Source of the DNA: an uncultured Bacteroidales bacterium
GTDB taxonomy: Bacteria; Bacteroidota; Bacteroidia; Bacteroidales; UBA932
Direction: 5' to 3'
Assembly (NCBI GenBank): GCA_944323505.1
Contig: CALUST010000024.1
Coordinates: 20,755 to 84,754 of the forward strand
Length of the DNA stretch: 64,000 nt
Shown: in pieces, positions 1 through 64,000 of the stretch
Layout: each line of letters begins with the position of its first letter
How positions within the stretch are numbered: position 1 is the stretch's first letter
The notes under the pieces: generated by a model
What the model saw: the letters and a program-made list of their open reading frames with translations, nothing else
What the model was told of the DNA's origin: nothing
Database searches by the model: none
Program-made: the position numbers and the translations under genes

Positions 1-115
1 ACGGAGCCAGGGACGCAGCAGATATTATCTCTGCCAGAGTCTCGTGAGAGACCTTTCTTGACGCGTCAAACTTCCTTATGCTGACGCGGTTTGCTAAGAT
101 ATCCTGAAATGTCAT
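1..115 (-). CDS. Nitroreductase family protein, N-terminal part (runs off the window edge)
   Basis: Hand translation from ATG at 115: MTFQDILANRVSIRKFDASRKVSHETLAEIISAASLAP, matching the nitroreductase N-terminal R.SIRKF...E.L.EII.AA..APS pattern. Not in the ORF track. Confidence 0.8.
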   Translation of the reverse strand, partial: MTFQDILANRVSIRKFDASRKVSHETLAEIISAASLAP

Positions 116-123
116 ATTAGAAT

Positions 124-155
124 AAAAAGCAAGACTGCCAAAATGACAGTCTTGC
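124..155 (-). terminator. Intrinsic terminator downstream of gapA
   Basis: Inverted repeat gcaagactg (129-137) / cagtcttgc (147-155); the A-run at 124-128 gives a U-tail on the minus strand. Confidence 0.7.
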
Positions 156-180
156 ATCATTATATCCGCATACTCCGGAA

Positions 181-1191
<1,011 letters not shown>

Positions 1192-1283
1192 TTAAAAGTA
1201 AACAATATTCTGTCTAATGTCCGTACCGTCGCCTTGCCGGCGTCCAGTCCCGTGACCGGAGGGGTACTTCTACAAAAACGGTG

Positions 1284-1291
1284 CAAAAATA
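1284..1291 (-). promoter_or_regulatory. Bacteroidetes sigma-A -7 element (TATTTTTG) for gapA
   Basis: Matches TAnnTTTG followed by CA, ~105 nt upstream of gapA in an AT-rich spacer. Confidence 0.65.
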
Positions 1292-1354
1292 GAAAAAATA
1301 ATGAATATTATATACTTTTTATCAAAAAATACTTTAAATAGCTCATTTCCAATG

Positions 1355-1402
1355 AGACAATGAGTGTGACCCAAAATGATTTCGGGTCACACTCTCTTGT
1401 CT
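1355..1402. terminator. Long hairpin at the 3' end of the PUL, probable terminator
   Basis: agacaa-tgagtgtgaccc / gggtcacactc-tcttgtct inverted repeat ~30 nt after the GH18 stop. The U-tail is better on the plus strand, so orientation is uncertain. Confidence 0.55.
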
Positions 1403-1430
1403 TTCTTCGAAAGATTGGACCCGTCAGGAT

Positions 1431-3230
1431 TCATTTGAGATAGGATGACATGACTGTGTCATAATTTGTCCCTTCAAATGTCACAGCAGGCGAGCCGGTA
1501 TATCCGAAGCCCTGCATGAACATCGGGAAGTCCTGCAGATAGAGATTGGTGTTCGGACTGTCTTTCCAGACATCAGGCACATACTGCAGATTGAAGCAGA
1601 TGACAGACTCGTAGCCATATCGCGCCTGGTTGGCCAGTGTAGCCGAGATTTCTTCTATCCTTCCCTCTGTGTCGGAGTCATAAGCGCGTTGCCAGTACTT
1701 GGCCATGTGCTGTATATTGCCGAGCTGGCCAATCTCCAGGCTCATCTCGAAAGCCGCCAGCCCGTACTTCTGCTTTGCAAGTTCTTCCGTAAGACCTGCT
1801 ATCGGCATATTGTCATAGTCCTGGCCGCTGCTCCCGACACCTACCTGGTCATGCCTGTCGCCCCTCGCATAGTTTGCATTCCAGATATAGTCGAATATCT
1901 CGCCTGCCTTTATCTGCGCTATCTCTTCAAGAACAGGCTCATTGGCAGGATCTGACACCCACTCTTTCACCGACCTCATATCAGCGGTTATCCTGTCGTC
2001 GTCCCATTTGGAGGAGCCGGCCTTGCTGCCGTTCCTGATGATGTCGAAGTTGTTGCTGAACAGGCACCATCCTCCCCCGCCTGTGAGGGCGTTGGTACTA
2101 GGGCCGATATTATAGAGGGTGATGAGATTGTGCCTGTCTTTCCATGCCTGGCCTTCCACCACCGGCATCAGGTCCCTCAAGGCCTTGATGAAGAAATGGA
2201 AACTTCCCATCTGCACCATAGGGCGGCCTGGCTGCTCGCTTTCCGGCGTGGTAGGATAATCGGCATATTCATCATCGAACATCACCCCGTCGAGCCCGTA
2301 TTCCTGCACGGCATCATACACCTCCTTGGCGAAGTCAGTTATCATCTTCCTGTCCCCGCTGATATCCATGTTGGAGAAGCCGATGGCCTGATGGTTCGGC
2401 ATGACAGACAGGAGGACCTTGATGCCCTTGTCCTGCAGCGGTGTGATGAAAATATCCCTGTTGTCAAGCACTCTTCTGATATTGTCATTGAAGTAGAGCT
2501 CCGGCGAGGAGGTGTATTCGTTGAAGTTCATATTGGCAGAGAACAGCACCACCATGTCGAAGAGAGGCCTCTTCGTCTGAGGAGAATCCGTCCCGTCAGG
2601 ATAAAGCATGTAATTGCCTGCATTGCGTATGTCGTTTTCGGCAGCCTCTACGATAGCCACGAACCTCGGCTGGGTGACAGACGGTTCACGGTCGAGCCAT
2701 GACATGTCTATGTCCGAGGCAGGGATATTGACGACCTCGACATACTGTACCCCTATCTCCTTCTCATCTGACATGAGGACCAGAGGAAGCACATAGGTCC
2801 CTGTCGGAGGATTGATGACAGACACAGTGACATCCGCCTTTTCCTTGTCTGGTGACAGGGTCACCGTCACAGGCAACGTATAACATTCTGACGGAAGCAG
2901 GGAGAATATGTCTGCGTCCTTGTAGTCAGCATATTTCTTTACCATCCCGGCAAGGACATCAGCATCATCCACGAATGTTGCGGTAAACGACTCGTGCATA
3001 CCCTTCCCCTGGCGCAGTTCAAACACCATGTCGCTGCCCTGCCATCTGTGAGCAATCCCGGATTCCTCGCCGGGATAGACGAATGTCGGGGCTGCAGTCA
3101 CTGCCGACACCCCCTCCTGAGGCAGGTCAGCCTCCAGAGGCTCAGGTTCGCACCCGTTCAGAAGCGGGACCGCAATTAGCGGCAGAAGGGCGAAAAACTT
3201 TCCGGTAATATCTTTAATCATATTTTTCAT
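1431..3230 (-). CDS. Surface lipoprotein: DUF1735-like N-terminal domain plus GH18 endo-beta-N-acetylglucosaminidase (EndoH/EndoBT-3987-like)
   Basis: Lipobox LLNG|C; FDMVVLFSANMN; LQDKGIKVLLSV; intact catalytic motif YGLDGVMFDDEY (D-x-E at 2276-2268). Confidence 0.85.
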   Translation of the reverse strand: MKNMIKDITGKFFALLPLIAVPLLNGCEPEPLEADLPQEGVSAVTAAPTFVYPGEESGIAHRWQGSDMVFELRQGKGMHESFTATFVDDADVLAGMVKKYADYKDADIFSLLPSECYTLPVTVTLSPDKEKADVTVSVINPPTGTYVLPLVLMSDEKEIGVQYVEVVNIPASDIDMSWLDREPSVTQPRFVAIVEAAENDIRNAGNYMLYPDGTDSPQTKRPLFDMVVLFSANMNFNEYTSSPELYFNDNIRRVLDNRDIFITPLQDKGIKVLLSVMPNHQAIGFSNMDISGDRKMITDFAKEVYDAVQEYGLDGVMFDDEYADYPTTPESEQPGRPMVQMGSFHFFIKALRDLMPVVEGQAWKDRHNLITLYNIGPSTNALTGGGGWCLFSNNFDIIRNGSKAGSSKWDDDRITADMRSVKEWVSDPANEPVLEEIAQIKAGEIFDYIWNANYARGDRHDQVGVGSSGQDYDNMPIAGLTEELAKQKYGLAAFEMSLEIGQLGNIQHMAKYWQRAYDSDTEGRIEEISATLANQARYGYESVICFNLQYVPDVWKDSPNTNLYLQDFPMFMQGFGYTGSPAVTFEGTNYDTVMSSYLK

Positions 3231-3232
3231 GA

Positions 3233-4603
3233 TTATCTCAAATTAATGTCTATATCATTGTTGATGACTACCGTCGGTACGGCATCCGCGTTCGCCGCTC
3301 CCTGACGTGCTACTGTGATGTCATTCCCATGTCCGCTGACATCCTCTATCATCTTGTTTCCGGAGCCTGCCATGGCCTCGTTCATCTTCCAGTAGGCAAC
3401 GAGCTGGTTTCTCACAGCATTCATGTCCGAAAGATCCAGTGCATTGTCCCTGAGTTGGGAGGAAGTACGGGCGACATTCCACACCCTCACTTCGGACATC
3501 ATGCCGTTGAAGCCTCTCCATTGGTTGAATGACTGGCCGAGATGGAACCTGCCGTCAGTAGACAGGCTGATGACGCCGGATTTCTCGGTTGAGAACCTTT
3601 CCCTGCCGTTCACATAGAATCCGACGGACGTTCCGTCATACGTCAGGGCGATATGGTACCATTGTTTTTCACGGAATGTATAGTCAATGATATATTTGCT
3701 TCCTCCGAGTATGAGCTGGAGCCTGTCCGGATTGATGGAGGCATCTCCGAATCTGAGAAGGAAATTGCATGAGCCGCCTTCGTAGCCCCAGACTGACGAG
3801 ATGCCGGCAAGCGTGCTGTTGCCTCTCTCTGTGTCATCTTTGAATGAATCCACATAGATGAGTCCCTCCAATGTGAATTCAGCCATATCTGCCATATCAT
3901 CCGTAGACAAGGTGTAATAGAGATTGTTGCGGTTGATTCCAAGATCGACTCCATTCGCGTCAAGGGCATTGTCCCCGGACATAGGTCTGAAGTCCGCCGC
4001 ACCGGCAAGGGCTCCCGAGCCTCCTCTGCGTTTGACATGGATGTAGAGCAGCGAGTTGCTCTCTTCAATCACGAATCCCTGCTCCTCACCCGGACCGAGG
4101 ATAAGAAGATAGTCCTTGTCGGCTTCAAGAGCAGAACTGTTGACTATTCTGACAAGAGCGCGGCTTACGGCCGTCTGGCCTCCTGTCTCGATGCTTATGA
4201 TGTCCGTCATCAGACGGTATGCCCCTTCAGGAAGCGGTGATACGGCATATCCGTATGCATCTTCATAAGCCTGATACAGTTCCTGCCCGTCCCTGACCCC
4301 GACAATGAAGTTACAGTCCCTGAGGCTTCTGCCGTCATCAATCCTTGCCGACATGGTTATATCCTTGATCTGTCCGACAGGCTGTGCCGCAGAAAAGATG
4401 ACATCGACAGGTGTTGCCGTGACCGGAGTACCGGCCTCGTCAGCATCTGTCATATTGAGAAAGACCATTGTCTGGTCCCCGACAGTCACGGGAGCGACAG
4501 TGGTATCCGGCCCGAACAGTTTCTCCCCGAACTGGTCAGTACACCCTGCCAGGAGAGCCAGAGCAGGAAGAATGCCGATTATTGTCTTTAAAATATGTCT
4601 CAT
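3233..4603 (-). CDS. PUL lipoprotein with DUF1735 and LamG/concanavalin-like domains (surface glycan-binding protein, BT3986-like)
   Basis: Lipobox LLAG|C after MRHILK (start moved from 4645 to 4603); LamG motifs QWYHIALTYDG, FYVNG, FNGMMSEVRVWNVART, LVAYWKMNE. Confidence 0.8.
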   Translation of the reverse strand: MRHILKTIIGILPALALLAGCTDQFGEKLFGPDTTVAPVTVGDQTMVFLNMTDADEAGTPVTATPVDVIFSAAQPVGQIKDITMSARIDDGRSLRDCNFIVGVRDGQELYQAYEDAYGYAVSPLPEGAYRLMTDIISIETGGQTAVSRALVRIVNSSALEADKDYLLILGPGEEQGFVIEESNSLLYIHVKRRGGSGALAGAADFRPMSGDNALDANGVDLGINRNNLYYTLSTDDMADMAEFTLEGLIYVDSFKDDTERGNSTLAGISSVWGYEGGSCNFLLRFGDASINPDRLQLILGGSKYIIDYTFREKQWYHIALTYDGTSVGFYVNGRERFSTEKSGVISLSTDGRFHLGQSFNQWRGFNGMMSEVRVWNVARTSSQLRDNALDLSDMNAVRNQLVAYWKMNEAMAGSGNKMIEDVSGHGNDITVARQGAANADAVPTVVINNDIDINLR

Positions 4604-4649
4604 GATATAATCTCGATTTATAACGTGGTGTCGTATTTTCAGCATACGC

Positions 4650-5696
4650 TCATTTCAACTGGAGATATTGGATTGTCTTCCTCAGGACAGGATATCCGTT
4701 GCCTGCATCACCCAGGGTCCTGACCGCCATCCCGCCAGCAGGGTCTCCGCCGGAAGGGTTCCACAAGGCCAGGGTCTTATATTTCGGGTCGGAAAGAGGC
4801 TGGGAAGAGATGACATCCGGGTACGGGGTCTCATATTCACTGTCTTCCAGAGAAATATAGACAAGATACCGCTCAGGCGAGAAGGTGCCGTAACGGCAGA
4901 GCCTGTCGTATTCATCCTGATATGAAGAGATACGGTCCTGCGCCACCGTCGTGCTGATGATGTAGTCAAACCTGTCAAGACCTGAGGCGAAATAGTCGGG
5001 ATTGCCCTCCAGCAGCAGAAGTCCGTCCGAGGCCTCGGCCTTGCCGATGGCGGACTCTATGATTCCCCTGTAGAAATCATCAGGCACCGTATTTATCTTG
5101 AAAAGAATCCCGTCATATCCGTATTCCCCGACTACGGCTGTCAAATCATCGGAAAGAGCGGACATAAGCCCGGAATATTCCGTGTGCACCTTGTCCACCT
5201 CCGCTGCAATGGCTGCCTCCAGTTCATCATCTGTAGGAGAGCCGTCAGGGTCTTCAGCCAGTGCATCTTCATACGCCTTGTCCTCGCCGTCAATCTCTGC
5301 CTGCAGCATGGCTTCCGAATATGCAGCGGCATATCCGTCGAGGTCAGCAGCTATTATGACCCTGGTACCTTTTGTCTCACGGACAGACTGCAGGTCGACC
5401 TTATGCGCCTCGGAGAGGTCGGCATAGCCGTCCATCACTACAACCATGTCGAGACTGTCCGGCAGATTGCTGAGATATGCTCCAGCATTCCCGTCTGCTG
5501 TCCAGGACTGGAGCCATGTCAATGAGACAGGATGGTCTGTCGCCTTGAAAGCCCTTACGGCGGCATAATCCTTCACTGCGCCGTTGACCTGCATCTCTAT
5601 CGGACTGACCTCGGTGCAGGAAAGGACAGCAGCAACTCCTGCCGCAATCAAGGCCGGAGCCGTCAAATATCTTATAATCCTTATCATTTCTGTCAT
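4650..5696 (-). CDS. DUF4849-type GH18-like lipoprotein, probably catalytically inactive (BT3985-like)
   Basis: Lipobox VLS|C; LSNLPDSLDMVV; ETKGTRVII. The catalytic strand reads YGYDGILFKIN, with no D-x-E. Confidence 0.7.
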   Translation of the reverse strand: MTEMIRIIRYLTAPALIAAGVAAVLSCTEVSPIEMQVNGAVKDYAAVRAFKATDHPVSLTWLQSWTADGNAGAYLSNLPDSLDMVVVMDGYADLSEAHKVDLQSVRETKGTRVIIAADLDGYAAAYSEAMLQAEIDGEDKAYEDALAEDPDGSPTDDELEAAIAAEVDKVHTEYSGLMSALSDDLTAVVGEYGYDGILFKINTVPDDFYRGIIESAIGKAEASDGLLLLEGNPDYFASGLDRFDYIISTTVAQDRISSYQDEYDRLCRYGTFSPERYLVYISLEDSEYETPYPDVISSQPLSDPKYKTLALWNPSGGDPAGGMAVRTLGDAGNGYPVLRKTIQYLQLK

Positions 5697-5721
5697 TTTT
5701 AAATTATGTCCCGGTCTTCAT

Positions 5722-7311
5722 TTATCTTTTTCTTGCCCACCATACATCCGTATTCGGATTGTCGGCGTTTCCGAGGTCTTCCGCAGCGATTGCATTGGCA
5801 TATTCGCTATTGACATCGTACTCCACCGGAGGCAGAGGATAGCGGCGATAGCCATGAATGTCCGCCCCGGAGGCATCCCGGCCAATGTTGGTGACTTCGT
5901 GATTGTAGTCGATTGCCGGAAGCAGGTTCGGATAGCCGGTCCTGCGCCATTCCGCCCAGGCCTCGGCACTGCCGTATGGGAACATGGCGATATATTTCTG
6001 GGTGATGATCTGCGCCAGGTTCTTTGCCGGGTCGTCGCTCCACTTGACAGTGACATCAGATGAGAAAGACGGGTCATTGAACTTCGGGTTCTGGCTGTCA
6101 GCAAATCCTCCCCTTGTCGCTGTACAGGACATATAATCCCCCATCTGGACGTCATGCATTGCCATCGACAGGGATATGCCCTCATTATAGAGCGATTCTG
6201 CATCGCCGCCCATATTCCATTGCCTCAACGCTCCCTCCGCCTTGAGGAAGGCGACTTCCGATGCAGTCATCCATACCACCGGGTCGGACTCTGACACTAT
6301 AGGCTGAGAATAGATTGCAGTACCGATGAGGGTCTCCTTAGAAGGCAAGACCACTCCTGAACGCAGCCCGAACCATTTGTCATCCCCTCCTCTTGTAGTT
6401 GTCTCGAAATAGGCCTCTCTCCTTGGATCGCCGTATGCGTTCATATACGCGATTATATCTGCTCCGCATCTGGTATCTCCCCAGTTACGGCTCATCTTAT
6501 AGAAAGGATTGTCGGCTGTCGGTTTCATCGCATTGTCCGCATTTGACACTATGACGCCATCTGTCACAGCCTCCTCAGCCCATCTGCGGGCCTCTTCCGG
6601 GAGTTGCGCCGACACCCTGACGGCAAGCCTGAGTTTAAGGGAATTGGCAAATCTCACCCATTTCTGTACATCTCCGGAATAGACATCGTCCTGTGTGGTC
6701 CACGCCGTTCTCTCCATATTCGTCAAATTGGCGGAAGACAAGGTGGCGGCAGCCCATGTCAGGTCATCGATCATAGAGCGGTAGGCCTCTTCCTGTGTCT
6801 GATATGGCTTCTGGGCATCCGAGCCAGAGAAGTCATAAGGTACAGGCCCGTACATATCCGAGATTCTGTGCATTATGGCCACTTTCAGGATTGTGCCCCA
6901 GGCATAGAAGACATTCCCTTTGTCAGCATTTGTGTCGAGACTGAGGGAGTTGTACTGGTTGATGACTCTCGGAAGCGACTGCTGGTCAGTGAACGGGTAT
7001 TCTATGAAACTGATATTGTAATTGAAGCATCCGAAATCTTCAAAATTGGTCTGTCCCATATAACCTGAAAGGCTTTCGCATCCGAGGCTCATCGCGTACT
7101 GGAAGAGATTCTCCTGCAAAGGGATCACAATCCCGGCAAGTACGCTGCAGTCATTGGCGAGTTTTTCTTCCGTCCCCCCTGATGCCAGCACCTCGTCCGT
7201 CACACCGTAAGGATTGGTGTTGTAGTCGAGGAAATTGACAGTGCAACTGCACAGGAGCACAGATATGGCCAATACCGGTATCTTTATGATATTAATATCT
7301 TTCATTTCCAT
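5722..7311 (-). CDS. susD: SusD/RagB-family glycan-binding lipoprotein
   Basis: Lipobox LLCS|C; YNTNP; RISDMYGPVPY; KWVRFANSLKLRLAVR; AQIITQKYIAMFP; EAWAEWRRTGYP; directly after susC. Confidence 0.92.
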   Translation of the reverse strand: MEMKDINIIKIPVLAISVLLCSCTVNFLDYNTNPYGVTDEVLASGGTEEKLANDCSVLAGIVIPLQENLFQYAMSLGCESLSGYMGQTNFEDFGCFNYNISFIEYPFTDQQSLPRVINQYNSLSLDTNADKGNVFYAWGTILKVAIMHRISDMYGPVPYDFSGSDAQKPYQTQEEAYRSMIDDLTWAAATLSSANLTNMERTAWTTQDDVYSGDVQKWVRFANSLKLRLAVRVSAQLPEEARRWAEEAVTDGVIVSNADNAMKPTADNPFYKMSRNWGDTRCGADIIAYMNAYGDPRREAYFETTTRGGDDKWFGLRSGVVLPSKETLIGTAIYSQPIVSESDPVVWMTASEVAFLKAEGALRQWNMGGDAESLYNEGISLSMAMHDVQMGDYMSCTATRGGFADSQNPKFNDPSFSSDVTVKWSDDPAKNLAQIITQKYIAMFPYGSAEAWAEWRRTGYPNLLPAIDYNHEVTNIGRDASGADIHGYRRYPLPPVEYDVNSEYANAIAAEDLGNADNPNTDVWWARKR

Positions 7312-7319
7312 ATCGATTA

Positions 7320-10300
7320 TCAGAATTTCAATTTGATGTTGAAGCCTACACTTCTGGTGGAAGGAAGCATGAAATAGTCCACGCCCTGACCGTAGTTGCC
7401 GGTAGATGCGATGGTCTCAGGGTCGAACGGAGCCTTGCACCAGAGCATCAGGAGATTCTTCCCGACAATGGAGACACTGATGTCAAGCACGTTGCCCAGC
7501 CATTTCCTCGGTATATCGTATGATATATAAGCCTCACGCAGCCTGATGTTGGATGCGCTGTAGGTATAATACTGTGAAAGCCAGTTCTGTGGGTCGGCCT
7601 GCAACTGATAATAGGTGCGGGCAGGCACAAGGATTCCTTCTCCTGTCATCACGCCTCCGGCGGACCTTGCATCAGCAGTGGTCTTCGACACGCCGGAATA
7701 GTCCATCGCAGCCTGCGTACCCGACAGCACGATACCGCCGAGCCTTGCCGAGAATGTGAACCCGAATCCGAAGTTGCCTGCACGGAAATCATTCCTCCAT
7801 CCGAGATTGGCATCCGGCAGGAGGCTTCCGAGTTTCTGGTACTCTGCGAGAGTCCCAGGATCCTTGGAGACGTCGATGTTGCCATACGCATCCCTCGAAA
7901 AGTCCGTCCTTGCATAAATGTCGCCGAGAGTACCGCCTGGACGGAGTATAATCTGTGCATTGCCGAATGTGTCCTTAAGCAGTTCATCCTCTTTGAAAAG
8001 CGGCTCAGACGGATTCTGAGGGTTGCGGACATTGGCGACCAGTTCCACAATCTCGTTCCTGTTCCAGCTGTAGGTGAAGAAAGTGTTCCATGAGAACTTG
8101 TCCCCGGCCTCCACCGTGCCTCCGAGAGCGAGTTCTACACCTTCATTCAACACATTACCGGTCTGCACATACGTATAGTTGTATCCTGATGACGCCGACA
8201 TTGCTGCACGTATGGTCTGATTGTATGTGTTGGTCCTGTAGTATGTCGCATCGAATGTCAGTCTGTTCAGAAGCCATTTTGTCGAGAGTCCCACCTCATA
8301 GGAATTGGTGCGCTCAGGCTGCAGGTCCTTCAGCGGGTAGAAACCGTCCTTCACCCATTTCTTGTCATTCTGGTTGAATGTGTTCATCTGGACGGTAAGT
8401 CCCCTCTGGAAAGGAGAGGCGACCTGGGCAAAGGCGAGACGCACCTTTGCAAAAGAAAGCACGTTGTAAATCTTCTCCTTGGTCGCCGCCGGAAGCATAT
8501 CCGTGACTATGCCGGAAAGTCCGACAGACGGATAGAAGAATGACTTGTGCGCTGACCCGGCCAGTTGTGAGGCCCAGTCATTCCTGCCTGTCACTGTCAG
8601 ATAGAGCATCCTCTTCCAATTAAGTTCCACGCTGCCGAATACGGACTGGGTCTCCTCATGCCAGCCGGACTGGTAGAACTGCGACTTCTGCGCTCCCTGG
8701 TCTATGTTCTGGACATTGAACACATTAGGGATGCCGTCGCTTCTCAGAGGGCCCTGATTGACTGTGCCGTCATTAATCTGGCTGTTGAGGGATGCACCCA
8801 CATTGGCTGCAAGGCCGAAATTGCGGCCGAGGTTCTTGTTGAAATTGACGAGCAGGTCAAGGTAGTTCTGCATATCGTACCAGTTGTTCTGACCGTAGAA
8901 GCCGTTCTTGGTACCGCCGTCCATGATTGTGGCGACGGTGCCGACATATCTCTTGTCCTTGAACTCGTTGTCTGTACGGTCAATCCTGTACCTCATACCT
9001 ATGTCAAGTTTCTCGGAAGAAGACCACTCCTTGATGGTATATGAAAGCCCGAACGACACTATGAAACGTTTGCGTTTGTTCGTTCTGAGGTTACGGTAGG
9101 CAACCCAATACGGATTCTGCATCGTGTATTCGCCCTGAGGGAAGAAACTCGATGTCAATATCCCCCTCTCCTCGTCCCACTGCTCAAAATATCCGGCCTG
9201 GTTCCAGTCCATTCCGCGAGGGAAGAGATATGCTCCGACTATCGGGTTCATATATTCACCCTGGTTGACCATGTTCTGGTCGCGCTGGATGATGTACTGT
9301 GCACCGATATCCATCCTGAGTCTCCCGTCAAATACGGATGTGGTGTTCCTCAGCGTGAGATTGTACCTGTCGTACACATTGTTCGGCACAAGACCGTTGG
9401 CATTGGTCGCAGCGACCGAGGCATACGTCTGGCTGCGGTCGTTACCCATCGAGACTGACAGTGAATTGGTGTATGTCGCGGCAGTCTCATAGAAGTCCGC
9501 CGGCTCATAGCCTGTAGAAGGCTGGGCGGCACCCCAGCTGACAGCATCACCAGGGTCACTGCCCCAGGTGTTCTGGAACTCCGGCATGACAAACGGTGCG
9601 GCAAATTCCATGGAAGTAGTGAATGTGGCCTCGACCTTGCCTTCCTTGCCTTTCTTGGTGGTTATGAGTATCGCGCCGTTGGCGGCTGCCGAACCGTAGA
9701 GGGCGGCTGCCGATGCTCCCGTGAGCACGGTCATCGACTCGATGTCGTCAGGATTGAGATCCGCGATGCCTTCGGTCGTACCCTGTGATGAATAACGTCC
9801 TGAGCCCTGTGTCCCGACACTGTTGTACATCGGCACACCGTCTATGACGTAGAGGGCGTTGTTGCTTCCCTCGATGGATTTGGTACCGCGCATGACCACC
9901 TTTGAAGCACCTCCGATGCCGGAGGAACTGCCCTGGATGGTCACACCTGCCACCTTGCCGACAAGACTGTTGACAAGATTGGCGTCCTTGACCCTCGTGA
10001 GTTCGTCAGCATCCACTGTCTGCGTGTTGTAGGACAGGGCTTTCTCCTGCCTCTTGATGCCGAGGGCAGTCACCACGACAGCATCTATCTCCTGCATCTC
10101 CTGCTGCATCTGCACATCGATACGAGCAACTCCGGCAGTCACTGTCCTTGTCGCCGTGACATAGCCGATGGAAGAGAATTCGAGCACGGCACCTTCTGCC
10201 ACAGTGATGGAATAGTTTCCGTCTATGTCAGCCATGGTCCCGTTCATGGTCCCCTGCTCCATTATGCTGGCCAGGACAGGAGCCCCGTCCTGCAGGTCAG

Positions 10301-10394
10301 TCACTGTACCCGTGACTGTTATGGTCTGCGCCCACCCTGCTGTGCAGAAGCACGTCAGGGCAAGCAATATGGTTAATAGTCTGTTCATGAGCAA
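7320..10394 (-). CDS. susC: SusC/RagA-family TonB-dependent receptor
   Basis: Signal peptide AGWA|Q; VVVTALGI; plug motifs NNALYVIDGVP and LNPDDIESMTVLTGASAAALYGSAAANGAILITTKKG; ends in F. Confidence 0.95.
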   Translation of the reverse strand: MLMNRLLTILLALTCFCTAGWAQTITVTGTVTDLQDGAPVLASIMEQGTMNGTMADIDGNYSITVAEGAVLEFSSIGYVTATRTVTAGVARIDVQMQQEMQEIDAVVVTALGIKRQEKALSYNTQTVDADELTRVKDANLVNSLVGKVAGVTIQGSSSGIGGASKVVMRGTKSIEGSNNALYVIDGVPMYNSVGTQGSGRYSSQGTTEGIADLNPDDIESMTVLTGASAAALYGSAAANGAILITTKKGKEGKVEATFTTSMEFAAPFVMPEFQNTWGSDPGDAVSWGAAQPSTGYEPADFYETAATYTNSLSVSMGNDRSQTYASVAATNANGLVPNNVYDRYNLTLRNTTSVFDGRLRMDIGAQYIIQRDQNMVNQGEYMNPIVGAYLFPRGMDWNQAGYFEQWDEERGILTSSFFPQGEYTMQNPYWVAYRNLRTNKRKRFIVSFGLSYTIKEWSSSEKLDIGMRYRIDRTDNEFKDKRYVGTVATIMDGGTKNGFYGQNNWYDMQNYLDLLVNFNKNLGRNFGLAANVGASLNSQINDGTVNQGPLRSDGIPNVFNVQNIDQGAQKSQFYQSGWHEETQSVFGSVELNWKRMLYLTVTGRNDWASQLAGSAHKSFFYPSVGLSGIVTDMLPAATKEKIYNVLSFAKVRLAFAQVASPFQRGLTVQMNTFNQNDKKWVKDGFYPLKDLQPERTNSYEVGLSTKWLLNRLTFDATYYRTNTYNQTIRAAMSASSGYNYTYVQTGNVLNEGVELALGGTVEAGDKFSWNTFFTYSWNRNEIVELVANVRNPQNPSEPLFKEDELLKDTFGNAQIILRPGGTLGDIYARTDFSRDAYGNIDVSKDPGTLAEYQKLGSLLPDANLGWRNDFRAGNFGFGFTFSARLGGIVLSGTQAAMDYSGVSKTTADARSAGGVMTGEGILVPARTYYQLQADPQNWLSQYYTYSASNIRLREAYISYDIPRKWLGNVLDISVSIVGKNLLMLWCKAPFDPETIASTGNYGQGVDYFMLPSTRSVGFNIKLKF

Positions 10395-10397
10395 TGT

Positions 10398-11897
10398 TTA
10401 ATTGATGTATTCTATCGTATCCGGCGTCACTTCGCAGGTATTCCCAGTGATTTCCGAGCCTCTGATACGCTTTAATATGGCGGCAGGTACAAATGAAGTA
10501 GTCATGCCAGGAACAAAAACGACAATTTCTTTTGCCGTATTTATTTCCACATCTTCCACCTGGACGGAAATCGGCATAGGTGTATATGCCAGGTTTTGTG
10601 ACTTATATACAGGTATTTCCGGAGCAGGACCGCCCATAACATGCTTCCATGTCGCCGACAGGTATTCCGAATCCGCTATGATATACGCAGGTGCTGTTAT
10701 CATGGCAAAACCGCTCGGCATGGCATCAATCTTCACCGTGAAAGTCACCGACTTGGTGATGCCGACATCCCCGCCGCTCCCCGGAGGTGTAAACAATGCG
10801 CGGATATCCACCGGATATTCCTGCTGAGAGGCATTGACTGTCACCTCCCGGGATTCATAACTGTCGTAATAATCCGTATTCCACTTAGGGACATAGACTA
10901 CATAGTCCTGCTCCCCTTCAGTGCAGAACACACCGAAGGACGCAGCACCGTTGTCCAGGACAGTCCTGGCCACATACGAGCCGGGCTCAGGATTGCCCTT
11001 GTCCTTCTCGACATGTTCCTTGACAGCAGGCCAGCCGTCTGCAGGGATGAGATAGACCTCCTTGTTGTGAAGAGGTGTCTCAGTATAAGGCTCTTCCGTG
11101 CCTTCGAGATATACGGCTGTGATGGTGATGAGTTTCGGCTGCTCCTTTTCAAAAGACACAGACACCTCAGGAGTGTCATAATCAATTGTCGCAGTTCTTT
11201 GCAGATAAGGCACGCCTTCTTCAGGCGCAATCAGATAGAAATGATATTCTCCCTCAGACGCAGGAGAATCGATTGTGAATCCTATGGAGCCTCCCTCCGG
11301 CACTCCACTTCCGAGATACAGGTCCTCGGGCACTTCCCCGCCGTCATCCAGCGACTGCCTGAATTTTTCATTCTTCGCGTCATCCGTGAAATAAAGGGTC
11401 TTGTCCGAATAGGACTGATCCACAGAGACAGTGATAACGGTCTTTCTTATGACATCCGGAACGACAGCATCAAGGTCGACGGATTTTGTGATCTCTCCGG
11501 CGACTACCTGATATTCAAGTTCATTCCCATGATGCGTAAGCAATTGCAAATCCCCCCCCTCTGTCTTTGAAAAGACATTGAAGAAGAGTACTGAACCATA
11601 CCAGTCCATCATGTCCCCGAAGGAGACTGAATTGCCGTCAAGCGGTGCGTTCAGAAGCAGATCGCCTTCCGAGACTGTCCGGCCCACGCCTTGCTCATCG
11701 AAAAGCGATTCATCGGTAGCCCCTACAAGCAGTCCGGTAAGACCGTCGGCATTCAGGACCTCGATGACGAGAGACGATGTCCTCTCACCCGGAGAGACTG
11801 TCTCCATATGGTACACATCTTCTGCAATATTGTCCGTACAGGACAGGACAGTTGCAGTGAGGCATACCAACCCGATAAAGACAAGTTTTAATTTCAT
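10398..11897 (-). CDS. Acidic lipoprotein of unknown function with about four degenerate ~110-120 aa beta-sandwich-like modules; first gene of the PUL
   Basis: Lipobox VLS|C followed by acidic TDNIAED; its stop abuts the susC start; internal recurring pattern visible by eye. Confidence 0.7.
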   Translation of the reverse strand: MKLKLVFIGLVCLTATVLSCTDNIAEDVYHMETVSPGERTSSLVIEVLNADGLTGLLVGATDESLFDEQGVGRTVSEGDLLLNAPLDGNSVSFGDMMDWYGSVLFFNVFSKTEGGDLQLLTHHGNELEYQVVAGEITKSVDLDAVVPDVIRKTVITVSVDQSYSDKTLYFTDDAKNEKFRQSLDDGGEVPEDLYLGSGVPEGGSIGFTIDSPASEGEYHFYLIAPEEGVPYLQRTATIDYDTPEVSVSFEKEQPKLITITAVYLEGTEEPYTETPLHNKEVYLIPADGWPAVKEHVEKDKGNPEPGSYVARTVLDNGAASFGVFCTEGEQDYVVYVPKWNTDYYDSYESREVTVNASQQEYPVDIRALFTPPGSGGDVGITKSVTFTVKIDAMPSGFAMITAPAYIIADSEYLSATWKHVMGGPAPEIPVYKSQNLAYTPMPISVQVEDVEINTAKEIVVFVPGMTTSFVPAAILKRIRGSEITGNTCEVTPDTIEYIN

Positions 11898-12033
11898 TAA
11901 TATTATGGGTTAGTTTACTAATTATAGATGATAGTCAGGAATTGAAAACTAAAAGATTTTTTAAAGGTTAATAAATACAGTTTAAATATTTCCCTATACT
12001 GGCGAATTTGGTTATTATTTTAGCATAATTTTA

Positions 12034-12066
12034 CAAATATAGAACATTATTTTAAATTATTGTCAA
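12034..12066 (-). promoter_or_regulatory. Putative sigma-A promoter of the PUL (-7 TATATTTG at 12041-12034; TTG about 21 nt upstream)
   Basis: TAnnTTTG match in the AT-rich divergent spacer, oriented toward the PUL. Confidence 0.55.
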
Positions 12067-12192
12067 TCTCTAAAAAATAATTTGACCATCGCAAACATCC
12101 CCTAAAAAGGATAAACATTAAAATATGTAAATCCGGCATTGAAAATCCGTGCGTTCTCACTATTTTTGTCCCCGTTGAAAACGGAGAATGAA

Positions 12193-13008
12193 ATGGAGAT
12201 TCTTATAACAAATGACGACGGGTACAGGGCTAAAGGCATCAAGGTACTTGCGGAGATGATGAAACAGTTCGGGAACATCACTGTCATAGCACCGAAACAT
12301 CACCAGTCAGGCATGTCGATGGCCGTCTCTCTCGGACTGAAGCCTGTGGCATACAAACGGCTTTCTGAAGAATGGTCCTATCTTGACGCCACACCTGCAA
12401 GCTGTGTGAAATACGGGCTCAATATCCCGTTCCTTGACAGATTCCCTGATGTCGTGGTCTCCGGCATCAACCACGGGTCCAACGCGTCTACCGCATCCTG
12501 CTATTCAGGCACTCTCGGAGCAGCTGCAGAGGCCGCCCTGAACGGGGTCCCTGCAATCGGGGTATCCCTTGACACAATCAATCCGGATGCGGACTTCTCC
12601 GCAGTCACAGAATTTTTCCCGGGCATATTCAGGATGATAATGGACAACCTGCCTGAGCGGAAAGGGATATACTACAACATCAATTTCCCCGACATCCCTG
12701 CAAGTCAGATAAAAGGGATAAAAGTCGGACATCAGGGCTACGGGAGATGGGTACGGGAATTCATGCCGTGGAATCCCGACGTATATGCAAAATACGGCAT
12801 TACCCCGGAGACACTCGGACAGAGCAGCAATCCTGAGATAGAAGACGGGGAGACATTGTATATGATGGTCGGCGACTATGTGGACGGAGAGGATAATGAC
12901 AGTTGCTCCGACCACTGGATCACGCGCGACGGGTACATATCCGTTGTCGCCCACAATATCGACACCACAGACAGGGAGGAAACTGCAAGGCTTGGGGGCA
13001 TCTTATGA
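12193..13008 (+). CDS. surE: 5'/3'-nucleotidase SurE
   Basis: ILITNDDG motif, SGMS, DATPASCV, VVSGINHG, YSGTLGAA; start moved to ATG 12193. Confidence 0.95.
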   Translation: MEILITNDDGYRAKGIKVLAEMMKQFGNITVIAPKHHQSGMSMAVSLGLKPVAYKRLSEEWSYLDATPASCVKYGLNIPFLDRFPDVVVSGINHGSNASTASCYSGTLGAAAEAALNGVPAIGVSLDTINPDADFSAVTEFFPGIFRMIMDNLPERKGIYYNINFPDIPASQIKGIKVGHQGYGRWVREFMPWNPDVYAKYGITPETLGQSSNPEIEDGETLYMMVGDYVDGEDNDSCSDHWITRDGYISVVAHNIDTTDREETARLGGIL

Positions 13009-14180
13009 AATACTATATCATAGCAGGAGAGGCATCAGGAGACCTTCATGGCTCGAACCTCATGAAAGGACTGTATCATGAAGACCCGCAGGCAACAATC
13101 CGGTTCTGGGGAGGAGACCTGATGGACAAGGTGTTCCGCGCGGAAGACAAGTCGGGAGACTGCGGAGGAGGACTCGTCCGGCACTACAAGGACGGGGCAA
13201 TCATGGGGTTCTGGGAGGTGTTCACCCATGCCGGGAAACTGCTCGGGAATGTCGGCTCATGCAAGAAAGACATCCTGGCATTCAATCCTGATGTCGTGAT
13301 ACTCATTGACTACCCCGGGTTCAACTTCAAGATTGCGGAATTCGCGCACAAGCACGGACTGAAGGTGTTCTACTATATCGCGCCCAAGGTATGGGCCTCC
13401 CGCGAAGGCAGGATACGGAAACTGAAAAGATACGTCGACAGACTGTTCATTGTGTTCCCGTTCGAGATTCCGTATTTCAAAGTCAAAGGCGTGGATTTCA
13501 TATACAAAGGCAACCCGTTGGTCGATGCAGTTGACGACTCCCCGGCGATGAAAGAGACGAGGCAAGACTTCCTCAGACGCAACAATCTGCAGGACAAGCC
13601 TATAATAGCCATGCTTGCAGGCTCTCGCAAGGCTGAGATAGCCACCATGATGCCTGTCCTGACGGAATTTGCCAGAAAGATGCACAGCCTGCCCAGGTAT
13701 TCGGATTGGCAGTTCCTCGTGGCAGGGGCACCGGCTCGGTCTCCTGAGGACTATACGCCATACCTGAGACCTGAGGACAGTTTCATAAAAGTGCTTTTCG
13801 GTGAGACGCAGCCTATAATCAGAAATGCCAATGCGGCAGTGGTCAACTCAGGCACAGCATCACTGGAGACGGTACTGTTCAATGTGCCGCAGGTGGTCGG
13901 ATATAAGGTGAATGCGATATCATACGCGATAGGCAGGATGATTATCAGAGTGCGGTTCATCAGCCTGGGGAATCTGTGCATAGACAGGCTGGCATTCAAG
14001 GAGTTCATACAGGATGAATGCAATGCTGACGCAATTCTTGACGAAGTGCTGGCTCTGATTGAGGACAAGGCTTACAGGCAGAGGATGCTCGATGACTATG
14101 CCGAGATTCGCAGTCTACTCGGTGGCAGCGGGGCTTCTGCAGCAACGGCAAAGGCCATGGTAGACCTGCTGAAAGGCTGA
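13005..14180 (+). CDS. lpxB: Lipid-A-disaccharide synthase
   Basis: MKYYIIAGEASGDLHG, IDYPGFN, YYIAPKVWA, GNPLVD, NSGTASLE; ATGA overlap with the surE stop. Confidence 0.95.
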   Translation: MKYYIIAGEASGDLHGSNLMKGLYHEDPQATIRFWGGDLMDKVFRAEDKSGDCGGGLVRHYKDGAIMGFWEVFTHAGKLLGNVGSCKKDILAFNPDVVILIDYPGFNFKIAEFAHKHGLKVFYYIAPKVWASREGRIRKLKRYVDRLFIVFPFEIPYFKVKGVDFIYKGNPLVDAVDDSPAMKETRQDFLRRNNLQDKPIIAMLAGSRKAEIATMMPVLTEFARKMHSLPRYSDWQFLVAGAPARSPEDYTPYLRPEDSFIKVLFGETQPIIRNANAAVVNSGTASLETVLFNVPQVVGYKVNAISYAIGRMIIRVRFISLGNLCIDRLAFKEFIQDECNADAILDEVLALIEDKAYRQRMLDDYAEIRSLLGGSGASAATAKAMVDLLKG

Positions 14181-14212
14181 GCGGACGGCAGCCGGTCCCG
14201 TGGGGGCGGAGT

Positions 14213-16198
14213 TCAGACCCTCTCCTTGATGATTCCTACCCTGTAGGCCTGGAGCAGTTTCTTCAGGTCCTCTATCTGGACCATGAGTTCCTTGCCCTTG
14301 TCCGTATCCTTGACAAGCATCCTCTGGCTGCTGAGTTCCACGAGTTGCGTCGTGGACTTGATGTCCTGTCCCTCCTCTATCGCTTTCTGCGTGGACGAGA
14401 AAGGCTCGTGCTGGACGAGCTGGAATCCCCGCGAGTGATATACGAGAGTGTACCCGGCAATCCCGGTCTCTGAATAATACGCCTTGGAGAAGCCTCCGTC
14501 TATGACCATCAGCTTGCCGTTTGCCCTCACAGGTTTCTCCCCCTTGGCAGCCTTTACAGGCACATGCCCGTTGATGATGTGGCGATGCTCACCTTCCACC
14601 CCGAACTCGTCAAGTATCCTGTCACAGATCTCCTCATTGTTGCGGAGGGTATAATATGCGCCTTTCTCCTCCTTGTGCATCTCCTTGTCCACAAGAAAAT
14701 ATCTCTCGAAAGTGGCCATCTTGCTTTTGTCGAAAGCCGGGGAATCCTTTCCGCACCACAGATACCACATATAATCAAGGGCAAAGGCTTTCTCCGGGAC
14801 AGTATTCTCCGCGAAATATGCAGTACGGACCAGCTGGCCTATCCTGTTGAGCAGATCCCTGCCCTTGTACCTCCTGCCGAGTATCTCTATCTCCTTGAGG
14901 CTTCCGTCGGGATTCAGAGGCATGGAAGCATGGAAAAGCAGATTCGAATTGCAGATGTTGTACATGCATCCGTACCGGAATATGCACTTGACATGTTTGC
15001 GCAACTTCTCGCTGCGGGTGAATGAGTCATGGAGTTTCGAGACCACAGACTCCTCCTCCGGAGTCAGGCGATAAGGGTCGGAAGGGTCGACAGTAGGGAA
15101 AAAGCAGGAACTCATCTCATATTCCCTGCCGTCAAGGACGAAAACTCCCCTCTTCTGGTCGATATGCTCGAGAAGCAGACGGTCCTCCATCCCGAATTCG
15201 GGTCTCCTCATGATTATCGCAGCCTCAAGTTTGAACTGTATCACACTGATTGCCTTATGCATCTGGGCAAGGAGACGCATCGTCTTCCCGTCGATATTGG
15301 TCCCTGCATCCTCGACCCTCGGTCCGAATGACGTGCATGGGTCATCAGCATAGGTCTCCATGGCGAATGTGGCAAGCGGAAGGAGGTTGATGCCGTATCC
15401 GTCTTCAAGGACGGAGTGGTTGGCATATCGCATTGCAAGCCTCAGGACGTTTGCCATGCTGGCATCATTACCTGCTGCAGCCCCCATCCAGAGAATATCG
15501 TGGTTTCCCCACTGTATGTCGAAATTGTGATAATTGCAGAGGATGTCGAGGATAATGTGCGGACCGGGACCTCTGTCGAAAATGTCACCGAGAATATGCA
15601 GGGAATCGATTGTAAGACGCTGGATGAGGTTGCACATCGTGATGATGAAATCATCCGCCCTCCATGTGTCTATGATGGTACTTATGATGACATTGATGTA
15701 GGCCTGCTTGTTCGGGTCGGCGCTGCTTTCATGCAGAAGTTCCTGGATGATGTACGAGAACTCCTCGGGAAGAGCCTTGCGGACCTTGGACCTGGTATAT
15801 TTTGAAGACACGTTCCTGCAGACCTGCACAAGCCTGTCAAGAGTCACCCTGTACCACGAGTCCATGTCCCGGGTCTTCTCCCTGACAAGCTGCAGTTTCT
15901 GCTCCGGGTAATAGATAAGGGTGCAGAGTTCCTTCTTCTCCTGCCAGGAAAGGGAATCCCCGAAAATCTCATTGACCTTGCGTTTGATTGCTCCGGAGGC
16001 ATTCCGCAGCACATGCTGAAATGCCTCATGCTCCCCGTGCAGATCAGCAAGGAAATGCTCGGTGCCTTTCGGAAGATTCAGTATCGCCTCAAGATTGATG
16101 ATCTCCGTGCTTGCAGAGGCGATGCTCGGGAAACGCAGGGACAGAAGTTCAAGATAACGCAGATCGCTCTTCAATACCTCATCTGGTATCCTTTCCAT
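14213..16198 (-). CDS. fbp: Fructose-1,6-bisphosphatase class 3
   Basis: LNLPKGTEHFLADLHGE, GDIFDRGPGP, QWGNHD, NGHVPVK, IDGGFSKAY. Confidence 0.95.
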   Translation of the reverse strand: MERIPDEVLKSDLRYLELLSLRFPSIASASTEIINLEAILNLPKGTEHFLADLHGEHEAFQHVLRNASGAIKRKVNEIFGDSLSWQEKKELCTLIYYPEQKLQLVREKTRDMDSWYRVTLDRLVQVCRNVSSKYTRSKVRKALPEEFSYIIQELLHESSADPNKQAYINVIISTIIDTWRADDFIITMCNLIQRLTIDSLHILGDIFDRGPGPHIILDILCNYHNFDIQWGNHDILWMGAAAGNDASMANVLRLAMRYANHSVLEDGYGINLLPLATFAMETYADDPCTSFGPRVEDAGTNIDGKTMRLLAQMHKAISVIQFKLEAAIIMRRPEFGMEDRLLLEHIDQKRGVFVLDGREYEMSSCFFPTVDPSDPYRLTPEEESVVSKLHDSFTRSEKLRKHVKCIFRYGCMYNICNSNLLFHASMPLNPDGSLKEIEILGRRYKGRDLLNRIGQLVRTAYFAENTVPEKAFALDYMWYLWCGKDSPAFDKSKMATFERYFLVDKEMHKEEKGAYYTLRNNEEICDRILDEFGVEGEHRHIINGHVPVKAAKGEKPVRANGKLMVIDGGFSKAYYSETGIAGYTLVYHSRGFQLVQHEPFSSTQKAIEEGQDIKSTTQLVELSSQRMLVKDTDKGKELMVQIEDLKKLLQAYRVGIIKERV

Positions 16199-16219
16199 AA
16201 GCCAAAAAGATTTATCCGG

Positions 16220-16930
16220 TTAAAAATAGACACGTTCGCCGAAAATGAGAGTCCCGATACGTACCATATCCGCCCCCATCTCAACGGCAATCCTGTAGTC
16301 ATGTGTCATCCCGAAAGACCGGGTATCAAAGTCCTTGAGCACATCCTTGTATATCCCACTTTCCTTGAGGGCGACAATCTCCTCGTAAAGAGACATGAGC
16401 CTGGCAAAATCATTCCGCACTACGGATTCGTCATCCGTGAATGTCGCCATGCCCATAAGACCTCTGATGCGGACGTGCGGGAAGTGACCCGTTGCAGCGT
16501 CACCTGTCAGAAGCGTGAGGATTTCCTCCCGGCTGAATCCCTGCTTGGTATCCTCGGAAGCGATATGATACTCCAGAAGGACCTGGACATCCTTTCCGTT
16601 GGCGGCACCCCAATGCTCGATGGCAGAGAGGAGGTGAAGAGAATCCACTGATTCCACCATAGACACATAAGGAAGCACCAGTTTGAGTTTGTTGGTCTGC
16701 AGATGGCCGATGAAATGCCACTCTACGTCAGAGAAATCCTCCTGCATGGACTGCAAGGCCTGTATCTTGGAATACAGTTCCTGGGGACGGCTCTCTCCGA
16801 AGACCCGCTGTCCGGCACCGTATGCCTCTATGACCGCTTCAACTGGATGGAACTTGGATACAGCGACAAGAGTCACCCCTGAGGGTAACTCTTCCCGTAA
16901 CTTTCTTATCGCATCTGAAATATGTGACAT
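16220..16930 (-). CDS. yggS: PLP homeostasis protein YggS
   Basis: LVAVSKFHP, FGESRPQE, WHFIGHLQTNK, GLMGMAT, VRIGTLIFG. Confidence 0.95.
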   Translation of the reverse strand: MSHISDAIRKLREELPSGVTLVAVSKFHPVEAVIEAYGAGQRVFGESRPQELYSKIQALQSMQEDFSDVEWHFIGHLQTNKLKLVLPYVSMVESVDSLHLLSAIEHWGAANGKDVQVLLEYHIASEDTKQGFSREEILTLLTGDAATGHFPHVRIRGLMGMATFTDDESVVRNDFARLMSLYEEIVALKESGIYKDVLKDFDTRSFGMTHDYRIAVEMGADMVRIGTLIFGERVYF

Positions 16931-16938
16931 GGCGGATG

Positions 16939-18813
16939 TTACCTGCGCCTCCTGGCCTGTTCCTTTGCCATCTGCTGCTGCATCTTCTGAGCCTCCTCAA
17001 GACGCTGCTGCCATTTGGACTTAGGCAGAGGCTTGCCTTCCGTGGCAGCCAGCTGGGCATGGATTTTCTCCGGCTTGACGACATACCTCCTCACGAACCA
17101 TGTCTGGAGCATGGTAATGAGGTTTGAAAGCAGGTAATAGTAACTGAGACCGCTGGAGAGGTTGTTACAGATGAAGAGCATCATTATCGGCATGAGCCAC
17201 ACACTCATGAACTTCATGCCCGCCATGCTCGGGTCGTTGGACATCTGCGAAGATGTCATCTTGGAGTAGATGAACATCGACACTGCCATAAGCAGGGCAA
17301 ACAACGACACGTGGTCTCCGTACAACGGAATATTGAACGGGAGATCCCAGATGGAATCATAGGCACTGAGGTCGTCAGCCCACAGGAAAGGCTGCTGTCT
17401 CAACTCTATGGATGCAGGGAAGAAACGGAACATGGCATAGAGAATCGGCAGCTGGAGCAGCATCGGGAGGCATCCTCCCATCGGGCTGACCCCTGCCCTC
17501 TTGTAGAGATCCATCATTGCCTGCTGTTTCTTGAGGGCATCCTCCTGTTTCGGATACTTCTCGTTCAGCTTGTCCATCTCTGGCTTGAGCACCGACATCT
17601 TCGCCGAAGACACATAGGACTTCATCGTGAGCGGAGAAAGCAGCAGTTTGATGAAGATGGTCAGCAGAAGTATGATGATGCCGAAATTGGCGATGAACTT
17701 GCCGAGGAAATTGAATGTAGGGATGATGACCCACCTGCTGACAAGCCCTATGACAGAACCTCCGAGCGGGATGATCCTCTCATAATGCTGGTCATAACTC
17801 TTCAATGTCCTGTAATGGTTAGGACCGAAATAGAACTCGAAAGGAACAGTCACACTCCCTCCGGCCATATTGAACTCCGACCTGAGGTCCGCATAGCAGA
17901 TCATCAGATTCTTGTCCGGGTCATCCTCTTCAAAGAACTTTATCCCGAACGATGCGGACGAGAAATCTTCACCAGCCCTCATTATGGCGGAGAAGAACTG
18001 CTGCTGGAACGCGAACCAGCTGACCTTGGAATCTACCCTCTCCTCTGCGCTTCTGCCTCCTCGACCTATCTGCTCGGGTTTCTTCTCTCCCGGATAGCAG
18101 AAATCAAGTTTGGAGTACTGCATCTCATTCCTGTAACCTTTCTCCAGACGCGGGATGACTACATTCCAGTCCATGTCGAACATGGACACGTTCCGCGGGA
18201 TGACATTTCCCATGTCAACGAACGAGAGGTCGTTCTCCATCATATAACTTCCCGGAAGAAGCGTGAATTTCTGCTCGATATATCCTCCTTTGGCAAAAGG
18301 GAGACGCATCACAAGTGTGGTGTCGGTCTTCTCTGCGACCTGGAAGACAAAATCCTTTGTATTGATATTCTCTCCCGCATAGAGAGTGATGCCGTACTGG
18401 CTCATGCCTGGCTTTATCAGATAAAGGTCAGTACTGTCATAAGTCTTGTAGTCCTTTACCATCACCGAATATGGCTGGGCTCCCTTGGTGTTGAAGACTA
18501 TCTCCACCTTGTCATTCGCGAGGGTGACGAAAGAGGCGGAATCCTCATGCGCCACATCCAGAAGACTGTCCTTGTAGATACGCTGATATCCGGTCGGCTG
18601 CCCGGCAGACCGGCCCGGCACCGGATATGCCACGGTGTCTTCCGGATGTTCTGCCCGCCACACGGAATCAGCATAAGCCTGCTCGGCTCTGGCAATCGAA
18701 TCCTGCTGTGCCTGATATTCTACCTGTTTCTTATATTGGTTGGACTGATACCATGAGAATCCGAAAAATATCACGAATATCAGCACAAATCCGATTACTG
18801 AATTCTTATTCAT
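16939..18813 (-). CDS. yidC: Membrane protein insertase YidC
   Basis: N-terminal TM and large periplasmic domain; NFGIIILLLTIFIK, GGCLPMLLQLPI, LSSGLSYYY. Confidence 0.95.
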   Translation of the reverse strand: MNKNSVIGFVLIFVIFFGFSWYQSNQYKKQVEYQAQQDSIARAEQAYADSVWRAEHPEDTVAYPVPGRSAGQPTGYQRIYKDSLLDVAHEDSASFVTLANDKVEIVFNTKGAQPYSVMVKDYKTYDSTDLYLIKPGMSQYGITLYAGENINTKDFVFQVAEKTDTTLVMRLPFAKGGYIEQKFTLLPGSYMMENDLSFVDMGNVIPRNVSMFDMDWNVVIPRLEKGYRNEMQYSKLDFCYPGEKKPEQIGRGGRSAEERVDSKVSWFAFQQQFFSAIMRAGEDFSSASFGIKFFEEDDPDKNLMICYADLRSEFNMAGGSVTVPFEFYFGPNHYRTLKSYDQHYERIIPLGGSVIGLVSRWVIIPTFNFLGKFIANFGIIILLLTIFIKLLLSPLTMKSYVSSAKMSVLKPEMDKLNEKYPKQEDALKKQQAMMDLYKRAGVSPMGGCLPMLLQLPILYAMFRFFPASIELRQQPFLWADDLSAYDSIWDLPFNIPLYGDHVSLFALLMAVSMFIYSKMTSSQMSNDPSMAGMKFMSVWLMPIMMLFICNNLSSGLSYYYLLSNLITMLQTWFVRRYVVKPEKIHAQLAATEGKPLPKSKWQQRLEEAQKMQQQMAKEQARRRR

Positions 18814-18839
18814 CTTGTCTTATCCGTCTATTGTAAATA

Positions 18840-20693
18840 CTATTCCTTGTCTGACTCGGCCGCATCCAAAGCCCTTATCTGCGCCTTGATGTCCTCCAGT
18901 TCCTTCTTGGCGAGTTCTATCCTCTCCTGCATCTGCCTGATCAGAGGCTCCGAATTCTTCGACATGGCAAAGAATCCTATATTGTTCTCATAAGTGACAA
19001 TATCCTGCTCCTTCTTGACATACTTCTGTACAAGACGCTCCCTCTCCGACTTTGGAGCATTTGCATATCTGGTCCTGCGGGCCTTTGAAGCCGACACATC
19101 CGGGAATTTCGCGTGCATTGCATCCTTGTAAGCCTTGGCGATATTGTCCTTCTCTTTGAACGGCACGAAACCTATGGCCTGCCACCTGTCCATGAAAGAA
19201 GTCATGGCCTCCATGTTCTCAGAATCATCAGACGACGGCTGGTATGCGTTGATTTCCTCTATGAGGCGTTGTTTAGCCTTCAGATTGCCGTAGAAATCAT
19301 TCTCCGGCTTGACATTCTTGTCCCGTTCATTGAAAAACTCGTCACATGCGGCACGGAATCTCTTCCACAACTGCTCGGACTTCTTGCGCGGCACAGCCCC
19401 TATCTCCTTCCATTGTTTCTGGAGATTGATGAACTGGTCAGTTGCCTTTTTCCATTCAGTGCTTGCCTTGAGCGACTCGGCCGCCTCGCAGAGTGCAATC
19501 TTCTTCTGGAGATTGGCGTTCATATTCTCCTTGTAGCCGTTATAGAACTCGCGCTTGCGGTTGAAGAACTTGTCGCATGCGGCACGGAATCTGTCGTATA
19601 TCTTCTGGTTGTCCTTCCTGGTGGCAAACCCTATCTGTCTCCACTGCTTCTGTATCTCCTCTATCTCCTTTGAGAGGATGTTCCACTCGTTGGATGCGGT
19701 TATTTCCTTGTCAGCAATAGCCTCGACCTGCTCGCACAGCCTGGTCTTGGCGGCAAGATTCTCGACCTGCTGCTCCTTCATCCCCTCGAAGAAAGCCTGA
19801 TATTTCTTGTTGATTACAGCTGTCGCAGCCTTGAACCTGTTCCAGATGTCCTCGCGGTACTGCTTGGCCACAGGCCCGTACTCCTTCCACTGCTCATGAA
19901 GTTTCTGCAATTCCTTGAAAGCCTCCACGATATTCTCGTTCTCGGCAAGTTTCTCGGCCATCTCGCAGAATTTCTCCTTCACCTCAAGATTCTTCTTGAA
20001 ATCAAGATCCCTCAACTCGCGGTTGATCTTGACCATGTCGTAGAACTGCTCCACATACAACTGATATGTGTCATTGACATTCCTGTAGTTCTGCACCGGG
20101 ACAGGGCCTATCGCACGCCACCTGTTCTGTATCTCCCTGAATGCAGGGAATGTGGCGTTCACATCCTCCTGTTTCTCAAGCAATGCCTTCAGGTCTTCGA
20201 TGACTTCCTGCTTGAGAGCCAGGTTGTGCTCCCTCTCCTTCTCCTGCTCCCTGTTGTACTCCGCGCGTTCCTTCTTGTATCTGTTATACAGTTCCTTGAA
20301 ACCTCTCTCTATCTCCTCGAACGGATTCTCCGATACCGGGGCATCGGCATCTGCCACTGCAGCCTCTGCGACAGCAGCCTGGGCATCCTCCCCGTCTTCA
20401 GGAAGACGGTTGTCCGGCTCCTTGACATCCGCGGCAAGACCGGCATCAGCCTTGTCCTTCAGCAACTTTTTATAGAAAGCCGACTTTATGGACTCTGCCT
20501 CCTTGGACCTCTTCATCCTGTCATCCTTCTTCGTCAGTTCTTCAAAAAGACCGGCAAGTTCCGCGAGACTTTTTCCGGAGAGATCCGGCAAGGTCTCAGT
20601 CCTCTCCTCTTCAACGACAGTCAGGACTGGAGTTTCTTCATTCTCTGATACATTTGATGTCACCGGGACTTCAGGAATCATCTCTTCACTCAT
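18840..20693 (-). CDS. DUF349 domain coiled-coil protein
   Basis: Repeated LQ..W..IG.V....W.RF..ACD.FF units typical of Bacteroidetes DUF349 proteins. Confidence 0.85.
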   Translation of the reverse strand: MSEEMIPEVPVTSNVSENEETPVLTVVEEERTETLPDLSGKSLAELAGLFEELTKKDDRMKRSKEAESIKSAFYKKLLKDKADAGLAADVKEPDNRLPEDGEDAQAAVAEAAVADADAPVSENPFEEIERGFKELYNRYKKERAEYNREQEKEREHNLALKQEVIEDLKALLEKQEDVNATFPAFREIQNRWRAIGPVPVQNYRNVNDTYQLYVEQFYDMVKINRELRDLDFKKNLEVKEKFCEMAEKLAENENIVEAFKELQKLHEQWKEYGPVAKQYREDIWNRFKAATAVINKKYQAFFEGMKEQQVENLAAKTRLCEQVEAIADKEITASNEWNILSKEIEEIQKQWRQIGFATRKDNQKIYDRFRAACDKFFNRKREFYNGYKENMNANLQKKIALCEAAESLKASTEWKKATDQFINLQKQWKEIGAVPRKKSEQLWKRFRAACDEFFNERDKNVKPENDFYGNLKAKQRLIEEINAYQPSSDDSENMEAMTSFMDRWQAIGFVPFKEKDNIAKAYKDAMHAKFPDVSASKARRTRYANAPKSERERLVQKYVKKEQDIVTYENNIGFFAMSKNSEPLIRQMQERIELAKKELEDIKAQIRALDAAESDKE

Positions 20694-20736
20694 GGTAAAT
20701 GGAGTCTAATTATGTTTCTAAAAAAGTTACAGCCTG

Positions 20737-20784
20737 CAAATATACCATTTTTTTAGTAAAACTCTCATCAAATCACTATTTTTG
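20737..20784. promoter_or_regulatory. Divergent -7 elements: TATATTTG (minus, 20744-20737; DUF349-yidC-yggS-fbp) and TATTTTTG (plus, 20777-20784; trmD)
   Basis: Two TAnnTTTG(C) matches, each oriented toward its flanking gene. Confidence 0.6.
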
Positions 20785-20812
20785 CACTCCATTATTAATA
20801 TGACGGCAATAT

Positions 20813-21490
20813 ATGAGGATTGATATCATTTCAGTAGTACCGGAACTTCTCGAAAGCCCTCTGGGACACTCCATAGTCGGTCGGGCCATAAAGAAAGGCA
20901 TAGTTGAAATCCATGTGCACAATCTCCGCGAGTTCGGCAAAGGCCCGCGCCTGCAGGTAGATGACTACAGCTACGGCGGCGATGCAGGCATGGTGCTGAT
21001 GGTCGAACCGGTGTACCGGATGATAGAAAGGCTCAAGTCCGAAAGAGACTATGACGAAGTGATATACATGTCCCCTGACGGGGAGATATTCAACCAGGGC
21101 GTAGCAAACGAACTGTCTCTGAAAGAGAATATCATCATCCTCTGCGGACATTACAAGGGCATCGACCACCGCATCAGGGAACATCTTGTGACAAGAGAGA
21201 TCTCCGTCGGGGACTATGTGCTCAGCGGCGGGGAGATTCCGGCCGCGATGGTGGCAGATGCGATTGTAAGGCTCCTGCCAGGGGCAATAACAGACGAGAC
21301 CTCGGCATTGAGCGACTGTTTCCAGGACGGGATGCTGTCGGCTCCGGTCTATACACGTCCTGCTGAATTCAACGGATGGAAAGTCCCGGACGTGCTGTTG
21401 AGCGGCAATCCGAAGCTGATACGCGAGTGGCAGGACGAACAGGCGATTGACAGGACAAGACGGCTCAGGCCCGGACTTCTCGAGGACTGA
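20813..21490 (+). CDS. trmD: tRNA (guanine-N1)-methyltransferase
   Basis: [39 protein letters not shown]. Confidence 0.97.
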
Positions 21491-21575
21491 TTGCGGAGAT
21501 GGAATAAATTATTAACCCCTCCTGCCCGTTACGATAATATTTTTTAAATAAAATCGAACAATTCTGTAAAATAAT

Positions 21576-21606
21576 TTTGCAGTTAATAAAAATTTGTCTA
21601 CATTTG
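21576..21606 (+). promoter_or_regulatory. Consensus sigma-A promoter with no long downstream ORF
   Basis: -33 TTTG (21576-79), 19-nt spacer, -7 TACATTTG (21599-606). A second TAATTTTG lies at 21572-79. Confidence 0.7.
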
Positions 21607-21611
21607 AAGAT

Positions 21612-21875
21612 TGTAATGGCTACCATAATGATGGTACCATTCAAAATCCCGGCATCGTGCCGGGGATAGCGGTCAAAATACTAACCACTAACCAAACAAT
21701 AACACGAATTCCCAAAGGGAAATACTGCTAACTAACCAGAATGAAGCCTGCAGTGATTGCAGGCTTCATTAAAACTCCAGGGAATTTTTCCCTCACACAT
21801 TTACATCAATGTCTGAGAAGACACTATGTATAAAGGATGCCGGCTCAAAAGTGAACTTTCGGGCCGGCATCCTTG
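21612..21875 (+). ncRNA. Candidate structured small RNA (orphan)
   Basis: Consensus promoter, seven successive hairpins, three ACTAACCA motifs in the linkers, and a terminal 14-bp stem. No family recognised. Confidence 0.5.
21833..21874. terminator. GC-rich hairpin between the sRNA candidate and the convergent TonB receptor
   Basis: aaggatgccggctc / gggccggcatcctt (14 bp, one G-U). U-tails are weak on both strands. Confidence 0.55.
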
Positions 21876-21912
21876 TCTTCAGTCATTCCAATGCTGCCGC
21901 CATGAGGGCAAG

Positions 21913-24321
21913 TCAGAACGAATATGAGAGTTTCAGCATGAAATTTATCAGTGCCTGTGGATAGATCCAGATATAGCTTGTCACATCATCGCTGCCTTCA
22001 TACATCTCGCGCGAGGCTCCTCCGTCTGCATAATACATATTATTGAACAGGTTGTTGATGTAGCCGCTGATACCGAGCACGCCTTTTCCGAGGCTGAACT
22101 GATGTGTCAGGCTGAGATTGGACACGAAATATCCCGGTACCGACCTGTCCTGACTCGAGGTATTGTCCAGATACTGTCTCCCGACATACTTTCCGTTGAT
22201 TGTGAGAGTGGTGGTCTTGAGGGAGTTATGTGCAATGTTCCGGAACGGGGTGAATGCGAGTTGCATCATCCCCACCACTGACGGGGACATTAGCATATCC
22301 GTGCTGCCGCAATTCTGGACTGCATTCTTCCCGGTGAAATTGTAGTCGGCATCATAGACAGGGATATAGGCGACATAGTCCTTGAGCCTGTTCATGCTGA
22401 GTGAGAGATTTGCATCAGCACGCAGCCAAGGCAGGGCCTCCCACGCGGCTGCAAGTTCTATTCCCCGGCGATAACCCCTTCCCACATTCTCCTTGATCGC
22501 ATAGCCGGAATCACTCAGCCGGCCTGTCTCCAGGAGCATATCGAAATATTCCATGAAATAAAGGTTTGCGGATGCCGTGATCTTCGGTGCTGAATATATG
22601 TAGCCGATCTCCACGTCAACCATCTTCTCAGGTCTGAGTTCCTCTCTCGTGCCTCCGAGATTGTTGGTGATGATGACTTCCTTGATGTCGCTCCTGCCAG
22701 GCTCCCTGTTGCCGAGGGCTGCGGAAATGTACGCCTTGTTGCGCGGGGTCCAGTTAAAGGTGAGGCCGGCGCGCGGGTTGAAGAAATTCCATGTCGTGCT
22801 GTAGTCCAGCGGGCTGCCGTCATCATCAGGGCCTTCCATGTCAAGCGAGACTCCCCTGTACTGGAGGTCGAGATATGCTGTAATCCAGTCTGCAGGAGCA
22901 TATTCTGCACGGGCAAATACATTGAGTTCCTGCTTGAGACCGTTGTTCAGATACCAGGTGTGTGCCGCATTGAAGCCGTCATAGTCGAAATCAGACGGCA
23001 GACGGCTGCCCCAGAGCAGTTTCCCGATGTGATCCCCGTCATAGCGGGACACGTTGACCCCTCCTGTAAGACTGACTTTGTCCGATGTATACCGCACTTC
23101 GGAATTGGCGACGAGATAATAGTTGTCCATTGCCTCCCGTTCGATGAAATCACCTCCTGTGGTCATCGGCACTTCACCGTCTTCCTGCACCGGCTGCCCG
23201 GTGACCTTGTCATACATTTCAGGGATTGCAGGGAAGGCTTCCATCCCGAGCATTCCTTGCAGATTGTAGTCGGAGAGTTCATTCCCGGCCTCGTATTCCT
23301 CATAGTAGCCGTCACCCTTGGTAAAGTTCAGTGTCGTACTCCATACGACATTCTTCGGGAACTGGTGAGTGTAGTTCAGTTGCAGATGATGCTGGGTATA
23401 ATTGTCCGTCTGGTTGTCATAGTACTGTACATTGCCGAAACGGTCATAATACTCCCCGGCACTGTTATATCTGCGGTCAGTATTGTATGTATCCATGTCA
23501 ATCCCGTTCCATGTGATGCCGGTGTGCTGGTCTCCCATCAGGTATGTGAGTTTGAGGGAATTGGTCTCGTTCATCCAGCCGAGGACCGCGAGAGCGGACT
23601 GCACCCTGGCCTTGGCATTGCGGATATAGCCGTCGGTCCAGTTGCGGGAATAGGCGAAATCGAAGTACACTCCAGACCTTGTAAGCCCGGTGCCGGCCGC
23701 CACTGTAGACATGAAAGTATTATACGATCCTGCGGCAACTTCTGCTCTCACATAAGGAGACGAGCCGACAGATGCCGTACTCATATTGACGCTGGCGCCG
23801 AATGCCCCTGCCCCGTTGGCTGAGGTGCCGAGGCCTCTCTGCAACTGGACAGAACTCAGCAGGCTGGTAAGAGACGGGATGTTCACCCAGAAGACCTCCT
23901 GCGACTCCGCGTCATTCAGTGTGATACCGTTGAGAGTGACATTGATCTGTGAGCCCTTGCTGCCCCTGATCGTCATCTTGGAATAACCGAGACCGGTACC
24001 TCCTTCATTCACTGCCACTACAGACGGCTGCAGATTGAGCATCATCGGGAGGGAATTGACAGGGTTGTTCCGTCTCAGATCTTCCCTGCCGACCATGGTG
24101 TAGGTGACAGGAGTGTTCTTCCCTGCTCTTGAGGCAGACACGACGATGCTGTCGAGCCTGTCTGTCTTCTCTTCGACATATAGATTGTCTGATTCGCCGG
24201 TCTCAGACATGAGGGTCTCATGACCGGATGTACCAGCCTTGACGGCTGCTTCGTTCTCCGCAGCTGCTGCAGAAAACGGGACGAGCACAGAAAGTGCTGC
24301 AAAAAACAAAAAACCTCGCAT
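21913..24321 (-). CDS. TonB-dependent outer-membrane receptor, probable thiamine transporter (BT2390/OMthi-like)
   Basis: Signal peptide; LDSIVVSASRA TonB box; plug motifs TIRGSKGSQINVTLNGITLND and QLQRGLGTSANGAGAFGASVNM; C-terminal F; TPP riboswitch upstream. Start set at ATG 24321. Confidence 0.85.
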   Translation of the reverse strand: MRGFLFFAALSVLVPFSAAAAENEAAVKAGTSGHETLMSETGESDNLYVEEKTDRLDSIVVSASRAGKNTPVTYTMVGREDLRRNNPVNSLPMMLNLQPSVVAVNEGGTGLGYSKMTIRGSKGSQINVTLNGITLNDAESQEVFWVNIPSLTSLLSSVQLQRGLGTSANGAGAFGASVNMSTASVGSSPYVRAEVAAGSYNTFMSTVAAGTGLTRSGVYFDFAYSRNWTDGYIRNAKARVQSALAVLGWMNETNSLKLTYLMGDQHTGITWNGIDMDTYNTDRRYNSAGEYYDRFGNVQYYDNQTDNYTQHHLQLNYTHQFPKNVVWSTTLNFTKGDGYYEEYEAGNELSDYNLQGMLGMEAFPAIPEMYDKVTGQPVQEDGEVPMTTGGDFIEREAMDNYYLVANSEVRYTSDKVSLTGGVNVSRYDGDHIGKLLWGSRLPSDFDYDGFNAAHTWYLNNGLKQELNVFARAEYAPADWITAYLDLQYRGVSLDMEGPDDDGSPLDYSTTWNFFNPRAGLTFNWTPRNKAYISAALGNREPGRSDIKEVIITNNLGGTREELRPEKMVDVEIGYIYSAPKITASANLYFMEYFDMLLETGRLSDSGYAIKENVGRGYRRGIELAAAWEALPWLRADANLSLSMNRLKDYVAYIPVYDADYNFTGKNAVQNCGSTDMLMSPSVVGMMQLAFTPFRNIAHNSLKTTTLTINGKYVGRQYLDNTSSQDRSVPGYFVSNLSLTHQFSLGKGVLGISGYINNLFNNMYYADGGASREMYEGSDDVTSYIWIYPQALINFMLKLSYSF

Positions 24322-24341
24322 AAAATGACAATTATGCAAGG
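24301..24341 (-). terminator. Riboswitch expression-platform terminator overlapping the receptor start codon
   Basis: CCUUGCAUAA-(UUGUCAUU)-UUAUGCGAGG followed by UUUUUUGUUUUUU. Confidence 0.7.
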
Positions 24342-24367
24342 GGCGCGCATGGCTGCGCATGAGATCT

Positions 24368-24620
24368 CTGCTTCCCTACGACGGTATTGGCCGTGTCAGG
24401 TTCAATGGGACTCTCTCAACTCCTTTGCAAGTATCTGCAAAGGAGTTGAGAGAAGGCTCCAACCCCCCTGCTCCCCCGAGGGGGACTGCCGTCCTGCCCG
24501 GACGGGCCGCCCGCGGCTTGCCACACCCCCGCTCCTGCAAAGGAGTTGAGAGAGAAGGCTCCAACCCCCCTGCTCCCCCGAGGGGGACTGCAGCAGATAC
24601 TTGCGGGAGTACCCCCGCAA
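24368..24620 (-). promoter_or_regulatory. TPP riboswitch aptamer with a greatly expanded P3 arm
   Basis: Minus strand reads GGGGGUACUCC...GGAGU-UGAGA-GAGUCCC-AUUGAACCUGA-CACGG-CCAAUA-CCGU-CGUAGGGAAG, giving the TPP hallmarks UGAGA, ACCUGA, AAUA loop and CGUAGGGA. Confidence 0.9.
24435..24591. repeat. Two direct repeats (55 nt at 24435-24489; 57 nt at 24535-24591) with a 45-nt GC-rich spacer, inside the riboswitch P3 loop
   Basis: ctgcaaaggagttgagag(ag)aaggctccaacccccctgctcccccgagggggactgc; the copies are identical except for a 2-nt AG slip. Confidence 0.95.
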
Positions 24621-24665
24621 TGTTATTTCAAAAATGCCGCTCCCGGACGGTTCCGAAAGCGGCTG

Positions 24666-24673
24666 CAAATATA
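24666..24673 (-). promoter_or_regulatory. -7 element (TATATTTG) driving the riboswitch leader
   Basis: TAnnTTTGCA match ~45 nt upstream of the aptamer. Confidence 0.6.
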
Positions 24674-24755
24674 ATCAATTTTAATTCTTATCTGCAAGAA
24701 CAGCCTGCAATATGTTGCGGATTCGCGAATCTGCCATATCCCAGACGCCTCATCT

Positions 24756-25334
24756 TCAGAATGCGACAGCCAAGCCTACGCCATATCGCTGTGCACCGAA
24801 AGACAACTGCGTCCCGCAAGCCGAGCCACAAGCATCCGCGACCGAATTAAGATGTTTCTTGCTTATACATAGCACTGTCGTCCCAGCGACCATACCGAGA
24901 ACCCCGATACAAGTCGCGCATAGTCCCCCAACGGCCACTCCGGCAAACTTGCTGTCAAATGACATATCCGGCGACTTGCCTCCAAGTGCATAAAGCGGTG
25001 AGAGCATTGCGCCCCCAATTCCTGCAGCTATTGCCTCCACCATCACTCCCGTGGCTCCTACTCCGAGCGTCAGCAGACCGGCGCCAGTCAGAGAGCCGAA
25101 ACCTATCAACAGTCCCTTGCCTGTCCGGAACCCCTTCTGATAACGCTCCACATCCGCCAATGTATACCCGCTGTCATCCAGCATAGCGACAATCTGATCT
25201 TCTGAAAGAAGTTCTCCGCCAGCATAGAAATCCGCCCCTTTCCTGTACACATCATTATACTGGGCCGAGGCGGTCATACTGCTTGCCAAAAACACTGTCA
25301 AAATCAAAACCGGAACACAAAATCTCATAACCAT
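24756..25334 (-). CDS. Hypothetical exported/membrane protein with Gly-rich hydrophobic segments
   Basis: Signal peptide ending TASA|Q; Gly-rich hydrophobic helices; C-terminus LSFGAQRYGVGLAVAF. Start uncertain (25334, 25328 or 25397). Confidence 0.65.
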   Translation of the reverse strand: MVMRFCVPVLILTVFLASSMTASAQYNDVYRKGADFYAGGELLSEDQIVAMLDDSGYTLADVERYQKGFRTGKGLLIGFGSLTGAGLLTLGVGATGVMVEAIAAGIGGAMLSPLYALGGKSPDMSFDSKFAGVAVGGLCATCIGVLGMVAGTTVLCISKKHLNSVADACGSACGTQLSFGAQRYGVGLAVAF

Positions 25335-25438
25335 ATCATTTATTGTCATATCTGTAACGACAGCAAATATAACAAATCCAGGCACACAATCAAACAAGAA
25401 ATAGCATCATATTGCTCTATTACTCATGCAGAATTTAT

Positions 25439-25651
25439 TCAGGTTTCTTTTAGAAACTCTATCACCCTCTCTCTGTCTTCAAGAATCAGGCAACCTTTCA
25501 GTTTTTTCGAACATCGCTTCTGCACGCCATCATGCATATTGGCGACTTCCGGTGTCTGCATCTCTATGCTCATATGCGGCTGCTCGAAGTTGTAGAAGTC
25601 GATTATTCGCTCCAGGGCGCTCTTGCATTCCGCGCGTGCGGCGATGGACAT
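25439..25651 (-). pseudogene. Remnant of an IS3-family transposase C-terminus
   Basis: ALERIIDFYNFEQPHMSIEMQTPE resembles the IS3 integrase-core tail (Y..FYN..RPH.S.g..TP); the DDE core is absent. Confidence 0.55.
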
Positions 25652-25946
25652 CTTGTATAGTCATTCAGTCTCCAGGATACCGTTCGCCCATTCCGCTATA
25701 ACATTCTCCAGCAGGTCTCCACTCTGCGTCATGCTGATCAGTTTCGTGCATCCAATACCCGGATTTGGCCTTTTCAACTATCAACGACTTTATCGCGTCT
25801 TCGGCGAACTTCTTCCTGTTCCACTTATAGAATGCCTACCTGCAGCCAAATCATATTTCTGACCGTCTCCTGAAACAGAACCTGAATCATACGCCTTAGC
25901 AGCGTACAATACGCATCTTTTGAGAAAATTCGACTGTCTGCAGACT

Positions 25947-26735
25947 CTATTTCTCCTCTAATTCCACCTCGTAGAGACGCGGCCAGTTCTTGCCGGTGAG
26001 ATAAATCCGGCCTGTTACGTCGTCATAGGCAATCCCGTTAAGCACATCTGTCCCGGGACCACGGAGTGAGTCCGGAAGCAGGCCGCTGCAGTCAACGGTA
26101 GCCTCCACATTTCCGTTGTCAGGATTGATTATGAGTATGAGGTCGCTGGTATAGACATTTGCCCATATCTTGCCGTCAATGTATTCAAGTTCATTGAGGA
26201 AGCGCATCGGACGTCCGGACAGCCTCACTGTGACCCGCCTTGTGACCTGCAGGTCAGGATTCATGAAATACAGGACAGCCGAACCGTCACTCGCGATCAG
26301 CTGCCGCCCGTCCGAGGTAATGCCCCACCCCGGCCTCGGATATGAACGGGTGGCCTTGTATGACAGGCTCTTCATGTCATAGACAAATGCCACATTATTG
26401 GTCCAAGTAAGGATATAAAGATTGTCCCCCAAGGTCGCTGAGCCCTCGACGAAATATTTGTCGCTGAAATCAAGTCTTCGGAGAGGCTTTCCTGTCTCAA
26501 GATCAACCTTTCTGAAAGTTGATGAGCCGTATTGCCCGGTGCTCTCGTACAACTGACCGTCCTTGAAGAACAGACCCTGCGTATAGGACTCCGAATCATG
26601 CGGATATTCCTTGACCACCTTTATCCTGTAACTTTTCACGGCAGCAGACAGGGGGGCAGAAAGAAGAGCCGCCGCCAGAAAAAGGGCGGCGGCAGTCAAT
26701 AAGTGTCTTGTTTTGCAAATCATTCGCATGATCAT
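25947..26735 (-). CDS. Glutaminyl-peptide cyclotransferase (type I, beta-propeller)
   Basis: YPHDSESYTQGL, YESTGQYG, YFVEG, LNELEYIDG, VLNGIAYD, TGKNWP; signal peptide. Confidence 0.92.
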   Translation of the reverse strand: MIMRMICKTRHLLTAAALFLAAALLSAPLSAAVKSYRIKVVKEYPHDSESYTQGLFFKDGQLYESTGQYGSSTFRKVDLETGKPLRRLDFSDKYFVEGSATLGDNLYILTWTNNVAFVYDMKSLSYKATRSYPRPGWGITSDGRQLIASDGSAVLYFMNPDLQVTRRVTVRLSGRPMRFLNELEYIDGKIWANVYTSDLILIINPDNGNVEATVDCSGLLPDSLRGPGTDVLNGIAYDDVTGRIYLTGKNWPRLYEVELEEK

Positions 26736-28363
26736 TCAGCAGCATTTTTCCTGTGCCCGTCACGATATTCCATGGAAGCCTTGACGAAAGCCACGAAAAT
26801 CGGTTGCGGATGTTCAGGAGTACTCTTGAGTTCAGGATGGAACTGGACACCGATAAAGAACGGATGTGAAGGTATCTCGACAATCTCCACGAGACCGGTC
26901 TCCGGATTCTTTCCAGTGGCTTTCATGCCGGCAGCCTCCACCATCGGAAGATATTCATTGTTGAACTCGTACCTGTGGCGATGACGTTCGGAGATCTTCG
27001 CCGAACCGTAAATCCTGTATGCGAGGGAATCCTTGTCAAGGACGCAGTCGTATGCTCCGAGCCTCATTGTGCCGCCTTTGATGGTCGTGCTCTTCTGATC
27101 CTCCATGAGATCGATGACAGGTACAGGGGTAGCCGGATTCACTTCCGTCGACACGGCATCCTTGAGACCGAGCACGTCGCGGGCGAACTCCACCACAGCC
27201 ATCTGCATACCGAGACAGATGCCGAAGAAAGGCACATTATGCTCACGCGCATACCTCACCGCGATGACCTTGCCTTCAAGTCCGCGCTCACCGAATCCCG
27301 GAGCCACCAGGATACCGTCCATGCAGCCGAGTTTCTCCTCCACATTATCCTCGTTGAGGAACTCGCTGTGGATGCTGTGCACATTTACCTTGCATTCATT
27401 GGCTGCCCCGGCATGGACGAATGATTCAAGAATGGACTTATAGGCGTCCTGAAGTTCGACATATTTGCCGACAAGGGCTATATTCACTTCAGACTTAGGA
27501 TGGAAGAGCTTGTCAAGGAACTTGTTCCACTCCGTCAGATCCGGCTCCGGAAGATTCTTCATGCCGAAATGGTCAAGCACCAACTGGTCCAGTTTCTCGG
27601 CTTTCATATTCAGAGGCACGGAATAGATGGACTCGGCATCCATGGATTCTATCACATGGCCTGGCTTGACGTTGCAGAACAGAGCCACTTTCCTGCGGAT
27701 TTCCGGTGTCAGCCTGTGCTCAGTACGGCAGACGATTATATCCGGCTGGACACCATTCTGCTGAAGCATCTGCACAGAATGCTGTGTCGGCTTGGTCTTC
27801 AGTTCCTTGGCCGCACTCAGGTACGGCACCAGAGTCAGATGGATTGTCACGCAATCCTCCTCCGGAAGTTCCCACTGCAACTGGCGCACAGCCTCAATGA
27901 AAGGCTCGGACTCCATATCGCCCACTGTCCCTCCTATCTCGGTGATGATGACATCATACTTGCCGGTCTTGCCCAGAAGGAGCATCCTCCTCTTGATCTC
28001 GTCTGTGATGTGAGGGACAATCTGCACCGTCTTGCCCAGATACGCACCCTCTCGTTCACGGCTGATGACCGTGTGATAGATACGGCCAGTAGTGACATTG
28101 TTCGCTTTGGAGGTATGCACCCCGAGAAATCTCTCATAATGCCCAAGGTCCAGGTCAGTCTCGGCACCGTCGTCAGTGACATAGCATTCACCATGCTCAT
28201 AAGGGTTCAATGTACCCGGATCGATATTGATATAAGGGTCGAATTTCTGGATGGTGACGCGAAGACCTCTCGCCTGGAGAAGTTTTGCCAATGAGGCCGA
28301 GATGATGCCTTTTCCCAGTGAAGAAGCCACACCGCCTGAAACGAAGACATATTTTGTATTCAT
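26732..28363 (-). CDS. pyrG: CTP synthase
   Basis: KYVFVSGGVASSLGKG, KFDPYINIDPG, GICLGMQ, ERHRHRYE, QFHPE; start moved to 28363. Confidence 0.98.
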   Translation of the reverse strand: MNTKYVFVSGGVASSLGKGIISASLAKLLQARGLRVTIQKFDPYINIDPGTLNPYEHGECYVTDDGAETDLDLGHYERFLGVHTSKANNVTTGRIYHTVISREREGAYLGKTVQIVPHITDEIKRRMLLLGKTGKYDVIITEIGGTVGDMESEPFIEAVRQLQWELPEEDCVTIHLTLVPYLSAAKELKTKPTQHSVQMLQQNGVQPDIIVCRTEHRLTPEIRRKVALFCNVKPGHVIESMDAESIYSVPLNMKAEKLDQLVLDHFGMKNLPEPDLTEWNKFLDKLFHPKSEVNIALVGKYVELQDAYKSILESFVHAGAANECKVNVHSIHSEFLNEDNVEEKLGCMDGILVAPGFGERGLEGKVIAVRYAREHNVPFFGICLGMQMAVVEFARDVLGLKDAVSTEVNPATPVPVIDLMEDQKSTTIKGGTMRLGAYDCVLDKDSLAYRIYGSAKISERHRHRYEFNNEYLPMVEAAGMKATGKNPETGLVEIVEIPSHPFFIGVQFHPELKSTPEHPQPIFVAFVKASMEYRDGHRKNAAE

Positions 28364-28392
28364 AAAATAGGATTTATACGTTTTCAGGGTCA

Positions 28393-28440
28393 CAAAAGTA
28401 GTCAAAAAAACTAGGAAATCAAAACTGTTTAGTACCTTTG
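28393..28440. promoter_or_regulatory. Divergent -7 elements: TACTTTTG (minus, pyrG) and TACCTTTG (plus, steroid reductase operon)
   Basis: TAnnTTTG matches at 28400-28393 and 28433-28440. Confidence 0.6.
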
Positions 28441-28475
28441 CAGATTGTATGATATGACTGAATGAATTTTCATAT

Positions 28476-29255
28476 ATGGACACATATTATCTGCTGATGG
28501 GAGGTATGGCGGTTCTGGCCGTCATCGTATTCATAGCCTTGTTCTTTTTCAAGGCCGGCTACGGCTATCTCGGGAACGGGAATTGGGGACCCAAGATAAA
28601 CAACAGGCTCGGATGGATCATCATGGAATGCCCCGCATTCCTGTTCATGCTGCTGTACACTGTCAGGTACGCCCTTTCAGGCACCGGTACGGGCAACAGC
28701 AGCCTTGTACTCTACATCATGGCAGGACTTTTCCTGATACATTATTTCCAGCGTTCATTCGTGTTCCCGCTGCTCATCAGAGGCAAAGGAACAATGCCGA
28801 TTGCCATCATCGCCATGGGCTTCCTGTTCAACTCGATGAACTCATATTTCATTGGCGAATGGCTGTTCCGGTTTGCTCCTGCAGGGAAATACGGGCTGGA
28901 GTGGCTTGCATCCCCGCAATTCATCATCGGGACACTGCTGTTCCTGGCAGGGATGCTCATCAATCTTGATTCGGATTACGTGATCAGGCATCTACGCAAG
29001 CCTGGCGACACACGTCACTACATACCGCGACAGGGCCTGTACAAATATGTCACCTCGGCCAATTACTTCGGAGAACTGACAGAATGGGTGGGATATGCCA
29101 TCCTCACATGGTCCCCTGCAGGACTGCTTTTTGCCGTATGGACATTCGCCAACCTTGCCCCACGCGCCAAGGCGCTGACAGCAAGATATGAAGAGGAATT
29201 CGGAGACGAATACCGCGAACTCCACAAGAAACACCTGATACCGTTCATCTGGTAG
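28476..29255 (+). CDS. 3-oxo-5-alpha-steroid 4-dehydrogenase (steroid 5-alpha-reductase family)
   Basis: AGYG, GWIIMECPAF, HYFQRSFVFP, NLDSDYVIRHLR, YVTSANYFGELTEW; multi-TM. Confidence 0.9.
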   Translation: MDTYYLLMGGMAVLAVIVFIALFFFKAGYGYLGNGNWGPKINNRLGWIIMECPAFLFMLLYTVRYALSGTGTGNSSLVLYIMAGLFLIHYFQRSFVFPLLIRGKGTMPIAIIAMGFLFNSMNSYFIGEWLFRFAPAGKYGLEWLASPQFIIGTLLFLAGMLINLDSDYVIRHLRKPGDTRHYIPRQGLYKYVTSANYFGELTEWVGYAILTWSPAGLLFAVWTFANLAPRAKALTARYEEEFGDEYRELHKKHLIPFIW

Positions 29256-29318
29256 AGACTACAGACGATAAGATTCAAACCGGCCCGGACGTTTCCGGGG
29301 ATATAGACACAGAAAATA

Positions 29319-30578
29319 ATGAGTGAATTATTTACTCCTTATAAAATCGGCCCGCTCGAACTGAGGAACAGGACCATACGTTCAGCGGCGTTTGAAGGCA
29401 TGTGCGAGAACAACTCTCCTTCAAAGACGCTTTTTGATTATCATACGGCAGTCGCGAGAGGCGGCATAGGCATGACGACAATCGCATACGCGGCCGTATG
29501 CAGAAGCGGGCTGTCATTTGAAAGGCAGCTGTGGATGAGGGAGGAGATAGTACCTGAACTGAAAAGGCTGACCGACGCCATCCACGCCGAAGGTGCAAAA
29601 GCCTCCATACAGTTAGGACATTGTGGCAACATGTCCCACAAACGCATCTGCGGATGCACCCCTTTCGGGGCAAGCCGCGGATTCAACCTGTATTCCCCGA
29701 CTTTCGTCCACAAGATGAACCTCAAGGAGATAGACGATGTAGTGGAGGCATACGGCAATGCTGTCAGACTGGCAATCAAGGCCGGATTCGATGCCGTGGA
29801 AATCCATGCAGGACACGGCTATCTCATCTCGCAGTTCCTCTCCCCTTACACCAACCACAGGCAGGATGAGTACGGAGGCTCTCTTGACAACAGGATGAGG
29901 TTCATGAGAAGGTGCATGAAAGCGGTGACAGATGCAGGGAAAGGAAAGGTGGCGATATTCGTGAAGATGAACACCAGGGACGGGTTCAAGGGCGGTATGG
30001 AAATCGAAGAAAGCATTGAGGTCGCCAAGGAGCTGCAGAGATGCGGTGCAGACGCCCTTGTGCTCTCAGGCGGATTTGTCAGCCGCGCCCCAATGTATGT
30101 CATGAGAGGGCAGTTCCCCAAAAAGGCTATTGCTCATTATATGCCGATGAAGAGCCAATGGTGGCTTAAACTCGGCGTCATGATAGGCGGCAGGATAGTG
30201 TCGCCGACTGTACCGTTCAAGAGGCTGTACTTCCTTGAAGACGCGCTCAGATTCAGAAAAGCCCTGCCTGATATGCCTCTGGTGTATGTCGGAGGTGTCA
30301 CGACCCGCAAGGATGCAGACAAGGTCATCGACAGCGGATTCCAGATGCTGCAGATGGGACGGGCGGTCCTTGAGGACACTGACTTCGTCAACAAGATGAA
30401 GGCTGACGCGAACTGCTGCAGCGGATGCGAACACACCAATTTCTGCATAGGCAGGATGTATTCTCTGGAGATGGCCTGCCACAAGACATGCAAAGACATC
30501 ACGCCGGCACTGGAACGGGATGTGCAGAAGACCATCAGACAGAACGACAGGATGGAAAGACGCCTGGGCTACAAGTAG
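29319..30578 (+). CDS. NADH:flavin oxidoreductase (old yellow enzyme family), candidate steroid 5-beta-reductase
   Basis: RNRTIRSAAFEG, QLGHCG, EIHAGHGYLISQFLSP, DEYGGSLDNRMRF, C-terminal Cys cluster. Confidence 0.88.
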   Translation: MSELFTPYKIGPLELRNRTIRSAAFEGMCENNSPSKTLFDYHTAVARGGIGMTTIAYAAVCRSGLSFERQLWMREEIVPELKRLTDAIHAEGAKASIQLGHCGNMSHKRICGCTPFGASRGFNLYSPTFVHKMNLKEIDDVVEAYGNAVRLAIKAGFDAVEIHAGHGYLISQFLSPYTNHRQDEYGGSLDNRMRFMRRCMKAVTDAGKGKVAIFVKMNTRDGFKGGMEIEESIEVAKELQRCGADALVLSGGFVSRAPMYVMRGQFPKKAIAHYMPMKSQWWLKLGVMIGGRIVSPTVPFKRLYFLEDALRFRKALPDMPLVYVGGVTTRKDADKVIDSGFQMLQMGRAVLEDTDFVNKMKADANCCSGCEHTNFCIGRMYSLEMACHKTCKDITPALERDVQKTIRQNDRMERRLGYK

Positions 30579-30601
30579 CACGGGCAAAACGATACAAGAA
30601 T

Positions 30602-30918
30602 AAAAGGAGGGACGATCTGCCGCGCCGGCCATGGCCGGTGAGGAAAGTCCGGACAGGAAAGGGCACTTCACTGCGGAAAGCGCAGACGGGGGTAACTTCG
30701 TGGAACCTGTAACAGAAAACAACCGCATCTCCGGATGCAAGGGTGAAAACGTGAGGCAAGAGCTCACGACGGGCTGTGGCGACACACTCCGGGTACGGGA
30801 CTGAAGCCTGCAAGACCAAATATACTGACAGCCAAGGGCGGCCCGTCCGATGTCAGGGGGTAGGTTGCGAAGATAAATGGCAGAACAAAACAGAAACCGG
30901 CTTACGGTTCCTCCTTTT
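30602..30918 (+). ncRNA. rnpB: RNase P RNA, bacterial type A, lacking P18
   Basis: GAGGAAAGUCC (CR-I) and ACAGAAACCGGCUUAC (CR-V); P1 aaaaggagggac/gttcctcctttt; P2, P3 and P15-P17 pair as expected. Confidence 0.95.
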
Positions 30919-30962
30919 TATAAATGAGGCGCGCTGAAAAGGTGGTATTTAAAGCACACTTT

Positions 30963-31907
30963 TCAGTCGCCTTTTTTTGCTTCAATCTTCTTTCTCAATT
31001 CATAGGAATCGTGCAGCGGATAGCCTGCGTCCGAGACATCAAGCCATTCTTCGGCAAGGCCGTATTGACCGATGACATAAAATGCCACTGCCAGATTGTA
31101 TGCCGCACAGGAGCGTCTTTCCAGATTGCCGGTGTCTGTCTTTCCGAGCCAGATGGCGATGGCGTCATCCCACCTGTAGTCATAGGCAGCCATAATCGCG
31201 TCCAGCCAGTCGGAAGAACCTGTATCATAGTACATAAACGACAGCGTCTCAGCATTCCATCTCGGGAGGAACTGCCCCCCGGCAGTCCTGCCGGCCTCCC
31301 TGCCGGGAGCCTCCAATGAAGACAGCATCTTAGCCTCCAGTTCCCTGTCGGTCTCATTCCCGTCCGTATATGCCACCGGCTCACCTGTGGCTGTGCCCGT
31401 AAATACAAGGACCCTGTCATCCTTGTTCATCGAATCGTATACATACAGCGCCAATGAATACATCATCGACCCCTTGACAAGATATGCCGAATCCCTTACT
31501 GCAGGCGACCCGACCTTCTGAGGTGCCGATAACGAGATGTCGGAGATATCCGGCGAATCGAACACGAACACTACGTCACTGCCGGTCTCCATCAAGATAT
31601 TGAGGACCGAATCCCTTGACGAATAGTCGCCACCGGGATTTTTCTCGACATTGTAGACCGGTATCCTCATCTCGCCGCCGAAATATTCGCTTTCAAGCCT
31701 TTGGGCAAAGCCGTCGGCGACCGATGCTATGAAGAGCGAATCCTCATGCTTCCCGTCATCAAGATATGCCACGGAAAATGTCTTGTTTCCCAATTCAAGC
31801 CCGGACTTGGACGGGTATCTCAATTCTACCCTCATCAGATAGGACATCGGCCCGCATGAGACGAGCATCATGAGCGACAGGAGGGAAAAGACTAACTTCG
31901 TTTTCAT
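30963..31907 (-). CDS. DUF6340-like lipoprotein with C-terminal TPR-like helices
   Basis: Lipobox LVS|C; W.DAI.IW and AAYNLAVAFYVIG..A.EWL TPR-like tail. Confidence 0.65.
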   Translation of the reverse strand: MKTKLVFSLLSLMMLVSCGPMSYLMRVELRYPSKSGLELGNKTFSVAYLDDGKHEDSLFIASVADGFAQRLESEYFGGEMRIPVYNVEKNPGGDYSSRDSVLNILMETGSDVVFVFDSPDISDISLSAPQKVGSPAVRDSAYLVKGSMMYSLALYVYDSMNKDDRVLVFTGTATGEPVAYTDGNETDRELEAKMLSSLEAPGREAGRTAGGQFLPRWNAETLSFMYYDTGSSDWLDAIMAAYDYRWDDAIAIWLGKTDTGNLERRSCAAYNLAVAFYVIGQYGLAEEWLDVSDAGYPLHDSYELRKKIEAKKGD

Positions 31908-31931
31908 GGCATCAGCAATTTAAATCAATCG

Positions 31932-33266
31932 TCAGCAGAGGGCTACTGGCTCAGCAATCAGGTCATATTCATCCGCCCCCGTGATATGGACGGTCATGAA
32001 CTCCCCGACCAATGAATAAGGGTCAATACCGCCCAGCGCAGAGGAATCATACTTTACAAGAATCTCGCCGTCCACGTCGGGGCTTTCGAATTCGCTTCTG
32101 CAGACAAACACTCCGTCGGAATAACTGTCTATGATCACCTTTGTCTCAGTATCTACCCTTGACTGGTTATAGGCAAGGGATATGAGACTCTGCCTCTCCA
32201 TCAGTTCGTCCCATCTTGCCTGTTTCACCTCATCAGGAATATCATCAGGGAAATGGTCTGCACCGTATGTCCCCTCCTCTTCCGAGTACTTGAAGGCGCC
32301 GAGGCGTTCAAAGCGGGCCTCCCCGATGAAATCCAGCAGTTCCCTGAACTCTTCTTCCCCTTCTCCCGGATGGCCTACAATCATAGTGGTCCTCAAAACG
32401 ACTCCTGGCACCTTTTCCCTCATAGTACTTATGAGATTCCTGGTCCAGGCCCCGTCCACATTCCTGCGCATATTGGCAAGCACCTTGTCAGAAATATGCT
32501 GCAAAGGTATGTCCATATACCTGCAGACCTTCGGATTGACCGCCATCTGTTCCAGCACGTCCTCAGGGAAATCATCCGGATAGGAATAATGTATCCTTAT
32601 CCACTCAATCCCTTCGACTTCCGACAATCTCCCGAGGAGTTCAGCCAATGCACGCCGCCTGTACAAGTCCAGTCCGTAATAAGTCGTATCCTGGGCTATC
32701 ACTATCAGTTCCCTGACCCCCTTTGCGGCGAGCATGCGGGCCTCTTCCACGAGTTCCTCCATCGGCACGGAACGGTGCCTGCCACGGATGGCCGGTATGG
32801 CGCAATAAGAGCATCGCCTGTCACATCCCTCCGAAATCTTCAAAAAAGCATAATGTGAAGGCGTCGTAAGATGCCTTGACGGACTGTATTCCGCAGAAGG
32901 TTCCGCTCCAAGAGCCTTTATGAGAGGGGCGAAATCCCTTGCACCGAACCAGGCGTCAACCTCCGGAATCAGCCCCGGAAGGTCATCGGCATACCTCTGC
33001 GAGAGACAGCCGAAGACTATCACCTGCCCGACACGGCCGTCCTTTTTCCTTTCGACAGCCTGGAGAATCGCATCAACGGACTCTTCCTTGGCATCCCCGA
33101 TGAAACCACAGGTGTTCAGAAGCAGGACATCCACATCGGCATCCTCCTCAGACTCAGGGACTATCTCATAAAGTCCTTCAATCCGGGACAATATATGCTC
33201 CGTGTCAACCCTGTTCTTCGAACACCCGAGAGTGATGGCCTGCAGACGTCTGAGAGTATCCATCAT
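31932..33266 (-). CDS. rimO: Ribosomal protein S12 methylthiotransferase
   Basis: TLGCSKNRVD, LNTCGFI, radical-SAM CDRRCSYC, C-terminal TRAM-like FESPDVDG. Confidence 0.95.
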   Translation of the reverse strand: MMDTLRRLQAITLGCSKNRVDTEHILSRIEGLYEIVPESEEDADVDVLLLNTCGFIGDAKEESVDAILQAVERKKDGRVGQVIVFGCLSQRYADDLPGLIPEVDAWFGARDFAPLIKALGAEPSAEYSPSRHLTTPSHYAFLKISEGCDRRCSYCAIPAIRGRHRSVPMEELVEEARMLAAKGVRELIVIAQDTTYYGLDLYRRRALAELLGRLSEVEGIEWIRIHYSYPDDFPEDVLEQMAVNPKVCRYMDIPLQHISDKVLANMRRNVDGAWTRNLISTMREKVPGVVLRTTMIVGHPGEGEEEFRELLDFIGEARFERLGAFKYSEEEGTYGADHFPDDIPDEVKQARWDELMERQSLISLAYNQSRVDTETKVIIDSYSDGVFVCRSEFESPDVDGEILVKYDSSALGGIDPYSLVGEFMTVHITGADEYDLIAEPVALC

Positions 33267-33697
33267 CAGTTCCCGGACGCGGCATTCTCCTCAGCAGCCT
33301 CAGGCTCCTCGAAATCAAGGGAAGCATAATGCTTGAGGGCATTGTACCACTCTACGACTTTCTTCATGTGAGAAACGTAGAACCTGTCCCTGTCATAGTC
33401 AGGAAGAGCCTTGGCAAAGAAAGCCTTGAGTTCCTCGGGCGTTGACTTGGATGTCGGTGCATCATCATCGCCGAGCACTTCCTTCATCTTCGTGAATACC
33501 TCCTTGAGCTTCACCTCGCCTTCATCAGTATAAATGGAAATGTCCGCCAGAGTGGACATCTTGCTGTTCATGCCGAAACAAGTCCTCTTCTTGTCTGCAA
33601 GAGACTCGACAATCGCACCGGTCCTTGACTGGGACAGATAGAGGAAAAGGCCGCTATGGCCTGAAATCGAAAGAATCTTTGAAAGATCTGTCTTCAT
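33266..33697 (-). CDS. DUF5606 family protein
   Basis: LSKILSISGHSGLF...LADISIYT...DRFYVSHMKKVVEWYN, a conserved Bacteroidetes protein. Confidence 0.8.
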   Translation of the reverse strand: MKTDLSKILSISGHSGLFLYLSQSRTGAIVESLADKKRTCFGMNSKMSTLADISIYTDEGEVKLKEVFTKMKEVLGDDDAPTSKSTPEELKAFFAKALPDYDRDRFYVSHMKKVVEWYNALKHYASLDFEEPEAAEENAASGN

Positions 33698-33749
33698 TGT
33701 TCAGATAAATTAATGATGTTATTGCTAAATCCTGTTTTCACAATTATAA

Positions 33750-34367
33750 TCACGCCCATATCCTCGGGCACAATTCGAGCACTTTCCGCCGCAATGCCGC
33801 TTCGTCGGCATCGTTCATCAATATATAGTCGGCCTCTCCCGGCGCAGGAGACCGCTGGCTGGAGATTCTGTCCAATATCCTGTCCTCAGGCACGCCATCC
33901 CTCAATGCGGCACGGCTTACCCTCGACCCCAGAGGCGCATCCACCAGAAGTATCTTGTCAGCCACACTCCTGAACAGAGGTTTCTCAAGTATTATGGCAG
34001 ACTCAAATATCACAAACGGCACATTCCCTGCCGCAGGATTCCATCCGGACAGCCCTGCCTCACAGGCATTTTTCCATGCCCTGAAATCGTCAAGCACTCT
34101 GGGATGTACGACAGATTCAAGCATCTCCAGTCTCTGCCTGTCATTGAATACAAGCGAAGCCAGCAGTCTCCTGTCAAGATGCCCTCTATCATCAGTCACA
34201 CTGCATCCGAGAGCCTTCCCTACAGCATCCACAAGGGCTGCGTCACTGTCGTACAAAGACTTTGTCCTGCTGTCCGAATCATAGACAGGGACTCCGAGCG
34301 ATGCAAAGACGGCACATACCGTTGATTTGCCGCTACCGATACCTCCTGTGACCACAAGCGTCTTCAT
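33750..34367 (-). CDS. coaE: Dephospho-CoA kinase
   Basis: VTGGIGSGKSTV P-loop, VYDSD, LESVVHPRV, FESAII. Confidence 0.93.
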   Translation of the reverse strand: MKTLVVTGGIGSGKSTVCAVFASLGVPVYDSDSRTKSLYDSDAALVDAVGKALGCSVTDDRGHLDRRLLASLVFNDRQRLEMLESVVHPRVLDDFRAWKNACEAGLSGWNPAAGNVPFVIFESAIILEKPLFRSVADKILLVDAPLGSRVSRAALRDGVPEDRILDRISSQRSPAPGEADYILMNDADEAALRRKVLELCPRIWA

Positions 34368-34378
34368 CCTTCCGCTGT

Positions 34379-35362
34379 TCACTTCTCATTCACCACGCAG
34401 TCGAAGACAAGAGGCTTCACCTCATACCCTATTATCTCAGGAGGGAGAGGGTCAGTACGGACAGTGCATTTCCCGCTGAGCGAGTTCATGAAATCCTCAT
34501 AGTCGATATAGAACCTGACAGAGCCCGTAATATTTGAATTCATCGGGAAAATGCACCTGAATGTCACTTCCGCTGTCGATGGGTATATACGCAGTTCCTT
34601 GTCCGCCGGGACGTTCCTGGCCTGGATTGACACCACAGACGTCACCTCCACAAATCTTGCGACATTCTGGGAATAGCGGACAGTCTCGGTGGACATCCTG
34701 ATGCCCTTGACCTGCTCCAGACGCGCATCCCCGTGGATATCTGTCGAGATATTGTCCAGTTTGATGGCCTCGGTCATCACCATGTCGATATTGTCCAGAT
34801 GCGACGGCTCACCATACAGCACCACTGAATCCGGAGAAATGGTCAGAGGACCGTCTCCGATATACTGCGAGTCATATCTGAGGATGTGTACCGGATACAC
34901 AGGCACTTTCTTGTGGACTTCGTAAGGGAATCTGAAGAACACGGTGTCACTCAGGAAATATTCGATGGTGACATTCTCTCCGAATATCAGATGCGCATAC
35001 TCCTGGAGCCCGTCCGGAGTGAGGTAGAACGTCTCGTCCTTCTTGTGATGAAGCACCGACGGATCCACCTGCACCACTACCGGCTTCCCACCCTTGAAAT
35101 GCCTTTCGGCACGCAGGACATTGTATCCGCTCGTCTGGCACCGTGCGATGACATCACCGACATTGGAAGACACGTTGGAATGCCCTTCGAGCTCGCAGCG
35201 GAGCACCACGGGCACCTGGATGAATTCGGAATACCTCAGAGACAGGTTATGGATGAGCCATATACTAAAAGCCAACAGGAGAGAAAGCAGAAACACTGTC
35301 CAATCTCTCCCGTTGAAGTCCAGCAATCTTAATATTTTGCCTAATGCCTTTTTCATCTGCAC
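34379..35362 (-). CDS. YbbR/CdaR-like protein
   Basis: N-terminal TM (FLLSLLLAFSIWL) followed by YbbR-like beta repeats; yajC-ybbR-coaE synteny. Confidence 0.75.
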   Translation of the reverse strand: MQMKKALGKILRLLDFNGRDWTVFLLSLLLAFSIWLIHNLSLRYSEFIQVPVVLRCELEGHSNVSSNVGDVIARCQTSGYNVLRAERHFKGGKPVVVQVDPSVLHHKKDETFYLTPDGLQEYAHLIFGENVTIEYFLSDTVFFRFPYEVHKKVPVYPVHILRYDSQYIGDGPLTISPDSVVLYGEPSHLDNIDMVMTEAIKLDNISTDIHGDARLEQVKGIRMSTETVRYSQNVARFVEVTSVVSIQARNVPADKELRIYPSTAEVTFRCIFPMNSNITGSVRFYIDYEDFMNSLSGKCTVRTDPLPPEIIGYEVKPLVFDCVVNEK

Positions 35363-35386
35363 ATCCCAGTTTGGCGGGAAGCGGGA

Positions 35387-35713
35387 CTACTGCTGGTTGA
35401 CTGCAGAGAAGTCCTTCACTACAGAATTCTTGTCCACCTTGATCTTGACGTTGCTGTCGACTTCGATAAGCAATGTCTTGTCGTTGACTTCGGCAACAGT
35501 ACCGTAGATGCCTCCGATAGTGACTATCTTGTCTCCTTTCTTCAGACCCTCGCGGAATTTCTGGAGTTCCTTCTGCTGCTTTCTCTGCGGTCTGATCATG
35601 AACAGCCACATCACCACGAAAATCAGGATGAGCATCACCCACATTGACCATCCTCCGCCTGCCGGCTGTCCGGCAGCCTGTGCAGCATCCAATACAAATG
35701 TCATTAAATTCAT
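35387..35713 (-). CDS. yajC: Preprotein translocase subunit YajC
   Basis: WLFMIRPQRKQQK, LKKGDKIVTIGGIYG. Confidence 0.95.
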   Translation of the reverse strand: MNLMTFVLDAAQAAGQPAGGGWSMWVMLILIFVVMWLFMIRPQRKQQKELQKFREGLKKGDKIVTIGGIYGTVAEVNDKTLLIEVDSNVKIKVDKNSVVKDFSAVNQQ

Positions 35714-35864
35714 TTCATTTACAGTTTTCGCGCATCCTGCGCATTATTAAAACTCATTTCCCGACAGGGAATCTGATAAAATCTTTCAAATTTAATAAAA
35801 ATCTTTCAATTGTCCAGCAAATGGCGGGCATTTTACATGTATCCGACGCCATTCCGGACCGGCA

Positions 35865-36824
35865 TCACATCAGCCCCTTGCCGTTCTTGACAATCTGGCC
35901 CTCGTTGCTCATCTTTTGTATGAGCCTGTCGAGCAGGCCGTTGACAAATATCCGGCTCTTCGGCGTGCCGTAGAACTTGGAGATCTCCACATACTCATTG
36001 ATAGTCACCTTCACAGGTATCGTCGGGAATGTCACCGCCTCGGCAAGCCCCATGACTATCAACGCCATATCCGTCGACACGATACGTTCCCTGTCCCAGT
36101 TGGAGACAGACTCGGACACCATCTCCGAATACTTCTGATAACCGGCGAACGCACTGCGGAGAAGTCTCCTGACAAAGAGTTTGTCACTCTCCTTTTCCGG
36201 TCCGGGGACGAGGTCGCTCATATAGAGGGCAGGCAGGCTCCATCTCTCGCCTTTGGCAAGCGACTCGAGTGTCCTGCAGACGAATGTAAGGGAATATGCC
36301 AGGTCGTCATTCCAGTAGATGGACATGTCCTCCAATATCTTCTCCAGTTCCTCGCTGTCGACAAACTCCTTCTCGAATATCTTTATGAAGAGCCTGCAGT
36401 CCTCGGCCAGTGACTGCTCCGTGCCGGCCATGTAGTCGGCAAAATATTTCCTGCCCGAGACAGAGGTGAATATCTTTTTGAGGAACAGGTCATACTGGTC
36501 CCATGAGAATTTCTTCTTCTTGAGCATCTTGGTGAAATCGGGATCCCCGTCAAGCAGCACGGCAAGCCTGTTCCTTGCGAATTTCATGTTCGGGTTCCTC
36601 TCCTCGTCGGTCGGGTTGAACTTGTTCTTCGCCGCCTCTATCTTCTCCCCGGCAACACGTGTCAGAGGCGAGACTATCCCCAGCATGAAAAGATAGAGGT
36701 CTCTCGTAGCCTCACATGATTCGTCAAGTACCGCCTCAGCCTCGGCAAGAGAGACATTCCCTGCCATCATACTGCCATACAACACCTTGAATGCCTTTAT
36801 TCTAAGAATACGTCTGTTAAGCAT
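35865..36824 (-). CDS. nusB: Transcription antitermination factor NusB (long Bacteroidetes form)
   Basis: MLNRRILRIKAFK; WDRERI; IPVKVTINEYVEISKFYGTPKSRIFVNGLLD. Confidence 0.92.
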   Translation of the reverse strand: MLNRRILRIKAFKVLYGSMMAGNVSLAEAEAVLDESCEATRDLYLFMLGIVSPLTRVAGEKIEAAKNKFNPTDEERNPNMKFARNRLAVLLDGDPDFTKMLKKKKFSWDQYDLFLKKIFTSVSGRKYFADYMAGTEQSLAEDCRLFIKIFEKEFVDSEELEKILEDMSIYWNDDLAYSLTFVCRTLESLAKGERWSLPALYMSDLVPGPEKESDKLFVRRLLRSAFAGYQKYSEMVSESVSNWDRERIVSTDMALIVMGLAEAVTFPTIPVKVTINEYVEISKFYGTPKSRIFVNGLLDRLIQKMSNEGQIVKNGKGLM

Positions 36825-36910
36825 ATCTCTACTCAAAAATTTCTGCAAAGATATACTCAATTTCAGAAAAATCCTTATATTTGCAAGGTTTTACTTAAAA
36901 ATTTAATCGT

Positions 36911-37267
36911 ATGTATAGTGAGGATATTGAAGGAGCCGGCTCGATAGAGCGTTCAGGCGAAGATGTTTATTCGAAGCCGATCAGGGCGGGCAAGCGTACA
37001 TACTTCTTTGATGTCAAGGCAACTAAAGGCAATGACTATTATCTGACCATTACTGAAAGCAAGCGCAGGGTCGAGAAGGACGGGCATTTCGCCTATGACA
37101 AGCACAAGATTTTCCTCTACAAGGAAGATTTCGAGAAATTCACCGAAGGCCTCCAGGAAGTCATAGACTATATCAAGGACAACTGCCTCAAGGACGGAGG
37201 AGCCTCCGCACCGGCAAGGACCGATGAGGACAACAGTTTCTCAGACGTCAATTTCGAAGAACTCTGA
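36911..37267 (+). CDS. DUF3276 / PUR-alpha family nucleic-acid-binding protein
   Basis: YSKPIRAGKRTYFFDVK...YLTITESKR...KHKIFLYKEDF. Confidence 0.88.
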   Translation: MYSEDIEGAGSIERSGEDVYSKPIRAGKRTYFFDVKATKGNDYYLTITESKRRVEKDGHFAYDKHKIFLYKEDFEKFTEGLQEVIDYIKDNCLKDGGASAPARTDEDNSFSDVNFEEL

Positions 37268-37364
37268 TTTTCTGAAAAATCATAGACAGATACGTCTCCC
37301 GGACGGGTCGAAAGACCGCAGCGAGGGAGACGTTTTCAATTATACGAGGGAGGCTGGTCCCCTG

Positions 37365-38567
37365 CTATCGGACCCTGTTCCTCTCAAAATGCGGGATGTT
37401 GACATATCTGAATATGACAAGGGATATGACGCACAGGACAGTGCCCGCCAGATAGGCGTATGAGAATGAGCCTGCCTGCCCGATAAGGCCTCCGAGGACA
37501 AGTCCCAGTCCGATGCCGACATCCCAGGATGTGAGATATGTGGACGTGGCCGTACCCCTCTGGCTGTTCTGCCCCAGATTCACAAACATCGTATTGAATG
37601 CCGGGAACATCGAGCCGAAACCGACACCGAGGACTGCGGCCATAGAGTAGAAGAGTATCTTGCCTGCGGTCGCGGACACCTGCATGAGCCATTCGCAGAG
37701 GTAGAGCCCGAGGAAAGAGAACACTGCTATATACATTCCCATCATTATCACCTGGGTTATCCTTCCCTTGTCCACCTGACGGCCGGAGAACAGCCTGGAA
37801 ATGGCAAGCCCGGCAGCCATGCAGGTGAAGAACAGCCCCGAACCGGACGCGATTCCGATGCTTTTGGCATACATGGCCACATACGTGGTATTGATGCCGT
37901 AAGGAATGGACAGCAGGAGCAGGTCCGCCCCGAGCGGAATCCCTTTTATCAGAATGAAACGGTCAAGGGAAATCTTGGAATCCTTCTTCAACTGTGGCTT
38001 GTACGGCGTCCTGACAGTAAGCGCAGATATGAAACCGAGAGTACAGCAGGCAAGCGCGCCCCAGAATATCACATCGAAAGAATAATAGTCATGCAGGAAA
38101 AGGCCTATCATAGGTCCGAGAGCCATGGCAATATTGTTTGCCAGACCATAATAGCCGACAGCCTCTCCCCTCCTGGAAGACGGGGTGATGTCTATGACAA
38201 TGGTATTGCCCGCGACAGTCACCGTCCCGAATGCAAGACCATGCACTATTCTGAGCATGACGAACATCAGTATCGAGCCTGTCACTATATATCCGGCAAA
38301 TATGAGTGTGAATACAAGAAATGACGCAAGATAAAGAGGCTTGCGCCGGAACGAGTCAAGAAGATAGCCCGAAAACGGCCTTACCGTCAGGGCAGCGACA
38401 GTATAACTCGACAATATCACACCTGTCATCCCCTTGCTGACACCGAACTCCTCCACAAGATAGAACGGGAGCACGGGCATCAGCAGGAAAAAACCGAAAT
38501 ACAACAGGAAGTTGGCAAGCAGTACTGCACAATAACTCCCCGATACCAGTCTGTCTTTCATATCCAC
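37365..38567 (-). CDS. MFS transporter
   Basis: About 12 TM segments; GYLLDSFRRK and SGRQVDKGR loop motifs. Confidence 0.9.
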   Translation of the reverse strand: MDMKDRLVSGSYCAVLLANFLLYFGFFLLMPVLPFYLVEEFGVSKGMTGVILSSYTVAALTVRPFSGYLLDSFRRKPLYLASFLVFTLIFAGYIVTGSILMFVMLRIVHGLAFGTVTVAGNTIVIDITPSSRRGEAVGYYGLANNIAMALGPMIGLFLHDYYSFDVIFWGALACCTLGFISALTVRTPYKPQLKKDSKISLDRFILIKGIPLGADLLLLSIPYGINTTYVAMYAKSIGIASGSGLFFTCMAAGLAISRLFSGRQVDKGRITQVIMMGMYIAVFSFLGLYLCEWLMQVSATAGKILFYSMAAVLGVGFGSMFPAFNTMFVNLGQNSQRGTATSTYLTSWDVGIGLGLVLGGLIGQAGSFSYAYLAGTVLCVISLVIFRYVNIPHFERNRVR

Positions 38568-38625
38568 ACCTGAAAAATGGCTGCAAAGGTATAAAAAAAG
38601 TTATTATTTTTGCCGACAGAAAGAG

Positions 38626-40707
38626 TTGACAGAAATGAAAGACTACGGATTCATAAGAGTTGCGGCAGCCCGGCCGTCGGTCAAACCTGCTGATGTAAAC
38701 GGCAATGTGGACAGCATCTGCAGACTTATAGGCGAGGCTTCGGGGACTGGCGTCTCGCTTGTCGTGTTCCCGGAACTCTGTGTCACGGGCTACACCTGCG
38801 GGGATCTTTTCGGACAGAACGCGCTTCTGGAAGCAGCGGAGAAGGGAGTAGCCAGAATAATGGAGGCCAGCCGAGGCAAGGAAATGACGATAGTCGCAGG
38901 AGCGCCTGTCAGATACTGCGGACGACTGTACAACTGCGCGATAGTCATCCGTAACGGGAACATCAAGGGAATCGTGCCGAAGATCCATCTGCCGTCATAC
39001 AATGAATTCTACGAATCCAGATGGTTCAGCCCGGGAACAGACTTCCTTGACGGCCATTCTGACGGAAGAGCCGCTTTCATGTTCAACGGCAAGGACTCAG
39101 TAAGGGACAGTTTCTCCGCCGTGACTTCTTATGCCGGATTCAGATGTGTCATCTCCCCCAACCAATTGTTCACAATAGGCAAGGTCACTTTCGGAGTGGA
39201 GATATGCGAGGACCTATGGACACCGATACCACCGTCATCATGGCATGCCGTTGCCGGAGCAAGCATCACCGTCAACCTCTCGGCCAGCAATGACATCCTC
39301 ATGAAGCATGAATACCGCAGAAGCCTCGTATGCCAGCAGTCCGCAAGATGCATCTCCGGATATGTCTATTGCTCATCCGGTTACGGGGAATCCACCCAGG
39401 ATGTCGTCTACTCAGGCTCATCGATGATTTGCGAGAACGGCAGCATGCTGGCCGAGGGGGAAAGATTCTCCACTTCCCCGGGACTGCTCATAGCGGACAT
39501 TGACTATGAGAAACTGGAGACTCTCAGACAGAAGACAGGGACTTTCAAGGCATTCTCCCCAGACGGTACAAGTTCCGCAGGATACGGCAGGATGTTCTCC
39601 ACCGTCGCCACAGGCAAAGCCGCAGATACTGATTTCGGGAAAAGACTTTACAGGCACATTGAGCCGCATCCTTTCGTTCCGGGAGGCTACGGAGAGGAAA
39701 TGGAGAGACGGTGCAGGGAGATTTTCTCAATCCAGGTGACAGGGCTGATGTCAAGACTTGCGCACATCAACTGCAGGACTGCCGTCATCGGCATTTCAGG
39801 CGGTCTGGACAGCACTCTTGCCCTGCTTGTGGCCACAATGGCGGCTGACAGGCTGGGCTGGGACCGCAAGCGCATAACAGGCATAACAATGCCGGGATAC
39901 GGGACCACGGACCGCACACATGACAATGCCTCAGACCTCATGGCAGCCCTCGGAGTCACATCAATGGAAATCCCGATTGGAGCAGCCTGTGACAGGCATT
40001 TCCAGGATATCGGACATGACAAGAGCATACACGATGTCACATACGAGAATTCCCAGGCCAGGGAACGCACCCAGATACTCATGGACGTCGCCAACCGCAC
40101 AGGAGGCATAGTCGTCGGCACCGGGGATCTCTCAGAACTGGCTCTCGGATGGGCGACGTACAACGGGGACCACATGTCGATGTACGGGGTAAATGCCGGC
40201 ATCCCGAAGACCCTTGTAAGACATCTCGTAAGATGGATTGCGGACAATCATTTCACAGTCTGCAAGGACGAGGACCGATGCGGACGGTCCGTCAAGGACA
40301 TCCTCATGGACATCATAGACACGCCTATCAGCCCGGAACTCCTGCCTGCGGACGAGGACGGCAACATCAGACAGAAGACAGAAGACCTTGTGGGTCCTTA
40401 CGAACTCCATGACTTCTTCCTCTACAATTTCTTCCGCTTCGGATATTCCCCTGAAAAAATCCTGTTCCTGGCCGGAAAGGTATTCTGCGGACAGGTCCAT
40501 GACAAGGAAACCGGGGTCTACAGCGAGGAGACAATAAGAAACTGGCTGAATACCTTCATGAGAAGATTCTTCAGCCAGCAATTCAAACGCTCATGCCTGC
40601 CTGACGGGCCTAAGGTCGGCTCCGTGTCACTCTCCCCGAGAGGAGACTGGAGGATGCCGTCCGATGCCTCCGCAGCATTATTCATTGATTCAGTCTCAAA
40701 GGACTGA
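38626..40707 (+). CDS. nadE: Glutamine-dependent NAD+ synthetase
   Basis: Nitrilase domain (FPELCVTGY, EICEDLW) plus synthetase domain (GISGGLDST, ENSQARERT, GTGDLSE). Confidence 0.95.
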   Translation: MTEMKDYGFIRVAAARPSVKPADVNGNVDSICRLIGEASGTGVSLVVFPELCVTGYTCGDLFGQNALLEAAEKGVARIMEASRGKEMTIVAGAPVRYCGRLYNCAIVIRNGNIKGIVPKIHLPSYNEFYESRWFSPGTDFLDGHSDGRAAFMFNGKDSVRDSFSAVTSYAGFRCVISPNQLFTIGKVTFGVEICEDLWTPIPPSSWHAVAGASITVNLSASNDILMKHEYRRSLVCQQSARCISGYVYCSSGYGESTQDVVYSGSSMICENGSMLAEGERFSTSPGLLIADIDYEKLETLRQKTGTFKAFSPDGTSSAGYGRMFSTVATGKAADTDFGKRLYRHIEPHPFVPGGYGEEMERRCREIFSIQVTGLMSRLAHINCRTAVIGISGGLDSTLALLVATMAADRLGWDRKRITGITMPGYGTTDRTHDNASDLMAALGVTSMEIPIGAACDRHFQDIGHDKSIHDVTYENSQARERTQILMDVANRTGGIVVGTGDLSELALGWATYNGDHMSMYGVNAGIPKTLVRHLVRWIADNHFTVCKDEDRCGRSVKDILMDIIDTPISPELLPADEDGNIRQKTEDLVGPYELHDFFLYNFFRFGYSPEKILFLAGKVFCGQVHDKETGVYSEETIRNWLNTFMRRFFSQQFKRSCLPDGPKVGSVSLSPRGDWRMPSDASAALFIDSVSKD

Positions 40708-41532
40708 CACGCGCTCTATCATGCGGGTGAACAGCAGGGTCATCCTGTCGGCAGCGGCATCGGCGGCAGCGACAACATCATCCCCGTTGTTCTCGTAGTC
40801 CTCGGCATAGTCGTCGTGAGCCTCATTCGTTATCACAGACATGCCGAATACCGGGATTGAAGAGTGTCTTGCGGTGATGACTTCTGGGATAGTCGACATC
40901 CCCACTGCATCAGCCCCTATCATCCTGAAATACCTGTACTCTGAAGGCGTCTCGTATGACGGGCCTGTACCTGCAAGATAGACCCCTTTGCGGACCTCGA
41001 TTCCGCACTCCGCGGCCAGAGACTCCGCCATGGCAATCAGTTTCGGGTCATACGGCCTTGTCATGTCAGGGAAACGCGGCCCGAACTCGTCCAGATTGCG
41101 TCCGACAAGCGGATTCGGCAGAAGATTGATATGATCCCTGATGATCATCAGATCTCCTACCTTGAAATCGAAATTGACCCCGCCGGCAGCATTGGAGACG
41201 AACAGATACTGTATGCCGAGAACCCGCATCACCCTGATAGGGAGTGTCACAAGATCCATCGGATATCCCTCATAATAGTGGAATCTGCCCTGCATGGCAA
41301 TGACGTCCTTGCCTCCGAGCCTTCCGGATATGAAATTACCCTTGTGTCCAATGGCGGTGGATACAGGGAATCCCGGTATGTCCTTGTACGGAATCGCCGT
41401 ACTGTCCTCTATCCTGTCCGCGAGTTTGCCGAGTCCGCTGCCAAGCACTATGCCGACCACAGGCCTGCGTCCTCCCAGCCTCGACTGCACGTATTCGGCA
41501 GCCTTGCTGATTCTTTCCATTCTTTCGTCCAT
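40696..41532 (-). CDS. Purine nucleoside phosphorylase (trimeric type)
   Basis: IVLGSGLG, GHKGNF, QGRFHYYEG, GPSYETP, VGMSTIPE. Confidence 0.93.
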   Translation of the reverse strand: MDERMERISKAAEYVQSRLGGRRPVVGIVLGSGLGKLADRIEDSTAIPYKDIPGFPVSTAIGHKGNFISGRLGGKDVIAMQGRFHYYEGYPMDLVTLPIRVMRVLGIQYLFVSNAAGGVNFDFKVGDLMIIRDHINLLPNPLVGRNLDEFGPRFPDMTRPYDPKLIAMAESLAAECGIEVRKGVYLAGTGPSYETPSEYRYFRMIGADAVGMSTIPEVITARHSSIPVFGMSVITNEAHDDYAEDYENNGDDVVAAADAAADRMTLLFTRMIERVSVL

Positions 41533-41544
41533 ATCCTATATCGG

Positions 41545-42822
41545 TTATATTATCTTTGACAATGTCTTCCTTGCCTCTGACAGTATCTCCTGCTCACCGG
41601 GCACAATCCCGTCCCTCATCACAAACCGTCCCTTGCATATCACTGACTCTATGCAACTGCTATGAGCCGAATAGACCAGATTGGCAAGCGGAGAGCCGGG
41701 AGAGAGGAAGAATGTATTGAGCGTGTCGATTATCAGTATATCAGCATCCTTGCCCGGAGCAATCACTCCCGTGTCATACCCGAGGGCCCGTGCCCCGTTT
41801 ACAGTGGCCATTTCGACCAGATCTCCCAAAGGCATCGCCGATGGATCCCCCCGCCATGCCTTCTGGACCATCGCGGCAGTCTTCAACGCCTCAAGAATAT
41901 CCAGATTGTTGGATGAGGCGCATCCGTCGGTACCGATGCAGACATTGGCTCCGGCAGCCTTCAGTTCATTATAAAGGAAGCGATAGCCTGATGCGAGCTT
42001 CAGGTTGGAATTGATGTTGTGCACACAGTTCACATGATTGGCACCGAGCAGTTCCACATCATGCTCCGACAGCCACAACGTGTGCGCCGCTATCAGATCA
42101 GGTCCGAGCATCCCGAGACTGTCCAGATACTCCACCGGTGACATGCCGTGCGCCGCCATACAGTCATCCACCTCTTTCTTCGTCTCACTCAGGTGGATAT
42201 GTATCCGGAGCCCGTGCCTCCTCGCGAAGTCTGCGGCCCACAGCATCGTCTTCTCACTTACCGAATAGATCGAATGTATGCCAACCGTGAACATGCCGCG
42301 CCCGGGCCATCCCTCCGACTCTTCGTATGCCTTTATGCACCGCTCCTTCTGGACTGCAGCCGCATTCTCATCAAACCTGTCAAGGAACACGTATGACTCG
42401 ACAGGCCTTATGCCCATCTCCACTGCCGCCCTGTGCGCCGCAGATGCATACCAATAGTGGTCGTTGAAAAGTGTCGTCCCGGTCCTGAGCATCTCCACAC
42501 AGGCCGCTTTCGTACCCCAATACACATACTCGGCATCAATCTTCGACTCCACATTCCATATCCTGTCAAGCCACCTGTGGAAAAGCACGTCCTCACCTAC
42601 TCCGCGCATGAGAGACATCGCCGCATGAGTGTGCATGTTCACAAAACCCGGCATGGCCATCTTGCCCGTACAGTCAATTGCCGTGACAGGGCACCCCGCC
42701 GGAGAGGCTACATCGCCCGTTCCTCCTGCAGGCACAACAGCCCTGATTGTCTCCCCTTCGATATGAATATCAGCAAGAGAGGCATCAGGAAGCAATATAT
42801 TTTTCAGAACCAGACTATCCAT
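41545..42822 (-). CDS. Amidohydrolase, MTA/SAH (adenosine-derivative) deaminase-like
   Basis: PGFVNMHTHAAM, HIHLSE, AHTL, GTDGCASSNNLD. Confidence 0.82.
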   Translation of the reverse strand: MDSLVLKNILLPDASLADIHIEGETIRAVVPAGGTGDVASPAGCPVTAIDCTGKMAMPGFVNMHTHAAMSLMRGVGEDVLFHRWLDRIWNVESKIDAEYVYWGTKAACVEMLRTGTTLFNDHYWYASAAHRAAVEMGIRPVESYVFLDRFDENAAAVQKERCIKAYEESEGWPGRGMFTVGIHSIYSVSEKTMLWAADFARRHGLRIHIHLSETKKEVDDCMAAHGMSPVEYLDSLGMLGPDLIAAHTLWLSEHDVELLGANHVNCVHNINSNLKLASGYRFLYNELKAAGANVCIGTDGCASSNNLDILEALKTAAMVQKAWRGDPSAMPLGDLVEMATVNGARALGYDTGVIAPGKDADILIIDTLNTFFLSPGSPLANLVYSAHSSCIESVICKGRFVMRDGIVPGEQEILSEARKTLSKII

Positions 42823-43024
42823 AAAGCGTCATATTCTCTTCGCGCACGCGACTCCCGATGCGACAAGTTAAAAGTGTCCAAAGATAGCAAAATTTTCCAT
42901 GAGTAAGCAAAGCGGGCGTACAAGTATTGATTTATTTATATTATTGTATAAAAATTTATGAATTGAAAGATTTTTTATTCGCGATTTTTATTAATTTTGA
43001 CACGGTTTTGTAAAATCTACAACA

Positions 43025-43243
43025 ATGGCATTTAAAGGAGTTATAGAAGTCGATACGCAGAAATGCAAAGGATGTTCTGTCTGTATCGCCAATTGCCCTA
43101 CCGGCAGCATCAGACTGTCGGACAAAGTCAACAGCAAGGGCTATCATTATGCTGAAATGACCGGAGACGACTGCATCGGATGCTCCAGTTGCGCGATAGT
43201 CTGCCCGGATTCAGTAATCACAGTGTACAGAGTCAAAATTTAA
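43025..43243 (+). CDS. 2x[4Fe-4S] ferredoxin subunit of a 2-oxoacid:ferredoxin oxidoreductase
   Basis: CKGCSVCIANCP and CIGCSSCAIVCP. Confidence 0.92.
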   Translation: MAFKGVIEVDTQKCKGCSVCIANCPTGSIRLSDKVNSKGYHYAEMTGDDCIGCSSCAIVCPDSVITVYRVKI

Positions 43244-43248
43244 GAGAT

Positions 43249-44331
43249 ATGGCAGAAAAGATATTGATGAAAGGTAATGAGGCGATTGCCATATCGGCAA
43301 TACGCAACGGGGTGGACGGATATTTCGGCTATCCTATCACGCCTCAGTCGGAAGTCATGGAGACCCTGATGAAAGAGAAGCCTTGGGAGACCACAGGAAT
43401 GGTCGTGCTCCAGGCCGAAAGCGAGACTTCGTCCATCAACATGATCTATGGAGGGGCAAGTTGCGGCAAGAAAGTCATGACATCTTCCAGCAGCCCGGGA
43501 ATAAGCCTCATGTGCGAGGGCATCAGCTACATAGCAGGGGCTGAGCTTCCTTGTGTAGTGGTCGACGTCATGAGAGGCGGCCCGGGACTCGGCACCATCC
43601 AGCCGAGCCAGAGCGACTACAACCAGATAGTCAAAGGCGGCGGTCACGGCGACTACCACAACATTGTCATCGCACCTGCATCCGCACAGGACATGTATGA
43701 CTTCATCGACTGGGGATTCGAACTCGCCTTCAAATACCGCAACCCTGTGGTGATTCTCGCTGACGGCATCATCGGCCAGATGATGGAAAAGGTGGAGATG
43801 CACCCTATGAAGCCGCGCAGGACACAGGAGGAGATTCTTGAGGTTGCCCCTTGGGCCACCACAGGCAAGCCTGCAGGCAGGGAGAGGAACATCATCACAT
43901 CCCTCTCGCTCGATGCCGACATCCAGGAAAGATTCAACAGGAAACTCAAGACAAAATACGACCTCATCGAAGAGAACGAGGTGAAATTCAGCGAATACAT
44001 GACTGAAGACGCCGAATATGTCTTTGTGGCATTCGGATGCTCCTCAAGGATATGCGAGGCAGTCGTGGACGAGTTGAGAGCCGAGGGCATCAGAGCCGGA
44101 CTCCTCAGGCCGATAACCCTCTATCCGTTCCCTACAGCCGAGATTGCAAGGCTTGCAAAGCAGACAAGGAGCATGATGAGCATCGAACTGAACCTCGGAC
44201 AGATGGTGGAGGATGTCAGGCTCGCAGTCAACGGCCAGTGTCCTGTAGGGTTCTACGGACGCCAGGGAGGCAACATCTACACTCCTGAGGAGATTGTGGA
44301 CGCATTCAAGAAGTTCAACGGCCTGGCATGA
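43249..44331 (+). CDS. vorB: 2-oxoacid:ferredoxin oxidoreductase alpha subunit (VorB-like)
   Basis: LMKGNEAIA, GYPITPQSE, QAESE, TSSSSPGISL, MRGGPGLG. Confidence 0.88.
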   Translation: MAEKILMKGNEAIAISAIRNGVDGYFGYPITPQSEVMETLMKEKPWETTGMVVLQAESETSSINMIYGGASCGKKVMTSSSSPGISLMCEGISYIAGAELPCVVVDVMRGGPGLGTIQPSQSDYNQIVKGGGHGDYHNIVIAPASAQDMYDFIDWGFELAFKYRNPVVILADGIIGQMMEKVEMHPMKPRRTQEEILEVAPWATTGKPAGRERNIITSLSLDADIQERFNRKLKTKYDLIEENEVKFSEYMTEDAEYVFVAFGCSSRICEAVVDELRAEGIRAGLLRPITLYPFPTAEIARLAKQTRSMMSIELNLGQMVEDVRLAVNGQCPVGFYGRQGGNIYTPEEIVDAFKKFNGLA

Positions 44332-44356
44332 CCGGGCAAGCAAAAGGAAGCAGAAA

Positions 44357-45130
44357 ATGAGTATCAGCATAGAAGAAATCAAAAGACCTGAAAACATTGT
44401 CTACGGGAGACCCGCCCTGCTTACTGACAATGTGATGCATTATTGCCCGGGCTGCTCGCACGGCACTGTGCACAAGCTTGTGGCCGAAGTGATAGACGAG
44501 ATGGGCATCCAGGACAAGACTGTGGGCATCTGCCCTGTCGGATGTTCCGTATTCGCATACAACTACATCGACATAGACTGGCAGGAGGCCGCTCACGGAA
44601 GGGCTCCGGCACTCGCCACAGCCACCAAAAGGCTCTGCCCGGACAAATACGTATTCACATACCAGGGAGACGGCGACCTGGCATCCATCGGCACGGCGGA
44701 AATCATCCACGCCTGCGGCAGAGGAGAGAACATTGTCGTCATCTTCATCAACAACGGCATCTACGGCATGACCGGCGGACAGATGGCTCCTACCACCCTG
44801 CTCGGCATGAAGACTTCCACCACTCCATACGGCCGAGACCCGAAACTGAACGGATTCCCGCTTGTGATAGCGGACATGATCGCCCATCTTGACGGGACGG
44901 CATACATCACAAGACAGTCGGTGCATACCGCAGCAGCTGCAAGAAAAGCCAAGAGCGCGATAAGGAAAGCATTCGAGTACAGCCAGAAAGGCATCGGACT
45001 GTCATTTGTCGAGATTGTATCCACCTGCAACTCAGGATGGAAACTCTCCCCGGTAGAGGCCAACAAATGGATGGTGGAGAACATGTTCGCCAAGTATCCA
45101 ATCGGGGATATCAAAGATGTCCTGAAATAA
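44357..45130 (+). CDS. 2-oxoacid:ferredoxin oxidoreductase TPP-binding beta subunit
   Basis: YCPGCSHG, AAHGRA, TPP motif YQGDGD...INNGIYGMTGGQ. Confidence 0.9.
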   Translation: MSISIEEIKRPENIVYGRPALLTDNVMHYCPGCSHGTVHKLVAEVIDEMGIQDKTVGICPVGCSVFAYNYIDIDWQEAAHGRAPALATATKRLCPDKYVFTYQGDGDLASIGTAEIIHACGRGENIVVIFINNGIYGMTGGQMAPTTLLGMKTSTTPYGRDPKLNGFPLVIADMIAHLDGTAYITRQSVHTAAAARKAKSAIRKAFEYSQKGIGLSFVEIVSTCNSGWKLSPVEANKWMVENMFAKYPIGDIKDVLK

Positions 45131-45152
45131 CACAACACATTTATAGAAAGAC

Positions 45153-45704
45153 ATGAAAGAAGAGATAATCATAGCAGGATTCGGAGGACAGGGCGTCCTC
45201 TCCATGGGAAAGATACTTGCATATTCAGCCATCATGCAGGATATGGAAGTGACATGGATGCCTTCATACGGACCGGAGATGCGCGGAGGCACGGCAAATG
45301 TGTGCGTCATCTTGAGCGACAAGAAGATAGGCTCGCCTATCGTCACCAAGTACGATACAGCCATCATTCTCAACCAGCAGTCGATGGACAAGTTCGAGAG
45401 CACGGTGAAGCCTGGCGGCTGGCTCGTTTATGACCCGAGCGGCATCACCCGCCATCCGACCAGGAAGGACATCAACATCTGCCGCATCGACGCCATTGAA
45501 GGCGCCGCACGCATCGGCAACTCAAAAGTGTACAACATGGTCGTGCTCGGGGCTTTCCTGCAGGTCAACCCGATTGTGACACTTGAGAATGTCGAAAAAG
45601 GACTCGGGAAGTCCATCCCTGCAAGATACGGCAACCTCATACCGATGAACAAGGCGGCCATTGAGGACGGCATGAAGAATGTCGAGATTGTCAACAGGGT
45701 ATAA
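45153..45704 (+). CDS. 2-oxoacid:ferredoxin oxidoreductase gamma subunit
   Basis: IAGFGGQGV, PSYGPEMRGGT, NMVVLGA. Confidence 0.92.
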   Translation: MKEEIIIAGFGGQGVLSMGKILAYSAIMQDMEVTWMPSYGPEMRGGTANVCVILSDKKIGSPIVTKYDTAIILNQQSMDKFESTVKPGGWLVYDPSGITRHPTRKDINICRIDAIEGAARIGNSKVYNMVVLGAFLQVNPIVTLENVEKGLGKSIPARYGNLIPMNKAAIEDGMKNVEIVNRV

Positions 45705-45729
45705 GCCTCCTTACAGTCCATCATTTTTC

Positions 45730-45760
45730 TTTGAAATTCCGATTAAAAATTATAACTTTG
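45730..45760 (+). promoter_or_regulatory. Sigma-A promoter for zapB-like-zapA-6S(-rny)
   Basis: TTTG (45730-33), 19-nt spacer, TAACTTTG (45753-60). Confidence 0.7.
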
Positions 45761-45789
45761 CAGGCGTCGTTCATAAGAGTTCAACTGCA

Positions 45790-46062
45790 ATGATTGAAGA
45801 CATTAGGGAGGTCATCAGCAAGCTGATAGCGGCATACGAAGCCGAGAAGGCAAAGTCAGAGATGCTGACCGGTGAACTTGAGAAATGCAGAGGCTCCATG
45901 GAGGACTGCAGGAAGCGGATATCGGAGTTGGAAAAGGAAATAGATAGCCTGAGACTGGCTGAGACCATGATGGCCACGTCCGGAGACAGGGATGAAGCGA
46001 GGAGGAGGATAGACAGGATGATACGGACCATCGACAAGTGCATAACACTTATAGAAAGCTGA
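45790..46062 (+). CDS. Short coiled-coil protein, ZapB-like
   Basis: Heptad pattern; ID..IR.IDKCI tail; lies directly upstream of zapA. Confidence 0.7.
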   Translation: MIEDIREVISKLIAAYEAEKAKSEMLTGELEKCRGSMEDCRKRISELEKEIDSLRLAETMMATSGDRDEARRRIDRMIRTIDKCITLIES

Positions 46063-46075
46063 CCGGCAACAGGAA

Positions 46076-46375
46076 ATGGCAAGAGACATCACAATCAGGA
46101 TTGCAGGACGCCCCTACAGGATACCTGCCGATTCGCCGGAAAAAGAGGAACTCCTCAGGGAAGCGGCAAGGATTGTGGATGAGCAGATGGCAAGAAGGGA
46201 GAAGATGAATGTCTCGGGACAGGACCGGGAAGACCTGCTGATAATGGCTGCGCTGACAATAGGTTTCGGTTATGTTCTGCAGAAGAGACAGTTGAAGAAG
46301 ATGGAGGAGGATGAGAGACAGCTGCAGAATGAGATTGAAGGGTATCTTGAGAAAATTGATAAATATAGCCGTTAG
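46076..46375 (+). CDS. zapA: Cell division protein ZapA
   Basis: ITIRIAGRPY, EELLREAARIVD, C-terminal coiled coil. Confidence 0.85.
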   Translation: MARDITIRIAGRPYRIPADSPEKEELLREAARIVDEQMARREKMNVSGQDREDLLIMAALTIGFGYVLQKRQLKKMEEDERQLQNEIEGYLEKIDKYSR

Positions 46376-46552
46376 TTACTTATTTTGCTGAAATCATCAA
46401 ATTACATTAAGTAACCGAGTCTACTCGAATGGCAATGACAGGCCTATGTGACCTTTCGGGGGATCCCTTTGCGGGACGGAGGAAGTCAGACCCAGATTTT
46501 CGGAGCTCAAATCTTATTCATATAAGATTTCCAGACAATCAGACTAACGGCT
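46367..46552 (+). ncRNA. ssrS: 6S RNA
   Basis: 186-nt rod: 10-bp closing stem agccgttagt/actaacggct, extended by UUG-CUG-AAAUC/GAUUU-CAG-CAA; A/U-rich central bubble; apical stem; position just downstream of zapA. Confidence 0.7.
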
Positions 46553-46570
46553 TTTTTATTATGGACATCC

Positions 46571-46607
46571 GACCGGTCGGCTTCCCAGCCGCACCGGTCT
46601 TTTTTTT
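46571..46607 (+). terminator. Intrinsic terminator between 6S RNA and rny
   Basis: gaccggt-cggct-(tccc)-agccg-c-accggtc followed by a T8 run. Confidence 0.8.
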
Positions 46608-46657
46608 GACGGGCCTGCGGATAAGGATTAGAAAGAACATAAACAATATAGAAGAAT

Positions 46658-48199
46658 ATGCAGATTTTATTTTACTTTTTAGCGGCGGCCATAGGGGCCA
46701 TAATCGCCGTCGGGACATATATATTTGTTCATAAGTTGCTGTTGAAAGGACAGAAAGACGAAATCATCCAGAAAGCCGAACTCGAGGCGGAGAACATCCG
46801 CAAGGAGAAGATTTTCCAGGCAAAGGAGAAATTCCTCCAGCTCAAGAGCGAGCATGAACAGTATATCAACGAGAAGAACAACCAGATTCACGACACGGAG
46901 AACAGGCTGAAACAGAAAGAGAACAGTCTCAACCAGCAGAACGCCGAACTCAACCGCAAGAACCGTGAGACGGAGGCCATCAGAGAGAACCTCAAGAACC
47001 AGATGGAACTCGTCACGAAGAAATCCGAAGAGTACGAGAGGCTCCGGACAGAGGCCATCCGGCAGATAGAGAACATCGCCGGGATGACGGCAAACGAGGC
47101 GAAGAACCAACTCATGGAGAACATGAAGGCCGAGGCAAGGTCCCAGGCTCAGTCATACATCAACGATGTCATGGACGAGGCAAGGCTCAATGCCAGCAAG
47201 GAGGCTAAGAGAATAGTCATCAACACCATACAGAGGACAGCATCCGAGACAGCCATCGAGAATGCGGTGACAGTCTTCAACATCGAGAGCGATGAGATCA
47301 AAGGACGCATCATAGGACGCGAGGGAAGGAACATCCGTGCCCTTGAGGCAGCCACAGGAGTCGAGATTGTTGTTGATGACACTCCTGAGGCAATCCTGCT
47401 CTCAGCCTTCGACCCTGTAAGAAGGGAGGTGGCAAGACTCGCCCTTCACCAGCTGGTCGTAGACGGGCGTATCCACCCTGCCAGAATCGAGGAAGTGGTG
47501 GCCAAGGTGCAGAAGCAGCTGGAGGACGAGATCATGGAGACGGGCAAGAGGACATGCATCGACCTCGGCATCCACGGGATGAACATCGAGCTTGTCAAAC
47601 TGATCGGGCGCATGAAATACCGTTCGTCATACGGTCAGAACCTGCTCCAGCACTCAAGGGAAGTGGCGAACATCTGCGCCACGATGGCATCTGAACTCGG
47701 ACTTAATCCGAAGATAGCCAAGCGTGCCGGACTGCTCCACGACATAGGCAAGGTCTCTGACGAGGATCCGGAGCTTCCTCACGCAATACTCGGAATGAGG
47801 CTTGCCGAGAAGTACAAGGAGAAACCGGAGGTCTGCAACGCCATCGGTGCACACCACGAGGAGATTGAGATGACATCAATCATATCCCCTATCGTCATGG
47901 TCGGCGACGCCATCTCAGGAGCAAGACCGGGTGCAAGACGGGAAGTGATCGAGTCATACATCAAGAGACTGAAGGACATGGAGAACATCGCCAAGTCCTA
48001 TCAGGGAGTGACAAAGACGTACGCTATCCAGGCCGGAAGGGAACTGAGAGTGATTGTCGGAGCCGAGCAGGTGTCAGACAAGGATGCTGAGACACTGTCC
48101 GGCGAGATAGCAAAAAAGATACAGGAAGAGATGGTCTATCCGGGCCAGGTGAAGATAACTGTCATCAGGGAGACACGCTCCGTGGCTTTTGCAAAATAA
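46658..48199 (+). CDS. rny: Ribonuclease Y
   Basis: N-terminal TM, coiled coil, KH domain ([13 protein letters not shown]), HD domain (LLHDIGK). Confidence 0.97.
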
Positions 48200-48237
48200 T
48201 CCGGGCTTTCCTTAACCCGACAAATACATCTTGAATT

Positions 48238-50187
48238 GTGAGATACCTTATTCATAAGACATTAATGGCGATGGCGGCAATATGTGCCGCTATTGCCGCT
48301 TACGGACAAGGCCTCGGCCAGGCTCCGCTGCAGACTATAGACTGGACAGTATCTTCAGAACAGGTCGAAGGCAACACCTACAGGCTCGTGTTCTCGGGAG
48401 AGATTGAAGAGGGCTGGCACACATACGTGCTGGACAGCGAATGGTATCCTACGGACGTCATATTCGACACTCCTGCCGGATATTCACTTGAAGGCGATAC
48501 TTACGCCCTCACTGAGCCTGTGGACTTTGAAGGAGACCCGGTCTATTTCGACAGGATTGTCATCGCACAGGACATAAAAGTCGACACGACGGTGGCGACT
48601 GTATCCGGGGAACTGACCTGGATGTCGTGCACGGAAATCAACTGCGCCTCACCTGAATACCACAAATTCAGCATCAAGATAAAGAACACGGCTGCAGCAC
48701 AGGGAGAAATCTCTGCCGCGGACGAAGGCAAAGGCTTCAACTGGGGCATCATCATAGAGGCCATCCTGTGGGGATTTGCCGCCCTGCTCACCCCATGCGT
48801 ATTCCCAATGGTTCCTATGACCGTATCATTCTTCATGAAAGGCTCGTCATCCCCTGCCGCAGGCAGGTTCAAGGCAGCAATGTACGGTCTGTTCATCGTA
48901 TTGCTTTACACTGTCCCTATTTCTCTCATCATCCTGATTACAAGGATAGTCGGAGGAGACGCAGTGACTGCCGACATATTCAACTGGCTTGCGACGCACT
49001 GGATACCGAATATCATCTTCTTCATAGTATTCATGATATTCGCCGCGTCGTTCTTCGGGGCATTTGAGATCACTCTCCCGTCATCCATTGTCAACAAGAG
49101 CGACAAAGGAGCTGACAAAGGCGGGCTTGTCGGCATATTCTTCATGGCTCTCACCCTTGTGCTCGTGTCATTCTCCTGCACAGGACCGATTGTCGGCTCG
49201 GTACTCATCAAGGCCACCCAGGGAGAGTTCTGGGAGCCGATGGTGGCTATGCTGGCATTCTCTCTCGCATTTGCGATACCGTTCACCATACTTGCACTCT
49301 TCCCTTCCCTGCTGAAGAATCTTCCAAAGAGCGGGGGTTGGCTCAATTCCGTCAAAGTAGTGCTCGGATTCATTGAAGTCGCACTCGGATTCAAGTTCCT
49401 CAGCGTGGCAGACCAGACATACCATTGGGGTCTGCTTGACAGGGAGGTCTACCTTGCAATCTGGATTGTGACATTCTCGCTTCTCGGGCTGTACCTGCTC
49501 GGCAAGATCAGATTCGCCAATGACGACAAGGTCGAGCACATCTCGGTCAAGAGGCTGACACTCGCCATCGCGGTATTCTCTTTCGTGGTCTACATGATTC
49601 CGGGAATGTTCGGAGCGCCGCTGAAAGCCCTTTCTGGCTACCTGCCTCCTATCACCTCACAGGATTTCGTGCTCGGCTCAAACACAGGGAACACTGCGCC
49701 ACAGCAGGCGAACGGCAATCAAGGGGAATCTTCGAGGTTTGATCTCCACCTGCCGCTCGGTCTAAGCGGATACTTCACTCTTGAAGAGGGGCTTGAGGCG
49801 GCAAAAGAGACCGACAAGCCTGTATTCATAGATATTACGGGCCATGGATGCGTCAACTGCCGCGAGATGGAGTCCCGAGTATGGAGCGACCCTCAGGTGC
49901 TCGACATACTCAGGAATGACTACATCATCGTGGCTCTGTACACTGACGACAAGACCCGTCTCGAAGAAGACGAATGGGTGGAGACCGAGAACGGAGACAT
50001 GCTGAAAGACCTCGGAAGGGTCAACTCCTACATCGCAAGGACGCGGTTCGGAGTAAATGCCCAGCCGAATTATGTGCTGCTCAGTCCTGACGGGGAAATG
50101 CTGGTCCCGGTCAGAGGCTATGACCTCAGTATCCCGGGATTCGTAGAGTTCCTGCAGTCCGGCCTGGCCAAGATGCAGGAACAATAG
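48238..50187 (+). CDS. dsbD: Thiol:disulfide interchange protein DsbD
   Basis: N-domain CTEINC; TM Cys in LTPCVFP and FSCTGP; thioredoxin CVNC; GTG start. Confidence 0.9.
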   Translation: MRYLIHKTLMAMAAICAAIAAYGQGLGQAPLQTIDWTVSSEQVEGNTYRLVFSGEIEEGWHTYVLDSEWYPTDVIFDTPAGYSLEGDTYALTEPVDFEGDPVYFDRIVIAQDIKVDTTVATVSGELTWMSCTEINCASPEYHKFSIKIKNTAAAQGEISAADEGKGFNWGIIIEAILWGFAALLTPCVFPMVPMTVSFFMKGSSSPAAGRFKAAMYGLFIVLLYTVPISLIILITRIVGGDAVTADIFNWLATHWIPNIIFFIVFMIFAASFFGAFEITLPSSIVNKSDKGADKGGLVGIFFMALTLVLVSFSCTGPIVGSVLIKATQGEFWEPMVAMLAFSLAFAIPFTILALFPSLLKNLPKSGGWLNSVKVVLGFIEVALGFKFLSVADQTYHWGLLDREVYLAIWIVTFSLLGLYLLGKIRFANDDKVEHISVKRLTLAIAVFSFVVYMIPGMFGAPLKALSGYLPPITSQDFVLGSNTGNTAPQQANGNQGESSRFDLHLPLGLSGYFTLEEGLEAAKETDKPVFIDITGHGCVNCREMESRVWSDPQVLDILRNDYIIVALYTDDKTRLEEDEWVETENGDMLKDLGRVNSYIARTRFGVNAQPNYVLLSPDGEMLVPVRGYDLSIPGFVEFLQSGLAKMQEQ

Positions 50188-50190
50188 ACA

Positions 50191-51927
50191 CTACCTGAAC
50201 AGCAGTTCCATATCCTTTGACATGAGCCTGTCCGCGAGTCTTTCGGGGACAAAATGCCATTCACCGACAAGAGCCCTGTCTCCGATGACAGCAGGGTCTA
50301 TTGAGCCGTGCTCCTTGATATAGTCGTAGAGCAGTTCCCTGATTTCCGGATACCTTGCCTTGATCCTGACATCTATCGAATCTGTATCTATACCGGCTCC
50401 ATATCTCATGATACCGCCACCACCGCTTGCTCGATAGGAGGTCATGGCAACATTGTACACCCCGTCCATATCAAATGCGGAACCGTCGGCCATGGAACGG
50501 ATGACAACCCTCTCGCCTGCAGGTCTGGTGACATCAACATCGTACACAAGACCGCCGGCAGAGTCGAAATTGTAACTGCGGCCGACAAATGACCACCTCT
50601 TCAGCCCTGTCCGCGGATCAGGCTCATTCCTCATCATCAGAAGACGCTCGTCTCCCCTGCCGGAAACCGTATTTACCCAATAACGGTATGAATATTCCAG
50701 ATAATCCTTTATCTCCTTTCCTGTCATTTCGACCACATACAACTGGTTCTCGAAAGGATAGATAGTGAACAGGTCATTGTAGAGCAGAGTCCCGGGCGCG
50801 ACAGTGCCGTCAAAAGTCAGAGGCGCGGCAAATGACAGGTCAGCCTCTGGGACACTCAGAGAGATGGCATGAATAAGATTGACATAGTCACACATCCCCG
50901 TATACGCGTCCCTTGTCCTCAATTCGGTCTCCAATTCCCCGACAGGACGGAGGGTGAACTCCTTTACTGTCTCGAAATCAGAATGGAACTTGCTCTCCAT
51001 CGCGGCATCCACCTTATCCTTGTCGACAGGAATGAGCCCGGCCTCAAGCGACTTGGAAACGCATTTACCGTCTTTTATCTCCACTGTCACCGCTCCGTAT
51101 CCGACATTCCGGCAATGGCTTCCGGTATTTATCAGACAAATGCTGTCATTCTGCGCGATGAACGGCCTGTGGTCATGAGAGCATACCAGGAAATCCACGC
51201 CCTTGAGACTCTTGAAAAGATCCAGTCCCTGGCTTTCAAGCATGGTGCCGTCCCCGTTGCCTGTACCGGCATGGACAGCCACGATGACGATATGCGGGTG
51301 CTCCGTCTCAATGACATTGTCTACATAGTCCTGGACATAAGGCAGCAGGGACTCGAATGTCATCCCGCTCCACAGGCTGTATGAAAGCCAGTTCTTCATG
51401 TTCGGATTGGTGAATCCGAGTATCGCTATCCTTATCCCATGACGTCTCAGTATGACATAATCCTCAAAATACGGCTTCCCTGTATCATCGGAGACGGCAT
51501 TTGCCGCAAGGAACGGGGTCTTCATCTGCCTGACAAGCCTGTCATATACAGGATGACCTGTCTCGATGTCATGGTTGCCGACCACGACGGCATCATACTT
51601 CATATAGTCCGCCATCCTCGCATAGAGATGTGTGGAGACGGTATCCACATAGTTGAAATAATACGCCGCATTATCCCCCTGAAGGCAGTCTCCAGCATCA
51701 ACAAGAATGACATTGGACTCCCCGACCGCATTCCTGACACTGTCCACATACCACGACACGGACATCAGGGAATTGCGCGTCCCGTCACCGACATAGAGCG
51801 AATCGAAATAACGGCCGTGCACATCATTAGTAGTCAGCAGGCGGAAAGTGTAGGTCCCGTCTTTCGGACCGCAAGATGACAGCACAAGCAGTGCTGCCGC
51901 AAATAAAATGAAAGTCAGTTTTCTCAT
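50191..51927 (-). CDS. Bifunctional metallophosphatase / 5'-nucleotidase lipoprotein
   Basis: Lipobox LSS|C; TNDVHG, DAGDCLQG, GNHD, SHDH, YPFEN. Confidence 0.9.
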   Translation of the reverse strand: MRKLTFILFAAALLVLSSCGPKDGTYTFRLLTTNDVHGRYFDSLYVGDGTRNSLMSVSWYVDSVRNAVGESNVILVDAGDCLQGDNAAYYFNYVDTVSTHLYARMADYMKYDAVVVGNHDIETGHPVYDRLVRQMKTPFLAANAVSDDTGKPYFEDYVILRRHGIRIAILGFTNPNMKNWLSYSLWSGMTFESLLPYVQDYVDNVIETEHPHIVIVAVHAGTGNGDGTMLESQGLDLFKSLKGVDFLVCSHDHRPFIAQNDSICLINTGSHCRNVGYGAVTVEIKDGKCVSKSLEAGLIPVDKDKVDAAMESKFHSDFETVKEFTLRPVGELETELRTRDAYTGMCDYVNLIHAISLSVPEADLSFAAPLTFDGTVAPGTLLYNDLFTIYPFENQLYVVEMTGKEIKDYLEYSYRYWVNTVSGRGDERLLMMRNEPDPRTGLKRWSFVGRSYNFDSAGGLVYDVDVTRPAGERVVIRSMADGSAFDMDGVYNVAMTSYRASGGGGIMRYGAGIDTDSIDVRIKARYPEIRELLYDYIKEHGSIDPAVIGDRALVGEWHFVPERLADRLMSKDMELLFR

Positions 51928-51938
51928 CAGAACAAAGA

Positions 51939-52793
51939 TTATTTCAGTTCAATATCAAGCTTGTAATTGTCCGCACGTCCCAGTACAGGGAACGAAGCCC
52001 TGAACCGCAGCATCTCGGCCATGTCCAGCGATGCCATGGCGACTCTTGTACCGCACACCTCTACAACAGATGACCTTGTGCGTCCGCGATGGTTGACAAC
52101 GGCAGAGCCACCGCTGTACTCCATCAGGGAGTCACTGCCTGCTCTGTTGCAGAATGCTGCATAGGCGACATTCTCTATAGCCCTGGCAGCAAGCAGCGCA
52201 CCAGCTTCACGCATTCTCGCAGCGGGCCAGTTGGCGACATTGATGTACAGGTCATACGGAGAGGAGGCATTGTTGCGGCTCCATACGGGGAAACGCAGGT
52301 CGAAACAGATTCCGGGAAGTATTTTCCAGCCTTTGTAGACCAATACCGTCCTGTCCGTGCCAGGGGTGAAAATCTCTCCCTCTCCACCGAAGAAAAGATG
52401 CCTCTTGTCATACGTACCGATTACGCCCTCAGGAGTGACGAAATAGAACCTGTTGAACCGTTTGCCGCCCTTGTCCCACACAGGGACGGAGCCCGCCACT
52501 GCACAATCGTACAGAGCAGCCATCCTTTTCATCCATTCGAGAGTCCGGGACGAGCCTGGGAACTCCACAATGCGCGGACTCATGGAAAAGCCGGTACTGA
52601 AACATTCCGGAAGAATGAGTATATCCGGACCTCCATGCCCCTCCAGATTGAATACGGCATCGGTCACGGCATCAAGTCTCGCAAGATTGGCCACGGTATT
52701 TTCCCACTCCGGGGAGAACTCCACCAGGGCGAGATTCAGAGAGGCTGCGGTCTTCGTGACAACGGCCGCATTTTTTCTTCGCGGTATCAACAT
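51939..52793 (-). CDS. Nitrilase-superfamily omega-amidase (YafV/Nit2-like)
   Basis: LPECFSTGF, YDKRHLF, ICFDLRFPVWSR, ANWP. Confidence 0.88.
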   Translation of the reverse strand: MLIPRRKNAAVVTKTAASLNLALVEFSPEWENTVANLARLDAVTDAVFNLEGHGGPDILILPECFSTGFSMSPRIVEFPGSSRTLEWMKRMAALYDCAVAGSVPVWDKGGKRFNRFYFVTPEGVIGTYDKRHLFFGGEGEIFTPGTDRTVLVYKGWKILPGICFDLRFPVWSRNNASSPYDLYINVANWPAARMREAGALLAARAIENVAYAAFCNRAGSDSLMEYSGGSAVVNHRGRTRSSVVEVCGTRVAMASLDMAEMLRFRASFPVLGRADNYKLDIELK

Positions 52794-52799
52794 GGCGAT

Positions 52800-54065
52800 T
52801 TACATTTTTTCTGACATCCTTCTGTTCCGGGATTTTGACAGCCTGTCCATGAATTCCTGCAGGTTGAAATGCACTGAGACCAGCTGCTGCCAGCCGGTAA
52901 ATCCCCCGCTGAAATGCAGCACGGCAGCCACCTTAAGGTCAACGAAATCAGACAGTCCCGGCTCCCATGCCACTTCAAGCCTGTCGTAGAAATGCCATCC
53001 GCCCGCATCACGGACCCGATAGAACGGGTCTCCGAAATACAGGTCAGAGGCATATTTCCGGCCTCCGGTCCCGACTGAATTGTAGTACGGCATCATATTC
53101 TCCCCGTAAAAGAGGCGGTTCACTACACTTACATTCCATTTGCCTATCCCCGCGACAATCTCTGCCCCCCCCGCAGCGACATATTTATGCACGAGTTCCC
53201 TGTCATTCTGCAGGGACTGCAGCCACCCCGCCGAGAGATACAAAGTCTGCATGACCGGCGCGAGCCTTGAAAAATCAACCTTGAGATATGGATTCACAAG
53301 AATATTGTCGACGACGCCTCCGGCATTGGCCGAACCTGCGAAATGGTACATATAGGCCGAATACCCGAGGGAAACGAGCCTTGACACCTCGCCTGCGCCC
53401 GAACTGAAGATCATGAACCTCTCCCTCCTGTCCACACCGGCCATCCCCATCCAGTCACACCCCACCTCAAATGAAGATGCAGGTCTGCGGAACTTCAGCA
53501 GAAGACCTTCGATGTTGTTGTCATACCAGGCAAGTGAATCGGAAAAGAATGCGGTCGAGTAGGCGTCAGACATGAATCTCCTCGGAATGATACCCGCCAT
53601 GAGAGAAAAGTCTGTCTTGCCGAGCCTGCGGTCGAACCCGTAATAGAACACGACTTCGTTCAGGAGCCTTGAGTTGCGCAGACTCGGAGAATATTCATCT
53701 TCCGCCCCCTCAGACGGGCTTCCGGCGGTCACAGGGGAACGGCCGAAATCCTTCATGACATCGATGCCCAGCATGAGCCTGTGGGAAGAGCCGTCCCCGG
53801 GTGCGAACGAGACCCCGATACAAGGTGTCAGTCTGGCTCCTAAAATCGTATATGAAGGGAAGATATGTGACCTGTCGAACTCCCTGTTGTCAAAATTCAT
53901 CTTGAAATCGACATCGTATGCAAATCTCACCTTGCCGCTCGCAGTCTCAGAAGAGTCTGCAGTCTTATAGTCTGCAGCGGAAAATACAGGTGACGGGAAC
54001 AGAATCGCAGTGGCTGCTGCGAGCACAGAAAACAGTATCTTCAAATATACCTGCCTGTTCATCAT
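52800..54065 (-). CDS. Hypothetical exported protein, probable outer-membrane beta-barrel
   Basis: Signal peptide; alternating aromatic/hydrophobic strands; FDNREF motif seen in conserved Bacteroidales proteins. Confidence 0.6.
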   Translation of the reverse strand: MMNRQVYLKILFSVLAAATAILFPSPVFSAADYKTADSSETASGKVRFAYDVDFKMNFDNREFDRSHIFPSYTILGARLTPCIGVSFAPGDGSSHRLMLGIDVMKDFGRSPVTAGSPSEGAEDEYSPSLRNSRLLNEVVFYYGFDRRLGKTDFSLMAGIIPRRFMSDAYSTAFFSDSLAWYDNNIEGLLLKFRRPASSFEVGCDWMGMAGVDRRERFMIFSSGAGEVSRLVSLGYSAYMYHFAGSANAGGVVDNILVNPYLKVDFSRLAPVMQTLYLSAGWLQSLQNDRELVHKYVAAGGAEIVAGIGKWNVSVVNRLFYGENMMPYYNSVGTGGRKYASDLYFGDPFYRVRDAGGWHFYDRLEVAWEPGLSDFVDLKVAAVLHFSGGFTGWQQLVSVHFNLQEFMDRLSKSRNRRMSEKM

Positions 54066-54189
54066 GACTGGTTTTGGGTGTCAAAGTTACCCAAAATCTG
54101 CCGAAAATCCATCCTGATATGCCAGGATTTGTTTTGCGATTAGAGATTCAGATGTTATTTTTGTCTCCTCCACACAATAATATGCCGAC

Positions 54190-55050
54190 ATGTTGAAGCT
54201 ACAGACACAAGTTGAATGCGGGAGAAGCCGCATCGATATCTCATACAACGACAAAATCCTGATAATCGGGAGTTGCTTTGCCGACAACGTCGGAGGGATA
54301 ATGTCCGATCTTGGCTTCAATGTCTGTGTCAACCCTTTCGGGACACTTTACAATCCGCAGTCGATATGCAATTCGCTGGAGCGTCTGCAGGAATGCAGGC
54401 TGTTCACAGACGGGGACTGCGTGGAAATGGGCAGCGGGGCCGGACTCGTATGCTCCTTCAGCCATCACACCTCGTTCGCAAGGAAAAATGCCAAGGACTT
54501 CCTGACCGAGGCGAATGACGCTCTCGTGAGGGCGTCAGGATTCTACCGGGAGTGCGGCAAGGTGATAGTCACGCTCGGCACGAGCTGGTGCTACAGGAAC
54601 ATCTCCAACGGGCAGATCGTGTCAAACTGCCTGAAAAGGGATGCGAAAGAATTCGTCAGAGAACGGATGGAGACTGAGGAGACGGTCAGACTGCTGTCTG
54701 ACGCCATACGGAGGAGCGGCAAGAAATTCATTCTCACAGTCAGCCCCATCAGGCATCTGAAAGACGGGGCTCACGGCAACCAGGTCAGCAAAGCCTCGCT
54801 GCTTCTCGCGGCAGACAGGCTGTGCGGGATGTTTCCGGACAACTGCGACTATTTCCCGTCATACGAAATCATGATGGATGAACTGCGGGATTACCGGTTC
54901 TACGCCGAGGATATGCTGCACCCCTCTGTGCAGGCAGTCAGATACATCTGGGAGAGATTCTGCGATTTCGCCCTGCCGGAGAGCGAAAGGCCACTCCTGA
55001 ACCGTAACGAAAAGGCATTCCGCCAATCCCTCCACAGACAGATGCACTGA
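54190..55050 (+). CDS. GSCFA domain protein
   Basis: IGSCFA, NPFGTLYNP, TVSPIRH, YFPSYEIMMDELRDYRFY..D..HP. Confidence 0.92.
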   Translation: MLKLQTQVECGRSRIDISYNDKILIIGSCFADNVGGIMSDLGFNVCVNPFGTLYNPQSICNSLERLQECRLFTDGDCVEMGSGAGLVCSFSHHTSFARKNAKDFLTEANDALVRASGFYRECGKVIVTLGTSWCYRNISNGQIVSNCLKRDAKEFVRERMETEETVRLLSDAIRRSGKKFILTVSPIRHLKDGAHGNQVSKASLLLAADRLCGMFPDNCDYFPSYEIMMDELRDYRFYAEDMLHPSVQAVRYIWERFCDFALPESERPLLNRNEKAFRQSLHRQMH

Positions 55051-55070
55051 ATCTCACAGAAATTGATTCC

Positions 55071-56402
55071 CTATCTGCGCGGACGACGCATATTGCGCAT
55101 GGCATTCGCCATTCCTCCGCCCATGACGGCCTTCATCATCCGACGGGTGTCCTCGAACTGCTTGAGCAGGCGGTTCACCTCCTGAAGCGATGTACCGCTT
55201 CCGTCTGCAATACGCTTGCGGCGGCTGCCGTTGATAATCTCCGGTCTTTCCCTCTCCTCAGGAGTCATAGACATGATGATAGCCTCTATGCCCTTGAATG
55301 AATTATTGTCTATGTCCACATCCTTGAGAGCCTTGCCCATACCCGGTATCATAGATGCAAGATCCTTGATGTTGCCCATCTTCTTCACCTGCTGGATCTG
55401 GTCATAGAAATCCATCAGGGTGAACTGGTTCTTGGCAAGTTTCTTCTTGAGTTTGCGTGCCTGTTCCTCGTCAAACTGCTCCTGAGCCTTCTCCACGAGG
55501 GTGACGACGTCTCCCATGCCGAGTATACGGTCGGCAATCCTCTTCGGATGGAAGACATCCAGAGCCTCCATCTTCTCACCCGAGCTTACGAACTTGATCG
55601 GCTTCCCGACGACGGCCTTGATGGAAAGTGCCGCACCGCCTCTGGTGTCGCCGTCCATCTTCGTGAGCACCACTCCGTCAAAATCAAGCCTGTCATTGAA
55701 TGCCTTGGCTGTCTCCACTGCATCCTGACCGGTCATGGCATCGACCACAAACAATGTCTCTGTCGGGTTGAGAGCCTGCTTCAGGGCGGAAATCTCGTCC
55801 ATCATCTCCTGGTCCACTGCAAGACGTCCCGCAGTATCGACAATCACCAGGGAGATGCCGTCCTGTCTTGCTTTTGCGACAGCTCTCCTGGCTATTCCCA
55901 CAGGGTCCTTCACCCCGTCCTCGGAATACACAGGCACCCCTATCTGCTCCCCGAGCACCTTCAACTGGTCAATTGCCGCCGGACGGTACACGTCACAGGC
56001 TGCGAGCATCACCTTCATTCCCCTCTTGCTCTTGCAGTTCAGTGCCAGTTTCCCTGAGAAAGTGGTCTTACCGGAACCCTGGAGACCGGCGACAAGCACA
56101 ATGCCTGGATGCCCCTTGACATTGATGTCGCTCGACTCGCTTCCCATGAGGGCGGCAAGTTCGTCATGGACAATCTTGACCATCATCTGCTCCGGCTTGA
56201 CGGCAGTAAGCACGTTCATGCCGAGAGCCTTCTGCTTCACATCCTCGCAGAACTGCTTGGCTATCTTATAACTCACATCGGCATCAAGCAGAGCGCGCCT
56301 GATGTCCTTAAGAGTCTCGGCGACATTTATTTCTGTTATCTTGCCTTCACCTTTGAGTATCTTGAACGAACGTTCAAGCCTTTCAACCAAATTCTCAAAC
56401 AT
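55071..56402 (-). CDS. ffh: Signal recognition particle protein
   Basis: GLQGSGKTT, DTAGR, TKMDGDTRGGAAL, Met-rich M domain. Confidence 0.98.
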   Translation of the reverse strand: MFENLVERLERSFKILKGEGKITEINVAETLKDIRRALLDADVSYKIAKQFCEDVKQKALGMNVLTAVKPEQMMVKIVHDELAALMGSESSDINVKGHPGIVLVAGLQGSGKTTFSGKLALNCKSKRGMKVMLAACDVYRPAAIDQLKVLGEQIGVPVYSEDGVKDPVGIARRAVAKARQDGISLVIVDTAGRLAVDQEMMDEISALKQALNPTETLFVVDAMTGQDAVETAKAFNDRLDFDGVVLTKMDGDTRGGAALSIKAVVGKPIKFVSSGEKMEALDVFHPKRIADRILGMGDVVTLVEKAQEQFDEEQARKLKKKLAKNQFTLMDFYDQIQQVKKMGNIKDLASMIPGMGKALKDVDIDNNSFKGIEAIIMSMTPEERERPEIINGSRRKRIADGSGTSLQEVNRLLKQFEDTRRMMKAVMGGGMANAMRNMRRPRR

Positions 56403-56404
56403 AT

Positions 56405-57616
56405 CTATCTGATTTTTAAATAATCAATCAAACGCGGAGCCTCATCAAGAGCATCAGAGAACACCGCAGGGGCAAAGTCCCGGAGATTGTACCTGCTCGC
56501 CATCACCTGCCCGTAGGCCCCGGCACTCCTTATCGCGACCAGATCCCCCCTTTCACTCACCGGAAGCAGCCTTCCCTGCCCCCACACATCGCTCGACTCG
56601 CACACCGGGCCGACCACATCATAGGACTGCAGCCCCTCCTCGTCATCCCTGCCAATGGCAGAAAGATTCTCAATCTTGTGATAGGCCCCGTACAACGCAG
56701 GACGGATAAGGTCATTCATCCCCGCATCAAGTATGAGGAAAGTCTTGGTCTCCCCGCTCTTCACAAACAGCACCCTCGAAATGAGAGAGCCGCACTGCGC
56801 CACGACCGACCTGCCCGGCTCGATATGCAGACGTTGTCCCGGCCTGCGGGGGAAGCCCTTGTCAAGAGCCTGCATCCAATCCTCAAAAGACGGTACAGGA
56901 TTGACATCCGGGGCCTCATAATCCACCCCGAGCCCGCCTCCGAAGTCCACATTGTCCACCTTCAGCCCCTTGTCCTCAAACCATGTCACAATCTCCCTCA
57001 CCCTGGCAGCCTCAAGCCCGAAGACATCTGACACCTCTACAATCTGCGACCCTATATGGAAATGCAGTCCGGTAAAATCTATGTTGTGGCACCGTCCGAG
57101 CAGGTCCACAAGAGCATCGAACTCATGCGAAGCAATACCGAACTTGTTCTCGAACAGCCCTGTAGTGACATATTTATGTGTATGTGCATCGATATTCGGG
57201 TTTATCCGTACAGCCACCCTGGCACGGAGTCCACAGGCTCCTGCCATCTCATTGATGACGCAGATCTCATGCAGGGACTCGCAATTGAAAGCCTCAATTC
57301 CCGCTGTCAGAGCCGCATAGATCTCCTTGTCGCTCTTCCCCACACCTGCAAACACGGTCTTCTCCGCCGGGAAACCGCATCTGAGAGCCATCAGCACCTC
57401 ATTACCGCTCACACAATCCGCCCCGAGCCCTCTCCCGGCCACAGTCTCCAGGATACGCCTCTCGACATTGGCCTTGACGGCATAATGGACATCGATATCA
57501 TATTTCGAAGCAAGTGAGACGAGAGTATCCAGAGTACGGCCAAGCAGCTCCATATCATAATAATAGAAAGGAGTGGCCATCTGTCCGAATTTCTCTATGG
57601 GTGTCTGGTCAAACAT
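56405..57616 (-). CDS. lysA: Diaminopimelate decarboxylase
   Basis: HYAVKAN, ENKFGI, HFHIGSQI, EPGRSVV, VGPVCESSD, AGAYG. Confidence 0.93.
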   Translation of the reverse strand: MFDQTPIEKFGQMATPFYYYDMELLGRTLDTLVSLASKYDIDVHYAVKANVERRILETVAGRGLGADCVSGNEVLMALRCGFPAEKTVFAGVGKSDKEIYAALTAGIEAFNCESLHEICVINEMAGACGLRARVAVRINPNIDAHTHKYVTTGLFENKFGIASHEFDALVDLLGRCHNIDFTGLHFHIGSQIVEVSDVFGLEAARVREIVTWFEDKGLKVDNVDFGGGLGVDYEAPDVNPVPSFEDWMQALDKGFPRRPGQRLHIEPGRSVVAQCGSLISRVLFVKSGETKTFLILDAGMNDLIRPALYGAYHKIENLSAIGRDDEEGLQSYDVVGPVCESSDVWGQGRLLPVSERGDLVAIRSAGAYGQVMASRYNLRDFAPAVFSDALDEAPRLIDYLKIR

Positions 57617-57739
57617 AAATTTAAATGAAAAACGGTTGCAAAAATAGGGAAAAAATCGTTAATTCGCGCTTTGAATCTCTGACTTTGTCAAAGTTCATGT
57701 AACAAATTGAAGAAATCACTAAATCTGAGGATTGGAACA

Positions 57740-58714
57740 ATGGAAAAAGGACCTATTTCACAGTTCATTACGCACAATTTCCGTCATTTCAACTCTGCAG
57801 CACTGGTTGATGCCGCAAAAGCGTATGACGAACACATGAAAAAAGGTGGAAAAATGATGTTGGCAATGGCCGGAGCCATGAGTACGGCCGAATTGGGAAT
57901 CTCCCTCGCCGAGATGATCCGTCAGGACAAGTTCCAGATAGTATCATGCTCAGCCAACAACCTTGAGGAGGATATAATGAATCTGGTGGCTCACTCCCAC
58001 TACTACAGGGTGCCGGGCTACAGAGACCTCACCCCTGCCCAGGAAAAGGAACTTCTCGACAACCATATGAACCGTGTCACCGACACATGCATCCCTGAGG
58101 AAGAGGCATTCCGCCGTCTTGAGCACCACCTGCTCGAAGTATGGAAGGACATGCAGGCAAAAGGAGAAAGACTGCTCCCTTATGAAGTGATGTACAGGCT
58201 CCTCCGCAGCGGCGTACTTGAGCAGTACTACGAGATTGACCCTAAGGACAGCTGGGTACTCGCAGCCTGCGAGAAGAACATCCCTATCGTCGTTCCTGCA
58301 TGGGAAGACTGCACCACAGGCAACATTTTCGCCGCACACTGCATCAAAGGCGAGCTCGATCCGCACATCATCAAGAATGGCATCGAGACCATGATGTTCC
58401 TTACGGACTGGTACAAGAACAACTCTGACGGCGAAGGCGTAGGCTTCTTCCAGATAGGAGGCGGTACTGCGGGAGACTTCCCTATCTGTGTCGTTCCTAT
58501 GATGGAGCAGGATCTCGGATGGACAGGCACACCGCTCTGGAAATACTTCTGCCAGATTTCTGACAGCACCACTTCCTACGGTTCATACTCAGGAGCTGTT
58601 CCGAACGAGAAGATCACTTGGGGCAAACTTGATGTCGACACCCCTCGCTTCATCGTCGAGTCAGACGCGACCATAGTCGCTCCTCTGATGTTCGCCTACA
58701 TCCTGGGCTGGTAA
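57740..58714 (+). CDS. Deoxyhypusine synthase-like protein (possible homospermidine synthase)
   Basis: MAGAMSTAELG, ANNLEED, IGGG, QISDSTTSYGSYSGA, EKITWGKL with the active-site Lys. Confidence 0.9.
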   Translation: MEKGPISQFITHNFRHFNSAALVDAAKAYDEHMKKGGKMMLAMAGAMSTAELGISLAEMIRQDKFQIVSCSANNLEEDIMNLVAHSHYYRVPGYRDLTPAQEKELLDNHMNRVTDTCIPEEEAFRRLEHHLLEVWKDMQAKGERLLPYEVMYRLLRSGVLEQYYEIDPKDSWVLAACEKNIPIVVPAWEDCTTGNIFAAHCIKGELDPHIIKNGIETMMFLTDWYKNNSDGEGVGFFQIGGGTAGDFPICVVPMMEQDLGWTGTPLWKYFCQISDSTTSYGSYSGAVPNEKITWGKLDVDTPRFIVESDATIVAPLMFAYILGW

Positions 58715-58732
58715 CAGCCTTCTGACTTACAC

Positions 58733-58779
58733 GGACTTGTCCGCCGGGTCATGCACACTCCCGGCGGATAAATCCTTTT
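58733..58779 (+). terminator. Intrinsic terminator after the DHS-like gene
   Basis: tccgccggg/cccggcgga stem (extendable), followed by TTTT. Confidence 0.65.
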
Positions 58780-58844
58780 AAAGCGGGACACGCACGGTCG
58801 CGCTGACATATTGACAGAGACACATTCTTAACCCACGGACAACC

Positions 58845-60005
58845 ATGTCTCAGATTCTGGAAATACAATTCATCCAGTGGACCGCACTGGCTGTATCGCT
58901 GACATTGGCCGCAGTCCTGCTGCTCATCAATGTCCCACGCACCGAATACGCAAAGAAACTGACCAGGTCCAAGACCACCATAGCGACCAATTTCCTGATC
59001 GGCGCATTTATCTTCGGCTACACACTGTACCACGAGGGGATTCCGGACTACGATGACTTCTCAGCCATCACCATGCTGATAATCACGGCTTTCTCGTCAA
59101 TCATCATGTCGTATTCCCTCATCAACCTCATGCAGCCGAGATACATCGACTCCAGCAGGTTCATGGTGAGCCTGTTCATCCTGTTCTTCGTATGTGCGGT
59201 GCTGACAGAATCGTTCTTCTCCGACAACAACCTGCTGTTCAGGATATCCATCATTACAGCCATAGTGCTGTACGTCATCCAGAACGTATGGCTCATCATC
59301 ATTTTCGACAAGGCCTACAGGAAGTCCCTCGACCTGCTTGAGAAATACTATGACGAAGACGAGGAACACAAGATCAAATGGATAAGGTTCTGCTACATCC
59401 TGACCATGCTCACGACCACATTCGTCCTCATCTATATGTTCCTGCCGAAAGACCTCATCAGGCTGTACACATTCTTCTACATCCTGTATATGATATATTT
59501 CGCCAGCAACTTCATCTCATTCCTCGGCAGCCACAAGCTCCTGCTGGACGCTTTCGGACACAGTGCATTCTCGGAGCAGCGGATGGTCAGAAAAAGACGG
59601 ACAGAACGCGCCAAAGGAGGCAGCCAGGACCCCGCCGACACAGATGACGTGAAGGATGAATTCAGACTCATCGAGACTTCCCTGAAAAAATGGGTGGAAG
59701 AAAAGAAATACAGGGAATTCGACAAGAGCCGTGAAGAAGTCGCCCACGAACTAGGGACGACAAAAGAGATACTCCAACTGTATTTCAACGAAAAAGTCGG
59801 ACAGGACTTCCGCAGCTGGAGGACAGAACTGAGGATAAAGGATGCTAAGGAGATGCTGCTGGACAAGAAAGACACGTCCATCAACCTGATAGGGGAAATG
59901 GCCGGATTCAGTGACAGATCCAACTTCCACAGGCAGTTCACCAGACTTGTCGGCTGCTCGCCCAAGAAATGGAGGGACACCTCCGGCCATCCCGAAATCG
60001 TATGA
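58845..60005 (+). CDS. Membrane-anchored AraC-family transcriptional regulator
   Basis: About 6-7 TM segments, then DFRSWRTELRI...IGEMAGFSDRSNFHRQF...GCSP HTH. Confidence 0.88.
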   Translation: MSQILEIQFIQWTALAVSLTLAAVLLLINVPRTEYAKKLTRSKTTIATNFLIGAFIFGYTLYHEGIPDYDDFSAITMLIITAFSSIIMSYSLINLMQPRYIDSSRFMVSLFILFFVCAVLTESFFSDNNLLFRISIITAIVLYVIQNVWLIIIFDKAYRKSLDLLEKYYDEDEEHKIKWIRFCYILTMLTTTFVLIYMFLPKDLIRLYTFFYILYMIYFASNFISFLGSHKLLLDAFGHSAFSEQRMVRKRRTERAKGGSQDPADTDDVKDEFRLIETSLKKWVEEKKYREFDKSREEVAHELGTTKEILQLYFNEKVGQDFRSWRTELRIKDAKEMLLDKKDTSINLIGEMAGFSDRSNFHRQFTRLVGCSPKKWRDTSGHPEIV

Positions 60006-60006
60006 A

Positions 60007-61527
60007 TCAGGCCTGATGAGCAGGTCTCAGGAGGTCGAGAACCACTTTTACAGGATTGAATGTCTCAAGAGGCACCTCCACGAAAAGCGTGTTCCAGTCG
60101 CTCATGGAGCCGTTCCAGAGACCCGGCAGTTCAAGGGCTTTCAGTTCCCTTCCCTGGTAACTCTTGGAGCTGATGAACCCGGCATCATGATCAACATGCT
60201 CAAGCAGATTGAAAGACTGTCCCTTGTAGTCATGCAGGCAGCAGACTATGTCCACTGGATTGAAATGAGTCGCAGATGCAAGGGCTGCCCTGGCATGTTC
60301 GTCTGCCATGTTTATCTGCACGCTCTCAAGTATCTGGAGTGATGTGGAGCCGTCTTTCTCGGCTATTATGAAAGGCCCGCCACCTGGCTCGCCCTGATTC
60401 TTCACCATACCGCACACACGGATAGGCCTGTCGAGCTTCCTGCGGAGCATCGCCACCCTCGACGCGCAGTCAGCAGCCTCAGGCAGACTGATGCAGAGTT
60501 CTTTGTCGAGGAAATCCTCTATCCTGTCGCACAGGCTGCGGCACTCATCCGAGCAAGGCGATGTGCAGGCATCCAACTCCCTTAGATAGCCGTGTATCCT
60601 GTCCCTCAGCTCCAGACATTTACCGAGAAGCACCTTCTTGTATCTGGCTGTCACCGGCAGGAGACGTTCATTGGACACATTGTCTATATTCTTTATGGAC
60701 ACCACCTCTTCCTTGAGGTTATTGAGATTGTAGATCAACGCTCCATGTCCTGCAGGACGGAAAAGCAGTTCCTCCTTCTCAGTCCGGAAAGGTCTGTTCT
60801 CCACATCCACCGCCACTGTATCTGTTGCCTTGTCCTGGAAAGTGAATGTGATATTGTACCTGACGCCGTAACGCTGCTCATACATTGCCTTCACCTCATC
60901 CAGAGCCTCCTCGAAGAGATGGCGGTGCTCAGGGGAAATGGTCACGACAATATTCGCAGACCCGTCAGGATTGCGCATATAATCCTGTGCTTCAACAAGG
61001 TGCTCGGCAAAAGCGGTCCTTGTCTCCCCGTCCGGATACCTGTGGAACCTTATCACGCCCTTTGGCTTTGCCCCGTAGTTCAGGCCGGCCTCTGTCAATG
61101 TCTTCTCCAGTACGGACTTCCTGTAGGCTGCACTGTCCTCAGGCTCACCGAAAAGTTCAGCACAATAGAATGCGAAATCCCTGATATGCGCGGCAAACCT
61201 TGCCGCAGCAGAATCAGGCCTCACATCCTCTCCAGCCCTGAGGGTCTCAAGCCCGCTGAACAGGTCCTTGAACATCCTCGATGCCGCCCCGGACGCCGGC
61301 ACGAACTTGCATTTGCCGTCCATCTCCGCACCCTCATAGTATGCCACCGCAGCATCAGCCGCAGCATCATCGAGCACGGCGATTCCCCTGTCCGGAGTGG
61401 CCGGAGCCACAATCCTCATCCACGGGAAACCTTTCCTGAATCTTTCGATCTGTTCTTCTACGTTCCTGACAGAAGAGCCCTTTGCCTCTATCTGTCTGAT
61501 GTCTTTTTCCTGAAACATTATTGTCAT
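60007..61527 (-). CDS. DUF4301 family protein
   Basis: KFVPASGAASRMFK, FRPAGHGALI, KNIDN, QGEPGGGPF, THFNPVD, LELPGLWNG. Confidence 0.9.
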   Translation of the reverse strand: MTIMFQEKDIRQIEAKGSSVRNVEEQIERFRKGFPWMRIVAPATPDRGIAVLDDAAADAAVAYYEGAEMDGKCKFVPASGAASRMFKDLFSGLETLRAGEDVRPDSAAARFAAHIRDFAFYCAELFGEPEDSAAYRKSVLEKTLTEAGLNYGAKPKGVIRFHRYPDGETRTAFAEHLVEAQDYMRNPDGSANIVVTISPEHRHLFEEALDEVKAMYEQRYGVRYNITFTFQDKATDTVAVDVENRPFRTEKEELLFRPAGHGALIYNLNNLKEEVVSIKNIDNVSNERLLPVTARYKKVLLGKCLELRDRIHGYLRELDACTSPCSDECRSLCDRIEDFLDKELCISLPEAADCASRVAMLRRKLDRPIRVCGMVKNQGEPGGGPFIIAEKDGSTSLQILESVQINMADEHARAALASATHFNPVDIVCCLHDYKGQSFNLLEHVDHDAGFISSKSYQGRELKALELPGLWNGSMSDWNTLFVEVPLETFNPVKVVLDLLRPAHQA

Positions 61528-61562
61528 TATTTTAGTGTATCACTTCTCAATAGCACAGCCTC

Positions 61563-62624
61563 TCAATCGACATAAATCTCCCGCCTGTAGCGGTATTCCG
61601 ACCTCAGCCTCTCAAAGCCTGCAGGATCCATCCTGAGCATGAAATCATCAGTGAATACAGGATAGTTGTACTGCAGCACGGATGTTATCTCCCCCTGGTT
61701 CATCCCTCTCAGGTCCAGATGTACCGGCTGCATCCCTGACCCTCCCTCCGACGGGAAGAAGTCATACAGCGGCTCTATGCCGAAATGCCTGGCCACAGCC
61801 TGCACTGACGAAGCCGTGCCGTTCTGCTTGCCCTGGTAAGAATAGCCCGCAATATGCGGAGTGGCGATATCCACCATGTCCACAAGTTCCGGGTTGATGT
61901 CAGGCTCATTGTTCCATGTGTCGATTATCACAGGCCCGAGTTTCGGGATGGCATCCATAAGTGCGGCATCATTGACCGTCTCTCCCCTGGAGGTGTTGAT
62001 GAAAAACGCCCCTGGACGCATGAGGCTGAAGAAATTCTCGTCCGCCATCCCTCTCGTGGTCTCGTCCAAAGGAGTATGCAATGTGACTATCTTCGAGTTC
62101 AGCAGCAGGTGCTCCAGCGTGCAGAAGCCCTCAGGACCTTCCTTGGCGGCACGCGGAGGGTCACACAGAAGCACATTGAAGCCGATATGCCTCGCCATGT
62201 GCTCTATCTTCTTCCCTACATTCCCCACTCCGATGATGCCCATAGTGTCCCCGGGAGAAAGTTTCAGGGACTTCCTCGATGCCGTCCCGTAAAGCGCCGA
62301 GAACACATACTGCATAACACCGCCCGCATTGCATCCCTGCGCATTGTGCACCTCTATCCCGTGCGAATTGCAGTAGTCAAAATCAATATGGTCAGTACCG
62401 ATGGTCGCTGTCGCTATCATCGAGACCCTCGTTCCGTCAAGCAGGGACGCATTGCACCGCGTCCTCGTCCTGATGATGAGCACATCGGCGTCCCTGACAT
62501 CCTCTCTGGAGATGGATTTCCCATCAATATATGTCACATCGGCATACGGCTCGAACACGCCCTCCAGAAAAGGGATGTTCCTGTCCGCCACGATTCTTAT
62601 CCTTGTTCCTGTCATAACCGTCAT
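61563..62624 (-). CDS. pdxB: 4-phosphoerythronate dehydrogenase
   Basis: IVADRNIPFL, IRTRTRC, TATIGTDHID, GVGNVG, HTPL, TPHIAGYS.QGK. Confidence 0.9.
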   Translation of the reverse strand: MTVMTGTRIRIVADRNIPFLEGVFEPYADVTYIDGKSISREDVRDADVLIIRTRTRCNASLLDGTRVSMIATATIGTDHIDFDYCNSHGIEVHNAQGCNAGGVMQYVFSALYGTASRKSLKLSPGDTMGIIGVGNVGKKIEHMARHIGFNVLLCDPPRAAKEGPEGFCTLEHLLLNSKIVTLHTPLDETTRGMADENFFSLMRPGAFFINTSRGETVNDAALMDAIPKLGPVIIDTWNNEPDINPELVDMVDIATPHIAGYSYQGKQNGTASSVQAVARHFGIEPLYDFFPSEGGSGMQPVHLDLRGMNQGEITSVLQYNYPVFTDDFMLRMDPAGFERLRSEYRYRREIYVD

Positions 62625-62630
62625 ATCCGT

Positions 62631-62975
62631 CTATCTGAGTATCAACTTCTTGACCTCCAACATCTTTCCCTTTCCGGAAATCTCCCCTTCATCATTCCTC
62701 AGGATATCATTCATGTCCTTCAATATCTGCGGTCTCCGCACGGTGAGCATACTCCTCACCACTGAGGAACTTATGCTGCAGCAGAGTGTCCCGTTGCGGA
62801 AATACCTGTCCATGGTGTACTCGGCAGCCCCCGAGGCCTTGTCCCAGGCGGCAAAAATCCGCCTGTCATTCAGCCCTGTCTCCAGTTTCAGATCCCGGAT
62901 ACAGTACTCTATCAGCCGCTCTATCGAATAAGGCTCGCGACGCCTGGTCACCATGTATTCTTCAATATTCTTCAT
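62631..62975 (-). CDS. DUF721 / DciA-like protein
   Basis: IFAAW...GTL..SISSSVVRS.L pattern directly after recF; start set at 62975. Confidence 0.75.
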   Translation of the reverse strand: MKNIEEYMVTRRREPYSIERLIEYCIRDLKLETGLNDRRIFAAWDKASGAAEYTMDRYFRNGTLCCSISSSVVRSMLTVRRPQILKDMNDILRNDEGEISGKGKMLEVKKLILR

Positions 62976-62980
62976 GCTCC

Positions 62981-64000
62981 CTATTGTCTGACAAAACAGC
63001 CTCCGCTGCATTCAAAATATGCCCTGTCCTCAGTCAGGCTGTCCACGAGCGAGGCCATGCGGACCTTGTTGCTGTCAGTTATGAATATCTGCCCGAAATC
63101 GTTGCCCGTCACCATAGCCAGCAGATTGGCTATCCGCTTCATGTCCAGTTTGTCAAAGACATCATCAAGCAGCAGGGTCGGGGCATAGCCGTAGCACTTC
63201 TTCATTATGTCATACTGCGCGAATTTCAGTGACACCAGGAAAGACTTCTGCTGCCCCTGCGAGCCGCATCTGCGTATCGGATAGCCGTCCATCCCGAATA
63301 CGAAATCATCCCTGTGCACACCTGCAGTCGTGTACCTGAGAGCCATGTCCCTGTCTGCCGTCCCCGCCAGTATCTCATCCAGAGTTCCCGCGTCCAGGTC
63401 TGACCTGTAAGAAATGTCCACAGACTCCCGGCCGCCCGACAGTTCCCCGTAGTATCCTGACACTATCGGAGCTATGTCTGCGGCGAACTGCCTCCTGCAC
63501 TTGTGTATATAGTCCGCATAACCTGCCATCCTCGCGTCGAACACGGCCAGCAGATCCCTGTCGACGGACTGTCCTTTGAGCATCCTGTTGCGCTGCATCA
63601 GCAGCCTGTTGTACTGCTGTACGGCAGCCAGATACTCCCTGTCCATCTGCGAGAGCACCGAATTGACGAACTTCCTGCGTTCCTCCCCCGACTCGCTCAC
63701 AAGAGATATGTCAGCCGGCGATACCATCACTATAGGCAGCACCCCGATATGCTCGGAGATGCGTCCGTAGGGCTTGTCATCGCGCAGGAACCGTTTCTCG
63801 CCACCTGCATCTGCCCGCACGGCGAACCGGCTCTCCAACCCGTTCTCCATCAGATACCTGCCGGAAATGGAGAACGCCCCGGTACCGTACCTGAAATTGA
63901 ACCTGTCGGAAGAAGAGAACGCGCTCTTGGTCATGGACAGATACCACACGGCATCGAGGAGATTGGTCTTCCCCTCCCCGTTGTTCCCAGATATGCAATT
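62981..64000 (-). CDS. recF: DNA replication/repair protein RecF (5' end outside the window)
   Basis: Frame continues to the window edge: NCISGNNGEGKTNLLDA (Walker A), GSQGQQKS, LLLDDVFDKLD. Confidence 0.96.
   Translation of the reverse strand, partial: NCISGNNGEGKTNLLDAVWYLSMTKSAFSSSDRFNFRYGTGAFSISGRYLMENGLESRFAVRADAGGEKRFLRDDKPYGRISEHIGVLPIVMVSPADISLVSESGEERRKFVNSVLSQMDREYLAAVQQYNRLLMQRNRMLKGQSVDRDLLAVFDARMAGYADYIHKCRRQFAADIAPIVSGYYGELSGGRESVDISYRSDLDAGTLDEILAGTADRDMALRYTTAGVHRDDFVFGMDGYPIRRCGSQGQQKSFLVSLKFAQYDIMKKCYGYAPTLLLDDVFDKLDMKRIANLLAMVTGNDFGQIFITDSNKVRMASLVDSLTEDRAYFECSGGCFVRQ

Follow-up and report, generated by a model that had tools for sequence, protein, structure and literature searches.

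Sponges that capture small RNAs (sRNAs) by base pairing are an established kind of regulator, represented by RosA in Bacillus subtilis and by SroC, AgvB and the tRNA spacer 3′ETS-leuZ in enterobacteria; of these, RosA and AgvB are encoded by stand-alone genes that have their own promoter and terminator. In gut Bacteroidota, post-transcriptional control of polysaccharide-utilization loci (PULs) has only recently been traced to the multi-copy FopS sRNAs and one antagonizing protein. The FopS sRNAs of Bacteroides thetaiotaomicron have canonical promoters and consist of a conserved, single-stranded 5′ stretch of approximately 41 nt followed by a terminator (PMC11697453). Their targets are SusC-like transporters, which they repress through pairing at the translation-initiation region; a protein, RbpB, acts as their antagonist (PMC11697453). 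No RNA sponge from Bacteroidota was found in the literature searched, which included the FopS paper (PMC11697453) and a 2026 review of sRNAs in gut commensals. The locus described here lies in a 1.93-Mb metagenome-assembled genome (MAG) of Candidatus Cryptobacteroides (Bacteroidales) and contains a real, previously undescribed non-coding RNA gene with its own predicted promoter and terminator, which was named sRNA1. It is proposed, with a probability of approximately 55%, that sRNA1 acts as a base-pairing decoy (a sponge, target mimic or anti-sRNA) for a second small RNA, named sRNA2, thereby modulating the repression of SusC/PUL genes.

The stretch of DNA analyzed, termed the window, comprises 64,000 nucleotides of this genome, and coordinates given without a contig refer to it. 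The gene for sRNA1 is located in the 422-nt gap between trmD and a convergent receptor gene, where the following features were identified.

20813–21490, plus strand: trmD, encoding the tRNA m1G37 methyltransferase (225-aa ORF); the syntenic anchor, outside the sRNA gene.
21576–21606, plus strand: orphan promoter of the Bacteroidetes type (TTTG, 19 nt, TACATTTG), with a putative transcription start at approximately 21612.
21615–21664, plus strand: variable 5′ domain with two hairpins (21615–21641 and 21648–21664), from MFE folds.
21678–21705, plus strand: linker 1, consisting of AUACUAACCAC-UAACCA (motif 1) and then AAUAACAC, unpaired in the MFE fold.
21709–21721, plus strand: small hairpin SL2 (UUCCC-AAA-GGGAA), separating linkers 1 and 2, identified by covariation.
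21727–21739, plus strand: linker 2, GCUAACUAACCAG (motif 2), identified by conserved columns and predicted pairing.
21740–21776, plus strand: terminator hairpin with a 13-bp stem, the loop GUGAU and the tail UUAAAAC, identified by covariation; the 3′ end of the conserved sRNA1.
21779–21874, no strand assigned: three further hairpins (21779–21793, 21803–21829 and 21834–21874), not part of the conserved sRNA1.
21913–24360, minus strand: convergent TonB-dependent receptor gene (815-aa ORF), a neighbor only.

The promoter boxes, TTTG at 21576–21579 and TACATTTG at 21599–21606, are separated by a spacer of 19 nt. A search for the pattern TTTG-N18–21-TAnnTTTG identified 7 matches in the 64-kb window, compared with 0.22 expected, and none of 100 shuffled sequences reached 7. 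The other six matches are all positioned 14–56 nt upstream of a long ORF; no ORF of at least 80 aa lies within 400 nt of the promoter at 21576–21606, which is therefore an orphan. A promoter of exactly this description, without a long ORF behind it, had been claimed for the trmD–receptor gap in an initial annotation that was made from the DNA letters alone, and the search recovered it. From its sequence, it appears to be of the housekeeping type and is predicted to drive a transcript.

The MFE fold of 21608–21885 contains hairpins at 21615–21641, 21648–21664, 21709–21721, 21740–21770, 21779–21793, 21810–21823 (within 21803–21829) and 21834–21874, thereby reproducing the entire chain of seven hairpins described in the initial annotation; the z-score is −8.8, and none of 200 shuffled sequences folded equally well. 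The opposite strand of the same region showed comparable folding (z = −9.7), and because both strands fold equally well, the strand is not told by folding alone. When 21612–21776 was folded alone, the z-score was −6.3. Three copies of ACTAACCA are located at 21680–21687, 21687–21694 and 21731–21738. The heptamer CTAACCA occurs 31 times on both strands of the 1.93-Mb genome, compared with approximately 236 occurrences expected for a random 7-mer, and its rarity indicates that three copies within 59 nt did not arise by chance; the ACUAACCA triplet on which the initial annotation was built is thus real.

A direct DNA search of 40 relatives with the 422-nt spacer returned promoter-like fragments only, indicating that the sRNA1 family diverges too fast for BLAST and is revealed only by synteny via TrmD. 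The DNA downstream of trmD was therefore examined at 80 trmD loci with 79–90% identity, all belonging to Cryptobacteroides or to unnamed Bacteroidales MAGs. A covariance model (CM) was built from one clade and all members were realigned to it; the MAFFT alignments A1 and A2 misalign SL2, and RNAalifold run on A1 saw the terminator only. The CM search identified the sRNA1 core in 70 of the 80 loci (E < 2e-5), the match in the window being at 21680–21777 with a score of 42 bits. The unit shared by these loci begins with a promoter and a variable 5′ part of zero to two hairpins, after which come CUAACCA(C/A)UAAUAAUUAA, SL2, ACACUACUAACUAACC and a GC-rich hairpin that has a GUGA-type loop and, in most cases, a T-run behind it; the linker between SL2 and the terminator in this family unit is ACUACUAACUAACC.

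In the CM alignment, 96.3% of the pair cells are standard pairs, compared with 73.8% in shuffles, and sliding the partners by a single column leaves approximately 50% pairing. Changes on both sides were observed for 14 of the 15 modeled pairs of the core. The 11 modeled pairs of the terminator are 99.3% paired and 10 of them have changed on both sides, and the same is true of all four modeled pairs of SL2, in which 87% of cells are paired. Of 50 orthologues, 46 have SL2, whose stem occurs in at least seven sequence versions; one clade (L019, L020, L027 and L028) is without it. Among the 70 orthologues, the CTAACCA columns are 94% conserved, and the CTAACTAACC columns of linker 2, at 97%, represent the best-conserved part of the family. 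Conservation of structure and motif at the trmD loci of relatives, by which the initial annotation had proposed that its candidate be judged, was thus found, together with covariation.

The conserved unit behaves as a gene in its own right. The −7 box is present in 66 of the 70 orthologues and the full promoter motif in 48 (within 140 nt upstream). In five loci, sRNA1 is inverted relative to trmD, and in four of these the full promoter is found on the strand of sRNA1 itself (L064 has only the −7 box); the retention of its own promoter when inverted indicates that sRNA1 is an independent gene and not the 3′ UTR of trmD. A cis-acting element, be it such a 3′ UTR or, for the downstream gene, a leader or riboswitch, would account for the position directly 3′ of trmD in most species. 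However, the unit has its own promoter and its terminator precedes any gene, the downstream gene varies between species and is convergent in the window, and no riboswitch family matches; given the promoter, the terminator, the inversions and the varying neighbors, this explanation was rejected as extremely improbable. Stop codons occur in several frames of the conserved linkers, which indicates that sRNA1 is non-coding and rules out a small protein. A repeat or mobile element was also ruled out, since sRNA1 is single-copy in its own genome and only self-palindrome matches were obtained. The gene was found in 6 of 8 other sampled Cryptobacteroides genomes; CM matches outside the genus are weak and mostly terminators, a locus in a sister genus (L319) being the sole possible relative, and sRNA1 thus appears to be largely confined to Cryptobacteroides.

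The scan against Rfam that had been suggested for the candidate yielded no family matching sRNA1. With Rfam 15, no match to the window region reached the gathering threshold (best E = 0.22, to eukaryotic miRNA models), and nothing was matched on sRNA1 at eight orthologous loci. Matches seen at permissive thresholds, namely miRNA models, a Thr leader terminator and OrzO-P on the wrong strand, were dismissed as chance. ARAGORN identified no tRNA or tmRNA in the sRNA1 region, and the sole RNA gene at gathering score in the 64-kb window is RNase P RNA (30604–30920). These searches agree with the statement of the initial annotation that the candidate is not tmRNA, SRP RNA or RNase P RNA. Although sRNA sponges are an already known kind of RNA, sRNA1 itself is a new RNA family outside Rfam.

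The extent of the gene had to be revised. The initial annotation assigned approximately 260 nt to the RNA, but conservation stops at the 13-bp stem at 21740–21770, which is the terminator in the orthologues, and the conserved sRNA1 corresponds to about 21612–21776, a length of approximately 165 nt. At the 5′ end, the orthologues contain no, one or two hairpins with unrelated sequences, and the CM match begins 8–86 nt after the −7 box; the closest relative (L013) has two 5′ hairpins of similar shape. These hairpins may serve to protect the 5′ end. Motif 1 of linker 1 is duplicated in the source species. The terminator loop GUGAU corresponds to the GNRA-type GUGA of the family with one extra U. 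Most orthologues have a run of approximately six Ts after the terminator; in the source species and a few others, only TT or TTT and then A follow the stem. Because of the weak tail UUAAAAC, which lacks a proper U-run, the 3′ end of sRNA1 is uncertain here and read-through into 21779–21874 is possible. Similarity to L013 (80% identity) ends at 21784; the hairpins at 21779–21874 are not conserved even in this relative and have no other copy within the genome. On the minus strand, 21874–21834 forms the first hairpin past the stop codon of the receptor gene and is followed by UUUAUAC. The most probable reading of the three hairpins at 21779–21874 is that they form part of the receptor gene's 3′ end or terminator region, or else are transcribed solely by read-through.

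A search of the genome for TGGTTAG, the complement of the motif, led to sRNA2, a small transcription unit that is present in two copies in the source genome, outside the window.

Contig C25 of the source genome (G000), 63770–63847, minus strand: stand-alone sRNA2 copy with a perfect promoter (TTTG-N19-TACCTTTG).
Contigs C2 (21400–21449) and C30 (102705–102781), at contig ends: sRNA2 copy forming a tRNA-Cys trailer, directly behind tRNA-Cys.

In sRNA2, a C-free core of 42 nt (GGUUAUUAGUUUUAGUGUUAUUAAUUAUGUGGUUAGUAUGAG) precedes a terminator hairpin and a T-run. Core positions 1–36 are identical in all 30 copies from 30 loci, and the terminator stem varies. Each genome contains one to six copies, which are either tRNA-Cys trailers or stand-alone genes. 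sRNA2 was detected in 47 of the 50 sRNA1-carrying genomes (E ≤ 1), approximately 41 of these matches being strong (<1e-10), and in all 8 other Cryptobacteroides genomes sampled, with one weak match among 142 genomes from 36 other genera of the family. Exact-word matches in public genomes likewise fall almost only in Cryptobacteroides or unnamed Bacteroidales MAGs. As both RNAs are genus-specific, their co-occurrence is confounded by descent. The sequence UGGUUAG is also found in the D-loops of seven tRNAs of the source genome; being structured, these are unlikely targets.

Read as its reverse complement, sRNA2 looks like an sRNA1 core from which SL2 is missing, and the order of the sites in the two RNAs is antiparallel, as pairing requires: motif 1 is positioned opposite GUGGUUAGUAU, the AAUAACAC or AUAAUUAAU stretch opposite the middle of the core, and motif 2 opposite the 5′ end of sRNA2. 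Cofolding of the pair from the source genome, at a net energy of −27.5 kcal/mol, predicted 31 intermolecular base pairs in four helices (11, 8, 5 and 7 bp), and every intramolecular hairpin is kept intact. Within the 78-nt sRNA2 sequence, the predicted partners of linker 1 are positions 31–41 (GUGGUUAGUAU) and 17–24 (GUGUUAUU), which form the helices of 11 and 8 bp, and the predicted partner of linker 2 is the 5′ end (CUGGUUA and UUAGU), which forms the 5-bp and 7-bp helices and leaves one C bulged. The stretches of sRNA1 predicted to pair, CUAACCA and CUAACUAACC, occupy its best-conserved columns (94–97%). Among the 70 orthologues, the mean interaction energy is −22.0 kcal/mol, compared with −10.2 kcal/mol when the core is shuffled at matched composition, and 59 of the 70 beat all 20 core shuffles. 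In a clade of six genomes, GGUUAGAGUGAG replaces GGUUAGUAUGAG in sRNA2, and exactly there CACUCUAAC replaces AUACUAAC in sRNA1; this change of two positions is compensatory, GAGUG in sRNA2 being matched by CACUC in sRNA1, and represents a single evolutionary event. In the same clade, a C-to-G change in motif 1 breaks one pair. Elsewhere, sRNA2 is invariant and hence unable to covary with sRNA1. The complementarity of the two RNAs could also have been left behind by an inverted duplication of an sRNA2 gene.

The 31 predicted base pairs in four stretches, together with the compensatory change, indicate that the molecule titrated is likely an RNA and not an RRM, cold-shock or PUR protein. The initial annotation had read the repeated single-stranded motifs between hairpins as the design of a sponge for such a protein; the motif is indeed the functional core and the word sponge is probably right, but the protein ligand is not supported, as the stretches are predicted to pair with the sRNA2 core. 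A sponge whose A/C-rich single-stranded motifs titrate an RNA-binding protein, such as an RbpB-like RRM-1 protein, would fit the two or three conserved motif copies in unpaired linkers between hairpins, and a protein could bind either alone or alongside RNA pairing. Known protein sponges, however, carry approximately 5–22 motif copies, far from the two or three of sRNA1, and no protein with a preference for CUAACCA is known to us. Moreover, the conservation exceeds the 7-mer and tracks the sRNA2 core in antiparallel order over all the predicted pairs, and the two RNAs have undergone a compensatory change, albeit in a single event. A point in favor of a protein ligand is that RbpB, the antagonist of FopS in B. 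thetaiotaomicron, binds sRNAs at their single-stranded parts (PMC11697453). CsrA and Hfq are reported to be missing from Bacteroides (PMC13370968). On balance, titration of a protein is improbable.

The resemblance between sRNA1 and inverted sRNA2 also makes an origin by inverted duplication plausible, from which it might be argued that sRNA1 has no function of its own and is either a decaying inverted copy of sRNA2 or a pile of terminators of convergent genes behind a promoter-like sequence. The equally good folding of the minus strand, on which two of the hairpins score as terminators, is consistent with the latter. Nevertheless, 70 of 80 species have retained the gene at a TrmD identity of only 79–90%, the promoter is retained even when the unit is inverted, SL2 and the terminator covary, and the linkers are 94–97% conserved while their flanks change freely; in addition, the CM has no match to the sRNA2 loci on the opposite strand. 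A functionless remnant is thus very unlikely.

The decoy model places the targets of sRNA2 among mRNAs, and sRNA2 seems, from its complementarity to mRNA leaders, to be a regulator that silences SusC-type transporter genes. SusC genes were identified by TIGR04056, and the leaders (−50 to +9) of the 14 genes with placeable starts were compared with the sRNA2 core. The longest exact complement to the core has a mean length of 8.3 nt, compared with 6.1 ± 0.33 nt in shuffles (reached by 0 of 500), and the mean duplex energy is −18.5 kcal/mol, compared with −14.0 ± 1.2 kcal/mol (0 of 200 shuffles). Different SusC leaders match different parts of the core, and complements of the CUAACCA, AUAAUUAAUAA and CUAAUAAC types are all represented; the SusC leaders of the same genome thus contain the kind of sRNA2 target site that the sponge sites mimic. 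Four CUAACCA sites are located 10–19 nt upstream of start codons, belonging to two SusC genes, a serA-like gene and korA, and the orthologues of one SusC gene retain a UAACCAAA-type site 12–25 nt upstream of the AUG. Genome-wide, 9- and 10-mers complementary to the core show a modest enrichment near all start codons (p ~0.04), and the TAACCA hexamer shows no general enrichment upstream of genes (22 occurrences versus a permutation mean of 20.6). In korA leaders from across the genus, the longest complement exceeds expectation (7.8 versus 6.3 ± 0.43), and the duplex energy test was not significant.

The same sRNA1–sRNA2 complementarity would also be expected if the polarity were reversed, such that sRNA1 is the trans-acting regulator and is buffered by the sRNA2 copies, or if the two RNAs form a switch of mutual destruction. 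The pairing sequence of sRNA1 directly 5′ of its terminator occupies a canonical seed position, and one sRNA2 copy is the 3′ trailer of a tRNA, a type of origin known from the E. coli sponge 3′ETS-leuZ, which is a tRNA-derived spacer. However, the sense UGGUUAG sites outside sRNA2 are mostly in tRNA D-loops or inside ORFs and not in mRNA leaders, which makes a regulatory role of sRNA1 on mRNAs less likely; no long complement to motif 2 was found elsewhere in the genome, and the invariant core, the multi-copy layout and the enrichment of complements in SusC leaders are properties of sRNA2, not of sRNA1. The reversed arrangement is therefore considered unlikely, though it is somewhat easier to entertain than a protein ligand.

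In the decoy model, the 5′ hairpins and the terminator of sRNA1 would keep the two A/C-rich linkers, which flank the spacer hairpin SL2, single-stranded. The linkers would represent an interrupted antisense image of the 42-nt sRNA2 core, that is, a composite of target sites mounted on a rigid scaffold. The core of sRNA2 would pair with the leaders of SusC-type transporter mRNAs and cause their repression; pairing with sRNA1 would sequester sRNA2 or send it for degradation, and sRNA1 would in this way set the threshold for repression of SusC/PUL mRNAs. It is conceivable that the long sRNA1–sRNA2 duplex recruits a double-strand RNase. We infer that sRNA1 is transcribed and pairs with sRNA2 in the cell, and also which of the two RNAs regulates the other, a direction on which sequence itself is silent. 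A wider proposal, advanced more tentatively and at slightly less than even odds, is that the two RNAs form a fixed circuit in Cryptobacteroides, in which a FopS-like multi-copy sRNA would repress numerous SusC/PUL leaders by way of different parts of its invariant 42-nt core, and a single dedicated decoy encoded beside trmD, displaying the complement of nearly all of that core, would buffer or reset the regulator. Stoichiometry is a point against the decoy model, as one sponge gene would be set against two to six sRNA2 genes.

If the decoy model is correct, sRNA1 would be the first RNA sponge described in Bacteroidota and the RNA counterpart of the protein RbpB, the FopS antagonist of Bacteroides. 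A conserved RNA decoy would then add a third layer to PUL control, and sRNA sponging, which is well known in Proteobacteria and Firmicutes, would operate in Bacteroidota too. The system consists of two short, defined RNAs with a predicted interaction map and lends itself to in vitro tests that need no culture of the organism. In addition, the two new RNA families can be used to annotate genomes of Cryptobacteroides, which are very abundant, uncultured inhabitants of animal guts and rumens.

Compared with the protein-titrating RNAs CsrB/RsmZ and CrcZ, sRNA1 likewise shows repeated single-stranded motifs between hairpins, but it has only two or three of them, with neither GGA loop motifs nor an A-rich CA run; the cognate proteins of those RNAs are CsrA and Hfq/Crc, of which CsrA and Hfq are reported as missing from Bacteroides (PMC13370968), and the motifs of sRNA1 are explained by RNA–RNA complementarity instead. 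The putative partner, sRNA2, resembles FopS/GibS (RF04319) in being multi-copy, in consisting of a single-stranded 5′ seed stretch and a terminator behind a canonical promoter, and in its complementarity to SusC leaders. It is alike in build only and is not a detectable member of RF04319, which is nevertheless its best Rfam match (E = 8.2, with 13.9 bits where the gathering score is 56). The antagonist reported for FopS is the protein RbpB, whereas the one proposed for sRNA2 is an RNA. The closest parallels of sRNA1 are RosA, SroC, AgvB and 3′ETS-leuZ, as in each case an exposed stretch imitates an mRNA target site and, in sRNA1, is predicted to pair with the seed of an sRNA; like RosA and AgvB, sRNA1 is encoded by a stand-alone gene, with a predicted promoter and terminator. 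Unlike these sponges, sRNA1 is complementary not to a single seed but to nearly the whole 42-nt core of its partner, in four segments split by a hairpin, and it differs from them further in that the partner is a multi-copy family and the phylum is Bacteroidota.

Outside the sRNA1 gene, the strict promoter pattern TTTG-N18-21-TAnnTTTG was fully matched at six other positions in the window:

25364-25394, minus strand, full promoter-pattern match
28393-28423, minus strand, full promoter-pattern match
42879-42911, minus strand, full promoter-pattern match
45730-45760, plus strand, full promoter-pattern match
54133-54163, plus strand, full promoter-pattern match
57610-57642, minus strand, full promoter-pattern match

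A long ORF (90-543 aa) starts 14-56 nt downstream of every one of these six matches, and therefore, as judged from sequence, the strict pattern predicts promoters well in G000, the genome of the window. Two hairpins of sRNA1 also score on the opposite strand as terminator-like sites, each consisting of a stem and a T-rich tail, and could halt transcription that runs on from the convergent receptor gene:

21648-21664, minus strand, terminator-like site
21709-21721, minus strand, terminator-like site

A locus in a sister genus (L319, G094:C15) contains ...CUUCUAAUUAACCAAAUGCUGAGGCCCGCAGUGAUGCGGGCCUUUUU, which is similar to sRNA1 in its 3′ half, with the terminator top GCAGUGAUGC also present, and may represent a divergent homologue outside the genus.

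The linker motif CTAACCA and its complement TGGTTAG are approximately 7-fold under-represented in the whole G000 genome (31 sites vs ~236 expected). Seven of the 31 sites are located in tRNA D-loops (Cys, His, Asp, Asn, two Met and one tRNA-like sequence); the tRNA-like sequence, at C7:172035, was not called by ARAGORN.

The leader of korA (2-oxoacid:ferredoxin oxidoreductase alpha subunit; G000:C42:9131-9143) carries CUAACCACA directly before the AUG, and the korA leaders of relatives (L254-L278) contain different 8-11-nt complements of the core of sRNA2, the second sRNA; overall, this predicted complementarity is a weak signal. In another family, an sRNA2 look-alike of 75% identity (L279, G513:C1:438964-439031) lies between a stop codon, directly 5′ of it, and a terminator, and may be a distant relative of 3′ UTR origin. 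In a Bacteroidales genome from outside the family of G000, an mRNA leader (L280, G379:C52, minus strand, near locus position 1500) contains CAUAAUUAAUAACCUAAAACUAAUAAAUCAUG, which matches the reverse-complemented sRNA2 core almost exactly; sRNA2 itself was not detected in genome G379. The core may mimic the antisense of a leader sequence that is generic in Bacteroidales.

Two sRNA2 copies were found in G000, both outside the window:

C25:63770-63847, minus strand, copy of ~78 nt with its own promoter, TTTG-N19-TACCTTTG
C2:21400-21449, continuing in C30:102705-102781, copy that forms the 3′ trailer of tRNA-Cys

In a third context, found in other species, a promoter is followed by a conserved 5′ hairpin, and 5′ processing of sRNA2 is suggested because this hairpin ends in ACUUAUU directly 5′ of GGUUAUUAG. 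Both G000 copies are ~78 nt long, share an invariant, C-free 42-nt core and resemble FopS in their build.

What the first reader, a model, noticed from the sequence alone, without database searches (positions are those of the whole stretch)
24368..24620. TPP riboswitch whose P3 loop carries two built-in antisense copies of its own ligand-binding strand
SEEN (minus strand): the aptamer is split. The 5' half GGGGGU-ACUCC lies at about 24616-24606. The 3' half GGAGU-UGAGA...ACCUGA...AAUA...CGUAGGGAAG lies at 24423-24371. ACUCC/GGAGU pair, with an A-U pair where G-C is usual. They are extended by a perfect 12-bp helix GCAAGUAUCUGC (24604-24593) / GCAGAUACUUGC (24438-24427), closing a 154-nt loop. 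That loop holds two near-identical 55/57-nt repeats. Each contains (C)UCUCUCAACUCCUUUGCA, the exact complement (18 nt and 19 nt) of aptamer positions 24429-24411. Those positions include the P3 3' strand and the UGAGA motif. The proximal copy can form a perfect 18-bp hairpin with a 6-nt loop. Each copy can instead be masked in its own hairpin (GGGGUUG-GAG / CUC-U-CAACUCC). ESTABLISHED: UGAGA (J3/2) binds the pyrimidine of TPP, and P3 length varies between riboswitches. INFERENCE: this is a bistable RNA. With the anti-aptamers masked it binds TPP; with them unmasked it cannot. That could raise the TPP threshold, add a second input (temperature, protein, transcription speed) or disable the switch so the thiamine importer is constitutive. 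I know of no described riboswitch with tandem internal anti-aptamer cassettes.
Basis: partly seen in the sequence, partly recalled or inferred. Interest (0 to 1): 0.82.

Follow-up and report, generated by a model that had tools for sequence, protein, structure and literature searches.

The report
Mobile repeat lodged in thiamine riboswitch

Summary
On the minus strand, 24620-24368 is a complete TPP aptamer ahead of a TonB-dependent receptor gene. Its P3 tip holds a 182-nt insert made of two 57/55-nt repeats, each ending in a perfect 19/18-nt complement of the P3-3'/UGAGAG strand. It is not an assembly artefact: six complete independent assemblies of this species carry it, with two to three copies of a ~101-nt unit.

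It does not look purpose-built. The first half of each repeat is the 3' end of a patchy, low-copy repeat family of Candidatus Cryptobacteroides. Most copies of that family lie in frame inside housekeeping genes, like Rickettsia palindromic elements. Family copies are typically followed by a long, locus-specific perfect hairpin. Its outer arm is native flank and its inner arm is an inverted copy that empty sites lack. The "anti-aptamer" is that junction hairpin, later duplicated in tandem.

Two other species carry a family element in the same P3 loop, and one of these insertions is probably independent. Nearest-neighbour folding puts the ligand-binding fold 14-24 kcal/mol above the minimum, against 4-5 in relatives without the element. 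Yet the aptamer and the closing helix still change in a compensatory way. A tuning role is possible but unproven.

The parts
24666..24673 (-). Likely Bacteroidetes -7 promoter box TATATTTG (consensus TAnnTTTG), with the transcription start a few nt downstream
   Evidence: Read from the sequence. The same box sits at the same place in relatives' leaders. The consensus is from memory, and no transcription-start data were available.
24617..24620 (-). P1 5' strand UUGC
   Evidence: Pairs with GCAG at 24368-24371. All pairs are canonical or G-U. Identical in all alleles.
24606..24616 (-). P2 5' strand (GGGGG-U) and P3 5' strand ACUCC
   Evidence: Matches the Rfam consensus GGGGuGCccc as aligned in relatives. 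The imposed pairs are canonical.
24593..24604 (-). 5' strand of the 12-bp P3 extension (GCAAGUAUCUGC) that closes the insert
   Evidence: Perfect inverted repeat I3. In Ca. C. excrementipullorum the helix is kept through one A-U to G-C double change and two G-U changes.
24535..24591 (-). Repeat R1 (57 nt): hairpin A, G-run, linker, then a 19-nt inverted copy of the native strand (24536-24554)
   Evidence: the repeat finder D1/D2/I1. The family motif lies at 24565-24587.
24490..24534 (-). Spacer S (45 nt, GC-rich hairpins). Together with R it forms the ~101-nt tandem unit
   Evidence: Unit structure seen across alleles. TRF gives period 101, 2.6 copies and 93% matches in allele L029.
24435..24489 (-). 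Repeat R2 (55 nt): hairpin A, G-run, linker, then an 18-nt inverted copy (24436-24453) that forms the perfect hairpin with the native strand
   Evidence: the repeat finder D1/D2/I2. The family motif lies at 24463-24485. The hairpin alone folds at -31.9 kcal/mol.
24427..24438 (-). 3' strand of the 12-bp P3 extension (GCAGAUACUUGC). It overlaps the end of R2 and the loop of the junction hairpin
   Evidence: Inverted repeat I3.
24411..24429 (-). Native strand copied by the element: UGCAAA, P3 3' strand GGAGU (24419-24423), J3/2 UGAGAG (24413-24418) and the start of P2 3'
   Evidence: I1/I2. GGAGUUGAGAGAGUCCC is also present in relatives that lack the element, so it is the native sequence.
24368..24412 (-). 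Rest of the aptamer: P2 3' (A24412, CCC 24407-24409), P4 (24397-24400 / 24375-24378), P5 (24391-24394 / 24381-24384), P1 3' GCAG (24368-24371)
   Evidence: cmscan alignment. The imposed pairs are canonical. P5 carries an ACGG/CCGU versus CCGG/CCGG double change relative to L023, L028 and G312.
24314..24341 (-). Expression platform: the 10-bp hairpin CCUUGCAUAA / UUAUGCGAGG encloses the start codon (AUG 24319-24321)
   Evidence: Seen in the sequence and present in both constrained and unconstrained folds. The two strands are conserved in relatives. B. thetaiotaomicron transport-operon TPP switches act on translation (bioRxiv 10.1101/867226).
21913..24321 (-). TonB-dependent receptor (802 aa from MRGFLFF), the presumed outer-membrane thiamine importer
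   Evidence: Pfam Plug plus TonB_dep_Rec_b-barrel. More than 5,600 homologues, with orthologues behind TPP aptamers.

Best explanation
**What it is.** This is a genuine TPP riboswitch controlling the only recognisable thiamine outer-membrane importer of a ThiC-less Candidatus Cryptobacteroides species. A small non-autonomous repeat element has invaded its P3 terminal loop.

**The element family.** The family is patchy and low-copy in this genus.
- Its copies share a sharp 3' end: hairpin CCCCCnnnGGGGG, then GCAGGGGGG, then T plus 2-10 nt.
- Their 5' extents vary.
- Most copies lie in frame inside housekeeping genes.
- About half of the copies by a strict test (stem of at least 12 bp), and most by RNAfold, are followed at once by a perfect 14-22-bp hairpin. 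Its distal arm is the native flank. Its proximal arm is a newly made inverted copy of that flank.

**How the antisense copies arose.** In the riboswitch the native flank happens to be the P3-3'/UGAGAG/P2-3' strand, so the obligatory inverted copy is an 'anti-aptamer'. The element plus its inverted copy (unit S+R, ~101 nt) was then duplicated in tandem. It now varies between strains like a minisatellite: R-S-R, R-S-R-S-R and r'-S-R-S-R.

**Shown here:**
- the aptamer anatomy;
- family membership of the insert;
- the flank-derived origin of the junction hairpins, by empty-site comparison;
- the copy-number polymorphism;
- homologous or parallel insertions in two more species.

**Inferred:**
- The inverted copy arises by snap-back (fold-back) DNA synthesis at the right-hand target end before joining to the element's 3' end. 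This gives exactly the layout [inverted copy][short loop = first flank bases][flank].
- The P3 tip tolerates the insert because it is the distal, variable part of the aptamer.
- The net present-day effect is to tilt folding away from the ligand-binding fold, that is, weaker TPP repression of the importer, without abolishing the switch.
For: **Aptamer.** Searches give the anatomy. Relatives with ordinary aptamers score 50-69 bits in the same leader.

**Family membership.**
- The 23-27-nt motif in R matches other genomes at 93-96%.
- It occurs 1-6 times in all 11 genomes selected because they matched the motif or the insert, with 0 hits for the reversed control.
- Similarity between loci stops 1-7 nt after the G-run, and shared 5' extents range from 25 to about 250 nt.

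**Junction hairpins.**
- 14 of 28 loci have stems of at least 12 bp starting within 14 nt of the G-run. Random positions in the same loci give 0 of 455.
- RNAfold shows hairpins at most of the other loci.
- The genome-wide background is only 16 such palindromes.

**Empty sites.**
- The HK-der intergenic region is filled in G562 and empty in five species. The right arm equals the last der codons. The left arm is absent from all the empty sites.
- At the G000 orthologues of the purL and gltD sites, the right arm equals the native WLL(M/Q)F and VA(I/V)IGS codons and no left arm is present.

**In-frame insertion.** At least 20 of 28 loci have a long ORF spanning the element. Pfam domains lie on both sides or around it in PurL, GltD-like, GH3, Cls, radical-SAM, ABC, ArgD and AroC.

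**Other riboswitch cases.**
- Ca. C. excrementipullorum (L033 = L103) has a homologous r'-S'-R' insert with a perfect 22-bp hairpin. A UUU/AAA to UU/AA change has occurred on both arms.
- Human-gut MAG L111/L181 has a family element with a different interior in the same loop. Its 18-bp inverted copy matches its own, different P3 (GUGU).

**Array polymorphism.**

**Folding.**
- The aptamer-competent fold costs 14-21 kcal/mol by minimum free energy (15-22 by ensemble) in the window species, 22.5 in G312 and 16.4 in L111.
- It costs about 4-5 in L023, L028 and a capped 12-bp P3 construct, and about 6-7 in a construct with the whole insert removed.
- In prefix-by-prefix MFE folding the junction hairpin forms as soon as its right arm is transcribed.

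**Continued selection on the switch.** There is a P5 double change and a closing-helix double change between element-bearing lineages.

**Physiology.** The genome has no ThiC and a single TPP riboswitch.

**Precedent.** Snap-back synthesis by bacterial group-II-intron-like reverse transcriptases is documented (bioRxiv 10.1101/2022.03.14.484287).
Against: - No mobilising enzyme was identified, and no recent transposition (a filled/empty polymorphism within one species) was seen. 'Mobile' therefore rests on distribution alone.
- In G000, G312 and the L111 genome, the riboswitch copy is the only copy of the motif in the genome. At least two probably independent insertions hit the same loop. Both facts hint at selection for, or targeting of, this site rather than passive tolerance.
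- The 14-24 kcal/mol penalty is hard to reconcile with a still-working aptamer unless kinetics, proteins or tertiary contacts rescue it. Thermodynamic folding did not reveal how the expression platform switches, even in relatives.
- By the TBDR comparison the closest relative (L023, 87% identity over the first 400 residues) lacks the element, while G312 (80%) has it. Either a loss or recombination must be assumed.
- Copy numbers come from short-read assemblies.
Confidence: 0.72

Rival explanations
1. Selected regulatory device. The element-made anti-aptamer has been kept, and perhaps recruited more than once, because it turns a simple OFF switch into a kinetically gated or higher-threshold switch. 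This keeps the sole thiamine importer expressed in an auxotroph. Copy number and G-run length would act as a rheostat.
For: - In three species the riboswitch copy is the only family copy left in the genome.
- There are at least two probably independent insertions in the same loop.
- Perfect complementarity is kept across species through a matched indel.
- The aptamer and the closing helix are still under structural selection.
- The predicted energetic effect is large.
- The organism lacks ThiC.
- The alleles differ in copy number and in homopolymer lengths.
Against: - Perfect arms are the default state of this family everywhere, including inside coding genes, so they need no riboswitch-specific selection.
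- Palindromes can be kept perfect by template-switch correction at the DNA level.
- The within-species data have no power: I estimated about 1.1 substitutions expected in the 16-nt core, and none was seen.
- There are no expression or probing data.
- Most relatives do without the insert.
Confidence: 0.18
2. Disabled switch. The junction hairpin and the 5' hairpin UUGCGGGG/UCCCGCAA lock both aptamer halves away, TPP is never bound, and the importer is expressed (or sequestered) constitutively. On this reading the aptamer is a not-yet-decayed relic.
For: - The ligand-binding fold lies 14-24 kcal/mol above the minimum. This is far more than ligand binding can repay at physiological TPP.
- That fold never appears in prefix-by-prefix MFE folding.
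- An auxotroph may not need repression.
Against: - All invariant aptamer nucleotides are intact in three element-bearing lineages.
- The differences between lineages are compensatory (P5, closing helix) or lie in loops.
- Repeat units within one allele differ by about 7-9%, so the array is old enough for decay to have shown.
Confidence: 0.15
3. Purely local origin. A template-switch or quasi-palindrome mutation at the P3 hairpin, followed by slippage, made the array, and no mobile element was involved.
For: - The inverted copy derives from the local flank.
- TGCA microhomology lies at the loop.
- The insert is single-copy in its own genome.
Against: - The non-flank half of R is 93-96% identical to the terminus of a repeat family found at dozens of unrelated loci in other genomes.
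- L111 has the same terminus with a different interior.
Confidence: 0.04
4. Assembly artefact: a chimeric or collapsed repeat in a MAG contig.
For: - The genome is a short-read MAG.
- Four of eleven related contigs end inside the array.
- No reads could be examined.
Against: - Six other complete leaders from at least three independent projects and assemblers show the same junctions.
- Homologous structures occur in two other species, one of them in two independent assemblies.
Confidence: 0.02

Closest known systems
TPP riboswitch (THI element, Rfam RF00059), Bacteroidetes transporter-leader type acting on translation (Costliow, Degnan & Vanderpool, bioRxiv 10.1101/867226)
   Same: - All five helices, J3/2 UGAGA, and the ACCUGA...CGUAGGGAA pyrophosphate-sensor arm.
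- Position ahead of a TonB-dependent thiamine receptor.
- A start-codon hairpin about 50 nt downstream of the aptamer.
   Different: - P3 totals about 190 nt here (up to about 290 nt in other alleles), against 12-26 nt in most of 80 related leaders.
- The extension is a mobile repeat array carrying perfect complements of the ligand-binding strand.
- The Rfam model fails its gathering score (41 against 54.3 bits).
Rickettsia palindromic elements (RPEs; Ogata et al. 2000, reviewed in PMC10969869)
   Same: Short, non-autonomous, hairpin-rich repeats found between genes and in frame inside housekeeping protein genes. From memory, they also occur in functional RNA genes. No obvious transposase.
   Different: - Different sequence and a different phylum.
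- This family shares a sharp 3' end with variable 5' extents.
- It is typically accompanied by a 14-22-bp inverted copy of its right flank, a hallmark I could not find described.
BOX element between the two T-box riboswitches of the pneumococcal trp leader (Croucher et al. 2011, PMC3049150)
   Same: A small structured repeat inserted into a riboswitch leader and co-transcribed with it, while regulation apparently persists.
   Different: BOX lies between two complete aptamers. Here the element lies inside one aptamer helix and is complementary to the binding core.
Snap-back / synthesis-dependent microhomology-mediated end joining (PMC5728401, PMC2943611; bacterial G2L4 and group II intron reverse transcriptases, bioRxiv 10.1101/2022.03.14.484287) and quasi-palindrome template switching
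   Same: These mechanisms produce inverted copies of the flanking sequence at a junction, in exactly the layout [inverted copy][loop][flank].
   Different: - They are known as repair scars of a few to about 30 nt, not as a constant feature of a repeat-element family.
- No enzyme has been tied to this family.
MIRU-type VNTRs (mycobacterial interspersed repetitive units; PMC3184786)
   Same: Element-derived units of tens to about 100 bp, repeated in tandem, with strain-to-strain copy-number variation.
   Different: These lie in intergenic or operon contexts, not inside a riboswitch helix, and carry no flank-derived palindrome.

Membership tests
TPP riboswitch (RF00059) | Helices P1, P2, P3, P4 and P5 in the consensus order | tested here: met
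   All 20 imposed pairs are canonical or G-U when the true 5' half (24606-24620) is used. The same holds for G312 and L111.
TPP riboswitch (RF00059) | Conserved unpaired J3/2 UGAGA and the sensor-arm motifs ACCUGA ... CGUAGGGAA | tested here: met
   Present at 24413-24418 and 24371-24401. Identical in all alleles.
TPP riboswitch (RF00059) | Score at or above Rfam's gathering threshold | tested here: not met
   The score is 41.0 bits against 54.3, with a mis-assigned 5' half. The shortfall is explained by the 182-nt P3 insert. Insert-free orthologues score 50-69 bits.
TPP riboswitch (RF00059) | Thiamine-related gene downstream | tested here: met
   The downstream gene is a TonB-dependent receptor, orthologous to receptors that lie behind TPP aptamers across the genus.
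TPP riboswitch (RF00059) | Binds TPP and changes expression | not testable with these tools
   Needs probing or reporter assays. The only indirect evidence is compensatory changes in P5 and in the closing helix.
RPE-like in-frame repeat family of Cryptobacteroides (undescribed in the literature searched) | Shared 3' terminus CCCCCnnnGGGGG-N-GCAGGGGGG-T | tested here: met
   Present at 24463-24485 and 24565-24587, with 1 mismatch to the pattern and 93-96% identity to other loci.
RPE-like in-frame repeat family of Cryptobacteroides (undescribed in the literature searched) | Long perfect hairpin directly after the G-run, made of an inverted copy plus the native right flank | tested here: met
   The 18-bp hairpin starts 10 nt after the G-run. 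Its right arm is native riboswitch sequence that relatives without the element also have.
RPE-like in-frame repeat family of Cryptobacteroides (undescribed in the literature searched) | Multiple dispersed copies in the same genome | tested here: not met
   G000 has only the two tandem copies in the riboswitch. Other genomes hold 1-6 dispersed copies.
Classical MITE | Terminal inverted repeats of the element itself plus short direct target-site duplications | tested here: not met
   The 12-bp 'TIR' is the native P3 extension. It is conserved as a helix and is not shared with other family loci. No direct repeat flanks the element at other loci, and family copies share only the 3' end.
Designed bistable / anti-aptamer riboswitch | Alternative pairing that excludes the ligand-binding fold | tested here: met
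   MFE and ensemble folds contain the junction hairpin. The aptamer-competent fold costs 14-24 kcal/mol.
Designed bistable / anti-aptamer riboswitch | The alternative pairing is specifically selected for regulation | tested here: inconclusive
   Perfect arms are generic to the family. Sole-copy retention and recurrence at this site are suggestive. There are no functional data.

The most novel reading that the evidence does not exclude
A flank-copying selfish repeat has been captured, at least twice independently, in the P3 loop of the thiamine-importer riboswitch. In three species it is the only copy retained in the genome. The reason would be that its automatically generated anti-aptamer rewires the switch, giving a higher TPP threshold or a kinetically gated response, with copy number and G-run length as a heritable rheostat, in thiamine-auxotrophic gut Bacteroidales. 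That would be mobile-element-driven evolution of riboswitch logic.
Probability: 0.18. Interest if true: 0.85.

Novelty: new variant of a known kind. Interest (0 to 1): 0.6.

Why it matters
**For riboswitch biology.** This is a natural experiment: an intact, conserved TPP aptamer has lived for a long time with 18-22-bp perfect competitors of its binding core inside its own P3 stem. Natural alleles carry one, two or three competitors, masked or unmasked. Measuring these alleles would show how much folding competition a co-transcriptionally folding aptamer can absorb, which bears on riboswitch engineering.

**For genome biology.** The case links a riboswitch oddity to an apparently undescribed repeat family of gut Bacteroidales. 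That family sits in frame inside essential genes and leaves a snap-back-like inverted copy of its flank at many of its insertions. That is a mechanistic signature, and it could reveal how such orphan elements move.

Tried and rejected
1. **Classical MITE with a 12-bp TIR and a GCAA duplication.** Rejected. The '12-bp TIR' is the native P3 extension and is not shared with other copies.
2. **Multicopy element in the own genome.** None found.
3. **Exact 21-mer in GTDB genomes and JGI metagenomes.** No hits.
4. **The masking arm as an A-to-G diverged copy of the native strand kept by RNA-level selection.** Rejected. It is the element's conserved G-run terminus.
5. **The element targets pre-existing hairpins or terminators.** Rejected for the der, purL and gltD sites, where empty sites have no left arm.
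6. **A direct repeat (r') on the element's left as a general target duplication.** Rejected. It occurs only in riboswitch loci and reflects the history of the tandem array.
7. **DGR target (IMH plus hairpin), retron msd, group II/IIC intron end, IS200/IS605 end, bridge or seek RNA guides.** Considered from memory. None fits a locus-specific flank copy with housekeeping neighbours, and there were no Rfam hits.
8. **Thermodynamic modelling of the expression platform.** Inconclusive. The start-codon hairpin forms with and without the aptamer constraint, even in relatives.
9. **Exact-protein look-ups for the receptor.** Both failed until I used cluster members.
10. **TRF on the window.** It misses the array because only 1.55 units are present.
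11. **Literature searches.** They found no description of this family or of element insertions inside a TPP P3 stem.
Full report
**1.

- Two direct repeats: R1 24535-24591 (57 nt) and R2 24435-24489 (55 nt).
- A perfect 19-nt complement (24536-24554) and a perfect 18-nt complement (24436-24453) of the native strand 24411-24429.
- A perfect 12-bp helix (24593-24604 with 24427-24438) enclosing 154 nt.

The flanks form a complete TPP aptamer:
- P1 UUGC/GCAG;
- P2 GGG/CCC plus U-A;
- P3 ACUCC/GGAGU;
- J3/2 UGAGAG;
- P4 and P5.

All 20 imposed pairs are canonical.

Rfam gives only 41 bits against a gathering score of 54.3. It mis-uses the proximal repeat as a 5' half because it cannot bridge the insert.

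The downstream gene (24321-21913) is a TonB-dependent receptor. A 10-bp hairpin, CCUUGCAUAA/UUAUGCGAGG, encloses its start codon. This fits the translational control shown for Bacteroides thiamine-transport leaders (bioRxiv 10.1101/867226).

**2. It is real DNA and it is polymorphic**

The receptor belongs to a 33-member 90%-identity cluster. I fetched the contigs that encode cluster members. This gave six further complete leaders from at least three projects. All have identical aptamer flanks and the same junctions, but their arrays differ:
- R-S-R (window, L021, L022);
- R-S-R-S-R (L029; TRF period 101, 2.6 copies);
- r'-S-R-S-R (L017, L019, L032), where r' is a bare anti-aptamer segment without its G-rich partner.

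Differences between copies lie mainly in the G-run length, the CU-rich loop and the spacer, plus one substitution in hairpin A of L029. The 16-nt core CUCAACUCCUUUGCAG never varies, but my estimate of about one expected substitution gives this no statistical weight. Four contigs end inside the array, so short-read copy numbers are provisional.

**3. Relatives**

The genus is Candidatus Cryptobacteroides (record titles).

Same-genus orthologous leaders have ordinary aptamers. In the roughly 45 of 80 receptor leaders where P3 could be measured, it totals 12-26 nt in most, 31-73 nt in several and more than 170 nt in a few.

The nearest species lack the array: L023-27 (87% receptor identity over the first 400 residues) and L028 (78%).

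Ca. C. excrementipullorum (G312 = L033 = L103, 80%) has a homologous insert, r'-S'-R':
- The 12-bp closing helix is kept through one A-U to G-C double change and two G-U changes.
- The junction hairpin is a perfect 22 bp (-43 kcal/mol).
- It has changed UUU/AAA to UU/AA on both arms.

**4. The insert belongs to a repeat family**

The first half of R (CAGUCCCCCUCGGGGGAGCAGGGGGGU) matches short stretches in other Cryptobacteroides genomes at 93-96%.
- I searched the pattern in 11 genomes chosen because they had matched the motif or the insert. It occurs 1-6 times in each, with no hit for the reversed control.
- It is patchy. It occurs in about 8 of 400 genomes of the genus by BLAST. It occurs in 3 of 201 genomes sampled across the family, including one from another genus.
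- Similarity among loci runs from 25 to about 250 nt upstream and stops 1-7 nt after the G-run. So the 3' end is shared and sharp, and the 5' extents vary.

The sequence after the G-run is distinctive.
- In 14 of 28 loci a stem of at least 12 bp starts within 14 nt of the G-run. Random positions in the same loci give 0 of 455.
- RNAfold shows longer or nested hairpins at most of the remaining loci.
- The whole G000 genome has only 16 such palindromes.

**5. The hairpins are made from the flank**

At the convergent histidine-kinase/der junction:
- The filled site (G562, L063) has a hairpin whose right arm is the last six der codons, with the stop codon in the loop.
- Five species with empty sites keep those codons but have no left arm.

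G000 itself provides empty orthologues for sites inside purL and a gltD-like gene. The right arms are the native WLL(M/Q)F and VA(I/V)IGS codons, and again the left arms are absent.

The layout [inverted copy][3-6-nt loop = first flank bases][flank] is what snap-back synthesis at the right-hand DNA end would give before joining to the element's 3' end. That activity is documented for bacterial group-II-intron-like reverse transcriptases and for end-joining in eukaryotes. This mechanism is my inference, and I identified no enzyme.

Mismatches in the long stems are almost all G-T.

**6. Most copies lie in frame inside genes**

At least 20 of 28 loci have a long ORF running through the element and the hairpin, in either orientation. 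Pfam places domains on both sides of, or around, the insert in PurL, a GltD-like oxidoreductase, a GH3 glycosidase, cardiolipin synthase, a radical-SAM enzyme, an ABC transporter, ArgD and AroC. In PurH and MiaA the domain hit lies on one side only.

This is the behaviour of Rickettsia palindromic elements. Literature searches found no description of such a family in Bacteroidales. Earlier agents of this scan have independently noted RPE-like, in-frame hairpin repeats with locus-specific complementary arms in gut and rumen Bacteroidales, and one note shares sequence words with this core. These are unchecked AI notes. Here I add the empty-site evidence that one arm is native flank.

**7. What this means for the 'anti-aptamer'**

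In the riboswitch the right flank of the element is the P3-3'/UGAGAG/P2-3' strand, so the family's obligatory inverted copy is automatically an anti-aptamer.

The G-rich 'masking' arm is the element's conserved terminus. It pairs with the copy because the copy of a purine-rich strand is pyrimidine-rich.

A third species makes the point independently: human-gut MAG L111, confirmed by metagenome contig L181.
- It has a family element with an unrelated interior in the same P3 loop.
- It is followed by an 18-bp inverted copy of that species' own, different P3 strand (…AUUGUGUUGAGAGAGUCC).

About a dozen intermediate species have short P3 stems, so a separate insertion is more parsimonious than many losses.

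The upstream direct repeat r' is peculiar to the riboswitch loci. It reflects tandem duplication that predates the split between the window species and G312.

**8. Consequences for the switch**

| RNA | Cost of the aptamer-competent fold above the minimum (kcal/mol) |
|---|---|
| R-S-R and R-S-R-S-R alleles | 13-14 (15-17 in the ensemble) |
| r'-S-R-S-R alleles | 19-21 (about 21 in the ensemble) |
| G312 | 22.5 (23.6 in the ensemble) |
| L111 | 16.4 |
| L023, L028, capped 12-bp P3 construct | about 4-5 |
| Construct with the whole insert removed | about 6-7 |

In prefix-by-prefix MFE folding the P3 closing helix never appears, and the junction hairpin forms as soon as its right arm is out. On paper the switch should be locked in the non-binding fold.

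Against that:
- All invariant aptamer positions are intact in three element-bearing lineages.
- The window species differs from L023, L028 and G312 in P5 by a compensatory double change (ACGG/CCGU against CCGG/CCGG).
- The closing helix co-varies.
- Units within one allele differ by about 7-9%, so the array is not young.

I therefore think the aptamer still functions in vivo and that the array biases it toward the ligand-free state. The size of that effect is unknown.

The organism has no ThiC and only this one TPP riboswitch. Weaker repression of the importer would therefore be tolerable or useful.

In G000, G312 and the L111 genome the riboswitch copy is the only family copy in the genome. 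This keeps a selected-function reading alive, at about 0.18.

**9. Verdict**

The result is a new variant of a known kind, a TPP riboswitch with a mobile-element-expanded P3. It sits on top of a repeat family that deserves study in its own right.

Noticed in passing
L066 (purL), L046/L079 (gltD-like), L049 (GH3), L045 (cls), L047 (purH), L055 (radical SAM), L076 (ABC), L036 (argD), L069 (aroC), L058/L067 (miaA); the motif lies near position 1500 of each locus: The repeat family that supplied the riboswitch insert sits in frame inside housekeeping protein genes of several Cryptobacteroides species. It adds about 25-85 residues, for example ..SERSDAGSLRGTPLSPPGGRRGVD.. in one orientation and ..TPLHPRGGLRGVPLRLPESLRSE.. 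in the other. A 'coding palindrome' made from the host gene's own codons follows it.
   Followed up: partly
L101 and L102, about 450-700 of each locus (P3 of the orthologous TPP leaders): Two other species (receptor 75-76% identical) carry an unrelated ~230-250-nt P3 extension. It has long-range stems and a shared GGAGTTTACT...GTAAATGA core. So P3 of this leader has been expanded by at least two kinds of sequence.
   Followed up: no
window 24637-24664 (minus strand): A hairpin, GCCGCUUUCGGAACCGUCCGGGAGCGGC, lies between the putative promoter and the aptamer. It recurs with compensatory-looking differences in G312, L028 and L105. Its role is unknown.
   Followed up: no
window 24756-25946; ORF 24756-25397 (minus strand): In relatives the glutaminyl cyclase gene directly abuts the riboswitch promoter. 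In this species about 1.2 kb is interposed. It holds a 190-213-aa ORF without a Pfam match, and allele L019 has an rve_3 integrase fragment further upstream. This suggests a second insertion event next to the leader.
   Followed up: no
G000 C5:1860-2060 compared with L046/L079: At the empty gltD site G000 encodes ..SNGHK|VAVIGS. NGH is exactly what an inverted copy of the VAI codons would encode, as in the filled sites (GTDNGHK|VAIIGS). This could be a footprint of an earlier insertion and loss, or a coincidence.
   Followed up: no
L005 (G012:C12), about 1478-1570: A second TPP aptamer is 93% identical to the window's 3' half, with P3 = ACUCC-GCAA-GGAGU. It precedes a different gene (signal peptide MNSSLLLIAALAAL). 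It looks like a paralogous or transferred copy of the aptamer.
   Followed up: no
whole genome G000: There is no ThiC (PF01964) and only one TPP riboswitch in a 90%-complete 1.93-Mb genome. The organism is probably a thiamine or HMP auxotroph that depends on this receptor.
   Followed up: partly
window 30604-30920 (plus strand): RNase P RNA class A scores 192 bits. A 24-position stretch of the model has no residues, and several helices are shortened.
   Followed up: no

What the first reader, a model, noticed from the sequence alone, without database searches (positions are those of the whole stretch)
30855..30905. RNase P RNA lacks helix P18 entirely
SEEN: after P15 (GACC/GGUU-GC) the sequence goes straight to GA-AGAUAAAU-GGCAGA (P2 3' strand). 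In E. coli M1 RNA the same interval contains UUGA, the ~20-nt P18 hairpin, then CUAGAUGAAU. P19 is also absent and P12 is short (total about 317 nt), while P16/P17 and the L17-P6 pseudoknot (GCCC/GGGC) are intact. ESTABLISHED: P18 with its GNRA loop docking on P8 is near-universal in bacterial type A RNAs; natural loss is known in Chlorobium. INFERENCE: an independent P18 loss in a Bacteroidales lineage, perhaps compensated by the RnpA protein.
Basis: partly seen in the sequence, partly recalled or inferred. Interest (0 to 1): 0.55.

Follow-up and report, generated by a model that had tools for sequence, protein, structure and literature searches.

The report
P18-less RNase P RNA, lineage-wide
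The RNase P ribozyme gene of this uncultured gut Bacteroidales bacterium really lacks the bracing helix P18, but so do its whole genus, most of its family and many other Bacteroidia, so it is an ordinary member of a widespread and little-described natural variant rather than a one-off.

Summary
Window 30604-30920 (+) is the genome's only rnpB: Rfam RF00010, 192 bits, full length. All 24 model positions of P18 are replaced by zero bases. P19 is absent, P12 is short, and the P6 pseudoknot is intact and covaries.

It is not an assembly artefact and not specific to this genome.
- All 16 examined species of the genus (probably Candidatus Cryptobacteroides) show the same junction.
- So do 31 of 37 sampled genera of the family.
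- So do 17 of 82 other examined families of the order.
- So do at least 20 of about 58 sampled families in other orders of the class.
- One genus is polymorphic, so the loss is recurrent.

P18 loss is already known in Chlorobium, Aquificales and CPR bacteria. I found no paper describing it in Bacteroidales.

The RnpA-compensation idea is not supported: RnpA is an ordinary 132 aa, and frame lengths do not track P18 status.

One lead emerged. P18-bearing RNAs almost always carry the consensus UAAC loop on P8, whereas P18-less ones almost always carry a GAAA/GNRA-like loop. Some lineages with the changed loop keep a P18 that has no GNRA loop. This suggests a remodelled L8-P4 contact makes L18-P8 dispensable. 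The association is seen but not statistically established.

The parts
30604..30920 (+). rnpB, bacterial type A RNase P RNA, 317 nt, lacking P18 and P19
   Evidence: RF00010 192.1 bits, E 5.5e-62, model 1-367. It is the only match in the genome.
30640..30652 (+). CR-I / P4 5' strand (GAGGAAAGUCCGG)
   Evidence: Aligned letter for letter to the Rfam consensus. Coordinates.
30661..30664 (+). P6 5' strand (GGGC)
   Evidence: Pairs with 30841-30844. 164-165 of 166 relatives form standard pairs, with compensatory changes.
30671..30685 (+). P8 hairpin with a GAAAG loop (L8) in place of the consensus UAACG
   Evidence: A GAAA-type L8 is found in nearly all P18-less relatives, and UAAC in nearly all P18-bearing ones.
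30686..30701 (+). P9 hairpin with a GUAA loop (L9, partner of P1)
   Evidence: cmscan alignment; coordinates.
30722..30738 (+). Short P12 (5-6 bp plus tetraloop)
   Evidence: cmscan alignment shows 8 of the model's P12 positions deleted.
30750..30791 (+). P13 and P14 hairpins (type A specificity domain)
   Evidence: cmscan alignment; coordinates.
30814..30868 (+). P15 (GACC / GGUU-GC) enclosing P16/P17, L17 (GCCC 30841-30844) and the GGU-containing internal loop
   Evidence: cmscan alignment.
30869..30870 (+). Junction where P18 would lie: two bases (GA) in place of about 24
   Evidence: Model positions 280-303 are aligned to 0 bases. The same 6-7-nt spacing appears in all P18-less relatives.
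30871..30884 (+). J18/2 (AGAUAAAU) and the P2 3' strand
   Evidence: cmscan alignment.
30885..30889 (+). 5-nt linker where P19 would lie
   Evidence: 12 model positions deleted. There are 10 nt between AGAUAAAUG and ACAGAA, against 20-30 nt in P19-bearing relatives.
30890..30905 (+). CR-V / P4 3' strand (ACAGAAACCGGCUUAC). The genus-specific A at 30896 faces A at 30653.

Best explanation
This is the functional, single-copy type A RNase P RNA of an uncultured gut Bacteroidales bacterium. Record titles of the nearest genomes name Candidatus Cryptobacteroides. The peripheral helix P18 was deleted cleanly in an ancestor shared with most of the family, and P19 was lost later within that clade.

Shown: the catalytic core (P1-P5, P15 with its GGU loop, P6) and the specificity domain (P7-P14) are intact.

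Inferred: the L18-P8 strut between the two domains is gone. Domain orientation must therefore rest on the remaining contacts L8-P4 and L9-P1, plus the ordinary RnpA protein.

Inferred, about 45% likely: the loss became tolerable because the loop of P8 had first changed from the consensus UAAC pentaloop to a GAAA/GNRA-like loop. That change would remodel, and probably strengthen, the L8-P4 contact. The constraint on L18 and then on the whole of P18 would then relax, and P18 was deleted repeatedly in different lineages.
For: - Full-length RF00010 match with conserved CR-I and CR-V and exactly zero bases at P18.
- Only one rnpB in the genome. rnpA is present with yidD.
- P6 covariation.
- The same junction appears in all 16 examined species of the genus and in 31 of 37 genera of the family. 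It also appears in 17 of 82 other examined families of the order, in at least 20 families of other orders, and in more than 119 public genomes.
- An rnpB tree built without the P18/P19 columns needs at least 7 changes of state, 4 of them forced by well-supported branches. The main family clade of 64 P18-less rows has 98% support. Genus g46 holds both states.
- L8 table, 307 sequences: P18-/non-UAAC 180, P18-/UAAC 5, P18+/UAAC 105, P18+/non-UAAC 17.
- P18-less RNAs from MAGs labelled Desulfurellales and Aquificales, and from an unclassified bacterium, also carry GAAA/GCAA L8.
- Read by eye, all 105 UAAC-type P18+ RNAs have a GNRA L18. About 6 of 16 non-UAAC P18+ RNAs have non-GNRA L18 loops (UUGU, UUUU, UGAA and others).
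- Published experiments show that either L8-P4 or L18-P8 alone can hold the domain orientation, and that L8-P4 is the more important in vivo (PMC8457005).
Against:
- The L8 association is strongly structured by phylogeny. The independent-pairs test found only 4-5 well-supported contrasts and is not significant (p about 0.25-0.5).
- Saprospiraceae-type RNAs lack P18 yet keep UAAC L8 (5 sequences).
- Another class of the phylum (families f167 and f174) lacks P18 but instead has P8 lengthened by 17-49 nt.
- A 300-nt RNA tree is not a species tree, and it does not recover the family as one group.
- That a GAAA-type L8 docks more strongly on P4 is my inference. It has not been measured.
Confidence: 0.85

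Rival explanations
1. Assembly or binning artefact: a local deletion at 30868-30871 removed P18 from an otherwise normal gene.
For: The genome is a 49-contig, 90%-complete MAG.
Against: The same P18-less junction, with sequence divergence around it, occurs in all examined congeners, in 31 genera of the family and in more than 100 independent public assemblies, including single-contig genomes.
Confidence: 0.01
2. The loss of P18 is compensated by the protein subunit RnpA.
For: In general, protein can substitute for RNA tertiary struts. Deletion of P18 in E. coli RNA is far less harmful with C5 protein or at high salt (PMC5839562 and PMC8457005).
Against: RnpA here is 132 aa with a full Pfam PF00825 match and no extra domain. 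Frame lengths in 136 family genomes overlap completely between P18+ and P18- genera, and some P18- genera have frames of only 104 aa. Residue-level adaptation was not tested.
Confidence: 0.1
3. P18 loss is simply neutral or mildly deleterious drift in holoenzyme-dependent cells. On this view the L8 difference is phylogenetic inertia with no causal link.
For: The independent-contrast test is not significant. Saprospiraceae-type RNAs lost P18 with UAAC L8. In vivo, an L18 mutant still partly complements (PMC8457005).
Against: None of the 86 P18-less RNAs in the order sample has UAAC L8, against 70 of 80 P18+ ones. The same holds in other orders and in three lineages outside the class. Non-GNRA L18 loops are seen only on the non-UAAC L8 background.
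Confidence: 0.35
4. The rnpB is a decaying pseudogene, and tRNA 5' processing is done by another enzyme.
For: The RNA is short (317 nt) and lacks two helices. Its P4-terminal pair is an A.A mismatch in this genus.
Against: All universally conserved core segments match the consensus. P6 and other helices covary across 166 relatives. rnpA is retained. The same architecture persists across dozens of genera. I did not search the genome for protein-only RNase P.
Confidence: 0.02

Closest known systems
Chlorobium RNase P RNA (type A variant without P18; listed as structure type 'A5' for Chlorobium limicola in the supplement of PMC12974513)
   Same: Bacterial type A architecture with P18 deleted and the rest of the catalytic and specificity domains kept. 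GTDB places it in the same phylum.
   Different: The loss here is independent, because most Bacteroidia keep P18. The unnamed other-class families of the phylum that I examined (f167, f174; possibly Chlorobia, which I could not verify) have P8 lengthened by 17-49 nt rather than a GAAA L8. The RNA here also lacks P19.
Aquificales (Hydrogenothermaceae, Desulfurobacteriaceae) RNase P RNAs lacking P18 (Marszalkowski et al. 2006, cited in PMC4227106 and PMC8457005)
   Same: Natural type A RNAs without P18 that are catalytically competent. An Aquificales-labelled MAG in my scan also has a GAAA L8.
   Different: Those are thermophiles in which a strengthened L9-P1 contact (GYAA loop on a G-C tandem) was proposed as the compensation. 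The organism here is a mesophilic gut anaerobe, and the consistent change is in L8.
E. coli M1 RNA with P18 deleted or L18 mutated (Haas et al. 1994; Pomeranz Krummel and Altman 1999; PMC5839562)
   Same: The same structural lesion: no L18-P8 strut.
   Different: The engineered deletion sits in a UAAC-L8 background. It costs up to about 700-fold in kapp for the RNA alone and is rescued by high salt or Mg2+. The natural RNA has evolved with the loss.
Reduced RNase P RNAs of CPR/Patescibacteria (bioRxiv 10.1101/2020.03.05.979740)
   Same: Type A derivatives missing P18. [quoted passage not shown]
   Different: The CPR RNAs also lack P13/P14, and sometimes P12 and the UGG motif. Here only P18 and P19 are missing.

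Membership tests
Bacterial RNase P RNA, type A (Rfam RF00010) | Covariance-model score above the curated gathering threshold over the full model | tested here: met
   192.1 bits against a threshold of 100 bits; model 1-367.
Bacterial RNase P RNA, type A (Rfam RF00010) | Conserved P4 strands (CR-I GAGGAAAGUCC and CR-V ACAGAAnCCGGCUUA) | tested here: met
   Both are present at 30640-30652 and 30890-30905. One genus-specific A.A occurs at the terminal pair.
Bacterial RNase P RNA, type A (Rfam RF00010) | P15-P16-P17 arm with the GGU internal loop and the L17-P6 pseudoknot (type A, not type B) | tested here: met
   cmscan alignment. P6 forms standard pairs in 164-165 of 166 sequences, with covariation.
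Bacterial RNase P RNA, type A (Rfam RF00010) | Specificity domain with P13/P14 | tested here: met
   Both hairpins align at 30750-30791.
Bacterial RNase P RNA, type A (Rfam RF00010) | P18 hairpin with a GNRA loop docking on P8 (typical of type A but not obligatory) | tested here: not met
   Zero bases aligned to model positions 280-303.
Bacterial RNase P RNA, type A (Rfam RF00010) | Partner protein RnpA encoded in the genome | tested here: met
   PF00825 match of 58.1 bits; 132-aa ORF upstream of yidD.
Bacterial RNase P RNA, type A (Rfam RF00010) | Pre-tRNA 5' cleavage activity | not testable with these tools
Naturally P18-less type A RNAs (Chlorobium 'A5' / Aquificales kind) | P15 3' strand joined directly to J18/2 with no hairpin, in a whole clade rather than one sequence | tested here: met
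   A spacing of 6-7 nt in the genus, in 31 genera of the family and in many other families.
Naturally P18-less type A RNAs (Chlorobium 'A5' / Aquificales kind) | Common descent with the Chlorobium or Aquificales loss | tested here: not met
   P18 is retained in 65 of 82 other examined families of the order and in most families examined in other orders, and one genus is polymorphic. The losses in this order are therefore separate events.

The most novel reading that the evidence does not exclude
In Bacteroidia, and perhaps in bacteria generally, loss of P18 is contingent on a prior switch of the P8 loop from the consensus UAAC pentaloop to a GNRA-like loop. That switch re-engineers the L8-P4 strut. 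Extant lineages would then preserve the whole pathway. First, UAAC L8 with a GNRA L18. Second, GAAA L8 with a GNRA L18. Third, GAAA L8 with a P18 whose loop no longer docks. Last, no P18. This would be a natural, many-times-replicated series of compensated loss of an RNA tertiary contact, open to test by loop swaps.
Probability: 0.4. Interest if true: 0.55.

Novelty: new member of a known kind. Interest (0 to 1): 0.35.

Why it matters
On its own the window adds one more natural P18-less RNase P RNA, and that kind has been known since 1994.

What the follow-up adds is scale. P18 is missing from most of a large gut family, from about a fifth of the examined families of the order, and from roughly a third of sampled families elsewhere in the class. 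The recent literature I could read still names only Chlorobium and Aquificales as clades that lost P18.

The many independent losses, the within-genus polymorphism and the tight link to the L8 loop type give RNase P structural biologists a ready comparative data set. It bears on how interdomain struts of a large ribozyme substitute for one another.

For annotation, it explains the consistently low RF00010 scores (165-230 bits) of these lineages.

Tried and rejected
- Classic papers: Haas and Brown 1998, Haas et al. 1994 and Marszalkowski et al. 2006 are not held in the library. Their content is cited only through later papers.
- A strict junction pattern scanned across the phylum proved uninformative outside the class. 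The draw was dominated by other classes whose junction sequence differs, so I do not use its 6/401 tally as a frequency.
- Regex anchoring of the P15 3' strand misplaced three P18-bearing RNAs (f59, f77, f139). These were corrected by eye. Alignment-based spacing misplaced two more (L143, L357), corrected.
- I tested whether the P4 terminal base pair covaries with the L8 type, as a receptor change would. It does not: G-C and A-U occur in both groups.
- The independent-pairs test of P18 against L8 is underpowered and not significant.
- My automatic hairpin finder under-called GNRA L18 loops in stems with mismatches. The L18 counts were read by eye from the sequences printed.
- Genome G793 (locus L327) is flagged unpublished.
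- I did not search for protein-only RNase P.

Full report
**What is at the locus**

cmscan against Rfam finds one family in window 29500-32000. It is RF00010 (bacterial RNase P RNA, class A) at 30604-30920 on the + strand: 192.1 bits against a threshold of 100, E 5.5e-62, covering model positions 1-367.

In the alignment the P15 3' strand (GGUUGC, 30863-30868) is followed by a gap marked *[24]* in the model and *[0]* in the sequence. So the whole P18 hairpin is replaced by nothing. The sequence continues GA, then AGAUAAAUG, then GCAGA (J18/2 and the P2 3' strand).

- Twelve further model positions between P2 3' and P4 3' are deleted, so P19 is absent.
- P12 is reduced to a 5-6-bp stem with a tetraloop.
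- P3, CR-I/P4, P5, P7-P11, P13, P14, P15-P17 and CR-V are all present.
Its second pair alternates between A-U (100 sequences) and G-C (59).

**Artefact?**

The window lies on contig C24 of a 1.93-Mb, 49-contig, 90%-complete assembly that has this single rnpB. Comparative data make this unnecessary, as the next section shows.

**How far the loss extends**

I extracted rnpB from relatives and measured two spacings: GGGGUAGG (end of the P16/P15 loop) to AGAUAAAUG, and AGAUAAAUG to ACAGAA.

P18-bearing RNAs in this order almost always have exactly 30 nt in the first interval, holding a hairpin with a GNRA loop. P18-less RNAs have 6-7 nt.

| Group examined | P18 absent | P18 present |
|---|---|---|
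| Species of the window's genus (g1) | all 16 (all also lack P19) | 0 |
| Genera of the family (f1), 37 sampled | 31 genera | 5 genera (g18, g28, g31, g35, g52) |
| Genus g46 (mixed) | 3 of 8 species | 5 of 8 species |
| Other families of the order, 82 examined, one genome each | 17 families | 65 families |
| Families in other orders of the class, about 58 sampled | at least 20 families | most of the rest examined |

- The 17 P18-less families of the order are f7, f10, f12, f25, f28, f31, f36, f39, f42, f46, f69, f78, f90, f99, f106, f127 and f148.
- About 56 families of the order were not examined. They all scored above 236 bits, higher than any P18-less RNA seen (at most 230 bits).
- The P18-less families elsewhere in the class are f155, f202, f204, f205, f207, f209, f210, f216, f218, f223, part of f224, f231, f235, f237, f240, f241, f244, f245, f246 and f247.

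All 80 loci returned lie in an rnpB context, and 72 have both flanking hallmarks.

Their record titles name:
- Candidatus Cryptobacteroides (several), Alistipes sp. CAG:514, Rikenellaceae and many 'Bacteroidales bacterium' MAGs from rumen and gut;
- Saprospiraceae, Flavobacteriales, Cryomorphaceae, Chitinophaga, Sediminibacterium and Prolixibacteraceae;
- a few MAGs labelled Desulfurellales or Aquificales.

The window's rnpB is 75-77% identical to the records named Cryptobacteroides. Its identity to the anonymous same-genus genomes is about the same, 75-82%. I could not verify the family name.

**Number of events**

A maximum-likelihood tree of 166 rnpB sequences, built without the P18 and P19 columns (301 columns), needs at least 7 changes of the P18 state. 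Well-supported branches alone force 4. Shuffled labels need about 56.

The main P18-less part of the family (64 rows, 28 genera, including the window) is one group with 98% SH-aLRT support. Within g46 the P18-less species fall in two places among P18-bearing ones.

This gene tree is short and does not recover the family as a whole, so the counts are rough. Removing the P8 columns raises the estimate to 13. Even so, the within-genus polymorphism and the retention of a canonical P18 in five genera of the family show that the loss is recurrent, not a single old event.

**What is known**

[quoted passage not shown] It also states that L8-P4 is more crucial in vivo than L18-P8, and that either contact alone can maintain domain orientation (PMC8457005).
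- All identified Aquificales RNase P RNAs lack P18 (PMC4227106).
- Deleting P18 from full-size E. coli RNA lowers kapp almost 700-fold (PMC5839562).
- A 2026 survey treats P18 as a bacterial expansion that makes an A-minor contact with P8, and it lists Chlorobium limicola as structure type A5 (PMC12974513).
- Four full-text searches found no paper that describes P18 loss in Bacteroidales or other Bacteroidia. The classic surveys by Haas, Brown and Pace are not held, so an early mention cannot be excluded.

**RnpA**

The genome encodes one RnpA (PF00825, 58.1 bits). The ORF is 132 aa and is followed by yidD, the usual arrangement.

Across 136 genomes of the family, stop-to-stop frames around the domain measure 115-156 aa in P18-bearing genera and 104-189 aa in P18-less ones, with full overlap. 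There is no sign of an extension tied to the loss. Residue-level adaptation was not examined.

**A lead: the loop of P8**

I compared consensus sequences of P18-bearing and P18-less RNAs. The only strongly conserved columns that differ, apart from P18 itself, lie in the loop of P8.

- P18-bearing RNAs carry the pentaloop UAAC(G/A), which is also the Rfam consensus.
- P18-less RNAs carry GAAA(G/U) or GAAA.

In the order sample, none of the 86 P18-less RNAs has UAAC, against 70 of 80 P18-bearing ones. After adding the class sample and the named loci (307 sequences, states curated), the table is:

| | L8 not UAAC | L8 UAAC |
|---|---|---|
| P18 absent | 180 | 5 |
| P18 present | 17 | 105 |

- The five exceptions are all Saprospiraceae-type RNAs.
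- P18-less RNAs from three lineages outside the class also have GAAA or GCAA in L8. These are MAGs labelled Desulfurellales and Aquificales, and an unclassified bacterium.
- Two families of another class of the phylum (f167, three genera, and f174) lack P18 and instead have P8 lengthened by 17-49 nt. A third (f175) has P18 and UAAC.
- Among P18-bearing RNAs, all 105 with UAAC L8 have a GNRA L18 when read by eye. About 6 of the 16 with another L8 have an L18 that is not GNRA: UGAA in one g46 species, UUGU in f59, UUUU in f226, and others in f97 and f157.

These look like intermediates. The order of events they suggest is: L8 changes, then L18 loses its docking loop, then P18 is deleted.

Because L8-P4 and L18-P8 are the two major interdomain struts and one suffices (PMC8457005), the simplest mechanistic reading is that a GNRA-like L8 gives a contact on P4 good enough to make L18-P8 dispensable.

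This is inference.
- The association is confounded by relatedness. The independent-pairs test found only 4-5 well-supported contrasts, and L8 went the same way in 2-3 of them and never the opposite way (p about 0.25-0.5).
- No receptor change in P4 accompanies the loop change.
- The Saprospiraceae exception shows the switch is not obligatory.

**Verdict**

- The interpretation as an independent natural loss is right in kind but wrong in scope, because the trait is lineage-wide and recurrent.
- The RnpA idea is unsupported.
- The feature is a new member of a known kind (P18-less type A RNase P RNA).
- Its individual interest is modest. The breadth of the loss in Bacteroidia and the L8 correlation are the parts worth a specialist's attention.

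Noticed in passing
window 30653 and 30896: The pair that closes P4 next to P5 (CCGG-G / C-CCGG in most relatives, G-C or A-U) is an A.A mismatch in all 16 examined species of the genus, and in 50 of 185 P18-less sequences overall.
   Followed up: partly
window 30934-30978: An 8-bp inverted repeat (CTGAAAAG ... CTTTTCAG) is followed by TCGCC and seven T, 14 nt after the 3' end of rnpB. It may be the terminator. The consensus scan did not list it because its loop is 17 nt.
   Followed up: partly
G146:C29:27913-28252 and 50024-50410 (loci L087, L045): One genome of genus g39 has two full-length rnpB matches (195.9 and 221.8 bits) 22 kb apart on one contig. Only the first was analysed; it is P18-less with P19.
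   Followed up: no
L389, L390, L391 (family f167) and L392 (f174), another class of the phylum: These P18-less RNase P RNAs have P8 lengthened by 17-49 nt. L392 also has an insertion of about 150 nt in P12.
   Followed up: partly
G255:C3:44637-44831 and G293:C168:28332-28525: Two families of the order (f82, f120) give only fragmentary RF00010 matches (model 111-207 and 223-303, 21-72 bits) in 95-99%-complete genomes. Their rnpB may be very divergent or interrupted.
   Followed up: no
L386 (G729, family f211, 0.5-Mb genome): A tiny-genome member of the class, presumably an insect endosymbiont, keeps P18 as an A+U-only hairpin with a GUAA loop and keeps UAACG in L8.
   Followed up: no
family f1, P19 column: P19 is gained or lost independently of P18. 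Genera g31, g18, g52 and g35 have P18 but no P19. Many genera have P19 but no P18. Genera g1, g20, g33, g38, g49, g51 and g53 have neither.
   Followed up: partly
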